The notes beneath the pieces were generated by a model that did not search any database, was not told the origin of the DNA, and worked only from the letters and a program-made list of their open reading frames with translations. Shown here in pieces: positions 1 to 64,000 of a stretch of 64,000 nt of DNA; positions within the stretch are counted from its first letter, which is position 1, and every line of letters begins with the position of its first letter. Made by a program: the position numbers and the translations under genes. Source of the DNA: Candidatus Nomurabacteria bacterium. GTDB taxonomy: Bacteria > Patescibacteriota > Saccharimonadia > Saccharimonadales > HK-STAS-PATE-42. The DNA is taken from the NCBI GenBank assembly GCA_023898665.1, contig CP060233.1, positions 210,801-274,800 of the forward strand, in the 5' to 3' direction.

Positions 1-2
1 GG

Positions 3-218
3 ATGTTCCAGCTGTTTGAAGGAGATATTGGGGGGGGTGATGTAAGGCTGCTGACCGTTGTGGCGCTTTTTCTAAACGTAGTTCAGCTTTTAGCGGCAAT
101 AAGCTTAGCATCGGCTGTAGGTATGCTGGTTGCTTGGCAGTTTAAGATTAAGAGAGTTCCGTTTGGGAGTTTGCTGATTGTGGCCTTCTGGCTAAGCTTT
201 TGGATAGTAAGGTTCTAG
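3..218 (+). CDS. C-terminal fragment of a membrane protein (gene begins left of window)
   Basis: ORF is open to the window edge and has hydrophobic helices; no family recognised. Confidence 0.3.
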   Translation: MFQLFEGDIGGGDVRLLTVVALFLNVVQLLAAISLASAVGMLVAWQFKIKRVPFGSLLIVAFWLSFWIVRF

Positions 219-221
219 AGT

Positions 222-725
222 ATGGAAAAGCCGAATGTTTTATATCATGCTTCATCTAATAAGGACATTGAAGTCTTTGAGCCTCGTGCTAATGGGGTAA
301 GAGACATGAGTGAGGGGCCTGTTGTCTTTGCTACGCCAGATAAGGCATTCGCCTCCATATTCTTGGTTAAAACAAATGGTAAATGGGCGAAGATTAGCAG
401 ATGGACAAGCAATGGAGTTACCACACCCTGGCATTTAATCGTTAAGGGTAAAAGAAAATTCAAAAGAAGAGACCATGGTGGGGCAATCTATCACTTACCT
501 TCAGAATCATTTACGTTTGATCCTGATAAGGGAGTAGGAGGGAGTGAGTGGACTAGTAGAAGTGAAATTAGGCCTAGTGGTAAGGATTTGTATGACTCTG
601 GCTTTAGGGCAATGATTGATTACGGTGTTGAAGTTTATTTTGTTGGCAGGCTTACCTTTAGAAAGATAAAAAGATCTGAAGATCATGGATATGAGATTGT
701 ATCTAAGCTTAAGAAGGAGCAATAG
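222..725 (+). CDS. hypothetical protein
   Basis: 167-aa ORF with non-repetitive composition; no motif recognised. Confidence 0.5.
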   Translation: MEKPNVLYHASSNKDIEVFEPRANGVRDMSEGPVVFATPDKAFASIFLVKTNGKWAKISRWTSNGVTTPWHLIVKGKRKFKRRDHGGAIYHLPSESFTFDPDKGVGGSEWTSRSEIRPSGKDLYDSGFRAMIDYGVEVYFVGRLTFRKIKRSEDHGYEIVSKLKKEQ

Positions 726-729
726 AGAT

Positions 730-1188
730 ATGCAAATTGATAAGAATAGACTACTAAAACTTAGTATTGATGCTTTTGATGAAGATGATGAAAGAATTGG
801 TTGGCGACTATTGGCTGAGGACTTAGGTAAAGATCGTGAGGCAGCAGAGCTAATCGAAGAATATATGGAGGTAAATGGGGTTTCGGATAGATGGCTCTGG
901 TTCCACGCAGGACAGTGCTGGGCTTATCTCCAAGATAGTACGAGTCAGAAGCGGGCAGTATATTGTTTTAAGAAATCAATTGAGCCACCATACGATGGTG
1001 ATAGTTATTGGTATAGAAAAGCTACTATTGAGTATTTAGGTAATAATATAAGCTCATTAAGAGATTGTCTTGTTAAGCTTAATGAGGTTGATGATGTAGA
1101 CAATCTGATAAGAATAGTTAAGCTTATGATTCATCAGCTGGAGGAGGAAGGTCGACCTAATTATCGGAAGATGTATGAGTCTCTTTAG
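730..1188 (+). CDS. hypothetical protein
   Basis: ORF trimmed to the ATG at 730 just after the upstream stop; helical, acidic; no family recognised. Confidence 0.45.
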   Translation: MQIDKNRLLKLSIDAFDEDDERIGWRLLAEDLGKDREAAELIEEYMEVNGVSDRWLWFHAGQCWAYLQDSTSQKRAVYCFKKSIEPPYDGDSYWYRKATIEYLGNNISSLRDCLVKLNEVDDVDNLIRIVKLMIHQLEEEGRPNYRKMYESL

Positions 1189-2239
1189 TCGGCTCGTGCT
1201 TGTTGCCGGAGTGGAATTTTTTGTGGACTGATTTTAGGTGGGGGTCTGTGATGTGAGTGTAGACTTGAGTTGTAGCGATGTTGCTGTGACCAAGTAAGCT
1301 TTGAACACTTCTTAAATCTGCTCCATTCATGAGCAAACTGGTAGCAAAACTGTGCCTTAAGGTATGTGGGGTAACCTTTTTGGTAATTCCTGCAGAGAGT
1401 GCGTATTTTTGGATCATGCGCTGAATTGAGCGGGGAGTTAATCTTAATAAATCTCCGGAGGTGTCGACTTTTTTGATCCCTGAAAGTCTAGTAAAGAGAG
1501 GTGGGCTGTTGTCGGTTCTGGTTGCTAAATATTCTTCTACAGTTTGTTTGGCGGAATCTGTTACAAAAACTGGTCTATCTTTTTGCCTTTTTCCGCGGAC
1601 GGTGAATTCGCCGAGTTCTAAATTAACGTGTTCTTTATTAAGCTTAGTAAGTTCAGAGACACGAAGACCTGTTGAGTAGAGTAATTCTAAGATAGCGCGG
1701 TCGCGGAGTCCGGCTGGTTTGGATAAGTCTGGTTGGGCAAATAATCTCTCAAGTTCATCTTGGCTTAAGAAGGTAACTTCTTTTCTAGTGGAATGGGCTA
1801 GCTCAATCTTATCTGGAGCAAGAGCTTCGATATCGACTTTGGCGCAGTATTTTAAGAGATGTCGCAGAGCAATTAGGTGATAATTTCTTGTAGCGACGCT
1901 TAAGTCGCCACCATCTGGGGTTTCTAGTCTGTTTAGCCAAAGTCGATATTTTCGTACAGTATTTGCGGTAAGTTTATTTATAGGCTCATCTCCCCAAAAT
2001 TCGACTAATCGATTTAGGTATAAGTGATAGTTTCTAATAGTGTACTGAGAGCGGTTTTGTTCAATTTCTAAATACTCTAAAAAGTCGACTATTAGTTCAC
2101 TAAGATATGGAGATTTATTTTGCGACATTAGTTTCAGTATACACCCATGACCTATGTCGTCGTCCTCATGTTTTGCTTTGTGGTGAGTCTCGATAGAGCA
2201 GAGATGTTGCTTAAGCTTAACTAGCCTCTGCTCAGACAA
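1157..2239 (-). CDS. tyrosine site-specific recombinase, XerC/XerD family
   Basis: N-terminal SAM-like domain (EYLEIEQNRSQYTIRNY). C-terminal catalytic region RHSFATSLLMNGADLRSVQSLLGHSNIATTQVYTH with R..HxxR..Y. Start uncertain (TTG at 2239 or ATG at 2128). Confidence 0.85.
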   Translation of the reverse strand: MSEQRLVKLKQHLCSIETHHKAKHEDDDIGHGCILKLMSQNKSPYLSELIVDFLEYLEIEQNRSQYTIRNYHLYLNRLVEFWGDEPINKLTANTVRKYRLWLNRLETPDGGDLSVATRNYHLIALRHLLKYCAKVDIEALAPDKIELAHSTRKEVTFLSQDELERLFAQPDLSKPAGLRDRAILELLYSTGLRVSELTKLNKEHVNLELGEFTVRGKRQKDRPVFVTDSAKQTVEEYLATRTDNSPPLFTRLSGIKKVDTSGDLLRLTPRSIQRMIQKYALSAGITKKVTPHTLRHSFATSLLMNGADLRSVQSLLGHSNIATTQVYTHITDPHLKSVHKKFHSGNKHEPTKETHTSSDN

Positions 2240-2300
2240 TTTTTTTGATGGCGGCTTAAGGTTTGTTGCGATGAAATTAGAGAATGGTAAAATTAGGGGA

Positions 2301-3119
2301 ATGAATGCGATAACAGTTTTGCAGGCGATTATTTTGGGTGGAGTTCAGGGCGCTACTGAGTTCCTGCCTGTGAGTAGTTCTGGGCATTTAGTTCTAGTGG
2401 CCGATTTTTTAAATATTCCGAGTACTTTTACATCTGAGACTTTACTTAACTTCGGGACTATTTTGGTCATCTTAATCTTTTTTAGAAAGCAGATCTGGAA
2501 GATTATCTCGGATCTTTTCGATAAGGCCTTAAGCTTAAATCAGAAGAGGGATGTGCTTTTAAAACTTTTTGTTGGAGTGGCTCCAGCAGTAATTATAGGG
2601 ATAGTATTTGGTGATTTTATCGAGCGCAATCTCCATGGGCCAATAACTGTAACAATAATGCTTTTAACGGTTGGGATGTTGATGGTTTTTACTAAGTCTA
2701 ATCATGTTACAAGAGAGAACTTGAACACAAATATTGTTCAAGAGGTTAGTTTTAAGCAAGCTTTAATTGTAGGTTTAGTGCAGCCTTTTGCTTTGATTTC
2801 TGGGACATCAAGATCTGGCATTACGATCCTTGTAGGAATAATGACGGGCATGAAGGTGGAGGTCGCGGCTGCGTTTAGTTTTTTGATTGGGCTTCCTGTA
2901 ATTCTTGGCGCGACACTTAAGCTTAGTGTGAGCTCAGAAGGACGGGATTTTGTAGCCAATCATTTTAGTCAGTTTGTAGCTGGTAACTTAGCGAGCTTTT
3001 TGATTGGTTTAGGGGCAGTTTATTTGTTAATGGATGTTGTTAAAAAGAGAGGCTTGAGGCCTTTTGGTGCCTATAGAGTCATGCTAGGTCTAGCTGTTAT
3101 TGTGTTTGTTTTGCTATAG
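2301..3119 (+). CDS. uppP: undecaprenyl-diphosphate phosphatase
   Basis: GATEFLPVSSSGHL motif, multiple TM helices, SRSG motif. Start moved to the ATG at 2301, which follows an AGGGGA RBS. Confidence 0.9.
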   Translation: MNAITVLQAIILGGVQGATEFLPVSSSGHLVLVADFLNIPSTFTSETLLNFGTILVILIFFRKQIWKIISDLFDKALSLNQKRDVLLKLFVGVAPAVIIGIVFGDFIERNLHGPITVTIMLLTVGMLMVFTKSNHVTRENLNTNIVQEVSFKQALIVGLVQPFALISGTSRSGITILVGIMTGMKVEVAAAFSFLIGLPVILGATLKLSVSSEGRDFVANHFSQFVAGNLASFLIGLGAVYLLMDVVKKRGLRPFGAYRVMLGLAVIVFVLL

Positions 3120-3212
3120 TTATCTTTATTGGAGACTGAAATAGCCCAAAATAAAAATTTAAATTACTCCTACGCCGCTATAAACTATGGAGGAGAAGAA
3201 AGAGAGAAAGTT

Positions 3213-3797
3213 ATGATTGAGAGAACTTTAGTTATTTTAAAACCTGATGCAGTTTCGAGAGGTCTAATGGGAGAGATTGTTTCTCGTTTTGAGAGAGTGG
3301 GCTTAAAGATTGTGGGGGCTAAACTTATCAAGGCTAGTGAGGATCTTGCAAACAAGCATTATCCTAGAGATAGAGAAGAGTTTATCTTGGGAATGGCCCA
3401 GAAAACAGTTGATAACTACAAGGCTCAGGGCAAAGACCTTATGGAAGATCTTGGAACAGAAGATCTTAAAGAGATTGGGCTAATGATTCAGGGCTGGTTG
3501 GTTGATAACTTAACTTCTGGACCAGTATTTGCGTTTGTTATTGAAGGTCCTCATGCAATAGAAGTTGTAAGGAAACTCATAGGTTCAACTCTTCCGCTTA
3601 ATGCTGCTCCGGGCACTATTCGTGGTGATTTCTCTTTTGATTCTTCTGCTCTTGGGAATGAGGGCAAGAGACCTATTAGAAATCTAGTACATGCTTCTGG
3701 TGAAAAAGACGAGGCTGAGTTTGAAGTTAACCTTTGGTTCAGCGAAGAAGAGATTTATGAGTATGAGACAGTTCATCAGCGTATGATGATTCTCTAG
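3213..3797 (+). CDS. ndk: nucleoside diphosphate kinase (longer than usual, with internal insertions)
   Basis: RTLVILKPDAV, GTIRGDF and NLVHASG motifs. Start set at the ATG at 3213 (MIERTL). Confidence 0.85.
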   Translation: MIERTLVILKPDAVSRGLMGEIVSRFERVGLKIVGAKLIKASEDLANKHYPRDREEFILGMAQKTVDNYKAQGKDLMEDLGTEDLKEIGLMIQGWLVDNLTSGPVFAFVIEGPHAIEVVRKLIGSTLPLNAAPGTIRGDFSFDSSALGNEGKRPIRNLVHASGEKDEAEFEVNLWFSEEEIYEYETVHQRMMIL

Positions 3798-3808
3798 GTT
3801 TAATTATT

Positions 3809-3817
3809 TGGTATAAT
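3809..3817 (+). promoter_or_regulatory. extended -10 promoter TGgTATAAT for tRNA-Arg
   Basis: TGGTATAAT lies 14 nt upstream of the tRNA 5' end. Confidence 0.5.
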
Positions 3818-3831
3818 CTTCCTTAAGTTTA

Positions 3832-3907
3832 GCCCCGGTAGCTCAATGGATAGAGCAATTCCGTCCTAAGGAAGAGGTTGTAAGTTCGACTCTTACCCGG
3901 GGCACCA
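3832..3907 (+). tRNA. tRNA-Arg(CCT)
   Basis: 76-nt cloverleaf folded by hand. Acceptor GCCCCGG/CCGGGGC, anticodon loop GTCCTAA, T-arm GTAAG-TTCGACT-CTTAC, encoded CCA. Confidence 0.9.
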
Positions 3908-3922
3908 TTAATAATAGATTTT

Positions 3923-5131
3923 ATGATTGATACTTTAAATTTTCTAACTGAGTCTGATGTCCGTGAAATAATGACAGATCATTACTTGCCGATATATGTG
4001 GTTTCTAAAAGTAAACTAAAAGAATCTGCTCAGACTTTTCTTACTTCAGCGAAGAGACTCCCATATGGTGGAGAGGTTAAGTATGCTTTAAAAGCAAATC
4101 CTCACCCAGAGGTTATCAAGACTCTATGTAGTGAAGGAATTGGTATTGATGCGAGTAGTTACTACGAAGTAAAGCTTGCACTTGAAAATGGAGTTAATGG
4201 CAAAGACATATCTCTAACATCTCAGGAGCTCCCACCATCCGATAAGGAGTTTAGAGAAATTATTGAAGAAGGTGTGAGATTCAATGCGACTAGCTTACAT
4301 CAATTAGATAAATACTTAGAGTTATTCCCAGGCAAAGATGTTGGAGTAAGAATTAATCCTGGAGTAGGAAGTGGCTACAACAAGCGTCTTACTACCGGTG
4401 GAGTATCAGCTAGCTTTGGTATTTGGTATGAGTATATTCCTGAAGTTTTAAATAAAGCAAAAGAGGCAGGTACAAAAATTACTACTTTGCATACTCACAT
4501 AGGTACGGGCACGGATCCAATGGAGTGGGTTTCTGCTCTAGAAACTACTCTAGACCTAGCCGAGAAGTTACCTGATGTGACCTTTGTTTCTATTGGAGGT
4601 GGTTTCAAGGCAGCTTATATGCACGGTCAACATGATGCAGATATGATCAAGATTGCTGAGGTTTTGTCTGATAAATTAGTTAAGTTTAATCAAGACTATA
4701 ATAGAGAACTTAAACTCGAGATTGAACCGGGAAGACTAATGGTAGTTCATGCGGTCTCTTTAGTTTCAAAAATCATTGATAAAACCGATACAGGAAGTGA
4801 TGGGTATAACTTTATTCGAGTAAATACTGGCATGACCGAGATACTGCGCCCAGCAATGTATGGAGCTCAGCATAAATTAATCACGGTCTCGGCGAATGGT
4901 AATAAAAAGCTCGGTGGGATTAAGGAGTTTGTTGTGGCGGGTCATTGCTGTGAGAGTAGTGACTGTTTAACAATGGCACCCGGCAACCCAGAAGAGATTG
5001 AACCTCGAGAATTAGAAGATCCAGAAATTGGAGATTATCTTGTGGTAGAAGAAGCCGGGGCATATTGTTATGGCTTCAGTACTGTAGGGTATAACAGCTT
5101 CCCTCAAGCAGAAGTTGTTTTTGTCGAGTAA
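3923..5131 (+). CDS. lysA: PLP-dependent decarboxylase of the Orn/DAP/Arg family, diaminopimelate decarboxylase-like
   Basis: KYALKANPHPEV (PLP lysine region), SIGGGF, EPGR and GHCCESSD motifs. Confidence 0.7.
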   Translation: MIDTLNFLTESDVREIMTDHYLPIYVVSKSKLKESAQTFLTSAKRLPYGGEVKYALKANPHPEVIKTLCSEGIGIDASSYYEVKLALENGVNGKDISLTSQELPPSDKEFREIIEEGVRFNATSLHQLDKYLELFPGKDVGVRINPGVGSGYNKRLTTGGVSASFGIWYEYIPEVLNKAKEAGTKITTLHTHIGTGTDPMEWVSALETTLDLAEKLPDVTFVSIGGGFKAAYMHGQHDADMIKIAEVLSDKLVKFNQDYNRELKLEIEPGRLMVVHAVSLVSKIIDKTDTGSDGYNFIRVNTGMTEILRPAMYGAQHKLITVSANGNKKLGGIKEFVVAGHCCESSDCLTMAPGNPEEIEPRELEDPEIGDYLVVEEAGAYCYGFSTVGYNSFPQAEVVFVE

Positions 5132-5141
5132 TAAATTAATT

Positions 5142-5639
5142 ATGGATATTGAAATTAGGAAGTGCAAAGAGAAGGATATCGATGTTCTCAAGAGAACTAT
5201 TCCTCGACCAGAGTTCCATGATAAACGTTTTGAATCTCAAGAGAAGGGCGATTCTGAATATTTAGTGGCTTGGCTAGATGATATACCTGTTGGTCATTTA
5301 AACCTTATATTAGTTGGTTCAGGTGAAGAATATGTGAAAGAGAGGCTTGGATTCCTTCCAGAATTGAATGCAATTGGTACTTATCCTGATGAAATGCGTT
5401 CCAAAGGGATTGGTCGAAAACTAATAGAAGAGGCTGAGATGATTTGTAAAAGCTTAGGTTATAAAAAGGTTGGTCTTGCTGTTGATACATCAAATAAAAG
5501 GGCTAGAGAATTATATGAAAGGCTTGGCTACAAAGATGCAGGAATTGGAGAGTTTGACAGTATTTGGTATGAGCAACAAGATGATGGATCTAAACTTGAG
5601 ATTGTAGATCACTGCATATACATGCTTAAGGATCTATAG
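5142..5639 (+). CDS. GNAT family N-acetyltransferase
   Basis: Acetyl-CoA motif RSKGIGRKLIEEAE and ARELYERLGY. Start at the ATG at 5142. Confidence 0.8.
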   Translation: MDIEIRKCKEKDIDVLKRTIPRPEFHDKRFESQEKGDSEYLVAWLDDIPVGHLNLILVGSGEEYVKERLGFLPELNAIGTYPDEMRSKGIGRKLIEEAEMICKSLGYKKVGLAVDTSNKRARELYERLGYKDAGIGEFDSIWYEQQDDGSKLEIVDHCIYMLKDL

Positions 5640-5669
5640 AGTTTATTTTGTGCTAAACTTAAGCTTAAT

Positions 5670-6170
5670 ATGGATGATGAAAGTCAACAGGTTGAGGGTG
5701 GTGCTCATGTAAAACGTGGATCTAAAGAAGTGCTTGCAGTACTGAGAAGGCACTGGGTTGCGCTAGATAAGGGCTTACTTTTTTTAATTATAGGAGCACT
5801 CGCAGTATTTGGAGGGGGGAAGTTAGGAGCTAGGTCTGAGATTATGGTACTTATTATCTCTTTATTTGGGCTATTATTTTTTGGCCAATTCGTGAGTTGG
5901 TGGTTTAGTGTAACTATTTTGAGTAACAGTGGTCTTGAAATCATTTCCCAAAAAGGTCTGTTTAGAAGGGGTGTGGTTGATATCCCCTACGAGAGTATAA
6001 TGAACACAAATTATGCAACAAAAGGACTGGTGCAAGCAGTCTTAGGATTTGGTACAATTGTTATACAGACACAGTCTGGGGATATAGTACTAGAGAAGGT
6101 TAGTAGACCGGCTAAAGTGCATACTCTAGTGACTGCAAACTATAATAAGTTTAGAGGTTTTGATGAATAA
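5670..6170 (+). CDS. membrane protein with bacterial PH (YdbS/YdbT-like) domain
   Basis: Two TM helices followed by a small beta-rich domain; overall pattern resembles the bPH_2 family. Confidence 0.55.
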   Translation: MDDESQQVEGGAHVKRGSKEVLAVLRRHWVALDKGLLFLIIGALAVFGGGKLGARSEIMVLIISLFGLLFFGQFVSWWFSVTILSNSGLEIISQKGLFRRGVVDIPYESIMNTNYATKGLVQAVLGFGTIVIQTQSGDIVLEKVSRPAKVHTLVTANYNKFRGFDE

Positions 6171-7296
6171 GATTAGTGAGGTGGGTAAAAGGGTAGTTAG
6201 AAAAAAATCTACTACTCGCGGCAACGGTACTCCGTCATACGCAAAAACTACTCAGGTGGCGGCACCAATCGATAATCCACAGCTGCAAGAAGCCCTAAGG
6301 GTACACCGAGAAGAGGCTCTTAAACGGGGCAGAAAGCTTAAAAAACCCCTGAAGAAGGCAAGATTCCATGTGATGATGGGATCTCTAGCTGTAATCTTTG
6401 GGTTAGTAGTTTCTTTTTTTATATACAGTTTTTACTTACTACAGGTTAGACAGAGTTACAGTAATTTAGCTTATAGTCTTGCGAGATTAGCTCCTTATGA
6501 CGCCAGTGTTGTTGATGGACATAAAGTCTCTTATGAAGAGTATCTATTTATATTAAAACAAAATGTACATTATTTAGTTGAGTTCAATGGAGTCGGGGCA
6601 GAGAAAATTGATGTAAACACTGAAGATGGAAATAGGATAATTGAGCAAAAAAAGATCGAAGCCTTAGCTCAAGCAGAAGGCTATACTTTTATTAGAGCAA
6701 AAGCAAAAGAGCTGGGCATTAATGTTAGCGATAAAGAAGTTGAAGATGCGATTGATGAGCTGCTAACTTACAGGGGTAACTCTGACAGAGATGAGCTTGC
6801 GACTACTTTAAAAGCTCATTATGGTTGGGAAGTTAGTGATTATGAGAGATTTTATAAAGATGTTTTGTTAAAAAAGAAGGTCTTGGCTAGTTTAGATCAG
6901 AGCGCCAAAAATAATATTAATGCTGCACGGGATAAATTAGCTGCTGGTGCTGTATTTGGTGATGTTGCTAAAGAGCTTTCTCAAGATGAATCAAGTAAGC
7001 TTAATGGTGGTAAGATTGGCCGTATCAATTTAAAGCTTAATAATGCAAACTTTAGCTATACGATTCTAGAAACTTTAAAGAATCTGCCAGAAGGTAGTAA
7101 CTCTGAAGTGGTGATTACTAATGACTCTTTCTATTTGTTTAGAAATACTAAGACATACTCTGAGGATGAAAAAGAGGTTGAGATGATTCGTATTCCGTTT
7201 AAAACAGTAGATGAGTATCTGCAAGATCTTCAGAATCAAGGTAAGATAACTCGTCATATTAAATTTGTAGAGCAAGACGAGGTTCCTCAAGAGTAA
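6160..7296 (+). CDS. membrane-anchored parvulin-type peptidyl-prolyl isomerase (PrsA/SurA-like)
   Basis: N-terminal TM anchor, SurA-N-like helical region, and parvulin signature FGDVAKELSQDESSKLNGGKIG. Confidence 0.7.
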   Translation: MMNKISEVGKRVVRKKSTTRGNGTPSYAKTTQVAAPIDNPQLQEALRVHREEALKRGRKLKKPLKKARFHVMMGSLAVIFGLVVSFFIYSFYLLQVRQSYSNLAYSLARLAPYDASVVDGHKVSYEEYLFILKQNVHYLVEFNGVGAEKIDVNTEDGNRIIEQKKIEALAQAEGYTFIRAKAKELGINVSDKEVEDAIDELLTYRGNSDRDELATTLKAHYGWEVSDYERFYKDVLLKKKVLASLDQSAKNNINAARDKLAAGAVFGDVAKELSQDESSKLNGGKIGRINLKLNNANFSYTILETLKNLPEGSNSEVVITNDSFYLFRNTKTYSEDEKEVEMIRIPFKTVDEYLQDLQNQGKITRHIKFVEQDEVPQE

Positions 7297-7334
7297 CCTA
7301 AAATATTTGCGTCTTTATTATTCTCAGGGGTTGA

Positions 7335-7343
7335 TGGTATAAT
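7335..7343 (+). promoter_or_regulatory. extended -10 promoter TGgTATAAT for tRNA-Asp
   Basis: TGGTATAAT lies 35 nt upstream of tRNA-Asp. Confidence 0.45.
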
Positions 7344-7377
7344 TGTATGTTGAGAAGAGTTAACTTTCTTCTGCTAT

Positions 7378-7453
7378 GGGCTCGTGGTGTAGTGGTTAAC
7401 ATGCCTCCCTGTCACGGAGGAGATCGCCAGTTCGATCCTGGTCGGGCCCGCCA
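7378..7453 (+). tRNA. tRNA-Asp(GTC)
   Basis: Canonical 76-nt cloverleaf. Anticodon arm CCTCC-CTGTCAC-GGAGG, T-arm GCCAG-TTCGATC-CTGGT, encoded CCA. Confidence 0.95.
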
Positions 7454-8959
7454 ATCCGTATTTCGGTTGCTGACATGCAACAAGTTAAGTGGCTCCCTAG
7501 CTGTTAGAGTCACTTTTTTATTGCCTAAAAACCAGTTCGAACCTAGGAATATCATGAGTTGGCGTTTTTCTTGGTCATTAGCCTCTTTGAAGACTTCACC
7601 AAGGTTAACTGCTCCTGAAAAAGTTTCCTTTGCTAGCTCTAGCCACCTGCTGGCGTCTGTTTCTGATTCTTTAAGGAGTTTATTGGTTCTAGCCAGAGTT
7701 TCTTCGTGCTTGGCAGCCCTAAGCTTATAGCGCTCGTCAGTCATTACTCCACTTTCCAGCTTATCGTCCAATATCTCTAATGCTCCCTGAGCCTGTCTCA
7801 TGTCTTTGAGCCAGAGCGGCTTAAAGCGCGCTCGTTCTTTGACGAATTCATTATAGTGTTGGTCCAGCCAGTTTGAGCACTCCTTGCTATCCTTCTCACT
7901 GATCTCATATTCTTGCATGTGAGCCAGCACCTCTGTTTCTATGAGTCGGTCTGCTAGTTGGGGCTCGTTACACTTAATTCTCTTGTTCTTTTTTGTGCAT
8001 GTATAAAATATATATTCGGCTTCACTGCCATTGGCTAGCTTTTTGGGCTTTGTGTAAGCCGTGATATTGAACTTGCACGTTTGGCAAAGCATTAAGCCTT
8101 TGTAGGTATATTGCCTACCTGATGTAGTAGAGGGGTGTTTACCTGAGCTTTTTCTCCATCCCATGGCAATTTGTACCTTGTCATAGGTTTCTACAGATAT
8201 AAGGGGCTTGTAGGCCCCTTGATGCCACTCATCGCCACCATACTTAAACACTCCCGTATAAACACGGCGCTTTAGCATGTCTGCTAGGGTAGGTTTACTT
8301 ATTTGTTTATCTCTCCGAGACTTCAAACCTATATCTATGGCGTGTTTCCATACATCGGTTAGTGTATTGGTACCTGTGCTTGCAAATTCAAAGCATTCTT
8401 GTACTCGCCAGCCTCTTTCTGGATCGGGAGTAATATTACGTGTTTTTGGCCCAAGGATTGAGTTTATATAGCCAAGAGGAGCTGGTCCAGGATATTCACC
8501 ATGATTGCGTTTTTCAACAAAGCTATCTCTTACTTGGTCACTTAGGTCGTCATTATTTTTCTTTGCGAATGTTAGCTCAATTGATAGGAATGCTTTGTCT
8601 GTGGAGGTGTTTCTAAAGACTCGTCCAGGTGTATATATCGCCAGCAAGTCACCGTCATCCATCAGCTGAATGATTTGCCCTGTGTCATATGCATTGCGAC
8701 TCAGGCGGCTGTGGTGCCAAACTGCTATATAGCGAGCTTTATGGTCTCTAATGCCTTGGATCATATCGTTGAATATGGGACGGCCAGGCTTATATGCCGA
8801 TCTTTCCTCCGGTGGTAAAAAAGTGGGGGATAGACCGTTATCGTTAACTACTTGGCGAGTGTTACGATCTTGTTTTTCTAAGGAGTTATACTGCCTGTCT
8901 TCACGATCTTGAGATCGACGAAAGTAGACATAGCACTTAGATTTAGGATGCTCTTCCAT
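7412..8959 (-). CDS. large serine recombinase (integrase)
   Basis: N-terminal resolvase-type catalytic domain (YVYFRRSQDRE...SLEKQ), recombinase domain, and zinc-ribbon Cys pairs (CQTC...CTKK..C) with a coiled-coil tail. ATG at 8959 follows a GGAGG RBS. The 3' end overlaps tRNA-Asp. Confidence 0.9.
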   Translation of the reverse strand: MEEHPKSKCYVYFRRSQDREDRQYNSLEKQDRNTRQVVNDNGLSPTFLPPEERSAYKPGRPIFNDMIQGIRDHKARYIAVWHHSRLSRNAYDTGQIIQLMDDGDLLAIYTPGRVFRNTSTDKAFLSIELTFAKKNNDDLSDQVRDSFVEKRNHGEYPGPAPLGYINSILGPKTRNITPDPERGWRVQECFEFASTGTNTLTDVWKHAIDIGLKSRRDKQISKPTLADMLKRRVYTGVFKYGGDEWHQGAYKPLISVETYDKVQIAMGWRKSSGKHPSTTSGRQYTYKGLMLCQTCKFNITAYTKPKKLANGSEAEYIFYTCTKKNKRIKCNEPQLADRLIETEVLAHMQEYEISEKDSKECSNWLDQHYNEFVKERARFKPLWLKDMRQAQGALEILDDKLESGVMTDERYKLRAAKHEETLARTNKLLKESETDASRWLELAKETFSGAVNLGEVFKEANDQEKRQLMIFLGSNWFLGNKKVTLTAREPLNLLHVSNRNTDWRARPGSNWRSPP

Positions 8960-9240
8960 TACCAAATATCCTCCGTTGAATTCTGTCGTAGCAGACCGAT
9001 ATTATCAACGGAGGATATTTGGTCTGCTACGACTTTCTTGTTTTGTTCTTGGCTTCCGTATCTGGTGTCATTTTCGCCAAGAGAATGACCGTATTTTTTG
9101 CGGTATTTTATATCTACTATAAGCTCCAGAAATTTAAATAGCGTCTGGGCTTCGGTAGAGAAGTTATTTACTGAGCTGTTATTTTTCTTTATTAGTGAAG
9201 GTATGGAGCCACACCTTCTAGTATTGGTTGAGTTGGACAT
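8959..9240 (-). CDS. small hypothetical protein translationally coupled to the recombinase (possible directionality or regulatory factor)
   Basis: Its TAA stop overlaps the recombinase ATG (TAATG). Basic and Ser/Asn-rich. Start uncertain (ATG at 9240 or 9282). Confidence 0.4.
   Translation of the reverse strand: MSNSTNTRRCGSIPSLIKKNNSSVNNFSTEAQTLFKFLELIVDIKYRKKYGHSLGENDTRYGSQEQNKKVVADQISSVDNIGLLRQNSTEDIW
8962..9033 (-). promoter_or_regulatory. interleaved perfect inverted repeats (18 bp and 13 bp) covering the recombinase RBS
   Basis: 8962-8979 is the exact reverse complement of 9005-9022, and 8985-8997 is the exact reverse complement of 9021-9033. The GGAGG RBS lies inside the 18-mer. Confidence 0.6.
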
Positions 9241-9508
9241 TATGGATGACCTTCTGGAGTTTAAGCTCCAATTAAGTCGCATGTAAGCCCGTTTTAAAAC
9301 AACCGAGTCCGTCTCTCGTTCTACTTACAATCCCATATTCTCCAACCGATTCTGCTAAGGCGGTACGTTCTGTTCCGCACAGAATAAAAGATTACGAATG
9401 ATTAATATTGATTAGGTACATGCTATCCCTTTGGGAATGACACTCTAACACTTCATTCGGTGTTAATACTTTTCATTATGCAAAGCACAGCCTTTACTGT
9501 CAATCTTT

Positions 9509-10015
9509 TTATTGCTGATCAACAGGACCGTAGACTACCTGGCCACTAATGGCTAGGTTATGGAGAGTGATGTTGTCATCAGTACCACTTACTGAGCAGA
9601 CAAATAGAACGTTTTCTTTAGTTTCTTTATTCTGACCAATCCACTGGAAGTCATAGATGGTATCTCCATTGGAGGCTTTAGTGCCACTATCATTGAATTG
9701 AGGATCATAGGCAGTGACTTTGATAATGCTAATCTTATTTAGATCAATGTACTTCCCTAGAAGTGCTGCATCTTGGCAGTATTTCTCAGCAGCATCTTGA
9801 GATACTGTATTCTCTACTTTAGCCGGAGTAGTGGAATTATCTTGTGTGCTTGCTTGGCTGGATGAAGTTTTGGAAGACTTATCGTCGGAGTCTTTCTTGC
9901 CCCCACTGATAGCGCTTGCTACTATGAATATGATGATAGCTATAACGATAAACCCTAGTACAGGATGTTCTTTCCTGCCATCTGGCTGTTTTAGCCCTTT
10001 ATCTCTCTTTTTCAT
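9509..10015 (-). CDS. membrane-anchored or secreted hypothetical protein
   Basis: N-terminal TM helix, Ser/Thr/Asp-rich linker, and a C-terminal globular domain. AAGGAGG RBS 6 nt upstream. Confidence 0.55.
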   Translation of the reverse strand: MKKRDKGLKQPDGRKEHPVLGFIVIAIIIFIVASAISGGKKDSDDKSSKTSSSQASTQDNSTTPAKVENTVSQDAAEKYCQDAALLGKYIDLNKISIIKVTAYDPQFNDSGTKASNGDTIYDFQWIGQNKETKENVLFVCSVSGTDDNITLHNLAISGQVVYGPVDQQ

Positions 10016-10391
10016 ATAACCTCCTTGGTTATTAATTGTTGGTTAATTCTAGGAGGCTATTCTTAGATAACAAAAAGGACAGCCACGCTAGTTGTCTAAA
10101 CCCACAACAGGGTTGAACCCAATTGCTTTTTTACGTAGCTGCCCATTAGCAGGTTCAACTTCGCTTTAAAAGCGTTCTTTTCTGTTGCAGATTTAGACTC
10201 CTTGGATTATACCATTGGCATACGGGTTAATTCAGCTCAATTAGTATCTACTTATTTTACTTTTTTTCCATACGCGAAAATAGTCCCACTCACCGCGCTT
10301 GGCGTTTAACGGGGAAAGGGTACATAGGGACCCCCCCTTTTTTTTCTTCTCTTAAGTTAGTGTTTTTGGAACAGTGCTAAACTCAACAAGC

Positions 10392-10832
10392 CTATTTGAA
10401 GTTTATATTAATCTCTAGAGGAATACTCGTTAGTAGCTTGTCCTTCTCGCCCTTTTTCTTTAAGTACAACTTAAACTTGTAGACTCCTTCTGTAGTCACT
10501 CCTATGGTGTCAAACTTAATCCTGGACCTCATACGATTGTGCTGAGGTTCGAATCTGATTTTTGCTTCAACTTTCCCTATTTGTTTGCTGGATGGGTCAA
10601 TTATATCTACATAATAATCGTGAGTCTCTATTCTTCCTTTTTTATCTCTGTAAAACATCGAGACTATTTCAAAGGGTACATTAAATAGGTTAGTTTTGCC
10701 TTTTTGAAAGTTTACTTCTGCTTCCGGTATGTCGAAGTTTAAGTTTTCAAGGGCGTCAATAATAGTGATAGAGTTTGTGTCAGAATCTATCTTGCTCTCT
10801 TTGCATATAATAGTCCAAATGTGTTCAATCAT
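10392..10832 (-). CDS. hypothetical protein, third gene of the toxin-antitoxin operon
   Basis: Its ATG overlaps the antitoxin stop (TAATG). Beta-rich 146-aa protein; no family recognised. Confidence 0.6.
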   Translation of the reverse strand: MIEHIWTIICKESKIDSDTNSITIIDALENLNFDIPEAEVNFQKGKTNLFNVPFEIVSMFYRDKKGRIETHDYYVDIIDPSSKQIGKVEAKIRFEPQHNRMRSRIKFDTIGVTTEGVYKFKLYLKKKGEKDKLLTSIPLEININFK

Positions 10833-11251
10833 TACTGTGTTCCTCCTTTTAATTCTATGTTCGTGGACATGAGTGTAGTGGGCACTAACTCTGCCTTTAT
10901 TGATTTAAAGGTGCTGTTAGCCCAAGTATGCAATGCGTTTACTGTAGATGTAGCAAAGCTTTGAGATGGAAAGAACCTTATCTCGATGCTATGGTCGAGT
11001 ACGTCTGCGAGTTCGACGAGCTTTTTGAGGTTGTAACTCTCATATCCAGGGCTCTCCCACCTGGCAATCGATGGGTGACTTGTTTTTAGGATTTTTGCCA
11101 ATTGTCTTTGAGACAGACCCTTACTGCGCCTGAGTTTTGCTATATCTAAGGATAGATTGAAGAAGATTTCGTAACTAGCCCGTCTCTTTTTTGATTCCGG
11201 GTCACGTTTGTCTACCTCTTTTATTATGTCGCGTATTTCTTTGCTAAGCAT
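10832..11251 (-). CDS. XRE-family HTH antitoxin (HigA-like)
   Basis: HTH motif LSQRQLAKILKTSHPSIARWE. Overlaps the upstream toxin gene by 8 nt. Confidence 0.8.
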   Translation of the reverse strand: MLSKEIRDIIKEVDKRDPESKKRRASYEIFFNLSLDIAKLRRSKGLSQRQLAKILKTSHPSIARWESPGYESYNLKKLVELADVLDHSIEIRFFPSQSFATSTVNALHTWANSTFKSIKAELVPTTLMSTNIELKGGTQ

Positions 11252-11600
11252 AGTGTACCTCCTTCATGTGATATATGGCTTTTTCAATTTCCCGTTTGGG
11301 CATTTGTTGAGTTTTTTTTACAAATCCGTTTAATAGATATATTTTGCCCTTTATCATCGTGAAGAATACTCTAGCTATAGTATTCTTGTGTATTATTCTC
11401 ATACAATAGACCCCCTTGGCTATGTATTCTGTAAAGCCAGATTTCCCCCAGTTGAACCTGTACTGGAGTTTCTCTAAACCTTTGAGAACCTTATCCCTCA
11501 GCTCAACTGAGACCCCCTCGAACTGAGCTAAAGCCTCCGTGAAGGGGGCCTTACTTGAGCTTGTGCAGTGGTGGACCTCTACCTTGAATGTTTGGTTCAT
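11244..11600 (-). CDS. type II toxin, RelE/ParE superfamily (HigB / phage Gp49-like)
   Basis: C-terminal pattern GVYCMRIIHKNTIARVFFTMIKGKIYLLNGFVKKTQQMPKREIEKA is typical of the Gp49/DUF891 family. Confidence 0.8.
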   Translation of the reverse strand: MNQTFKVEVHHCTSSSKAPFTEALAQFEGVSVELRDKVLKGLEKLQYRFNWGKSGFTEYIAKGVYCMRIIHKNTIARVFFTMIKGKIYLLNGFVKKTQQMPKREIEKAIYHMKEVHYA

Positions 11601-11893
11601 GACTATAATGTTATCAAAAAAGATACCTAGTGTAAATAGATTGTAGTGGATTAAGCTCGATAACTGAGATCGGTAGTCTCGAATAGGTTACCTCTCTCGG
11701 TGTCTTCTTGGAGCTTGTTATAATTTGTTTAACATTGTATAATTAAGTTTAAGTTAACCAAATCCAGAGGATCTAAATAATAAACCATGAGACAAAAGCA
11801 ATAAAAGTCTGAGATAATCCCTTCGTAAGTAAGGGAATATTTTAGCAACCAAAATTTAAGTAAATTTAATGTTTTGGAGCATTGCTTTTAAAT

Positions 11894-13390
11894 ATGTTTG
11901 TTATTGATATAGATAATCTGGATTTCTCTTTTGAATCCAGCGAAGATAAATTGTTTGAGGAACTCGATCTCAACCTAAACAGTGGTGAGATTGTAGGGTT
12001 GGTAGGTCCTAATGGTAGCGGCAAAAGTACTCTAATGAAGCTCATTATTGGTGAGCTTAGTCCGAATGCTGGCCAGATTAGGCTAAAAACTCCTGGTTAT
12101 CTTCCTCAAGAAGTGGATTTAGGGAATTTAAATAAGAGCCTAAAAGATTTGTTTGAAGCGAGATTCGGTGCTGATGAGTGGCGTGGTGAACTAGCCTTGG
12201 ACATAAGTGGTCTAACAGCCCTAAATATAGATTCTGAACTGAAGTCTTTGAGTGGAGGTCAGAAGACTAGACTGGGGCTAGGTTTAATATTGGCGGGCGA
12301 AGACATTCCAGAATGTTTGTTATTGGATGAGCCAACCAATAACTTAGACTCTGAAGGGCTTGAATGGTTAAAAAGGGTTTTAGAAGATTACAGAGGTGGA
12401 GTCTTAATTGCCTCCCATGAGAGAGTCTTTTTGGATGATGTGGTTGAGAGTATAGTGGCTATTGAAGATAAGAAGCTGGCTAGCTACGGTGGAGGGTACT
12501 CTTCTTACAGAGAGCAACTTGAGGCTAAGCAGAAAGCTCAGGAGGACGAGTATTTAACTAGCCTAAGTGAGAAGAAAAAGCTGGAAAGTTATATAGGAAC
12601 CAACAAGCAAAGGGTTAATAAGGTATCTTCAGAAAAGTTTGATAAAACGAAGCATGAAGGTAAGATGGGCTTTAATACGAAGAGGTCATGGTCCGAGGCT
12701 GGGTTGGGCCGTAAGATTAAAGCGGCTCATTCTAAGCTGGATCAACTAGATGAAGTAGCAGAGCCAAATAAGGTTCCGGTATTGGATGTGAGGCTGGACG
12801 CAGTTATACCTCGATCAAAGATCGTCTTGAGGTTAAATGACTTGAATAAAAGTTTTGCTCAGAAGGGTGTAATTGCCGATTTTAGTCTCGAAGTGAGGGG
12901 TCCGGAAAGGCTGTTGGTAAGTGGTCAGAACGGATCGGGTAAGTCTACTTTGCTGAGTATTATAGTTGGTAAGCTAAGTGCTGACTCGGGTGATGTTGAG
13001 TTAGGTGAGGGCTTAACTTTTGGATATTTTAGTCAGGATGTGTACGGATTAGACCAATTTAAAACACCCTTGGAAGAGCTGAATAACCTGGAAAAAGATA
13101 AGGCTAGATGTTATCTGCTTTGCATAAAAGCTGGTCTATCTAAGCAGTCTGCCGATAAAAAAATTTCTGAGCTATCAAGGGGCCAGCAGGCTAAACTTGG
13201 TTTTGTGAAACTGATGCTCACACAGCCTGATGTTCTGGTTATAGATGAACCAACTAACCACCTAGATATGCAGACAAAAGAGGCCATTGAAAATGCTCTT
13301 AAGGATTTTGGAGGGGCTATAATATTGGCTAGTCACGATAAATATTTTGTAGAAAAACTTGCGATTTCTAGATTTATTAATTTGCAGTAG
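11894..13390 (+). CDS. ABC-F family ATPase (two ABC cassettes, no TM domain)
   Basis: GPNGSGKST / LSGGQ / LLLDEPTN and GQNGSGKST / LSRGQ / LVIDEPTN, separated by a Lys/Glu-rich linker. Confidence 0.9.
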   Translation: MFVIDIDNLDFSFESSEDKLFEELDLNLNSGEIVGLVGPNGSGKSTLMKLIIGELSPNAGQIRLKTPGYLPQEVDLGNLNKSLKDLFEARFGADEWRGELALDISGLTALNIDSELKSLSGGQKTRLGLGLILAGEDIPECLLLDEPTNNLDSEGLEWLKRVLEDYRGGVLIASHERVFLDDVVESIVAIEDKKLASYGGGYSSYREQLEAKQKAQEDEYLTSLSEKKKLESYIGTNKQRVNKVSSEKFDKTKHEGKMGFNTKRSWSEAGLGRKIKAAHSKLDQLDEVAEPNKVPVLDVRLDAVIPRSKIVLRLNDLNKSFAQKGVIADFSLEVRGPERLLVSGQNGSGKSTLLSIIVGKLSADSGDVELGEGLTFGYFSQDVYGLDQFKTPLEELNNLEKDKARCYLLCIKAGLSKQSADKKISELSRGQQAKLGFVKLMLTQPDVLVIDEPTNHLDMQTKEAIENALKDFGGAIILASHDKYFVEKLAISRFINLQ

Positions 13391-13445
13391 CGAGAAGCTT
13401 ATGCTTGCGCTTCGTTGCCGTTGGAATGGATAATACCTCGGTATA

Positions 13446-14540
13446 ATGACTGATGAAACTCGAACAGACAGTCCAGAAATTCACTTTTCACGCACTACTG
13501 AAGATGTATGCGGTGCCATGGGTGATATTGCTCGGAGGCTAACCTATCTAGGTGATTATCACGAAGAGACTGCAGGGCCTTTGCCGCCATCTATGCTTGC
13601 TGAGGAGATAGGAACTAATGTTAGATGGGTCTACCGGGCTGTTAAGGAATTTGGGATAGCACCTGAGCCACAGGTTATTGGTGGCATGACCATATCCTGC
13701 TACCCCTCTTTTACTCTACCTCTTTTGAGAGATGAGCTCGAGTGGAGGAGGGAGTGGCAATCTTTGCCTAGTTTACTTACTATAAGGCAGCTTGCCGAAG
13801 GTATAGGGCGATCTTGGGGGTGGACTAATAAGACATTAGGGGAACTTGAGATTAAGCATACTACCACTGAAATGAGATCAAGCCGAGAGTCAAAGATGTA
13901 CAGAAAAGGTGTCCTAAAGAGGCTCAGAGAGGTATCTATGCAGTTCGCTCTAGATGATGGGCTACCTAACACTGATCAGCTTGTTGCTGTCTCTGGTGAG
14001 GATAGAGAATGGGTTGTGAGAAGACTTGTTGAGGCAGGTATTGCTCCAGAGATTAGAAGGTCTGCTTTAACAGGCAAACTACTCGAACACTGGCCAACTG
14101 AGGCATATGGATTAATTGATATCGCTAAGGCCGAGAGGGCTCCTGAAGCTGAAGCTGGCTGGTCTACCGCAGAATCAATTCCTGGGCAGGTCGGGCGGTC
14201 CTATAACTGGTGTAAGGCTCGCCTTGGACCTTATGCTAAGCTGACAAAGGTGAGACAAGATGCACAAGGTGTAGATAGAGTCCATTATCCACAAAGTGTA
14301 GTAGAGGCTCTAAAAGCAGAACGAGACTCTATTGAAGAATACCCAGATGCTGGTGACTACTTGACTCCCTCTAAAATAGCTATAAAGATGGGGAAGTCGA
14401 AGTTATGGGTAAATAACCGTTTAGGTTCTGTTGGTCCTGGAGAGATGCGCAAGGATGGTAAAGGAAGGGTTAGACTTCACTATCCTCCAACTGTTACCCG
14501 CGAACTTGAAGCCTTGCCTCAGGACCCAAGGGTAGGATAG
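13446..14540 (+). CDS. hypothetical protein built of five HTH-like repeats of about 55 aa
   Basis: Internal repeats are visible by eye; the last two end in VHYPQSVVEALKAE and LHYPPTVTRELEAL. Confidence 0.6.
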   Translation: MTDETRTDSPEIHFSRTTEDVCGAMGDIARRLTYLGDYHEETAGPLPPSMLAEEIGTNVRWVYRAVKEFGIAPEPQVIGGMTISCYPSFTLPLLRDELEWRREWQSLPSLLTIRQLAEGIGRSWGWTNKTLGELEIKHTTTEMRSSRESKMYRKGVLKRLREVSMQFALDDGLPNTDQLVAVSGEDREWVVRRLVEAGIAPEIRRSALTGKLLEHWPTEAYGLIDIAKAERAPEAEAGWSTAESIPGQVGRSYNWCKARLGPYAKLTKVRQDAQGVDRVHYPQSVVEALKAERDSIEEYPDAGDYLTPSKIAIKMGKSKLWVNNRLGSVGPGEMRKDGKGRVRLHYPPTVTRELEALPQDPRVG

Positions 14541-14598
14541 AGCTATTAACAAAATAGTTCCAGACTTCCAACGTTACGGTCCGCCACTATAGACTTAC

Positions 14599-14622
14599 AT
14601 ACCACTTTTGTGGTATTATTTG
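14599..14622 (+). terminator. hairpin terminator after the repeat-protein gene
   Basis: ATACCAC-TTTT-GTGGTAT followed by T-rich sequence. Confidence 0.5.
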
Positions 14623-14627
14623 TTTAT

Positions 14628-15215
14628 ATGAAAGATCTGAAACCTGCTTCTGAGGTGTATGTTCCTGGGCAACCTATGGAGGCTGAAGGAACGTTTATTC
14701 AAGATGAAGATGTTTCACCTAAATATCAGATTTGGGGATATACTATTGGATACTTGTTAGATAGCGGGGGAAGAGCTTATCCGGAAGGCTGTAATACTGC
14801 TATCTTTAGAATTGCTCCCGGTGGTATGACTGAGCCTGTGGTTGTGACTAAGCCCGATGAAGTAGCGGTATTTGAAGTTGATTCTGTTAGTGGGAGTGGC
14901 AAGGCGGTAGTTGCTCGAGCTAATGGTGTTGTTGAAGAAATAGACTTTGATACAGACCGAGTAGAGATCAGGCCAGGAGATGCTTACTCCTATATTAATA
15001 CTGGTAATGAAGACTTGGTTCTTTATGATCTTGCAATCCCTGCTTTTAATGAGGGCGATGATATTGAAATAACTTCTTCTATCTGGCCTCTACCGGATGG
15101 GATAGAAAGCCCAAAAAATGGCTTCAGCTTATCTGTTGTAAGGTTTGGAGATGGTTCAATTAAGAGTATTGAATTGCCGAGTGAGTTTTGGGATGCTCTG
15201 TCAATATGTTATTAG
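14628..15215 (+). CDS. hypothetical protein, cupin-like beta-barrel
   Basis: Start at the ATG at 14628, after the terminator. Beta-rich pattern (FRIAPGG...VEIRPGDAYSYINTG) suggests a cupin fold. Confidence 0.5.
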   Translation: MKDLKPASEVYVPGQPMEAEGTFIQDEDVSPKYQIWGYTIGYLLDSGGRAYPEGCNTAIFRIAPGGMTEPVVVTKPDEVAVFEVDSVSGSGKAVVARANGVVEEIDFDTDRVEIRPGDAYSYINTGNEDLVLYDLAIPAFNEGDDIEITSSIWPLPDGIESPKNGFSLSVVRFGDGSIKSIELPSEFWDALSICY

Positions 15216-15259
15216 TATCTTCTAGTATTAAAGCGGCTTTAATAAAATAATCAAAGAAT

Positions 15260-16153
15260 ATGGAAACTAGAGAGGGGAGAGAATTAGTAAGGGAGTTGGT
15301 TGGCTCAGACGATGTGATACTGGCGACTGGAGATTTTCTAGATCGAGCTAGCAGAGAGCCTGGCTATAGGTCTGATCCTAACTATCTAGCTGCTTTGAAA
15401 ATTGCTGAGTATGCTCTTTTGGTAGATCCTATAGAGAAGGGTATTCAGAGTGTATTATTTTCACAATGGGATGGAATCTCCGATCTTATGGACAACCCTG
15501 GCTTAGCTGAGCAAATTAGATCAGTAGTTGGTGAGGATTTGTATGCTGCTATTTTTATAAACATTGACCCTGTGAGGTTAGGAGTTATGGAAGAGATATC
15601 TGAAAAAAGGTCTTTATTTATACCAGCGTATGAGAAAAGGTATAAAGCGATGGTCTGCCCTTTCTCAGGTAACTTGAGGGCGGCATCAATGAATGCTGTT
15701 AGTAGTGCATGTACCTCCGCTTGGGTAGCACTAAAAATACTGCAAAAGAGTGATGAAGGTCGGTTAATGACGAAGGAAGAACAATTAGAGACGGTACTGA
15801 GGTCTCCTGGGCTCTATATCGCCAGACAATCTACACACCTCAAAGATTTGCCTGTAGTTTCTAGTATGATTGAAAGGGTGTGTGAGTCAACATTAGATGA
15901 ATTTAGCTTATCAAAATACGTAAGTTATAACCCTGTACTCAAGAGAGTGGTACTTAATGCCGGTTTCGCAGAATGGGTTATGAATGCGGATTGGTCACCT
16001 CAGTTAATTAAAGAAAGATTATCTGGGCAAGTGGACGTTACCTTAGGTTGCCCGTTTACTTTTGTGGACAGAGAGTTGAGACTAGAGTTTTATAGAAAAA
16101 TGGTTAATTTACTCTACAATATAGGAGCTTGGCCAAAATTATCTGAATGGTAG
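15260..16153 (+). CDS. hypothetical protein
   Basis: 297-aa ORF with non-repetitive composition; no motif recognised. Confidence 0.55.
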   Translation: METREGRELVRELVGSDDVILATGDFLDRASREPGYRSDPNYLAALKIAEYALLVDPIEKGIQSVLFSQWDGISDLMDNPGLAEQIRSVVGEDLYAAIFINIDPVRLGVMEEISEKRSLFIPAYEKRYKAMVCPFSGNLRAASMNAVSSACTSAWVALKILQKSDEGRLMTKEEQLETVLRSPGLYIARQSTHLKDLPVVSSMIERVCESTLDEFSLSKYVSYNPVLKRVVLNAGFAEWVMNADWSPQLIKERLSGQVDVTLGCPFTFVDRELRLEFYRKMVNLLYNIGAWPKLSEW

Positions 16154-16233
16154 TCATCTTTTATTTACTTGCCCTTTCTTATCTTATAAATGTATACTTT
16201 TGGCTATATTAAGGATAAATTTATAGGATTTTT

Positions 16234-16821
16234 ATGAAAGAATTACAAAAAGCAGAAGTAAGTGTTGGGAAAATGCTAAGTGGGTTACCAAATATCTCTG
16301 AATCAGCAAGAGAATCAGTGGCAAAGGTCATGCCCCTATTGGCTTTAATTGGTGGTTTATTTCAATTGGCAGCGGCGTATTGGGTATATAAGTTAGCTCA
16401 CGTTGCAGAACAAGTTGATCAATTTATTAAATCTTATTCAGTTTTAACAGGTGGAGTATATGGTCTTTCTAGCACAGATAAGTTTTTGATCTATGTCGGG
16501 GCACTAGTCCTGTTAGTTGAGGCACTAGTTTTGCTAATGGCTTATAGTGGCTTGAAAGATAGAGAGAAAAGAGGGTGGGACATGCTCTTTTTGGCAGCAT
16601 TAATTAATGTTGGGTACTCAGTTGTTAGTCTATTTATTACTGGGAGAGGGTTCGGTAGTTTCTTGTTTGGCTTAGTAGGATCAGCTTTCGGATTCTGGTT
16701 GCTATTCCAAATCAAGTCTAAATACAGTGGTAAATCTTTAGAGACTTCTGATTTGACTAAGAAATTAGATAAAAAGTCTAACTCAAAATCTTCTGCTAAG
16801 AAGACTTCTTCAAAAAAGTAA
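16234..16821 (+). CDS. integral membrane protein with Lys/Ser-rich tail
   Basis: Four predicted TM helices; C-terminal KKSNSKSSAKKTSSKK. Confidence 0.6.
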   Translation: MKELQKAEVSVGKMLSGLPNISESARESVAKVMPLLALIGGLFQLAAAYWVYKLAHVAEQVDQFIKSYSVLTGGVYGLSSTDKFLIYVGALVLLVEALVLLMAYSGLKDREKRGWDMLFLAALINVGYSVVSLFITGRGFGSFLFGLVGSAFGFWLLFQIKSKYSGKSLETSDLTKKLDKKSNSKSSAKKTSSKK

Positions 16822-16851
16822 GATATTTTAACTAAAAAAGCTGTATTAAAC

Positions 16852-16860
16852 TGCTATAAT
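16852..16860 (+). promoter_or_regulatory. extended -10 promoter TGcTATAAT
   Basis: TGCTATAAT lies 44 nt upstream of the ATG at 16904. Confidence 0.4.
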
Positions 16861-16903
16861 TAAGCTTATATTTATAGACTCTTAAAGTTAAGAGGTTTTG
16901 CTA

Positions 16904-17272
16904 ATGGCTCCACAAGAAAAAAAGACTGTAAGAAGAACAAACTCTGACCTGTGGTTTTATAGCTTAAGTATCGCTAATGTATTTGTTTTCTTATTAAGCG
17001 CTGTAATAGTATTTTTTAGGACTAAAACATCTGAGGTAAAAGTTCCGATTAGATTAATTGCGGGTAATGAAGTAGTACAGGGTAGATGGTGGAATTCTTA
17101 TTTATTATTACTCATAACTCTAGGCTTATTAGTTATGGCGTTTGTTTACTCTGCTAGGCTAAGAAAGCTAGATCCTCTTTATAGAAATGGAGTTTTAATC
17201 TTAGGGATATGTTTCCAGATTCTGGCTTTTGCAGTTCTATTTAGAGTTGCTGGGTTAAGCAGCTTAATTTAA
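16904..17272 (+). CDS. small integral membrane protein
   Basis: ATG at 16904 follows an AGAGG RBS; three TM helices. Confidence 0.55.
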   Translation: MAPQEKKTVRRTNSDLWFYSLSIANVFVFLLSAVIVFFRTKTSEVKVPIRLIAGNEVVQGRWWNSYLLLLITLGLLVMAFVYSARLRKLDPLYRNGVLILGICFQILAFAVLFRVAGLSSLI

Positions 17273-17287
17273 AGGGAATTTAAAAAT

Positions 17288-26197: not shown

Positions 26198-26236
26198 AAA
26201 TTTACTAAGCTTTACCGAATTTCTTACAGTTGAGGT

Positions 26237-26581
26237 TTATTTATCAAGGTCCTGGACTAGCTTAGAAAAGGCTTTTTCGTCTGCTACAGCTATATCAGCT
26301 AGAACTTTCCTGTCTAAGCTAATATTTTTTACTTTAAGTTTTCCTATGAAACTTGAGTACTTTGTGCCATTAGCTTGGCACGCATTAGAGATACGAGTGA
26401 TCCATAGTTTACGGAAGTCACGTTTACGGTTCCTCCTATCTCGGTAAGAGTACTGGAGTGATCTATTAACAGCTTGCTTAGCAAGTTTATATGAACGAGT
26501 TCTATTACGCTGCATGCCTTTAGCTTGCTTTAGAATTTTCTTGTGCTTTCTGTGCTTGTTGATACCTTTTTTAACTCTCAT
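26237..26581 (-). CDS. rplT: 50S ribosomal protein L20
   Basis: MRVKKG...[33 protein letters not shown]-like sequence. Confidence 0.95.
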   Translation of the reverse strand: [114 protein letters not shown]

Positions 26582-26618
26582 AATCTTTTTTTAGTATTTA
26601 AAATTGTTGTTCTAGCAA

Positions 26619-26813
26619 CTACATTCCAAGGGAACGTTTAACACTTTTTTGCTTTGTAGAGTGGACTTCATTTCTTTTACGATTATCTCGTTTACGGCCC
26701 TCACTTTTCTTTTCCATGAAGTGATTCATGAACCCACGACGACGCATAAGCTTACCAGAGCCAGTTACTTTTACTCTTTTAGCAGTAGATTTGTGTGTCT
26801 TAATCTTTGGCAT
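26619..26813 (-). CDS. rpmI: 50S ribosomal protein L35
   Basis: [26 protein letters not shown] is the typical L35 sequence. Confidence 0.9.
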
Positions 26814-26834
26814 TTTAATTTAATCTAAATTTAA

Positions 26835-27371
26835 TTAGTTTTTGTGTCGATAGATGATACTGATATTACGACCATTAAGCTTAGCTGGCTGATCGATATC
26901 GGCCCATTCACTTATTGTACCACTGATTTCTTCTAATCGCAAGAAACCTAAGTCTTGATGGGCATTCTCTCTTCCTTTTAGCATCATAGTTACTCTAACT
27001 TTGTGTCCCTCTTCTAAAAAGACCTTCATTTTTTTAAGTTTTGTATCAAGATCATGCTGCCCAATTTTAAGTGAAATCCTTACCTGTTTTACTTCCGTAA
27101 CATGAGCTGTTTTTTTAGCAGCGCGATCTTTTCTTTCTTGCTGGTATTTAAATTTGCCAAATTCCATGATACGAGCTACGGCAGGGTCGGAGTTAGCCGA
27201 TATCTCTATAAGGTCTTTTCCCTGTTCCTCAGCTATTTTTAGAGCTTCTTGTTTGCTCATGATACCAAGGAGGTCTCCTTCTTCGGAGATGACACGAAGA
27301 GTCTCTGCTCGGATTTGATGATTACGGTTGATTCTCGCCTTAGGGGCTGCGTTTCTACTTCTTCTTCTCAA
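26835..27371 (-). CDS. infC: translation initiation factor IF-3
   Basis: INRNHQIRAETLRVI, IF-3 N and C domains, and a non-ATG (TTG) start, consistent with infC autoregulation. Confidence 0.9.
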   Translation of the reverse strand: MRRRSRNAAPKARINRNHQIRAETLRVISEEGDLLGIMSKQEALKIAEEQGKDLIEISANSDPAVARIMEFGKFKYQQERKDRAAKKTAHVTEVKQVRISLKIGQHDLDTKLKKMKVFLEEGHKVRVTMMLKGRENAHQDLGFLRLEEISGTISEWADIDQPAKLNGRNISIIYRHKN

Positions 27372-27414
27372 GTTTTAAATTATTACTAGTTTTAAACTGT
27401 TCTTTATAGAGAAT

Positions 27415-27423
27415 ATTATAACA
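27415..27423 (-). promoter_or_regulatory. extended -10 promoter TGtTATAAT for infC-rpmI-rplT
   Basis: The reverse complement of ATTATAACA lies 44 nt upstream of the infC start. Confidence 0.4.
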
Positions 27424-27450
27424 TAAGGTTAAATCAAAGTGTTATTAGTA

Positions 27451-28956
27451 TTATTTATATCGATATTGGAGAGCTTCGACTATATATTCTGTTTTAATGT
27501 TATCGGATCCAGCTAAGTCAGCAATAGTTCTAGCAACTTTAATTGTTTTCATATAACCTCTGGCAGAAAGTTGGAGTTTTTTAGCTGATGAGTCTAAAAA
27601 TAACTTAGCTTCAGGATTTAGCTTAGCCAAGGTCTTTATTTGGGTATTCGTCATGCGAGAATTACTCATAGAAAGGTCTTTAAAGCGCCTGTGTTGGGTT
27701 TTTCTAGCCATGATGACACGCTTTCTAATGTTGGCACTTTTTTCACCGCTAGGGGCGTCTTTTAAGAGTAAGTTATGTTTAACTTTCTGGACTGTTAATA
27801 CCATGTCTATACGATCAAGAAGGGGTCCAGATAGCTTTTTGCTATAGGCGAGAGCTTGAAGGTGAGAGCATGTGCATTCTTTGTCTTCGTCGAGCGCATA
27901 ACCGCATGGGCAAGGATTTTGAGTAGCGATTAACATGAAATCGGCAGGATAGGAAGAGTTTTGATTGGCCCGAGAGATATTAATAACTTTATCTTCAAGG
28001 GGTTGTCTTAGTGCTTCTAGGGTGACTCTAGGGAATTCTGGAATTTCGTCTAAAAATAACACTCCCTTGTGGCTTAAACTTATTTCTCCAGGCTTAGGGA
28101 TTTTACCTCCTCCGATTAGAGCTGCAGAACTGGACGTGTGGTGTGGAGACCTAAAAGGTCTGTTAGTTATAACCCCTTTTGTTTCTCCTGATAAACTATG
28201 GATTTTAGTTATTTCAATTATTTCTTCCTCGCTTGGGGGAGGTAAAATTGAAAGTAGGGCTCTGGCCATCATAGTTTTTCCAGCTCCGGGTGAACCGTTA
28301 AGCAAAACATTATGATGCCCTGCTGCGGCAATTTCTAAAGCTCTTTTTGCTTGGGCTTGACCTTGTATCTCGGCGTAATCTATTGGATTGTCATCTTTAA
28401 AGTTAATAATTGAAGGCTTCTTGATCTCTATAACTGGAGCTGTTCCGTTTTTAATTACTTCGACGACATCTTGTAGTTTAGAACAGGGAATAACATTAAT
28501 TCCACTGACTAGCCATGCTTGAGAGCTATTTTCACTAGGGATAAAAATGTTTTGTAGCTTATTCTTCTTAGCAACTTCTATGTGGGAGATTATGCCTTTG
28601 ACGGGTCTAATAGAACCATCAAGGGAGAGCTCACCAATGAAAGAGCTACTTTTTACTAAGTCGTTATTTGGAACTTCTCCCGAACTGACTAAAATAGAAA
28701 GAGCCATAGGTAAGTCATAGCTGGTTCCATCTTTAGGTAGATCTGCTGGTGCGAGGTTTAAAGTGGCCTTTTTGGTGGGCATCTTCAGGGCGGAGTTTTT
28801 AATTGCGCTTCGGATACGCTCTCTGGACTCATCAATAGCTTTTGCCCCGAGACCAACTATTGTTATCCCTGGTAAGCTGTTAATTAGGTCACATTCTACA
28901 AGGATTTTTTCTCCTTGATAGCCGATATTTGTAGAAGAATAGATAGTTGCGATCAT
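27451..28956 (-). CDS. comM: YifB/ComM family Mg-chelatase-like AAA+ ATPase
   Basis: Lon-protease-like N-domain, Walker A GSPGAGKT, FLDEIPEF, and a C-terminal Mg-chelatase helical domain. Confidence 0.9.
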   Translation of the reverse strand: MIATIYSSTNIGYQGEKILVECDLINSLPGITIVGLGAKAIDESRERIRSAIKNSALKMPTKKATLNLAPADLPKDGTSYDLPMALSILVSSGEVPNNDLVKSSSFIGELSLDGSIRPVKGIISHIEVAKKNKLQNIFIPSENSSQAWLVSGINVIPCSKLQDVVEVIKNGTAPVIEIKKPSIINFKDDNPIDYAEIQGQAQAKRALEIAAAGHHNVLLNGSPGAGKTMMARALLSILPPPSEEEIIEITKIHSLSGETKGVITNRPFRSPHHTSSSAALIGGGKIPKPGEISLSHKGVLFLDEIPEFPRVTLEALRQPLEDKVINISRANQNSSYPADFMLIATQNPCPCGYALDEDKECTCSHLQALAYSKKLSGPLLDRIDMVLTVQKVKHNLLLKDAPSGEKSANIRKRVIMARKTQHRRFKDLSMSNSRMTNTQIKTLAKLNPEAKLFLDSSAKKLQLSARGYMKTIKVARTIADLAGSDNIKTEYIVEALQYRYK

Positions 28957-29036
28957 ATTTATAAGGGATTAAGGATTGGTATTAAAGGAAATTCGGAAAA
29001 GATCGAATCTAAGTTTTATTCTAGATTTAAGAGCAA

Positions 29037-29143
29037 GAAAAAAGCAATGACTTTGCGAGTTGCCATTGCTTTTTAAGTTTTAGAGAAGGAGTAGTGTTTT
29101 TGGTTCTTTTTATTTTTGAGCACTAATTTTGTTCAAGTGCTAC
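29037..29143 (-). ncRNA. candidate small RNA (promoter-to-terminator unit)
   Basis: On the minus strand, TTGACT (29178-29173), a 17-nt spacer and TATTAT (29155-29150). Then a 5' hairpin, a single-stranded CUCCUUCUC, and a terminator hairpin GCAATG...CATTGC followed by a U-run. Confidence 0.35.
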
Positions 29144-29882
29144 TTATAGATAATAGAGCTTAAGTTTGGCGAAGTCAACAATTATTTTGATTTTTGTACA
29201 AATAATTTATCCACAGGTATTCAACAGGGGAGAGTTAATCGTAGATCTATGTATAGGGTCTGCTGTAGGGGCTTGAAATTGATAAACGCTTATGCTAGTA
29301 TTTTATTTAAGAGATTGCAAAAGACAAAACAAAAACAACAAAAATATAAAGTCAAAAATCTCCAAAAAGTAACACCCAAAGTGGCCCTAAAGGCTGCGGA
29401 GGGTGATCGGTTAAAAGGTAATTCTGGGTGGGCAAGCGCTATTTATTTTTTACTTGAGCGTTAATTGTTACTCAGAATTCCTCCTAGATTCTTTAAAGAT
29501 AGAAATTAAGTATTTCTAACTTTTGTACATAAAGTTAATAAAAAAATAAAACACTAAAATGTCTTTAGTTTTTAAAAGTGTGTGTAAGTTTGAGACTAAA
29601 GATATTTTAAAAAAGTTATAAAAGCCTAAAGATCTTATTGTTTGAGATGTTTAGGCTTTTATAATTTATTTCGAGAATAATTAGTTAAGAATATTACCTA
29701 ATGCTGGTTAATGCTTGATGACTGATTATATTTAATGAGTTCTCTGGATTTATCTGTGGGGTAGAGGTATAATGCTTTGTATAAGTTTGTTAAACAAAAA
29801 AGATCTATATAACAGTGGTAGGGATGTTATAAACTTATTAAAAATGAGCTCTATAATATAAGAGACAGGGTGGAGAATAAAT

Positions 29883-30374
29883 ATGAATCCTCAATTACCT
29901 AAAGTAGAAGTCGGACCCATCGAAGGTGATGTTCAGGGCGAAATTAATAAAGCTTATAAGGAAGCCCCAACAGGGGAGGTTAATCCTCAAAGAGACCCAT
30001 CAGAGTTGCTACGTGCTGGGGGGTCAGTCGGAGTTGAGGCGGGGTTAACTAATTTTGAAGCCGTTAGTGATGGTAAGACTACGGATGATAATTCATCTGA
30101 TGATAACAGCGTTGATGATGTTGATGATGGTACTAGTCCCGTGGCGCCAGCTATAGCTAAGCCAGCTATAGGCAGTGCTGTGGTAGCCCAAACTCCAGCG
30201 GTAGCCGATGACAAAGATGATATAGAAAAAGAGTGGATTAGCAAAGCAAAACGCATTGTTGAACAAACCAAATTTGACCCATATTTACAGGAAAGGGCGG
30301 TCTCAAGACTCCAGGCTGACTATATGAAGAAGAGATTTAATAAAGATATCAAGTTACCCGAAGGAGACGGATAA
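29883..30374 (+). CDS. hypothetical acidic low-complexity protein
   Basis: GGAG RBS. Asp/Ser-rich centre and a conserved-looking helical C-terminus. Ends 9 nt before the next gene. Confidence 0.5.
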   Translation: MNPQLPKVEVGPIEGDVQGEINKAYKEAPTGEVNPQRDPSELLRAGGSVGVEAGLTNFEAVSDGKTTDDNSSDDNSVDDVDDGTSPVAPAIAKPAIGSAVVAQTPAVADDKDDIEKEWISKAKRIVEQTKFDPYLQERAVSRLQADYMKKRFNKDIKLPEGDG

Positions 30375-30383
30375 CCACTGTAA

Positions 30384-33044
30384 ATGTTGTTTATATTAAC
30401 TGTATTTCTATTAGTATTACTCATCTTAGCTTTAGTGGGTTTGGCAATTTTTATTGGTTATAGAAACACAAGCCGAGAGTTTAAAAACTATGAACGTGGT
30501 TTGAAGATGGTTTCTTTAATGATCCACTTACCACCATCCAGTGAAGATATCGAAGGGGGAGGAAGAGACAAGAGAGATGTTGTGGAGGAAACAATAGCAC
30601 CAGCGGAAGTGATGTACAATATACTCGCTAGTACAACCTCTAAAGGTTTTAAAGCAAATTTTTATGGTCAAAAACATGTCGGATTTGAGATCATAGCTGT
30701 TAATAATACTATTAACTATTATGTTGCTGCTCCTGTTTCTTTAATTGATGTTATAACTCAAGCAGTGACTAGTGCTTATCCATCTGCGAGAATAGAAGAA
30801 GTTGAAGAACATAACTTGTTCAATGCGGTAGGTAAGATTGGGGGAACAATAGGAGGAGAGATACATCTGGCTAAGGAGTTCGCTTACCCAATAGCTACTT
30901 TCCAGGAAACTAAAAGAGATACAATGCAGTCACTTCTTAACTCTCTAATATCTCTTAATAAGCAAGACGGTGTGGGATTACAAATATTAGTAAGGCCTGC
31001 TAATGAAAACTGGGCTAAAACCGCAAAAGGTGTTGCTAGCAGAAAAAAGAAGGGTGAAAAAAGTAAAAAAGGACTTTCAGTCGCGAACATTCCGGTTAAA
31101 CAAGTTGTTCAGGCTCCTTGGAAGGTGCCGGATTGGGGAGATAAAAAAGATGACAAGCCAAAAGACCTTTCTGGAACAGAGCAAGCTATTGTAGATGCTA
31201 TTGAGAATAAAACCCAGTACCCTGGGTTTGAAGTCTTAATGAGAATCGTTGTAAGCTCTAACACATCTGCTAGGGCTCAATCTATACTAAATAATCTAAC
31301 TGCAACTCTTGCTTTATATAACGCGGAAGGTAGAAATGGCTTAAAGTTCAGTGCTGCTAAAGATATTGAGAAATTTATCACTGCTTTTATATTTAGATTC
31401 TTCCCTCAGGAAATGAACAAAGATGTTTTAAATAGTATTGAGTTGGCCACAATATTCCATCTGCCTGATCAAAAAAATACTCCAACTTCACAACTTCAGA
31501 GGCAGGCCTCTAAACAAGTGGATGGTCCTTCTAATATGCCAACTGAAGGCCAGCTGATGGGATTCAACTTATACAGGGGTATTAAGAAAGAGGTCAGAAT
31601 TACAGCAGAAGATAGACTGCGTCACATGTATATAGTTGGTCAGACAGGTACGGGTAAATCGACACTTCTTAAGAACTTAATGCTCCAAGACATGCTTGAT
31701 GGTAAAGGATTTGCTTATTTGGATCCTCATGGTCAGGACATTGAAGACATTATGGGCATGGTCCCAAAGAACAGGGTAGATGATGTAGTTTACTTCTCTC
31801 CTAATGAGCTTGATAATCCAGTTGGGCTCAACTTATTTGAATTCCCTCCTGAGCATCCTGAGCAGAAAGACTTCTTAATTCAAGAAGCTATTAGTATGCT
31901 TTATGAACTCTATGATCCAAACCGTCAGGGTATGATGGGGGCACGCTTTGAGCAGCTATTCAGAAATGCAGCTTTAACTGCTATGGCTGATCCTCAGGGA
32001 GGAACTATTATTGATCTACCGAAGCTATTTGTAGATAAAGACTATTTAGAGAGTAAATTGAAGTATGTAACAGCCCCAGATATTCTGGAATTCTGGCGAA
32101 AGGAGATGCCAGCATCTGCTAAATCTAGTGATCATGGTGAGCTTATTTCGTGGTTTGCCAGTAAGATTGGGGCCTTTAGAACTAATGAGATGATGAGGAA
32201 CATCGTCGGGCAGGTTCATAGCGGAATTAAAATTCGTGAGGCGATGGATGAAGGTAAACTAGTCTTTATTAATCTTAATAAGGGTAAGACTGGAGATATT
32301 AATGCAAAACTTTTAGGTATGATCTTCTTAACTAAGTTCACTGCAGCAGCAATGAGTAGAAACACTCAAGATAAAGAAAATCTGAGGCCATTTACGTTGT
32401 ATGTAGATGAGTTCCAAAACTTCTTAACTGACTCTGTTAAGACAATTTTATCCGAGGCAAGAAAGTATAAGTTAAGTATTGTTATGGCTAACCAATATGT
32501 TGGTCAGTTAACTGAGGAGATTAAGAATGCTGTATTTGGTAACGTTGGATCTTTAATATCACTTAGAACAGGTCCTGAAGATGCTGATACGTTAGTAAAG
32601 CAGTTTGAGCCAGTATTTTCAGCAGATGATCTTATTAAGATGCCAAACTTGAATGGAGCAGTAAAAATGCTTGTAGGTGGCGTGCCCTCTAATCCATTTA
32701 CGATGTTTATACCATTCCCAGAGAAGAAGTCTAATCCGCAAATAGCTACGGCTTTAAAGAGACTGTCTGCCTCTAAATATTCAAGACCAAAAGCAGAGAT
32801 CGAGAAAGAGATTTATGAAAGAATGAAAGATAAGGAGACTTTAAGTCCTACAGCAAGCGCACAGGCCGATATAAGCACAATGAAGCCAAAATCCTTCTTA
32901 GATGACTTCTTAGCAAAAAAAGGTACAGGTGGTGGCCCTAAAGAAGCGAGAACAGTGCAGCCAACCCAATATCCACAGCAACCAGTTCAAACTTCTGTAC
33001 AGCCAGCTCAATCGACTGATAGTGGTGAATTCTCGGTTAGGTAA
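30384..33044 (+). CDS. membrane-anchored TraD/VirD4/HerA-like P-loop ATPase (type IV coupling-protein-like)
   Basis: N-terminal TM helix, an uncharacterised domain of about 380 aa, Walker A GQTGTGKST, Walker B LYVDEFQNF, and a Pro/Gln-rich tail. Confidence 0.65.
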   Translation: MLFILTVFLLVLLILALVGLAIFIGYRNTSREFKNYERGLKMVSLMIHLPPSSEDIEGGGRDKRDVVEETIAPAEVMYNILASTTSKGFKANFYGQKHVGFEIIAVNNTINYYVAAPVSLIDVITQAVTSAYPSARIEEVEEHNLFNAVGKIGGTIGGEIHLAKEFAYPIATFQETKRDTMQSLLNSLISLNKQDGVGLQILVRPANENWAKTAKGVASRKKKGEKSKKGLSVANIPVKQVVQAPWKVPDWGDKKDDKPKDLSGTEQAIVDAIENKTQYPGFEVLMRIVVSSNTSARAQSILNNLTATLALYNAEGRNGLKFSAAKDIEKFITAFIFRFFPQEMNKDVLNSIELATIFHLPDQKNTPTSQLQRQASKQVDGPSNMPTEGQLMGFNLYRGIKKEVRITAEDRLRHMYIVGQTGTGKSTLLKNLMLQDMLDGKGFAYLDPHGQDIEDIMGMVPKNRVDDVVYFSPNELDNPVGLNLFEFPPEHPEQKDFLIQEAISMLYELYDPNRQGMMGARFEQLFRNAALTAMADPQGGTIIDLPKLFVDKDYLESKLKYVTAPDILEFWRKEMPASAKSSDHGELISWFASKIGAFRTNEMMRNIVGQVHSGIKIREAMDEGKLVFINLNKGKTGDINAKLLGMIFLTKFTAAAMSRNTQDKENLRPFTLYVDEFQNFLTDSVKTILSEARKYKLSIVMANQYVGQLTEEIKNAVFGNVGSLISLRTGPEDADTLVKQFEPVFSADDLIKMPNLNGAVKMLVGGVPSNPFTMFIPFPEKKSNPQIATALKRLSASKYSRPKAEIEKEIYERMKDKETLSPTASAQADISTMKPKSFLDDFLAKKGTGGGPKEARTVQPTQYPQQPVQTSVQPAQSTDSGEFSVR

Positions 33045-33080
33045 AATAGACAATAAGCTACAGCTTGAAACTATAATTTG

Positions 33081-33089
33081 TGCTATAAT
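33081..33089 (+). promoter_or_regulatory. extended -10 promoter TGcTATAAT for gyrB
   Basis: TGCTATAAT lies 69 nt upstream of the gyrB ATG. Confidence 0.4.
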
Positions 33090-33157
33090 TAAGCGTAAGT
33101 AGTAACAGTGATTTTACTTTTGGAGGGCATGGGAATATCAAATTCCCTGTAACAAAT

Positions 33158-35110
33158 ATGGCTAAAGGCGATTATGATTCGAGTCAGATTCAAGTTCTTG
33201 AGGGCTTAGATCCGGTTCGTAAGCGTCCGGGAATGTACATTGGTAGTACCGGTTATGACGGTGTCCATCATCTGATTAAAGAAATTGCCGATAACTGTAT
33301 TGATGAGGCTATCGCTGGTTATGGGACTAAGGTTCTAATAACAATTCTAGCCGATGGTGGAATCAGAGTTGAGGATGATGGTCGAGGTATACCAACTGAT
33401 AAGCACGAGAAAACTGGCAAGAGTGCTCTTGAAACAGTACTAACAGTTCTTCACGCTGGAGGTAAGTTCGGCGATGGTGGCTATAAGATTTCATCTGGTC
33501 TTCACGGTGTAGGATCTTCTGTAGTAAACGCTCTTTCAACTAAACTTGTTGCCGAGGTTAAAAGAGACGGTAAATTACACCGAATGGAGTTCGCGACTGG
33601 TATACCTCAGGGAGAAATGAAAGTTGTTGGAAAAGCTGAGGGCACAGGTACAACAATTACTTTCTGGCCAGACTTTTCTATTTTCGAGAAAATCAACTGG
33701 GACTATGATTGGGTAGTTAATTACATTAGACATCAGGCTTATCTAACTAAAGGTTTATACGCAGAAGTAAAAGATGAGCGCACTCAAGCTGGCAGAGCTT
33801 TCTATTTTGAAGGGGGAATTAGCTCTTATGTTAGACACTTAAACTTTGGTAAGGAGTTGGTCCAAGAAGATATTTTCTATGTTCAAAAGAAGGTCGAAGA
33901 TGTTGAGGTTGAAGTCGCAGTGCAGTATACAGATGCTTACACTGAGCAAGTACTTTCATTTGCCAACAACGTCCCTAACCCTGAAGGTGGAACTCATCTA
34001 ACTGGCTTTAGGACCGCTTTAACAAGAGTAGTTAATGATTATGCCCGCAAGAATAGTTTACTAAAAGAAAAAGAGGAGAACTTAAGTGGAGAGGATGTCC
34101 GTGAGGGTCTAACCGCTATTATCTTAGTAAAGATTCCTGACCCACAGTTCGAAGGACAAACTAAGAATAAGCTTGGTAACCCAGAGGTGAGGGGTTATGT
34201 TGAACAAGTTTTTGCAGAATACTTCTCTTATTATCTAGAGGAGAATCCAAATTCTGCTAAAAAGATTATCGGTAAATCTTTGCTTGCGGCTAGGGCGCGC
34301 AAAGCAGCACGTGCGGCTCGGGATAATATCATCCGTAAGGGAGTTCTTGATGGTGCCTCAATGCCAGGTAAATTAGCTGACTGCTCTACCAAGGATAGAA
34401 CAAAGGCAGAGCTGTTTATAGTAGAGGGTAACTCTGCGGCAGGATCTGCTAAAGACGGCCGTAACAGTGACCACCAGGCTATTCTTGCCCTAAGAGGTAA
34501 GGTATTAAATGTTGAGAGAGCTAGAATGGACAAAATGCTGGCCAATAAAGAGATTGTTGATCTTATTAAAGCTATTGGAACCGGTCTCGGGGAGCAATTT
34601 GATTTAGCCGGCTTAAGATACGACAAAATCATTATCATGACGGATGCAGATGTTGATGGAGCCCACATTTCCACACTTCTTTTAACTTTATTCTTCAGAC
34701 ACTTTAGAGAATTAGTTGATAATGGGCATATTTATATTGCTCAACCACCACTTTACGGCTTAAGAAAGGGTAAGAAATTGAATTATTTATTCACTGATGA
34801 AGAAAAAGACGCTATGATTGAGGACTTGATTAAAGAGAGAAAGTCTAAGGGTGCTGAGATTGATCCTAATCAAGATAAGATTAAGCAAGCTGGAGTAGAA
34901 GTCAACAGGTATAAGGGTCTAGGAGAAATGGATGCTGATCAACTTTTTGACACTACTATGGACCCTGAAAAAAGAGTATTATTAAAAGTTTCTATTGACG
35001 ATGCTGAAAGAGCAGATGCTGTATTTAGCAAATTAATGGGTGATGAAGTTGATATGAGAAAGAAGTTTATTGAATCTCAGGCTAAGTTTGTTAAGGATCT
35101 AGATATTTAG
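33158..35110 (+). CDS. gyrB: DNA gyrase subunit B
   Basis: GVHHLIKEIADNCIDEA, GLHGVGSSVVNALS, EGNSAAGSAK (Toprim) and PLYG motifs. Confidence 0.97.
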   Translation: MAKGDYDSSQIQVLEGLDPVRKRPGMYIGSTGYDGVHHLIKEIADNCIDEAIAGYGTKVLITILADGGIRVEDDGRGIPTDKHEKTGKSALETVLTVLHAGGKFGDGGYKISSGLHGVGSSVVNALSTKLVAEVKRDGKLHRMEFATGIPQGEMKVVGKAEGTGTTITFWPDFSIFEKINWDYDWVVNYIRHQAYLTKGLYAEVKDERTQAGRAFYFEGGISSYVRHLNFGKELVQEDIFYVQKKVEDVEVEVAVQYTDAYTEQVLSFANNVPNPEGGTHLTGFRTALTRVVNDYARKNSLLKEKEENLSGEDVREGLTAIILVKIPDPQFEGQTKNKLGNPEVRGYVEQVFAEYFSYYLEENPNSAKKIIGKSLLAARARKAARAARDNIIRKGVLDGASMPGKLADCSTKDRTKAELFIVEGNSAAGSAKDGRNSDHQAILALRGKVLNVERARMDKMLANKEIVDLIKAIGTGLGEQFDLAGLRYDKIIIMTDADVDGAHISTLLLTLFFRHFRELVDNGHIYIAQPPLYGLRKGKKLNYLFTDEEKDAMIEDLIKERKSKGAEIDPNQDKIKQAGVEVNRYKGLGEMDADQLFDTTMDPEKRVLLKVSIDDAERADAVFSKLMGDEVDMRKKFIESQAKFVKDLDI

Positions 35111-35123
35111 GAGTTATTAGCTT

Positions 35124-37679
35124 ATGGATGGTGATAAAGATTTAACTAATATAGAAGAGCACGAGCAGGTTCAGCAGGGGATTCCTTTACTTGCTGATGC
35201 TCAAGATGTAGCTCCTGGTAATATACTTGGTGCGAGTGTTGAGAAAGAAATGGAAAACCGTTTCTTGCAATACTCAATGAGTGTTATTGTGTCTCGTGCC
35301 TTACCGGATGTAAGAGATGGACTCAAGCCTGTACATCGTAGAATTCTTTTCACAATGAATGATAAAGGTATTCGTTCATCCGGAAAGACTAAAAAGAGTG
35401 CTGAGATTGTTGGTGAAGTTATGGGTAAGTATCACCCTCACGGTGACGGAGCTATATATGATGCTATGGTCCGTTTAGCTCAGACTTGGTCGCTAAGGTA
35501 TCCATTAGTAATTCCTCAGGGTAACTTCGGATCTATGGATGGAGACGAAGCAGCGGCTTCTAGGTATACAGAGGCTAAAATGCACCAGCATGCTGAATTG
35601 ATGCTTGAAGATCTGGAAAAAGATACAGTTGATTTCACTGATAACTACTCTGGAGAATACCAAGAACCGACAGTACTACCTGCTAAACTTCCGAATTTAC
35701 TAATCAATGGACAGATGGGGATTGCAGTAGGTATGGCCACTAATATTCCTCCGCATAACCTGTCAGAAGTTGTAGATGCCACAACGATGATGATTGATAA
35801 TCCTGACTCTACTGTTGAAGATTTGGGTACTGTTATTCATGGTCCTGACTTCCCGACTGGTGGTGTTATTTATGGTAAAAAGTCTGTTCAGCAGGCTTTT
35901 GCAACTGGTCGTGGTGGCGTTATTTGTAGGGGTATTGCAGAAGTTACTCAGGGGAAGACTGGTCGATCTCAAATAATAATAAGCGAAATTCCTTATGCTG
36001 TTAATAAAGCTACTTTGATCCAGAAGATTGCAGATTTAGTCAACGAAAAGAAAATTGTAGGTATTGCTGATGTAAGAGACCATACTTCAAGGGGTGAAGT
36101 TAAGATAGTCATTGATCTTAAAAAGGACGCTTATCCGAAGAAGATTTTGAATCAGCTATATAAGTTAACACCTTTGCAAACTACTTTCCATTACAATACT
36201 TTAGCACTTATCGATGGAATCCAGCCGAAAGTTTTAAGCTTGCCAGAGGTACTAACAGAGCATATTAAGCATAGACAAATTGTAGTTAGAAGAAGGACCG
36301 AATTTGAGCTTAGAAAAGCCAAGGCACGGGCTCATATTTTAGAAGGTCTGATGATTGCTCTTGATCATATTGATGAAGTAATTAAAGTAATCCGAGCTAG
36401 CAAGACTACTGAAGAGGCTCGAGATAGCTTGATGTCTAAGTTTAAGCTTAGTGAGATTCAGGCTGGAGCAATTTTAGAAATGCAATTAAGGCGCCTTACT
36501 GGATTAGAGCGAGCTAAGATTGAGGAAGAACTTGCTGAGTTAAATAAGTTGATTGCTAAGCTAGAAAAGATACTTGCAGATGAAAAAGAAATTCTAAAGA
36601 TTATTAAAGATGAACTAGCTCAGATTAAAGAGAAGTATGGAGATGAGCGTAAAACTAAGTTTATCCCACAAGAGCTTGATGGCTTTAGCGAAGAAGATCT
36701 AATTCCTAACGAAGAGGTCGCTATAACCATTACTGGCCAGGATTATATTAAACGAGCTTTGCTTGCTGATTACAGAAAGCAAAACAGGGGCGGTAAAGGT
36801 AAGCGTGGTATGGGAGTCAAGGACGCCGATGTAGTTAAGCAGCTAGTAGTGGGGGGAACTCATGATAATTTATTATTCTTTACGAGTAAGGGAAGGGTTC
36901 TGCAGACTAAAGCATACGAAGTGCCGAGTGTTGGCCCAAATGCCAAAGGGACTCCTATTGTTAATTTGCTGAACTTACAACCAGAAGAGAGTGTAACGGC
37001 TGTATTAAACATGAGTTCTGTTGAGCACGCTAAATATCTCTTCATGGCTACTATCAATGGAGTGATTAAGAGGAGTAAGTTAGAGGACTATAAGAATATT
37101 AGGAATAATGGGATTATCGCTATTAAATTAGATGATGGGGATGCACTTAATTGGGTAGCTCTAACAGATGGAGATAGAGAAGTTATACTTTCGACGGCTG
37201 ATGGTCAGGCCTTAAGGTTCAGTGAGAATGAGGTACGTCCAATGGGTCGCTCTGCTAGGGGTGTTAAGGGTATGAGACTACGTCCTGGAGACTCAATTGT
37301 AGGGATGGATATTGTTGTGGAGAGCTCAACAATTGTAGTGATATCTGCAAACGGTTATGGAAAGAAAACTAAAGTAGACCAGTTTACTGCGCATAAACGC
37401 GGTGGGGTGGGTATAAAAACAGCTATTGTGAATGATAAGACTGGGAAGATTGTTGATGTTAAGTCTGTAACTAGCTCGGCAAGTGAGCTGATGATGATTT
37501 CTGAATCTGCACAAGTAATCCGACTTTCTTTAAACGATGTACCGAGTTTAGGGAGAACTACTCAAGGGGTAAGAGTAATGCGACTTTCTGATGGAGATAA
37601 AGTAGCTGGCTTTGAAGTGGTACAGGAGTCATTAGACGGTAGTGATGAAGAAGAGAACAGCTCACTAGATCTTAAATAG
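35124..37679 (+). CDS. gyrA: DNA gyrase subunit A
   Basis: [17 protein letters not shown] (QRDR), [11 protein letters not shown] (active-site Tyr), and C-terminal beta-pinwheel repeats. Confidence 0.97.
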
Positions 37680-37878
37680 AGTGTGTATCTTACAACGTAA
37701 TTGTAAGTAGATGGGGGTTGATAAGCGATAGATGAGTAGAGTATACTAAGTAATTACTGTAGCTCATTTTACCTCTTATTTTTTGCGAGTAAATTGAAGT
37801 GAGCTGTAAGAAGTGCCCTCGAGATTTTAAAGAGAATGACCTTATACGGTCGTCTTTTACTCTAGCGGTAAGAAGTTT

Positions 37879-37900
37879 AAAAATTTGGTAGTGCAGCGTC
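37879..37900. repeat. 5' half of the 16S processing stem
   Basis: AAAAATTTGGTAGTGCAGCGTC is the exact reverse complement of 39582-39603. Confidence 0.8.
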
Positions 37901-37976
37901 AACGTTAAAATTTCTATTTTAATGTTTTGAGTTTGAATAAATATATATACAGATTGATTCAGAATCTAAATTCTTT

Positions 37977-39450
<1,474 letters not shown>

Positions 39451-39581
39451 AGGGAGAATACTATGTTTGTCCTCACAGACAAACTAGGTCGGAAACTCTT
39501 GATCGATTTAGGTTTTTTGATCAGTTACCTAAAACAGATAATATGAGTTACCAAAGATTGATCAAATTTTACAAAGAATTC

Positions 39582-39603
39582 GACGCTGCACTACCAAATT
39601 TTT
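39582..39603. repeat. 3' half of the 16S processing stem
   Basis: GACGCTGCACTACCAAATTTTT is the exact reverse complement of 37879-37900. Confidence 0.8.
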
Positions 39604-39648
39604 AAACGATAACTAGATGATTATACTTTTATAGCCTTCTCTCCAAGG

Positions 39649-40220
39649 TTATTTTTGTTGTTCTAATTTAAGAAGTGCAAGGTACTCTGTGTTTTTTCCA
39701 GACCTTCCTGTAATCGGGGACTTAGTGATAGATAATAGCTCAAAATTGTTTTCATCAAAGACTACTCTCATCCTATCAAGAATTTTCTTTAGATCTTCTT
39801 CATTTACCTTTCCCCTGTATAGTTCTTCTCTCTTAGCTTCGTAATGGGGTTTAATAAGTGTAATTGCTAATCCATTTTTTTTAGATTTGACTTAATTGCT
39901 GGGAGAATTTTTTCTTGTTTAGTCCAGGCTACGTCGGATACTATTAGATCTACTTCCTCAGGGAGAGTCACATGCATAGCATTGGTTTTTTCTAAGACTA
40001 CTATTTTTTGGTTATTTCTAAGATTCCATTCCAAGCAGTTCTTAGAGGTATCTATTGAGTAGATCTTCTCAGCTCCGTTCTGGAGGAGGCAATCCGTGAA
40101 CCCTCCGAGATTGCACCCAAAGTCTGCACAGATTAGACCCTCTACTTCAATCTCAAATTCATCTAAAGCATGCTGTAATTTTTTTCCTGCTCTAGAGACG
40201 AACTCTTTTTGAATATTCAT
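39649..40220 (-). pseudogene. tlyA: TlyA-like (FtsJ fold) rRNA 2'-O-methyltransferase lacking the S4 domain, frameshifted at an A8 run
   Basis: N-terminal part VSRAGKKLQHAL...CADFGCNLGGFTDCLLQNGAEKIYSIDT. After 39875-39882 the reading continues in another frame as NGLAITLIKPHYEAKREE...SPITGRSGKNTEYLALL. Confidence 0.75.
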
Positions 40221-40221
40221 C

Positions 40222-40473
40222 TTATCCCCCGAAGCTGTTTTGGAAGGGCTTTACGAGTAGGCTTACAAAAGCTTCGCCTAGACCGAAGGCAATTAGTAGA
40301 CCTATTATGGCGGCGAGAATGCTGGTAAGTTTAAAGAAGGTGTACATGCTGCCAAACCAGTTCTCGATTTTTGCGCTTCGACTGAACATGTTTGTGTAAC
40401 GGTAATTATATTGAAGTGTAATTACTCCGTAGACTGTTATGACAAGGCCAAGCAGGAAGGATTTAATACTCAT
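40222..40473 (-). CDS. small membrane protein
   Basis: 83 aa with two TM helices; ends 1 nt before the methyltransferase start. Confidence 0.5.
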   Translation of the reverse strand: MSIKSFLLGLVITVYGVITLQYNYRYTNMFSRSAKIENWFGSMYTFFKLTSILAAIIGLLIAFGLGEAFVSLLVKPFQNSFGG

Positions 40474-40549
40474 ATTTTATCTTTCTTAAGTTTAACATTA
40501 AGAGCAGGGTTATTCCAGTAAGATACGCTAGTAACTGAGGTATTCTATG

Positions 40550-40558
40550 TGTTAAAAT
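40550..40558 (+). promoter_or_regulatory. extended -10 promoter TGtTAAAAT for the tRNA-Ala/tRNA-Ile/23S/5S unit
   Basis: TGTTAAAAT ends 12 nt upstream of the tRNA-Ala 5' end. Confidence 0.45.
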
Positions 40559-40570
40559 ATGTATATTGAT

Positions 40571-40647
40571 GGGGGCATAGCTCAGTTGGCTAGAGCACTG
40601 CCTTTGCAAGGCAGGGGTCCAGGGTTCGAGTCCCTGTGCCTCCACCA
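40571..40647 (+). tRNA. tRNA-Ala(TGC)
   Basis: Cloverleaf with the G3:U70 identity pair, anticodon arm CTGCC-TTTGCAA-GGCAG, encoded CCA. Confidence 0.95.
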
Positions 40648-40707
40648 TCTTACACATGAAGTTTCGGATGGTTGGCCAAATTGTTTAGTTTGGTTTTTTT
40701 AACAAAT

Positions 40708-40784
40708 GGGGTTATAGCTCAGCTGGTTAGAGTGCGTCACTGATAATGACGAGGTCCCAGGTTCAAGTCCTGGTAACCCCACCA
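40708..40784 (+). tRNA. tRNA-Ile(GAT)
   Basis: Cloverleaf with anticodon arm CGTCA-CTGATAA-TGACG, T-arm CCAGG-TTCAAGT-CCTGG, encoded CCA. Confidence 0.95.
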
Positions 40785-41103
40785 TCCTACGCTAAACTTC
40801 AGATGGCAAGCAACAGTAAACTTTTAGTTTATGCTGTTAGATTGACAACTAATTTTTGGTATATTTACAGCGATAGCAGCCAAGTGGTAAACTTAACATT
40901 AGTATAAGTTTTAGAAGAAGTTTCTAGAGAGCTCAGCTCAGAATTACTAGATCTTAAATGGGTAATTTTGATTTGAGCTTTTGCAGCCAATAGGGAGTAG
41001 GTTTTTGGTCCACCGATTATAGCGATAAGTAGCTTTAGCGACGGTCCAACTGCCTCAAGATCTCTAGCCAAGGTAGCTTAAGTTCAATGCAAATTAACAA
41101 TTT

Positions 41104-41205
41104 GGTGATGATTCTATTAAACAGGCTGACAGGTGTTTTTTAAAGTAAAATTTAAACGATATCAATGCACTGCCTGTTTTAAAATTTAGAAGTTACTTTG
41201 AACTA
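41104..41205. repeat. 5' strand of the extended 23S processing helix
   Basis: Imperfectly complementary to 44274-44373, for example ATATCAATGCACTGCCTG against CAGGCAGTGTAGTGATATT. Confidence 0.7.
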
Positions 41206-41208
41206 GCA

Positions 41209-44216
<3,008 letters not shown>

Positions 44217-44273
44217 GAACCATGCAGACCAGATCATTTTTGGATTTATTCATCGTGATTTGATCTGCTGGAA

Positions 44274-44373
44274 ATTTAAAGTTAACTTCTTAAGTTTTAG
44301 CAGGCAGTGTAGTGATATTGTAGCTACTTTATTAGTACATCTAATCAGTTTTGTTTAATAGAATTCATCATCA
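44274..44373. repeat. 3' strand of the extended 23S processing helix
   Basis: Complementary to 41104-41205. Confidence 0.7.
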
Positions 44374-44458
44374 ATAATTTAATTTAATTAACAAAAACTA
44401 AAAAGACCATGGTCATTAGTCAGAATTCTTCAATTTTATTTAAAAAATTGTAGAGTTG

Positions 44459-44570
44459 TGATCGGTGCCCATGGCGCTGGGGAAACGCCTGATACCATTC
44501 CGAACTCAGAAGCTAAGCCCAGTAGCGGCGATGATACTCCTTCGGGGGAAAGTAGCACGGTGCCGAATTA
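44459..44570 (+). rRNA. rrf: 5S ribosomal RNA
   Basis: CCATTCCGAACTCAGAAGCTAAGC block. Helix I pairs TCGGTGCC with GGTGCCGA. Confidence 0.9.
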
Positions 44571-44571
44571 T

Positions 44572-44609
44572 AAAAAAGGAGTCCTAACGGGCTCCTTTTT
44601 TCTTTTTTT
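44572..44609 (+). terminator. rRNA operon terminator
   Basis: GGAGTCC-TAAC-GGGCTCC followed by TTTTTTCTTTTTTT. Confidence 0.8.
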
Positions 44610-44641
44610 AAGTTTATTAAAAACTATATGTACTAAAAGGG

Positions 44642-44670
44642 TTGACATTATTGCTTATGTTTGATAGAAT
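44642..44670 (+). promoter_or_regulatory. sigma-70 type promoter, TTGACA-17 nt-TAGAAT
   Basis: TTGACA at 44642-44647 and TAGAAT at 44665-44670. Confidence 0.55.
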
Positions 44671-44676
44671 GTAATG

Positions 44677-44810
44677 TAGATACAAAAACTCAGTTAGTTT
44701 TAAGTTATCTTAAAGTTTATCTGAATTAAGTTTTTGTTATCTAGAGTGTTAAAACTCTTTTGAGGGTAGTCTAAAATGAATTTATTCATTGCGGGCTGCC
44801 CTCTTTTTTG
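44677..44810 (+). ncRNA. candidate structured leader or small RNA ending in a strong terminator
   Basis: Long imperfect hairpin (AGATACAAAAACTCAG...CTGAATTAAGTTTTTGTTATCT), a second hairpin AGAGT-GTTAAA-ACTCT, then the terminator GAGGGTAGTC...GGGCTGCCCTC and T6. Confidence 0.35.
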
Positions 44811-44862
44811 TTTTAGACTCTAGGATAAAAAGTTAATAAAGTGAGAGATTTAATTTAATATT

Positions 44863-45066
44863 ATGGCAGGAACAAAAGCAGGTGCTGCAAGAGCAAAAAA
44901 AACAAACTTAGAGCGATACGGTAAGAATTTTTACGCTGAGATCGGTGCTAACGGCGGTAAGGTAAAGGGTGTTAAAAAAGGTTTTGCTGCTAACCCAGCT
45001 CTAGCTGCTAAAGCTGGAAAAGCTGGCGGAGCAGTCTCAAGACGTGGAAAAAAGAAAGTAGCTTAA
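44863..45066 (+). CDS. KGG-repeat general stress protein (YciG-like)
   Basis: Repeated GGKVKG / KAGKAGGAVSRRGKK motifs typical of the stress-induced KGG repeat family. Confidence 0.6.
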   Translation: MAGTKAGAARAKKTNLERYGKNFYAEIGANGGKVKGVKKGFAANPALAAKAGKAGGAVSRRGKKKVA

Positions 45067-45084
45067 ATTAGCTATAAAATAATA

Positions 45085-45495
45085 ATGGGCTCATCAAAAA
45101 AAGCTAAAAAAGCTCTTCAAAAACTTACTCCTAAGGGTGATTTCCTTGGTATTTCAGATGAATTCCCTCAATTATGTAAGGGAGATAAACCATGCAGGAA
45201 TATAGTGGGTATAGGTGCTGGAATAGTACTTGCTCATGAGAAAGCTGCTAGAGGAGTGATCAGTGGTCCAGGGTATGCTGAGGCGAATGCTTTAGCGGAG
45301 CTAAGCGTACTAGCCAGTTTGGCTCAATGGAGTGGTTGTCCAGGTCCAGGTACAGATCATTCATGTCCCACGGCTGAGTATATGGGTCAAGCCGTAAGTA
45401 TAGCTAACTTTGGGTCAGAGATGGCTTTAGAAAAAGGAAGTTTCAAACGTGGACAAGAAGATGCTGGACAATCTTCACCTGGAACATATTTGTAG
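45085..45495 (+). CDS. hypothetical Cys-containing protein
   Basis: 136-aa ORF with a basic N-terminus; no family recognised. Confidence 0.45.
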   Translation: MGSSKKAKKALQKLTPKGDFLGISDEFPQLCKGDKPCRNIVGIGAGIVLAHEKAARGVISGPGYAEANALAELSVLASLAQWSGCPGPGTDHSCPTAEYMGQAVSIANFGSEMALEKGSFKRGQEDAGQSSPGTYL

Positions 45496-45500
45496 ATTCT

Positions 45501-45968
45501 TTAATGTCGGTAGGTTCTGGTAAAACGGGATTTGCCGACGTTCCATTTGTGTGAACAGTTCGGGCAAACATATGCATTAACAGCGGTCTGGAGACCGTTT
45601 TTTCGACATTTGGGACATTCTGAGCGTGAGCTAGCCCAATTGATGTAACTAGATAGTGCTTCTTCTTGTTCGCTTTGGTTAAACTTTATTTTGTATTTTT
45701 TGCAGAGTTCTTTGGTTAAGTGCCAAGCGGAAGATTCTATTTTGAGTAGTTCGGCATCGGATTGGTAGTCAAAATGGTTTAGCTCTGCATGAGCTACTTC
45801 GTGTAAAAGCTTATTGGCAAGTTTATTCTCGCTCAGTTCTGAGTTATTCTTTGACTCAGTATAAGTTATTTTTTTAGAGTCTGAGTTCCAAGAGAAGTGA
45901 TCTCCTGCTTCAAAAGTTGTCTCTGGAAAGTCTTTTTTTAGTTTTAAAAGAAGATTGTTAAAGCTCAT
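45501..45968 (-). CDS. putative zinc metallopeptidase-like protein (HExxH) with C-terminal zinc ribbon
   Basis: HEVAHAELNH motif, plus CPKC...CPNC. Confidence 0.5.
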   Translation of the reverse strand: MSFNNLLLKLKKDFPETTFEAGDHFSWNSDSKKITYTESKNNSELSENKLANKLLHEVAHAELNHFDYQSDAELLKIESSAWHLTKELCKKYKIKFNQSEQEEALSSYINWASSRSECPKCRKNGLQTAVNAYVCPNCSHKWNVGKSRFTRTYRH

Positions 45969-45979
45969 ATATTTTTATA

Positions 45980-46810
45980 TTAAGCTAGTTCAACTAGAGT
46001 TATAAAGTTGGAGATTTGTTTTGTTGTTAAACTAAGTTTTTTACAGAAGTTTTTTAAGTCATTATATTGTTTGGGGTCGTGCTCTAATAAAACCCAATTG
46101 TTTTTAGTAATTATCTCTTGATTAGTTAATTGGTTTAAAAAGTTTTTTATAATTTGTAGTCCATTATCGCCAGCAAAAAGAGCAGAGTGGGGCTCATGTT
46201 TTAGTCTTTTATTTTTAATATCTGGCCAATTCTTATTTACATATGGTAAGTTAGCTAAAAAAAATGATTCTTTTAAATCTTTTTGATCAATATTTTTGAT
46301 CAGGTTGGTTTTTTTGTACTTTACAGTGGTAGTATTGTTAATTCGAGCATTTAGTTTTGTTAAGTTTAGCGTTTTATTACTAATGTCTGTAAGAGTTACT
46401 TTAAGATCGGGACGAGCTTTTGCAAGGCTTAGACCAATTGCTCCAGTTCCTGTGCCAATATCAAAAACTTTTGAGTTTTTAGGTATGTTTTTTATGGCGT
46501 ATTCTACTAGATCTTCAGTCTCTGCTCTTGGAGATAGTACTCGCTTGTTTACTTTGAGATTTATATTATGAAACTGGGTAGAGTGGAGAACTGTAGCAAG
46601 AGGCCTTCCAGCAAGTAATTTACCGAGTAAATTATCTAGTTTTAGTTTGTTTTTATTTGTTAAGAATATTTCACTACTTTTGCTAGTAATTTGAGTTTTA
46701 TTAAGTTTAAGAATTTTTCCAGCTATCTGTTCTGGTGCGTGAGGATTGCTTTTTAAGGTAGACGCACGTGCTTTTATGAGCCACTCTTCAAGGGTTATTT
46801 TTTTACTCAT
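45980..46810 (-). CDS. prmC: release factor glutamine N5-methyltransferase
   Basis: SAM motif FDIGTGTGAIG, NPPY-type motif ANLPYV, and an 8-nt overlap with prfA. Confidence 0.85.
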   Translation of the reverse strand: MSKKITLEEWLIKARASTLKSNPHAPEQIAGKILKLNKTQITSKSSEIFLTNKNKLKLDNLLGKLLAGRPLATVLHSTQFHNINLKVNKRVLSPRAETEDLVEYAIKNIPKNSKVFDIGTGTGAIGLSLAKARPDLKVTLTDISNKTLNLTKLNARINNTTTVKYKKTNLIKNIDQKDLKESFFLANLPYVNKNWPDIKNKRLKHEPHSALFAGDNGLQIIKNFLNQLTNQEIITKNNWVLLEHDPKQYNDLKNFCKKLSLTTKQISNFITLVELA

Positions 46811-47870
46811 TTTCGATAAGTTCTACTTCGGCTTCTTTTAGTTTTGTGAAGAGATCATCTACATCGCCGTCCATGAAACCTTGAATATTACTGCGACTAT
46901 AACCAATTCTATGGTCTGTAACTCTATCCTGAGGAAAGTTATAGGTTCTAATTTTTTCACTTCTGTCACCTGACCCAATAAGCTCTCTTCTTTTTGAGCT
47001 AAGCTCTGATTGTTCTTGGTCTAGTTTTATTTGTAAAAGGCGAGATCTAAGCACTTTCATGGCTTTATCTTTATTTTTGATTTGTGATTTTTCGTCTTGG
47101 CAAGTGACAACTAATCCAGTAGGCAAGTATGTTATTCTAACTGCAGAGTCGGTGGTGTTTACGCTCTGACCACCGTTTCCGCTACTTCTAAAAACGTCTA
47201 TTCTTAAGTCTGATTGTTTTATCTCAATGTCAGTTTCTTCAGCTTCTGGCATTATTGCGACAGTTGCCGTAGAAGTATGTATTCTTCCGGCAGACTCTGT
47301 AACTGGAATTCTTTGTACTCGGTGGACTCCGGCTTCGAATTTTAACTTTCCGTATGCATCTACTCCTTTGACTTCAATTGATGAGTCTTTAATTCCGCCG
47401 GATTCTGAAGGAGTTGAAGAAATTAGTTCAGCTTTTAAATTATTATTTTCACACCAACGTAAATACATTCTGACTAACTCTGAGGCGAATAGACTAGCTT
47501 CATCTCCGCCAGCGCCAGCCCGAACTTCGATAATAGCGTTTTTAGAATCATTTGGATCTTTTGGGACAAGCAGTAGTCTTAGTTGATTACTTAGGTTAGT
47601 AAGTTTTTCTTCTAGATCTAACTTTTCTTGTCGAGCCATTTCTGATAGTTCGCTATCTTTTGACTGAATTATTTCTTCGGCTTCTTGAATTTGTTTCTCA
47701 GTCTCTTCTATATCCGAAAAACATGTCACTATTTCTTCTAGCTCACTTAAACGACGGTTTTTTTGTGAAATTTTCGGGTCGTTAAACGCGTCGGGAGAAG
47801 AGAGTTCTGTTTTTAAGTTCTCTAATTCTTCTCGGTAAGATTTGTATTTTAATATCTGTGCTTCAGTCAT
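46803..47870 (-). CDS. prfA: peptide chain release factor 1
   Basis: SGNGGQSVNTTDSAVRITYLPTG (GGQ) and the PVT tripeptide in QRIPVTESAGRIHTS. Confidence 0.95.
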   Translation of the reverse strand: MTEAQILKYKSYREELENLKTELSSPDAFNDPKISQKNRRLSELEEIVTCFSDIEETEKQIQEAEEIIQSKDSELSEMARQEKLDLEEKLTNLSNQLRLLLVPKDPNDSKNAIIEVRAGAGGDEASLFASELVRMYLRWCENNNLKAELISSTPSESGGIKDSSIEVKGVDAYGKLKFEAGVHRVQRIPVTESAGRIHTSTATVAIMPEAEETDIEIKQSDLRIDVFRSSGNGGQSVNTTDSAVRITYLPTGLVVTCQDEKSQIKNKDKAMKVLRSRLLQIKLDQEQSELSSKRRELIGSGDRSEKIRTYNFPQDRVTDHRIGYSRSNIQGFMDGDVDDLFTKLKEAEVELIENE

Positions 47871-48074
47871 CTTGTTTGCTAATTATACCACTGTTTTGGT
47901 AGAATTATAGTTAATTACGCAAAGCTTAGGTTTGGTTTAATTTTCTCGAAATAAATCGTAAGAAGCTGAAATTTAAATATCTTTTGGGATAAAAAATAAC
48001 GGTAGATTTACTTCGACTGATCTTTAGTATCAGGACTGCTTAAGAATTTTGTATAAGTTTAGGAGAAAAGCCTT

Positions 48075-49193
48075 ATGGCAAAAACAATGGATGAACTTCT
48101 TTCTGGATCAACTTCGGTTGAACCTTTGAAGGATGGACAGATTATAACAGCAAAAGTAATTGATGTAAGAGGAAAAAGACTAAGTTTAGATCTTGGTCCT
48201 TACGGACTAGGCGTGGTACCTAGAAGAGAGCTTGGTTTTGGTAAGAGCTTTGAACTTGGTGATGAAATTGAGGCTATGGTCATGGATGCTGACGGTGATA
48301 GTGGTCAAGTTTTAATGAGCGTAAGACGAGCTCACAGAGATAAGGGATGGGCTGTAGTTGAAGAGGCTTTTAAAGATGGAACTGTTATCGAAGTTGTACC
48401 TGTAGACTGCAACAAAGGTGGTCTTCTTGTTGATCTTGATGGAGCTAAAGGCTTCTTACCAGTAAGTCAGCTTTCTGCAAGTAATTATCCTAAATTGTCT
48501 GGAAGTCAGGATAAGTCAGCAATTGCTGATAGTATTAAGTCTCTTATTGGTAAGCCTATGCAGGTTAAAGTTATTGCATTTGATCGCGATGAAAATAAGT
48601 TGATTTTCTCCGAGCGTGAGGCTAATGATAAAACTGCTAGTGCAAGTTTAGAAAACTTTAAGATTGGTGATGTTGTTAAAGCAAAAATTACTGGCATTGT
48701 TGAGTATGGTGCTTTTGTTGAAACAGATGGAGCTGAAGGAATGGTCCATATCTCTGAGCTTTCTTGGAAGAGGGTGGCATCTCCAGAAGATGTTGTAAAA
48801 GTTGGTGATGAAGTAGAGCTGAAAGTTATTTCACTTGAGAACAATCGACTAGGATTAAGCTTAAAGCAGATGAGCAAAGATCCATGGGAAGATGAAGTAA
48901 GTGGATTTAAGATTGGTGATGTTGTTAAAGCAAAAGTCACAAGAATTACTCCATTTGGTGCTTTTGTGCAGGTAACTCCATCTGTTGAGGCACTTGTACA
49001 TATTTCTGAAGTTGGAGACGGTGAAGGAAGCGAACCGGAGCAAGTCTTTAAGCTCGATTCTGAGCAAGAGTTTGAAATTATCGATATTAATAATGAAACT
49101 CGAAGAATGTTCTTAGGGCTTCCTGGGTCTTTGGCTAATAAAAAAGAAAAATCTAGCGCTTCTAAATCTAAAGAGAAGTCTGAAGAAGAGTAG
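48075..49193 (+). CDS. rpsA: 30S ribosomal protein S1 (four S1 domains)
   Basis: Repeated S1 motifs (G.V...V....FG.FV......G..HISE). Confidence 0.9.
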   Translation: MAKTMDELLSGSTSVEPLKDGQIITAKVIDVRGKRLSLDLGPYGLGVVPRRELGFGKSFELGDEIEAMVMDADGDSGQVLMSVRRAHRDKGWAVVEEAFKDGTVIEVVPVDCNKGGLLVDLDGAKGFLPVSQLSASNYPKLSGSQDKSAIADSIKSLIGKPMQVKVIAFDRDENKLIFSEREANDKTASASLENFKIGDVVKAKITGIVEYGAFVETDGAEGMVHISELSWKRVASPEDVVKVGDEVELKVISLENNRLGLSLKQMSKDPWEDEVSGFKIGDVVKAKVTRITPFGAFVQVTPSVEALVHISEVGDGEGSEPEQVFKLDSEQEFEIIDINNETRRMFLGLPGSLANKKEKSSASKSKEKSEEE

Positions 49194-49253
49194 ATCAAGA
49201 GGAAGAGTCTATAGAAGCAGAGGTTAAGTTTAAACAGTAAGAGGTCAGCAAAT

Positions 49254-51041
49254 ATGAGTGAAGACAATACAAAAAGAAGAGAGATAGAAATTGCTGGCAA
49301 CATTACTGTAGGTGAACTTGCTGAGCTTTTAGAATTACCAGTTACAAGGCTGATTGGTGAGTTGTTTAAAAATGGGATAGCAGCTACTATAAATCAAAGA
49401 ATTGATGTTGATACAGCTCAGATTATTATAGATGAGCTTCAACTCAGCGTAGTAATAGTTGCTCCAAAAGAAGAGAAAAAAGTACTTAAAGAAAAAGAAA
49501 GTGCTGAAGAGAAAATAGACGAAAGCTCTGGTGACTGGCGGTTGCGACCTCCAGTAGTTGCTATTATGGGTCATGTTGATCATGGTAAAACAACTTTGCT
49601 AGATAAGATCTTAGGTTTAAAAGTAGCGGAAGGCGAAGCTGGTGGGATTACTCAGCACATTGCATCCTATCAGGCAAAACACAAAGATCGATTGATGACA
49701 TTTTTAGACACTCCAGGTCACGAGGCGTTTAGTGCTCTAAGGCAGCATGGAGCAGCTTTAACTGATATCGCAGTTATTGTGGTTGCAGCAGATGACGGGG
49801 TAAAACCTCAAACATCTGAAGCAATAAGATTTGCTAAAGAAGAAGGTGTAAAGTTAATTGTTGCGATTACTAAGATCGATAAACCAGATGCTGATTTATC
49901 AAAAGTAAAACAAGATTTAGTGAATGCTGGATTGACTCCTGAAGAATGGGGAGGGGATACTGTTGTTGTCGAGCTTTCTGCAAAAACAGGTGAAGGAGTT
50001 GATGCTCTTTTAGATATGATTTTTTTAGTCTCTGATGTAGAGGAGTTAAAAGCAGATTACTCCGAAGGAGCTCGAGGTTTGGTGATTGAAACTCATATGG
50101 CAAAAGGAGTCGGACCGCTAGTAAAAGTTTTAATTACTAAGGGTAGCTTAAGTCAGGGAGACAGTATTGTTATTGGATCAAGTTATGGTAAAGCAAGAAT
50201 CTTAAAAGATTGGAAAGGTGAAGATATTAAGAATGCTGGACCAACTACTCCAGTGCAAATTAGTGGCCTAAAGTCTTTACCTGATTTTGGGGAGACTTTA
50301 TATTCTGCAAAGAATGATAAAGAGGCAAGAAAAGCCGCTGAAAATGCTACTCAAGCAACAAAATCTTTAAGTATGAATAGCGAAGAGTTGCTTCGGGTAA
50401 TGAGCCACAGAAATGAGCTTTCTGTAATGCCAGTTATTGTAAAAGCTGATGTGGCAGGATCACTTAAGTCGGTAATTGACAGTATTCAGTTGGTAGCAAC
50501 TGGAGAGGTTGAAGCTAAGGTAATTGGCTCAGGGGTTGGTGATGTAACGGAAAGTGACTTAATGCTAGCTTCTTCGAGCAGAGCTACTATCTACTGTTTC
50601 CATGTAAATGCTCCTCAAGAGATTAAAAGAATGGCTCAAAATAATGGAGTAAAAATAAAAGAATACAAGATTATTTATGAGCTAATTGATGATGTTAAGT
50701 CTAATTTGAGTGATTTGCTCGAGCCGGAGATTAAAGATACACCGATGGGACGTCTTTTAGTAAAAGGCGTGTTTAGAACTACTGACGAGGAAGTTGTGTG
50801 TGGGGGTGAGGTAACAAAAGGAAGTATTCAGGCAGGTTATAGAACAAAAATCTATAGAGGTGAAGAAGAGGTCGCAGATGTTGAGATAACTTCTGTACAG
50901 CAAAAGAACCAAGAAGTTAAAGAAGTCCAAACTGGGACAATGTGTGGGCTTAAACTTAAAGTAGAAGATGGTAAGTTAAAAGTTCTTGAAGAAGATAGGC
51001 TTGAAGTTTATAAGAGAGAAGTAATAGAGAAGACACTATAA
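49254..51041 (+). CDS. infB: translation initiation factor IF-2
   Basis: RPPVVAIMGHVDHGKTTLLD, DTPGHEAF and NKID-like TKID motifs. Confidence 0.95.
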   Translation: MSEDNTKRREIEIAGNITVGELAELLELPVTRLIGELFKNGIAATINQRIDVDTAQIIIDELQLSVVIVAPKEEKKVLKEKESAEEKIDESSGDWRLRPPVVAIMGHVDHGKTTLLDKILGLKVAEGEAGGITQHIASYQAKHKDRLMTFLDTPGHEAFSALRQHGAALTDIAVIVVAADDGVKPQTSEAIRFAKEEGVKLIVAITKIDKPDADLSKVKQDLVNAGLTPEEWGGDTVVVELSAKTGEGVDALLDMIFLVSDVEELKADYSEGARGLVIETHMAKGVGPLVKVLITKGSLSQGDSIVIGSSYGKARILKDWKGEDIKNAGPTTPVQISGLKSLPDFGETLYSAKNDKEARKAAENATQATKSLSMNSEELLRVMSHRNELSVMPVIVKADVAGSLKSVIDSIQLVATGEVEAKVIGSGVGDVTESDLMLASSSRATIYCFHVNAPQEIKRMAQNNGVKIKEYKIIYELIDDVKSNLSDLLEPEIKDTPMGRLLVKGVFRTTDEEVVCGGEVTKGSIQAGYRTKIYRGEEEVADVEITSVQQKNQEVKEVQTGTMCGLKLKVEDGKLKVLEEDRLEVYKREVIEKTL

Positions 51042-51101
51042 GTATATTCTGATATACTTAAGCGTATTAAAGTTTAATTTTATCTAGGGAAAGAAATTAT
51101 T

Positions 51102-51848
51102 ATGGATCCAATTACAGGTGGGCAACCTCAACAAGTACAGCCAGTACAACCGATACAACCAAATCCGGCTGCTGCTAATGGGCAGCAATCAGTTCCTATA
51201 CCCCCAGTGTCACCTCAACCTGGAGCAGTTCCTGTAGCTCAACCTCAAGTAGGGGCTCAGCAACCAGCTCCCATGCCTCAACTTGATGATCAGTTTTTGC
51301 AAGAAGTTGGCTTAGGGGTACTTCCCGTTGAAGAGCGTCAGGGCATGATTGCTCAAATGAAGAAGACTCTGGAGACCAATGTTGGAATGGAGATTTATAA
51401 GAACCTTCAAGAGCATCAACTTCAAGAGTTTGAAGGCTTTATGCCACTGAGTGATCCTGATAGTGGACAGGTGATAACTTCTGAAGAGACTGCCAATGCA
51501 AATGCAAGAAGGTGGCTTGATGTTAATGTGCCTGGATGGGCTCAAAATCAACAATTAGCTCCGTATTTAACTGATCCTGCTAGAGTTAGGGATTTTGCAG
51601 CTATGAACTGGCTGCAAAGAAACTTCCCAGCTTATAGGAATGTGGTAGCGGCTGAACTCAACAAGTTAATGACGGAGGTTAGAAATAACGTCCCTAGAAT
51701 CATTGAAGCTGTTATGGGTCCTCAAAATAATGTTGGTCAGTCGGCACCGCAGCCTCAGATGGCAGCTCCTGAGCAAACTAAGCCAATGGCACAGCCTCCT
51801 GTTCAACCTCCAATGGATCAGCAACCTCCGGTTGCCCCTGCTGCTTAA
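51102..51848 (+). CDS. hypothetical protein with Pro/Gln-rich termini
   Basis: Low-complexity PQ-rich N- and C-termini flank a globular core; no family recognised. Confidence 0.5.
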   Translation: MDPITGGQPQQVQPVQPIQPNPAAANGQQSVPIPPVSPQPGAVPVAQPQVGAQQPAPMPQLDDQFLQEVGLGVLPVEERQGMIAQMKKTLETNVGMEIYKNLQEHQLQEFEGFMPLSDPDSGQVITSEETANANARRWLDVNVPGWAQNQQLAPYLTDPARVRDFAAMNWLQRNFPAYRNVVAAELNKLMTEVRNNVPRIIEAVMGPQNNVGQSAPQPQMAAPEQTKPMAQPPVQPPMDQQPPVAPAA

Positions 51849-51903
51849 GCTATAAGTAGTTCAATGGAGCTTATGCTCGATTCTCTCTTGCGGCAGAGCT
51901 ATA

Positions 51904-52530
51904 ATGTGGTGTATGGATATCGAAAGAGCAGTCATATTACATGGTAAGCCTAGTCCAGTAAGATTAGGCTTACCTGGTTATGATCCGAGCAGAGCAAACT
52001 GGCTAGGTTGGCTTGCAGATACTTTAAAAAACAATGGAGTTGAAGCTTTTTCTCTCAAACCAAAAACTTTATTGAAGCCTGACTATAGTGATTGGTTAAG
52101 ACAAATAAACGGTGTTTGTCATGGCAAAGGTCTTCAGAGAACTGCAATGATTGCCCATAGTTTGGGATGCGCAGCATACTTAAGATGGTTAAGTTCGCAG
52201 CGGAGTGTAGGTCTTGGTAGTTTAGTGCTGGTCGCGCCTTGGCTCGGTAGAAGAGTTGAGGATGGTAGTTTCTCTAAATTTTCTATAGATAAAACTCTTG
52301 GTCAAAGAGTGGCAGACATTGTAATAGTTAACTCTAAAGATGATTTGGGCGGTGGGGTACCTGAAGCTATAGACGAGATAAGGGCTGCCTTACCTCAAGC
52401 CGAGTTAGTAAACTTAAATGGATTAGGCCATTTTGTAACAAACAATAATATGGATCCTGATTATCCATTAGGAAATGGACTATATGGATCAACATTCCCT
52501 GAGCTAATGAGAATATTGGAAGATATATAA
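51904..52530 (+). CDS. alpha/beta hydrolase (YdeN/RBBP9-like serine hydrolase)
   Basis: Nucleophile elbow AHSLGC. Asp and His candidates (NSKDD, GLGHF). Start at 51904 or 51913. Confidence 0.6.
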   Translation: MWCMDIERAVILHGKPSPVRLGLPGYDPSRANWLGWLADTLKNNGVEAFSLKPKTLLKPDYSDWLRQINGVCHGKGLQRTAMIAHSLGCAAYLRWLSSQRSVGLGSLVLVAPWLGRRVEDGSFSKFSIDKTLGQRVADIVIVNSKDDLGGGVPEAIDEIRAALPQAELVNLNGLGHFVTNNNMDPDYPLGNGLYGSTFPELMRILEDI

Positions 52531-52535
52531 AAAGT

Positions 52536-53435
52536 CTAAACTCCTAGTATGTTTCTATAGCCGTTTAAGAAGTCTTTTGTGGTCATTTCAGGTTTGCCTG
52601 GAAGCTTAAGTTTTGTGACTTTTAAATAATCCTTTGAAGTTTTAAATGTAAGGGGTGATTTGTCGTCTTCTCTTGTTACCTCTGCTTCGGTAATTGTTAT
52701 TTCGAGCTCTTTATTATCTTTTAAGTTTAGTGTTAATTTAGATCCTGGCCACCCGAGATAAGCTCTGATCTCTCGCTCTAGAGTTTCTGTTGGTCTGGAT
52801 AAATCTAATATGGAGTCTTCTTTTTTTATTAGAGAGCAGATTATTGGCTCTCCGGTTTGCGGTTTTGGTGTAGGCTCTTCTTTTAATACTTTAATTATTT
52901 TTTGAGCACCTAGCTCACCAAGTGTATCAGCTAAATTTTGTTTTGATTCTGATCCATTAAGTTTTAGTTTAGTTTGGATGTAGATTGGTCCAGAGTCCAT
53001 ACCGCTCTCAAGCGCCATTATTGAGACTCCAGTTTCGTGATCTCCGTTTAATATGGCTGATTCGATAGGAGTTGGTCCTCGATATTTAGGCAGTAGTGAA
53101 GGATGGAGGTTAATTATGCCTTCAGGGAATATGTCTATAACTTCTTGGGGGATAATTTTGCCATATGCAGCGAGAACTCCAACTTCGGCATTAACCTCGA
53201 ATAGTTTTTTCACAAGATCATCTAGGTCTTTTGGAATAAATAATTCAATATTGTTTTTTTTGGCAAAGTTTTTAACCTCTAACTCTCTTTTATTACGTGA
53301 TTTTGTACCTTTTTCGCTTATTAATATTAGTTTGATAATATACTCTGAATCTAAAAGTGCATTAAGAATTGGCAGTCGAGTAGTGCAAGCGCTAGCTAAG
53401 CGTTCATTTCCGAAGAATACAATGTTTTTTGGCAT
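52536..53435 (-). CDS. fmt: methionyl-tRNA formyltransferase
   Basis: NLHPSLLPKYRGPTPI motif and a C-terminal Fmt domain. Confidence 0.9.
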   Translation of the reverse strand: MPKNIVFFGNERLASACTTRLPILNALLDSEYIIKLILISEKGTKSRNKRELEVKNFAKKNNIELFIPKDLDDLVKKLFEVNAEVGVLAAYGKIIPQEVIDIFPEGIINLHPSLLPKYRGPTPIESAILNGDHETGVSIMALESGMDSGPIYIQTKLKLNGSESKQNLADTLGELGAQKIIKVLKEEPTPKPQTGEPIICSLIKKEDSILDLSRPTETLEREIRAYLGWPGSKLTLNLKDNKELEITITEAEVTREDDKSPLTFKTSKDYLKVTKLKLPGKPEMTTKDFLNGYRNILGV

Positions 53436-54026
53436 TTATCTTTTAAATATACCTCTTTTTTCTACTTCTTGCTGGGTTAAGTTAATCATATTACCAGTGT
53501 TAGGATCCATTTCTTTAAAGTAGCCACCTTGAGCCTCAGTTAAGGCTCTGTCCATTATTATTAGCCCGTTGATATGATCGACTTCGTGTTGGATTACTTT
53601 GGCTTCGTAGCCCCTAGCTGTAAACTTAACTTCGTTTCCATCTTCATCTAAAGCTTTTACTTTTATTTTTGGGTAACGGGGCACTTTAACATGAACTCCG
53701 TGGACGCTCATGCAACTTTCATCATCTTGAATCGGGGCACCCTCATATTTTGTAATTTCTGGATTAATTAAAGCGTAAAAATCTTGTTTTTTGTAGTCAT
53801 TAAAATCGCTTCTGACTAAAACAACTTGCCATGGTTCATCGATTTGAGGAGCAGCTAAACCAACGCTAACGTATCGATCTTCGCCTTCTTCCCACTCTTT
53901 AAGTGTTGCCCGCATAGTTTTTAGAAGATCTTTAATCTCTTGTGAGTTCGGATCTGCAACTTTGCACTTTTGATGCAGAGTGGGGTGCGGATCTAAAATA
54001 ACCTTCTTAGCCTTAATCTGTGTCAT
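53436..54026 (-). CDS. def: peptide deformylase
   Basis: GLAAPQI, ESCMS (EGCLS variant) and HEVDHINGL motifs. Confidence 0.9.
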   Translation of the reverse strand: MTQIKAKKVILDPHPTLHQKCKVADPNSQEIKDLLKTMRATLKEWEEGEDRYVSVGLAAPQIDEPWQVVLVRSDFNDYKKQDFYALINPEITKYEGAPIQDDESCMSVHGVHVKVPRYPKIKVKALDEDGNEVKFTARGYEAKVIQHEVDHINGLIIMDRALTEAQGGYFKEMDPNTGNMINLTQQEVEKRGIFKR

Positions 54027-54046
54027 TAGACTATATTATAACAGAG

Positions 54047-56056
54047 CTAAAGAAGAGATAGTGGGTCGATGTCGAAGGTCCAATTGGTGGGAAGGTGGTC
54101 TTCTACTATTTTTAGGAGCTGGTTACGCTTGGTTGATTTGATGATTATTTGATATTGGTATTTTCCGTTAACTCTTTCTCTAAAGGCAGGGGACGGTCCG
54201 ATAATTTGTGGTAGAGGGTTTTTAATCTTTTCTTTTATCTCTTTTGAGAGTAAATTAGCCGCTCTTTTGGCAGAATCTTCGTTAGTATATTTTCCTGTTA
54301 GCTTTAATTGGTATCTGAATGGAGGAGTTAAGCTTAATCTTCTCTCTTCTAGCTCTTTTTTATAAAAATCTTCATAGTTTTCTTCTGAGGCGAGCTTAAC
54401 GGCAGGGTGTTTAGGGGCAAAACTTTGGATTATGACTCTTCCGTGATTATGACCACGTCCAACCCTACCAATAACTTGGGTTAATAACTGAAATGTTCGC
54501 TCAGATGAGCGAAAGTCCGGCATAGCAAGGCCAGATTCAGCTTGTAGAATTCCTACTAAACTTAATTTTGGTAAATCGAGACCTTTGGCGAGCATCTGAG
54601 TCCCCACTATAATATCTACTTTGCCTGATTTTAATTTTTCGTAGTTATTCTCAAGAGTAGAATCTTTAGTGGTATTGTCGGCGTCAAAGCGAGCGATTTT
54701 TGCATCTGGAAAAATTTTCTCAAGTTCTGTAACGATTTGCTTGGTGCCGTAACCTCTTAAAGTGAGGGTTTCTGATGAGCAGACTGGGCAGATGAGTTCT
54801 GGTTTAGCCTTATGACCACAGGTGTGACATCTTAAAGTATACTCATCGGCATGGAAGACGAGAGGGATGTGACAGTTGGGGCAAGAATTGATCCAGTCAC
54901 AAACAGGATTTACATTAGAACAGATTTGCATACGGGCGCTGCCTCTGCGGTTATGGAATATCATGACTTGCTCCAGATTATTTAGGGAGTTTTTTATGTT
55001 TTCTAAAAGTTCGGTGGAAATAATCTTACTTTTACTAAACTTATCTTTATCTCGAGAGTCGATAATAAAGATTTCTTTAGTCTGAGTGTCTCTGATATCT
55101 AGTTCTAAAATAGGGACATCTTTTTGAGTAAGAGTGTAGAGGTCAGAGACATTTGGAGTCGCACTCCCTAAGATCAATTTAGAGTCAGTTAATCTGCTTA
55201 ACATGCCTCCTACAATTACTGAGTTATATCGAGGCGAACTATCTTGTCTATAGGACTGATCATGAAACTCATCTATGATTGTTAGGCCAAGGTTATGGAT
55301 AGGTGAGAACATTGCGGAACGGGGACCTAAGACTATTACCGGTTTATCTTCTAAGGTTAGTTTACTGATTAGTTGCCAGTTTTTGGCTCGAACAACACTA
55401 GTTTGGTTTGAGTGGAGAGTTATTAGTGGTACTCCAAGTGTTTCAAAACGAGCAATGTTTTGCGTGGTTAAACCAATTTCTGGAACTAAGACTAAAACTG
55501 ACTTTTTATTTTTTATAAATTCTAGAGTGGAGTGGAGGTAAACCTCTGTCTTTCCTGATCCTGTAGCGCCATGAAGAACAAAGGATGATTTTTTATTGGT
55601 ATTATCTAGTATATTTTCTAACGCTGAACTCTGCTGTCCATTGAGTTTGTTTAATGATATTTTATTGTTTACCTTGGATTCTAAAAGAATTTGATTGATT
55701 CTATTGTCGAGCCATTTTTGGTCAGTATTATTGATAACTCTATTGATCAAATTTGTTGTACAAAAAAGCTCTAAAGTGACTCCTGGGCTTGATAAGTAAT
55801 ATTCAACAATCCATTTATATAGTTCAATCTTGTTACTGTTAATAAAGTTTTTATGAACGACTTCTTCGATGTTTTTAAACTTAAATTTTGGCCTAGGTGG
55901 ATTTAGCTCTACAACTAGACCTAGCGAGCTTTTCTTGCCAAATGGACATAGAACTAAATCTCCTAAATTAAGAGTATTTTCTGAAGAGTAGACAAAGGTG
56001 CTAGTGCCTTCAAACTTATTTTTAGTGGGAAATGCGACAGAATAAAGTTTGGTCAT
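54047..56056 (-). CDS. priA: primosomal protein N' (replication restart helicase)
   Basis: Walker A GATGSGKTEVY, DEFHD, a cysteine-rich zinc insert (CPNC...CHTC...CPVC), and QVIGRVGR. Confidence 0.9.
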   Translation of the reverse strand: MTKLYSVAFPTKNKFEGTSTFVYSSENTLNLGDLVLCPFGKKSSLGLVVELNPPRPKFKFKNIEEVVHKNFINSNKIELYKWIVEYYLSSPGVTLELFCTTNLINRVINNTDQKWLDNRINQILLESKVNNKISLNKLNGQQSSALENILDNTNKKSSFVLHGATGSGKTEVYLHSTLEFIKNKKSVLVLVPEIGLTTQNIARFETLGVPLITLHSNQTSVVRAKNWQLISKLTLEDKPVIVLGPRSAMFSPIHNLGLTIIDEFHDQSYRQDSSPRYNSVIVGGMLSRLTDSKLILGSATPNVSDLYTLTQKDVPILELDIRDTQTKEIFIIDSRDKDKFSKSKIISTELLENIKNSLNNLEQVMIFHNRRGSARMQICSNVNPVCDWINSCPNCHIPLVFHADEYTLRCHTCGHKAKPELICPVCSSETLTLRGYGTKQIVTELEKIFPDAKIARFDADNTTKDSTLENNYEKLKSGKVDIIVGTQMLAKGLDLPKLSLVGILQAESGLAMPDFRSSERTFQLLTQVIGRVGRGHNHGRVIIQSFAPKHPAVKLASEENYEDFYKKELEERRLSLTPPFRYQLKLTGKYTNEDSAKRAANLLSKEIKEKIKNPLPQIIGPSPAFRERVNGKYQYQIIIKSTKRNQLLKIVEDHLPTNWTFDIDPLSLL

Positions 56057-56170
56057 AGGTTTTAATAAATATTTACAGATTAGTAAATAAGATTTTAGCA
56101 GATGACGGGTGACAGCATATCTAAAATTATGCTAGCATAAGCTTATAGCTAGTTGGTAATCAAAAGAAAA

Positions 56171-57406
56171 ATGACAAACGAAAGAGAAGCTAAGTACTAT
56201 TGTGGTATAGATGTTGGAACAAATTGTGTCCGGTGCGTAATTGGTCGAGCTGCTGATAAGCCTGGTGAACTGCCGCATATTCTTGGAGTTGGGCAAGCGA
56301 AGACTTTTGGGATGCGTCGGGGGAATGTAGTTGATCCGGTGAGTGTGGCTCAATCGATTGATAGTGCCTTAGCGGAGGCAGAAAAAGTTGCCGGAGTAAG
56401 TGTCGATGGAGCTACTTTCTCTATAAATGGGCAGAATGTAATGACGCATAATTCTAAAGGTGCTTCATCGATAGAGAATAATGACCACGTTAGTAATAGT
56501 GATGTTAGACAAGCACTTGATGCTGCATCGATCGTACAATTGCCAGCAAATCAGAGGATGTTAGAGCTAATACCTGTTGGATTTAGTGTTGATGGAGAGG
56601 ACCAGACTCAAGATCCGGTTGGGATGTCTGGTAATAGATTAGAGGTGGAAGCAGTGATTATAAGTGGAGCAGAGGCACATTTAAGGACTTTAGAAAAAGC
56701 AATCTCTACAGCTAATATTAATTGTAATGGACTTCAGTCAGAAGTTAGAGCGGGAGCAGAGGCAGTGCTGACACGAGAACAGCGAGAAAGAGGAGTCATT
56801 TATATTGATATTGGTGCACAGACAACATCTTTGGCGGTTTTTGAGGAAACGGAACTGAGGAGAATTATTGTTGTACCGATGGGATCGGCTCATATTACTA
56901 ATGATTTAGCAATTGGTTTACAGGTTGAGGTTGATTTTGCCGAGAAGATTAAGACAGAAAATGCTGCTGTTGGTCACGGAGTAGATATGGGGGAGATCTT
57001 TTCAGTAGAATGGGACGATGAGATCCACCATTTTAAAGCTCGAGATGTAGACATGATCGTCAGGGCTAGACTTGAGGAGATATTTGAGAAGCTTGCTAAG
57101 GCTTTAAAAAAGATGGGGCAGCATTCAAGACTACCAAGCGGAATTGTTTTAGGAGGAGGTGGGAGTGCTATAGAAGGAATTGAAGAAGTAGCAAAAGATA
57201 TCCTAAAATTGCCATGTAAAAAAGCAGAGATTAGCACTTACGAGACTTCGACTGGTGATATTTTGGGCTTTGAATGGTCGGCTGCAGTAGGCTTAATGTT
57301 ATTTGATGATAGAGAATTTAACAGTTTAAATAATGCTGGGAATGGTGTTTTAGATCAAATTTTTGATCGTACCAAAAAAATCTTGTTCAAAGGAAAGAAG
57401 CGCTAG
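56171..57406 (+). CDS. ftsA: cell division protein FtsA
   Basis: Actin-like GIDVGTN, DIGAQTT and LGGGGS motifs. Start at the ATG at 56171. Confidence 0.9.
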   Translation: MTNEREAKYYCGIDVGTNCVRCVIGRAADKPGELPHILGVGQAKTFGMRRGNVVDPVSVAQSIDSALAEAEKVAGVSVDGATFSINGQNVMTHNSKGASSIENNDHVSNSDVRQALDAASIVQLPANQRMLELIPVGFSVDGEDQTQDPVGMSGNRLEVEAVIISGAEAHLRTLEKAISTANINCNGLQSEVRAGAEAVLTREQRERGVIYIDIGAQTTSLAVFEETELRRIIVVPMGSAHITNDLAIGLQVEVDFAEKIKTENAAVGHGVDMGEIFSVEWDDEIHHFKARDVDMIVRARLEEIFEKLAKALKKMGQHSRLPSGIVLGGGGSAIEGIEEVAKDILKLPCKKAEISTYETSTGDILGFEWSAAVGLMLFDDREFNSLNNAGNGVLDQIFDRTKKILFKGKKR

Positions 57407-57550
57407 ATTTTTATTGAATAAAAAGTTGTCATAGTGACTCAGGAAACTAGCTAGACATTGGCATTCGATTTGGTATAGTAAAGGCTAGTGAAACAAATAA
57501 TTGTTCGGACAATTAAGATCTTATAGAACTAAAAGAGAGGGAGATAGAAT

Positions 57551-58834
57551 ATGCCAGAATTACAAATTGAAGAACCACAGAGTTTAGCGGTAATAAAAGT
57601 ATTTGGTATAGGCGGTGCTGGCGGTGCTGCTATTAATAGAATGAAATCATCTGGTCTTGATGGTGTTGGCTACGTTGCTGTAAACACTGATGCTCAGGCT
57701 CTTGCTCACTCTTTAGCTGATGAAAAGATCCATATTGGTCGGGATACTACTCGTGGCCTAGGGGCTGGAGCTGACCCTACGGTTGGTAAAGCTGCTGCAG
57801 AAGAGTCTAAAGAAGAAATCCGTAAAGCTTTAGAAAATGTAGATATGATCTTCATTGCCGTTGGTGAAGGTGGAGGAACAGGTACTGGAGCTGCTCCTGT
57901 AGTTGCTGAAGTGGCGAGAGAAATGGATGTCTTAGTGCTTGGAGTTGTTACCAAACCGTTTAGTTTTGAAGGTGACAAGAGAAGAAGAAACGCGGACTGG
58001 GGAATCGAACAGGTAGAACCATTTGTTGATACTTTGATTACAATTCCGAATGATAAGCTTCTACAGACTATTGAGAGGGATACTCCTCTTGTGGAGGCAT
58101 TTAAATATGCTGATGATGTCTTAAGACAAGGTGTACAAGGAATCACTGATTTAATTACCGAAGCGGGATTGATTAATCTAGACTTTGCCGACATTAAGAC
58201 TATTGTTTCTAAAGCAGGCTCTGCACTAATGGGAATCGGGCATGCTTCTGGTGAAAATAGAGCTGTAAATGCCGCACAGCAGGCGATCGAATCACCGCTT
58301 CTTGAAGTTTCTATCGATGGAGCTAGGGGAGTGCTATTTAGTGTCGCTGGAGGAAGAGATCTCAGTATGCACGAGATTAATGAAGCCGCTGAAGTTATTA
58401 CTTCTGCGGTGTCTCCAGATGCAAATATCATTTTTGGAGCATCAATACGTGATGATCTACCAGAAGGTGAAGTTACTGTAACCGTAGTGGCAACCGGATT
58501 TGACCCATCTTACTTCTATTCAAGACCGAATAATGCTGGACTTACTGGAATGGACAGTTTAGATTCGGCTGCAAGTTCTATTGAGAAGCCAAAGAATTAT
58601 GATATCGATGAGGATGTTGAGAAGGTAAGGAAAGAAGTTGGTGACATTGGTAAAGACCTTGATAAAGAGGATGAAGAAAAGAAGAAGAGTCGTAAGAAAT
58701 CAATTACGGATGATGACGATGATGAGGACCGAGATGTAAGTGTTTGGGATTCTTCAGACGACGATGATGAGGACGACGATGACGACGAGGATAATACTCC
58801 ATCATTCCTGCGCCGAAGGTTTAAGAGAAAGTAA
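57551..58834 (+). CDS. ftsZ: cell division protein FtsZ with long acidic C-terminal linker
   Basis: GGGTGTGAAPVVA tubulin signature, NTDAQAL, and an Asp/Glu-rich tail. Confidence 0.97.
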   Translation: MPELQIEEPQSLAVIKVFGIGGAGGAAINRMKSSGLDGVGYVAVNTDAQALAHSLADEKIHIGRDTTRGLGAGADPTVGKAAAEESKEEIRKALENVDMIFIAVGEGGGTGTGAAPVVAEVAREMDVLVLGVVTKPFSFEGDKRRRNADWGIEQVEPFVDTLITIPNDKLLQTIERDTPLVEAFKYADDVLRQGVQGITDLITEAGLINLDFADIKTIVSKAGSALMGIGHASGENRAVNAAQQAIESPLLEVSIDGARGVLFSVAGGRDLSMHEINEAAEVITSAVSPDANIIFGASIRDDLPEGEVTVTVVATGFDPSYFYSRPNNAGLTGMDSLDSAASSIEKPKNYDIDEDVEKVRKEVGDIGKDLDKEDEEKKKSRKKSITDDDDDEDRDVSVWDSSDDDDEDDDDDEDNTPSFLRRRFKRK

Positions 58835-58865
58835 AGTTCACACCAAAAGTACCTTGTAAAAAGCG

Positions 58866-58875
58866 CTAGATCTAG
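58866..58875. promoter_or_regulatory. NrdR box 1 (core CTAGATCTAG)
   Basis: Palindrome fitting the NrdR core pattern CwAnATnTwG as I recall it. Its centre is 32 bp from box 2. Confidence 0.55.
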
Positions 58876-58897
58876 TTTATCCTTATAAACATAAGCA

Positions 58898-58907
58898 CTA
58901 TATGTAG
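58898..58907. promoter_or_regulatory. NrdR box 2 (core CTATATGTAG)
   Basis: Fits the CwAnATnTwG core. A tandem pair spaced by 32 bp upstream of nrdR-nrdJ. Confidence 0.55.
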
Positions 58908-58994
58908 TATTTATGTTCTAGACTATGAGAGGTCGCTCCTAGCTAAAAAGTTTAGATGTACGTTTATTAATCTAATAAAGATTTATTAAAAAAT

Positions 58995-59465
58995 ATGAAG
59001 TGTCCAAAGTGTCATGAACTTGGAAAAGACAGAGTTTTAGAATCAAGAGAATCCCCTGGATCTGAAACAATTAGACGACGTCGTGAGTGCGGTGAGTGTG
59101 GAGAGCGCTTTACAACTTATGAGCGAATTGAGAGACCCACTCTTTTAGTAGTAAAAAGGGACGGTAGTCAGGAGTTGTTTGATAGAAAAAAGCTTGGAGA
59201 AGCTCTTGTTAGGGCAGTTGGTAAGTTTTTTGCTAGTCCGAGTTATCTCGAAGAACTAGTTTCTGAAGTGGAAGAAGAAGCCTATAAGCGAGCTGAAGAA
59301 AATGCGATTAGCTCTGTTGATCTTGGTGAGATGATTTTGGATGGACTCGCTGAGAAAAACGAGGTGGCTTATATTAGATTCGCTAGTGTCTACAGAAACT
59401 TCAAAAATCTAAAAGAGTTTGAGAGTGAGTTAGAAAGACTCAAGAAACATAAAAATAGAGAATAA
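58995..59465 (+). CDS. nrdR: transcriptional repressor NrdR
   Basis: Zinc ribbon CPKC...CGEC, ATP-cone VVKRDGSQELFDRKKL, and VAYIRFASVYRNF. Confidence 0.95.
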   Translation: MKCPKCHELGKDRVLESRESPGSETIRRRRECGECGERFTTYERIERPTLLVVKRDGSQELFDRKKLGEALVRAVGKFFASPSYLEELVSEVEEEAYKRAEENAISSVDLGEMILDGLAEKNEVAYIRFASVYRNFKNLKEFESELERLKKHKNRE

Positions 59466-59510
59466 GATAAGTAAATCAAAAAATTAAAAAGAGGGTAACC
59501 AAATTTAGCT

Positions 59511-64000: not shown

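Follow-up and report, generated by a model that had tools for sequence, protein, structure and literature searches.

How is a recombinase gene kept almost silent and still available on demand? Integrases and recombinases of mobile islands need both near-silence and inducibility, yet to our knowledge little is known about how large serine recombinases (LSRs) are kept near-silent yet inducible, and this applies to Saccharibacteria and CPR bacteria in general. The locus analysed here raises the question in a concrete form: in the window, i.e., the whole 64-kb stretch of DNA under study, two long inverted repeats are interleaved immediately 5' of the start codon of an LSR gene.

The LSR locus and its island

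The LSR gene occupies positions 7412-8959 of the minus strand, encodes 515 amino acids starting from the ATG at 8957-8959, and comprises the domains Resolvase, Recombinase and Zn_ribbon_recom according to a domain search. A homologue search yielded at least 281 homologues, and a scan for relatives in viral contigs found none. The last 42 nt of the gene overlap tRNA-Asp(GTC) on the opposite strand (7378-7453, plus strand), which forms the island edge and is the probable integration target of the island. The same layout, with a tRNA at the LSR 3' end, recurs in every homologous locus whose sequence continues beyond this end. The second island boundary was searched for as a displaced tRNA-Asp fragment by blastn-short, which returned chance-level matches only.

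Upstream of the LSR gene lies a small ORF (8959-9240, minus strand), which codes for 93 amino acids from an ATG at 9240 and has an open frame back to 9282. A promoter-like site of the sigma-70 type at 9475-9503 on the minus strand (TTGACA-17-CATAAT), near-consensus with 11/12 and recognized by consensus match only, is the likely start of the small-ORF/LSR transcript. The locus would represent a two-gene operon (small ORF, then LSR) on a small integrative island that sits at tRNA-Asp.

A four-segment module precedes the LSR start codon

The original prediction of two perfect, interleaved inverted repeats before the LSR start was confirmed by a repeat search. The arms of the first repeat, I1 (8961-8979 and 9005-9023), are 19 nt long, 100% complementary and 25 nt apart, and those of the second, I2 (8985-8997 and 9021-9033), are 13 nt long, 100% complementary and 23 nt apart. 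The predicted 13 bp of one helix (S1:S3) therefore stand, whereas the 18 bp given for the other (S2:S4) are in fact 19, and its 5' arm overlaps the neighbouring segment by 3 nt.

Read along the minus strand, in the direction of the mRNA, the repeats constitute a module of ~75 nt. Segment S1 (GUCGUAGCAGACC, 9021-9033) is the 5' arm of helix H1 and has its last 3 nt (ACC, 9021-9023) in common with S2 (ACCAAAUAUCCUCCGUUGA, 9005-9023), the 5' arm of helix H2, which sits in the H1 loop and is translated within the upstream ORF. The subsequent loop UAAUAUC (8998-9004) is variable in sequence and ranges from 4-8 nt in the alignment of homologues. It is followed by S3 (GGUCUGCUACGAC, 8985-8997), the 3' arm of H1; by the linker AGAAU (8980-8984), which is not conserved in sequence and carries the upstream-ORF stop in 11 homologues; and by S4 (UCAACGGAGGAUAUUUGGU, 8961-8979), the 3' arm of H2. 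The shared ACC is able to pair with the GGT of either S3 or S4.

S4 includes the motif GGAGG (8970-8974), located 10 nt before the LSR ATG, and its assignment as the Shine-Dalgarno (SD) sequence was borne out: the organism's own 16S rRNA ends with ...ACCTCCTTTC, and hence GGAGG is a canonical SD, while S2 (AUAUCCUCCG) mimics the anti-SD. Neither arm sequence recurs elsewhere in the 64-kb window.

Both helices are conserved and covary

Related Saccharibacteria LSR loci yielded 25 distinct sequences with the same four-segment module, at recombinase protein identities of about 50-84%. The order S1-S2-S3-S4 with the pairings S1:S3 and S2:S4 is kept in 25/25 sequences, and the module appears to be ancestral to the main clade. 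Considering both helices in these 25 sequences, 92.0% of the alignment cells pair, compared to 31-43% with slid partners. Double-sided changes occur in 16 of the 29 base pairs, for instance at columns 6-49 (CG13/GC11/UA1), 24-66 (CG14/UA11) and 17-73 (AU12/GC9/UA1), and none of 500 shuffles reached the observed covariation score. Loops and linkers vary in sequence as well as in length (H1 loop 20-24 nt; H2 inner distance 18-25 nt). A covariance model produced a single match per locus, solely at the small-ORF/LSR junction (355 kb searched). Rfam 15 returned no match at the site at the gathering threshold, and a permissive Rfam search of 8850-9300 gave chance-level results only (E about 7-10).

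The stems are kept while the residues they encode change non-conservatively (A/P, L/E/V), and one homologue (L056) retains the structure with a different reading frame across S1-S2; therefore, the constraint acts on the nucleic acid. On this comparative evidence, the covariation of both helices in homologous loci supports the prediction of a conserved nucleic-acid structure rather than an accident. As for the strand, isolated internal non-Watson-Crick pairs comprise 8 states of G.U (on the mRNA strand) vs 3 of A.C, and those within H1 and the SD core 6 G.U vs 0 A.C. This asymmetry leans towards RNA, but it is based on a small number of events that are partly non-independent, and counted over all positions the distinct states are 12 vs 10.

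At least 11 related loci do without the module, and there the two genes simply overlap; the element is thus dispensable for the LSR family. In the closest relative, L007 (84% identity), H1 has decayed (-7.8 kcal/mol) and H2 contains 2 mismatches.

The predicted fold sequesters the Shine-Dalgarno sequence

The 106-nt RNA folds at -36.6 kcal/mol, compared to -17.2 +/- 2.9 kcal/mol for 200 dinucleotide shuffles, none of which equals the native energy (z = -6.7). This result substantiates the claim that such repeats are not expected by chance. In the window S2:S4 forms 19 bp with -30.7 kcal/mol, and RNAalifold chose the same helix as the consensus structure. Across the homologues, H1 ranges from -8 to -25 kcal/mol and H2 from -14 to -31 kcal/mol. 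S2:S4, and with it sequestration of the SD, dominates the pseudoknot-free ensemble in 21/25 sequences, in agreement with the proposal that this helix hides the ribosome-binding site (RBS). In 22 of the 25 homologues, pairing of the SD core reaches at least 93% of the ensemble, exceeding 99% in 16 of these, and H2 is not dominant at equilibrium in L017, L018 and L045.

Translation of the small ORF as the proposed opening signal

Conservation among the homologues marks the small ORF as a real gene, the product of which features a conserved helix (LF.FL.L.VDIKYR.KYG) and matches neither Pfam nor PHROG. AlphaFold models this protein poorly (pLDDT 60.6), with confidence in a single helix and low pLDDT for the module-encoded tail. 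In the window the stop codon TAA (8959-8961) overlaps the LSR ATG (TAATG), and the whole structure is contained in the upstream ORF, as originally described. This arrangement does not extend to all relatives: the stop falls into the S3-S4 linker in 11 of the 23 homologues with a traceable frame and at the end of S2 in another one. What is common to 23/23 is that the upstream frame spans S1 together with the whole or almost the whole of S2, with L056 as a partial exception, where the stop codon occupies the last 1-3 nt of S2. The stop position differs between homologues, from the final S2 codon or the S3-S4 linker to the ATG itself or slightly beyond. The stop-to-start distances extend from about +50 nt (L056) via about +24 nt to gene overlaps not exceeding about 10 nt. 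Since in every homologue the ribosomes must cross S1 and at least almost the whole of S2, gating by upstream translation is the natural reading.

We therefore favour, with a probability of about 0.7, a cis-acting mRNA element that would sequester the LSR RBS and be opened by ribosomes on the small ORF, i.e., translational coupling by RNA unfolding. The basis of this mechanism is comparative and thermodynamic throughout. The two genes are co-directional and closely spaced or overlapping, a stable predicted secondary structure encloses the SD and the start codon of LSR, and S2, the partner strand of the inhibitory helix, resides inside the upstream ORF, all of which is expected of a coupled gene pair. 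From this constellation we infer that the element acts in the RNA, represses initiation and is relieved by upstream translation. H2 would pair an anti-SD-like stretch, located ~45-60 nt upstream in the small ORF, with the LSR SD and the stretch that leads from it to the start codon, and as long as H2 is closed, a free 30S subunit would be unable to bind. A ribosome on the small ORF that crosses S1 and S2 would remove the 5' arms of both helices, and either expose the SD about 20-25 nt ahead of itself or pass the site to the terminating ribosome. LSR synthesis would thereby be tied to translation of the small ORF. In the RNA-unfolding cases covered by a review, the inhibitory sequence is about 50 nt away and both ribosomes are accommodated (PMC12548453); by analogy, the geometry of the module matches these cases.

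A programmed frameshift fusing the small ORF to LSR was considered and rejected. A conserved slippery site is missing before S1, the stop/start geometry varies, and LSR is furnished with an SD of its own as well as a conserved N-terminus.

The role of the second helix

The two helices share 1-5 nt and S1 and S2 are not separated by a linker (zero-length L1), and therefore, full-length H1 and H2 are unable to coexist. To this extent the helices are mutually exclusive, as had been predicted. The 5' end of S3 and the 3' end of S4 each have their pairing partner in columns 13-15 (up to 11-15), and both pairings show covariation (e.g., ACC:GGT/GGT, AUC:GAU/GAU or AGACC:GGUCU/GGUCU). As would be expected of a bistable switch, at least 3 nt are shared in 14/25 sequences, and this sharing suggests competition between H1 and H2. 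Regarding the two-state switch put forward in the original prediction, the mutual exclusion of the full-length helices holds, but the part in which S1:S3 frees the RBS finds no support in the pseudoknot-free ensemble, where S2:S4 wins in 21/25 sequences.

S1:S3 may lock the RBS rather than free it. By a rough Dirks-Pierce-type estimate, which ignores sterics, S1:S3 combined with a 10-bp SD core is lower in energy than any nested fold in 17/25 sequences; for the window, the same rough estimate amounts to -40.4 kcal/mol for the pseudoknot vs -34.8 kcal/mol for the nested fold. The topology is that of an H-type pseudoknot, with S4 pairing to S2 in the H1 loop, and if H2 is confined to the 10-bp core, the loops measure 6 nt (L1), 4-8 nt (L2) and 5-6 nt (L3; about 2 nt in L056). 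Formation of the pseudoknot would invalidate the switch component of the model, but leave the coupling component intact. The refolding barrier obtained with findpath, 13-29 kcal/mol starting at the H1 state, is that of full unfolding, since nested models cannot represent an interleaved intermediate, and it serves as a caveat only.

Within the coupling mechanism, H1 would thus be a second, independently selected helix, which is interleaved with H2 and shares nucleotides with its distal part, and two roles can be envisaged. H1 might fold first, co-transcriptionally or behind the ribosome, hold S2 in its loop and slow the re-closure of H2, thus serving as a latch of the ON state. Alternatively, H1 might coexist with the 10-bp SD core as a pseudoknot and stabilize the closed state. 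In the latch version, the ribosome would erase the SD helix, S1:S3 would close behind it with the anti-SD held in the loop, and each upstream translation event would open a timed window for LSR initiation, before the RNA relaxes via a pseudoknotted intermediate to the closed state. That the module is such a ribosome-actuated latch with memory or, alternatively, a pseudoknot operator bound by LSR or the small protein is a tentative proposal, which we consider doubtful at present.

Taken as an explanation in its own right, the operator would consist of S1:S3 and the SD core, bound by LSR or the small protein to autoregulate LSR translation, after the model of the ribosomal proteins S15, S4 and L20 acting on their own mRNAs. 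The interleaved topology with selection on both helices fits such a device, as does the column pair 21-69, which is unpaired in 21/25 sequences and separates the 10-bp SD core of H2 from its distal part, so that an L1 of 6 nt remains. The energy estimate favouring the pseudoknot in 17/25 sequences points in the same direction, but it ignores sterics, and an L3 of just 5-6 nt (about 2 nt in L056) has to serve an H1 of 11-13 bp. Moreover, the distal part of H2 also covaries, using S1 nucleotides, which a pure pseudoknot has no need of, and neither LSR nor the small protein contains a detectable RNA-binding domain. On balance, we regard an autoregulatory operator as unlikely.

Action at the DNA level and other readings

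The repeats might instead act in the DNA, either as binding sites for LSR, the small protein or an island repressor (operator or accessory sites as in res/tnpR), or as att or inversion sites. Both palindromes are perfect in the window and could as such serve a protein, promoter-like hexamers are found inside the module on both strands, the co-evolution of a protein and its sites could imitate covariation, and the overall G.U vs A.C count lacks a clear strand bias. The architecture argues otherwise. A dimer on composite half-sites is expected to leave the order A-B-B'-A' rather than the observed A-B-A'-B', and the arm spacing differs by 4-7 bp among the homologues, which is tolerated by an RNA hairpin, but not by a rigid dimeric DNA-binding protein. 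For the same reason the module departs from a res-like operator, which has fixed-spacing subsites over a promoter, and the candidate -10 element in the S3-S4 linker is not conserved. LSR att sites, in turn, span about 40-50 bp with a nested dyad and a central dinucleotide at the element boundary; here, the repeats are interleaved, and in every locus reaching that far the attachment junction lies in the tRNA at the LSR 3' end, 1.5 kb away. An inverton is equally at odds with arms only 23-25 bp apart and a single orientation in 25/25 sequences, the inner segment being inverted in 0/25, and the arms occur nowhere else in the window. Finally, SD/anti-SD pairing is a need of an RNA element and left unexplained by a DNA site. 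The DNA-level alternative, which the original prediction had offered beside the RNA switch, is hence disfavoured, and we judge it improbable.

Several further candidates were discarded. Circular permutation of the reverse complement of S1-S2 gives S3-AGAAT-S4, a pattern reminiscent of recombination products around GG(T); a recombination footprint was rejected in view of an insert of just 34 bp, the ancient and covarying pattern and the true junction in the tRNA. An internal promoter, as in an IS10-like escape, was represented by TTGATA-17-CAGAAT in the module (weak, 9/12) and a mirror site on the other strand, yet the -10 is unconserved. An intrinsic terminator was dismissed, as no U-run follows S3 or S4.

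The absence of any function, with the module a quasi-palindrome from template switching or local duplication, or a by-product of coding for the small-ORF tail, is very improbable: the circular permutation could arise by mutation and the module is missing from several related lineages, but compensatory changes affect both helices across deep divergence, the stems are more conserved than the flanking codons, and the structure is retained when the frame or the stop position shifts.

Implications

The principle of coupling by RNA unfolding is known, while the interleaved motif is uncatalogued (no Rfam match). The module represents a compact, covariation-supported RNA element at a defined gene junction, and it would enlarge the very small set of cis-regulatory RNA families in its phylum by one candidate. 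Natural variants are at hand, in which the module is lost, H1 has decayed or the stop codon has moved, and therefore, the coupling mechanism as well as the choice between a pseudoknot and competing helices are directly testable. If the ribosome-dependent gate works, it could provide a small part for the tight gating of serine integrases in synthetic biology. If H1 is indeed a latch or part of an operator, the module would be a purpose-built, previously undescribed device by which ultra-small CPR bacteria keep integrase/excisionase output very low and pulse-like.

Comparison with known systems

Translational coupling by RNA unfolding is exemplified by the MS2 coat/lysis genes and E. coli rpmI-rplT (PMC12548453). 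As in these cases, the downstream RBS of the module lies in a helix, the other arm of which is found tens of nucleotides from it in the upstream ORF. Both ORFs point in the same direction and either adjoin or overlap, and opening of the helix would fall to the upstream ribosome. In contrast to both examples, the module harbours a second covarying helix, interleaved with the RBS helix and sharing nucleotides with it, and belongs to a mobile-element LSR operon of Saccharibacteria, for which the dependence on upstream translation is predicted.

IS10/IS50-type elements employ fold-back inhibition, where an upstream inverted repeat pairs with the transposase RBS in long transcripts. The module would likewise silence a mobile-element recombination enzyme by pairing of an upstream repeat with the RBS. 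In IS10/IS50, a native promoter between the arms allows native transcripts to escape, whereas the module is devoid of a conserved internal promoter and has its 5' arm within a translated gene.

Pseudoknot operators that sequester the RBS of an mRNA include rpsO/S15, alpha-operon/S4, rpmI-rplT/L20 and T4 gene 32. The module resembles them by two interleaved helices at or around the SD and start codon. These operators bind a known protein and possess loops that are sterically long enough; in the module, however, the loops are short (0-7 nt), the full-length helices overlap, and no binding protein is known.

Two-state attenuators and riboswitch platforms share with the module alternative helices that compete for common nucleotides, one of which hides the SD. 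Yet, the alternatives of the module are interleaved in a pseudoknot topology rather than adjacent, such that simple branch migration does not apply, and in place of an evident ligand-binding domain, the likely actuator is the ribosome.

Architecture of the junction upstream of the recombinase

The 75 nt preceding the start codon of the large serine recombinase (LSR) on the minus strand comprise, in mRNA order, the segments S1 (GUCGUAGCAGACC, 9033-9021) and S2 (ACCAAAUAUCCUCCGUUGA, 9023-9005), the linker UAAUAUC, S3 (GGUCUGCUACGAC, 8997-8985), the linker AGAAU and S4 (UCAACGGAGGAUAUUUGGU, 8979-8961), which is followed by AAUG. A repeat search recovered the interleaved perfect inverted repeats of the original prediction, with arms of 19 nt (18 nt in that prediction) and 13 nt, which define the helices H1 (S1:S3) and H2 (S2:S4), together termed the module. 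S1 and S2 overlap in the three bases ACC, whose pairing partner is a GGU in either S3 or S4. As had been proposed, S4 holds the Shine-Dalgarno (SD) sequence, GGAGG (8974-8970, minus strand), 10 nt ahead of the ATG (8959-8957). Since the organism's own 16S rRNA ends in ACCUCCUUUC, this SD is canonical and S2 is an anti-SD mimic. The RNA fold of the region reaches -36.6 kcal/mol (z = -6.7 versus shuffles); a search of the 64-kb window found no further copy of the arm sequences, and Rfam contains nothing at the module site.

Distribution and covariation

Homologous loci were collected by scanning genome and metagenome contigs and by exact protein look-up, 58 in total, mostly from Saccharibacteria MAGs. 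The four-segment module occurs in 25 distinct sequences (LSR identity to the window 50-84%) and is missing in about 11 relatives, where the LSR and the small ORF directly upstream overlap or abut. A covariance model derived from the alignment gave one match per module-bearing locus in 355 kb searched, always at this junction, and no second match elsewhere in the window. The neighbour-joining LSR tree places the module at the base of the main clade, with at least three losses. In loci without it (L002, L003, L005, L009, L020, L024-L027, L033, L034, L037) the small ORF stops soon past a GYS-like motif and then overlaps the LSR start (ATGA-type or 8-nt) or leaves a short spacer; the module thus behaves as an insertion/deletion of ~70 nt between the genes.

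In the gapless alignment (81 columns, N padding for loop-length differences), 92.0% of the H1 and H2 cells pair, versus 31-43% with the 3' partners displaced by 1-3 columns, which bears out the anticipated covariation. Changes on both sides affect 16 of 29 pairs, and the observed covariation score was reached by none of 500 shuffles. H1 appears as GUCGUAGCAGACC, CCUAGCAGACC, GUCCUACCAGACC, CCUUCCAGAUC and GCUUUCCAGA, each matched by its exact complement, and H2 as CCUCCGUUGA, CUCCCGUUGAU, CUCCCAUUGA and CGUCGAU, again with complements. The residues encoded over the module change non-conservatively among homologues, and one locus (L056) uses a different reading frame over S1-S2, which places selection on pairing rather than on the peptide. 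A mid-H2 pair (columns 21-69), unpaired in 21/25, splits H2 into a 10-bp core holding the SD and a distal part of 8-10 bp, which also covaries and reaches into S1. The nucleotides common to both helices pair with S3 and with S4 and number at least 3 in 14/25.

In the closest relative (L007 3925-4003, also L001, L013 and L014; 84% LSR identity), S3 carries a cluster of five substitutions and S2 another two, between identical flanks, and H1 drops to -7.8 kcal/mol. The altered S2 (CUUGGUU) acquires a complement of 7 nt (AACCAAG) that lies upstream of S1; the element may have decayed or been re-wired.

Probable coupling to the small ORF

When pseudoknots are left out of the ensemble, 21 of the 25 homologues have the SD core paired in nearly all molecules, and the RNAalifold consensus is H2; the default state is thus an RBS that is closed. 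Judged from these sequences, it is probably opened by translation of the small ORF, which is a real gene, since at every locus the LSR follows an ORF that carries the motif LF.FL.L.VDIKYR.KYG. The original prediction placed the whole structure inside this ORF. That holds in the window, where the stop lies on the ATG; elsewhere the stop falls in the linker between S3 and S4 (11 sequences), a few nt beyond the ATG or, in L056, at the end of S2, and what the ORF spans in all cases is S1 with the whole or almost the whole of S2. A ribosome on S1-S2 would strip the 5' arms of both helices, and the 18-25 nt from the end of S2 to S4 would leave space for a 30S subunit; handover of the site by a ribosome that terminates close to S4 may also occur. 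In related loci that lack the module the two genes still overlap; coupling thus looks like a trait of the family, made tighter by the module.

The small-ORF protein has no match in Pfam or PHROG, and AlphaFold gives it one confident helix and a low-confidence tail, the module-encoded part. A near-consensus promoter-like site (TTGACA-17-CATAAT, 9503-9475, minus strand) lies ~230 nt upstream of the small ORF; if used, it would generate an unusually long leader of ~230 nt (9241-9474), which has no Rfam match. In the region of 9120-9131 and 9252-9270, TGGAGCTTA occurs twice on the minus strand, just upstream of the small-ORF SD and within the ORF, and a 12-nt inverted repeat (92%) connects the 5' UTR with coding sequence 120 nt further downstream; this may be another structure, at the RBS of the small ORF itself, or reflect chance.

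The role of H1

The two helices are similarly strong (H1, -8 to -25; H2, -14 to -31 kcal/mol) and at full length exclude each other, as foreseen. Both during transcription and in the wake of a ribosome, H1 becomes available earlier than S4 and could thus hold S2 captive in its loop and lengthen the time for which the RBS stays open, which is near the initial idea that H1 frees the RBS. Alternatively, H1 and the SD core could form a pseudoknot, and H1 would then keep the RBS locked instead of freeing it. Rough energies, summed from stacking terms and Dirks-Pierce penalties and ignoring sterics, place this pseudoknot below the best nested fold in 17/25, but an obligatory pseudoknot is at odds with the short loop L3 (5-6 nt, 2 nt in L056) and with selection for the H1/H2 overlap. 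Refolding paths in nested models are uninformative here, because they require complete unfolding.

RNA or DNA element

That the repeats act as DNA sites, the alternative initially offered as recombinase-binding or att-type sites, is unlikely. The heart of H2 is an SD/anti-SD pair, and loops and linkers vary freely in sequence and length (H1 loop 20-24 nt, H2 inner distance 18-25 nt), which would shift the helical phase of DNA half-sites. Composite half-sites bound by a dimer would not be ordered A-B-A'-B', the junction of the LSR itself is located elsewhere, no inverted variants occur among the homologues, and promoter-like hexamers within the module are not conserved. Isolated internal non-Watson-Crick pairs on the mRNA strand comprise eight G.U states versus three A.C (six versus none in H1 and the SD core), although the count across all positions is just 12 to 10. 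The module also failed the defining tests of an LSR att site, a res-type operator, an inverton and IS10-type fold-back inhibition.

The island and neighbouring RNA genes

The LSR (515 aa; 7412-8959, minus strand; Resolvase, Recombinase and zinc-ribbon domains) heads a minus-strand gene block flanked by plus-strand host genes, which is a small integrative island at tRNA-Asp (7378-7453, plus strand). Besides the small ORF, the block encodes (9509-11600) a Sie-like superinfection-exclusion protein (phrog_8545, E = 1e-9), a protein with a weak DUF6941 match and an HTH_3 and Gp49 toxin-antitoxin-like pair (HigA/HigB-like), cargo that looks defence-related. Other cargo beside the small-ORF/LSR pair in homologous islands includes ThsB_TIR (L048), GIY-YIG (L050), a KAP NTPase (L058) and a 632-aa ATPase-like protein (L004).

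The tRNA overlaps the final 42 nt of the LSR (7412-7453), and the last ~14 residues (..WRARPGSNWRSPP) are thus encoded antisense to its 3' half. The LSR enters or directly adjoins a tRNA in every locus that reaches beyond the LSR 3' end with a tRNA there (counted in 10 of the first 12 loci): Asp in most, Met in L004 and Asn in the distant L011 and L012. The frame overlap recurs in the closer homologues among L002-L012 (with tRNA-Met in L004), and in L011 and L012 tRNA-Asn lies 40-110 nt past the end of the tblastn match. This suggests an attachment site inside the recombinase 3' end, such that excision or integration would alter the C-terminus.

Elsewhere in the window, a tRNA (25641-25715, Rfam tRNA 59.4 bits) that ARAGORN leaves without an identity (two-base 'anticodon (gg)') precedes the RNase P RNA gene (25754-26148) by ~40 nt, and the 23S rRNA match (41209-44217) spans 3009 nt versus a 2925-position model, so that the gene holds ~80 nt of extra sequence somewhere.

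Comparison with known systems

The RNA-unfolding model of translational coupling has been reviewed together with well-spaced examples (PMC12548453), and the module geometry fits both the model and these examples. The proposed function, RBS sequestration relieved by upstream translation, is of a known kind. What is new is a further helix, which covaries, is interleaved with the RBS helix and has nucleotides in common with it, and the setting in the LSR operon of tRNA-targeting islands in Saccharibacteria.
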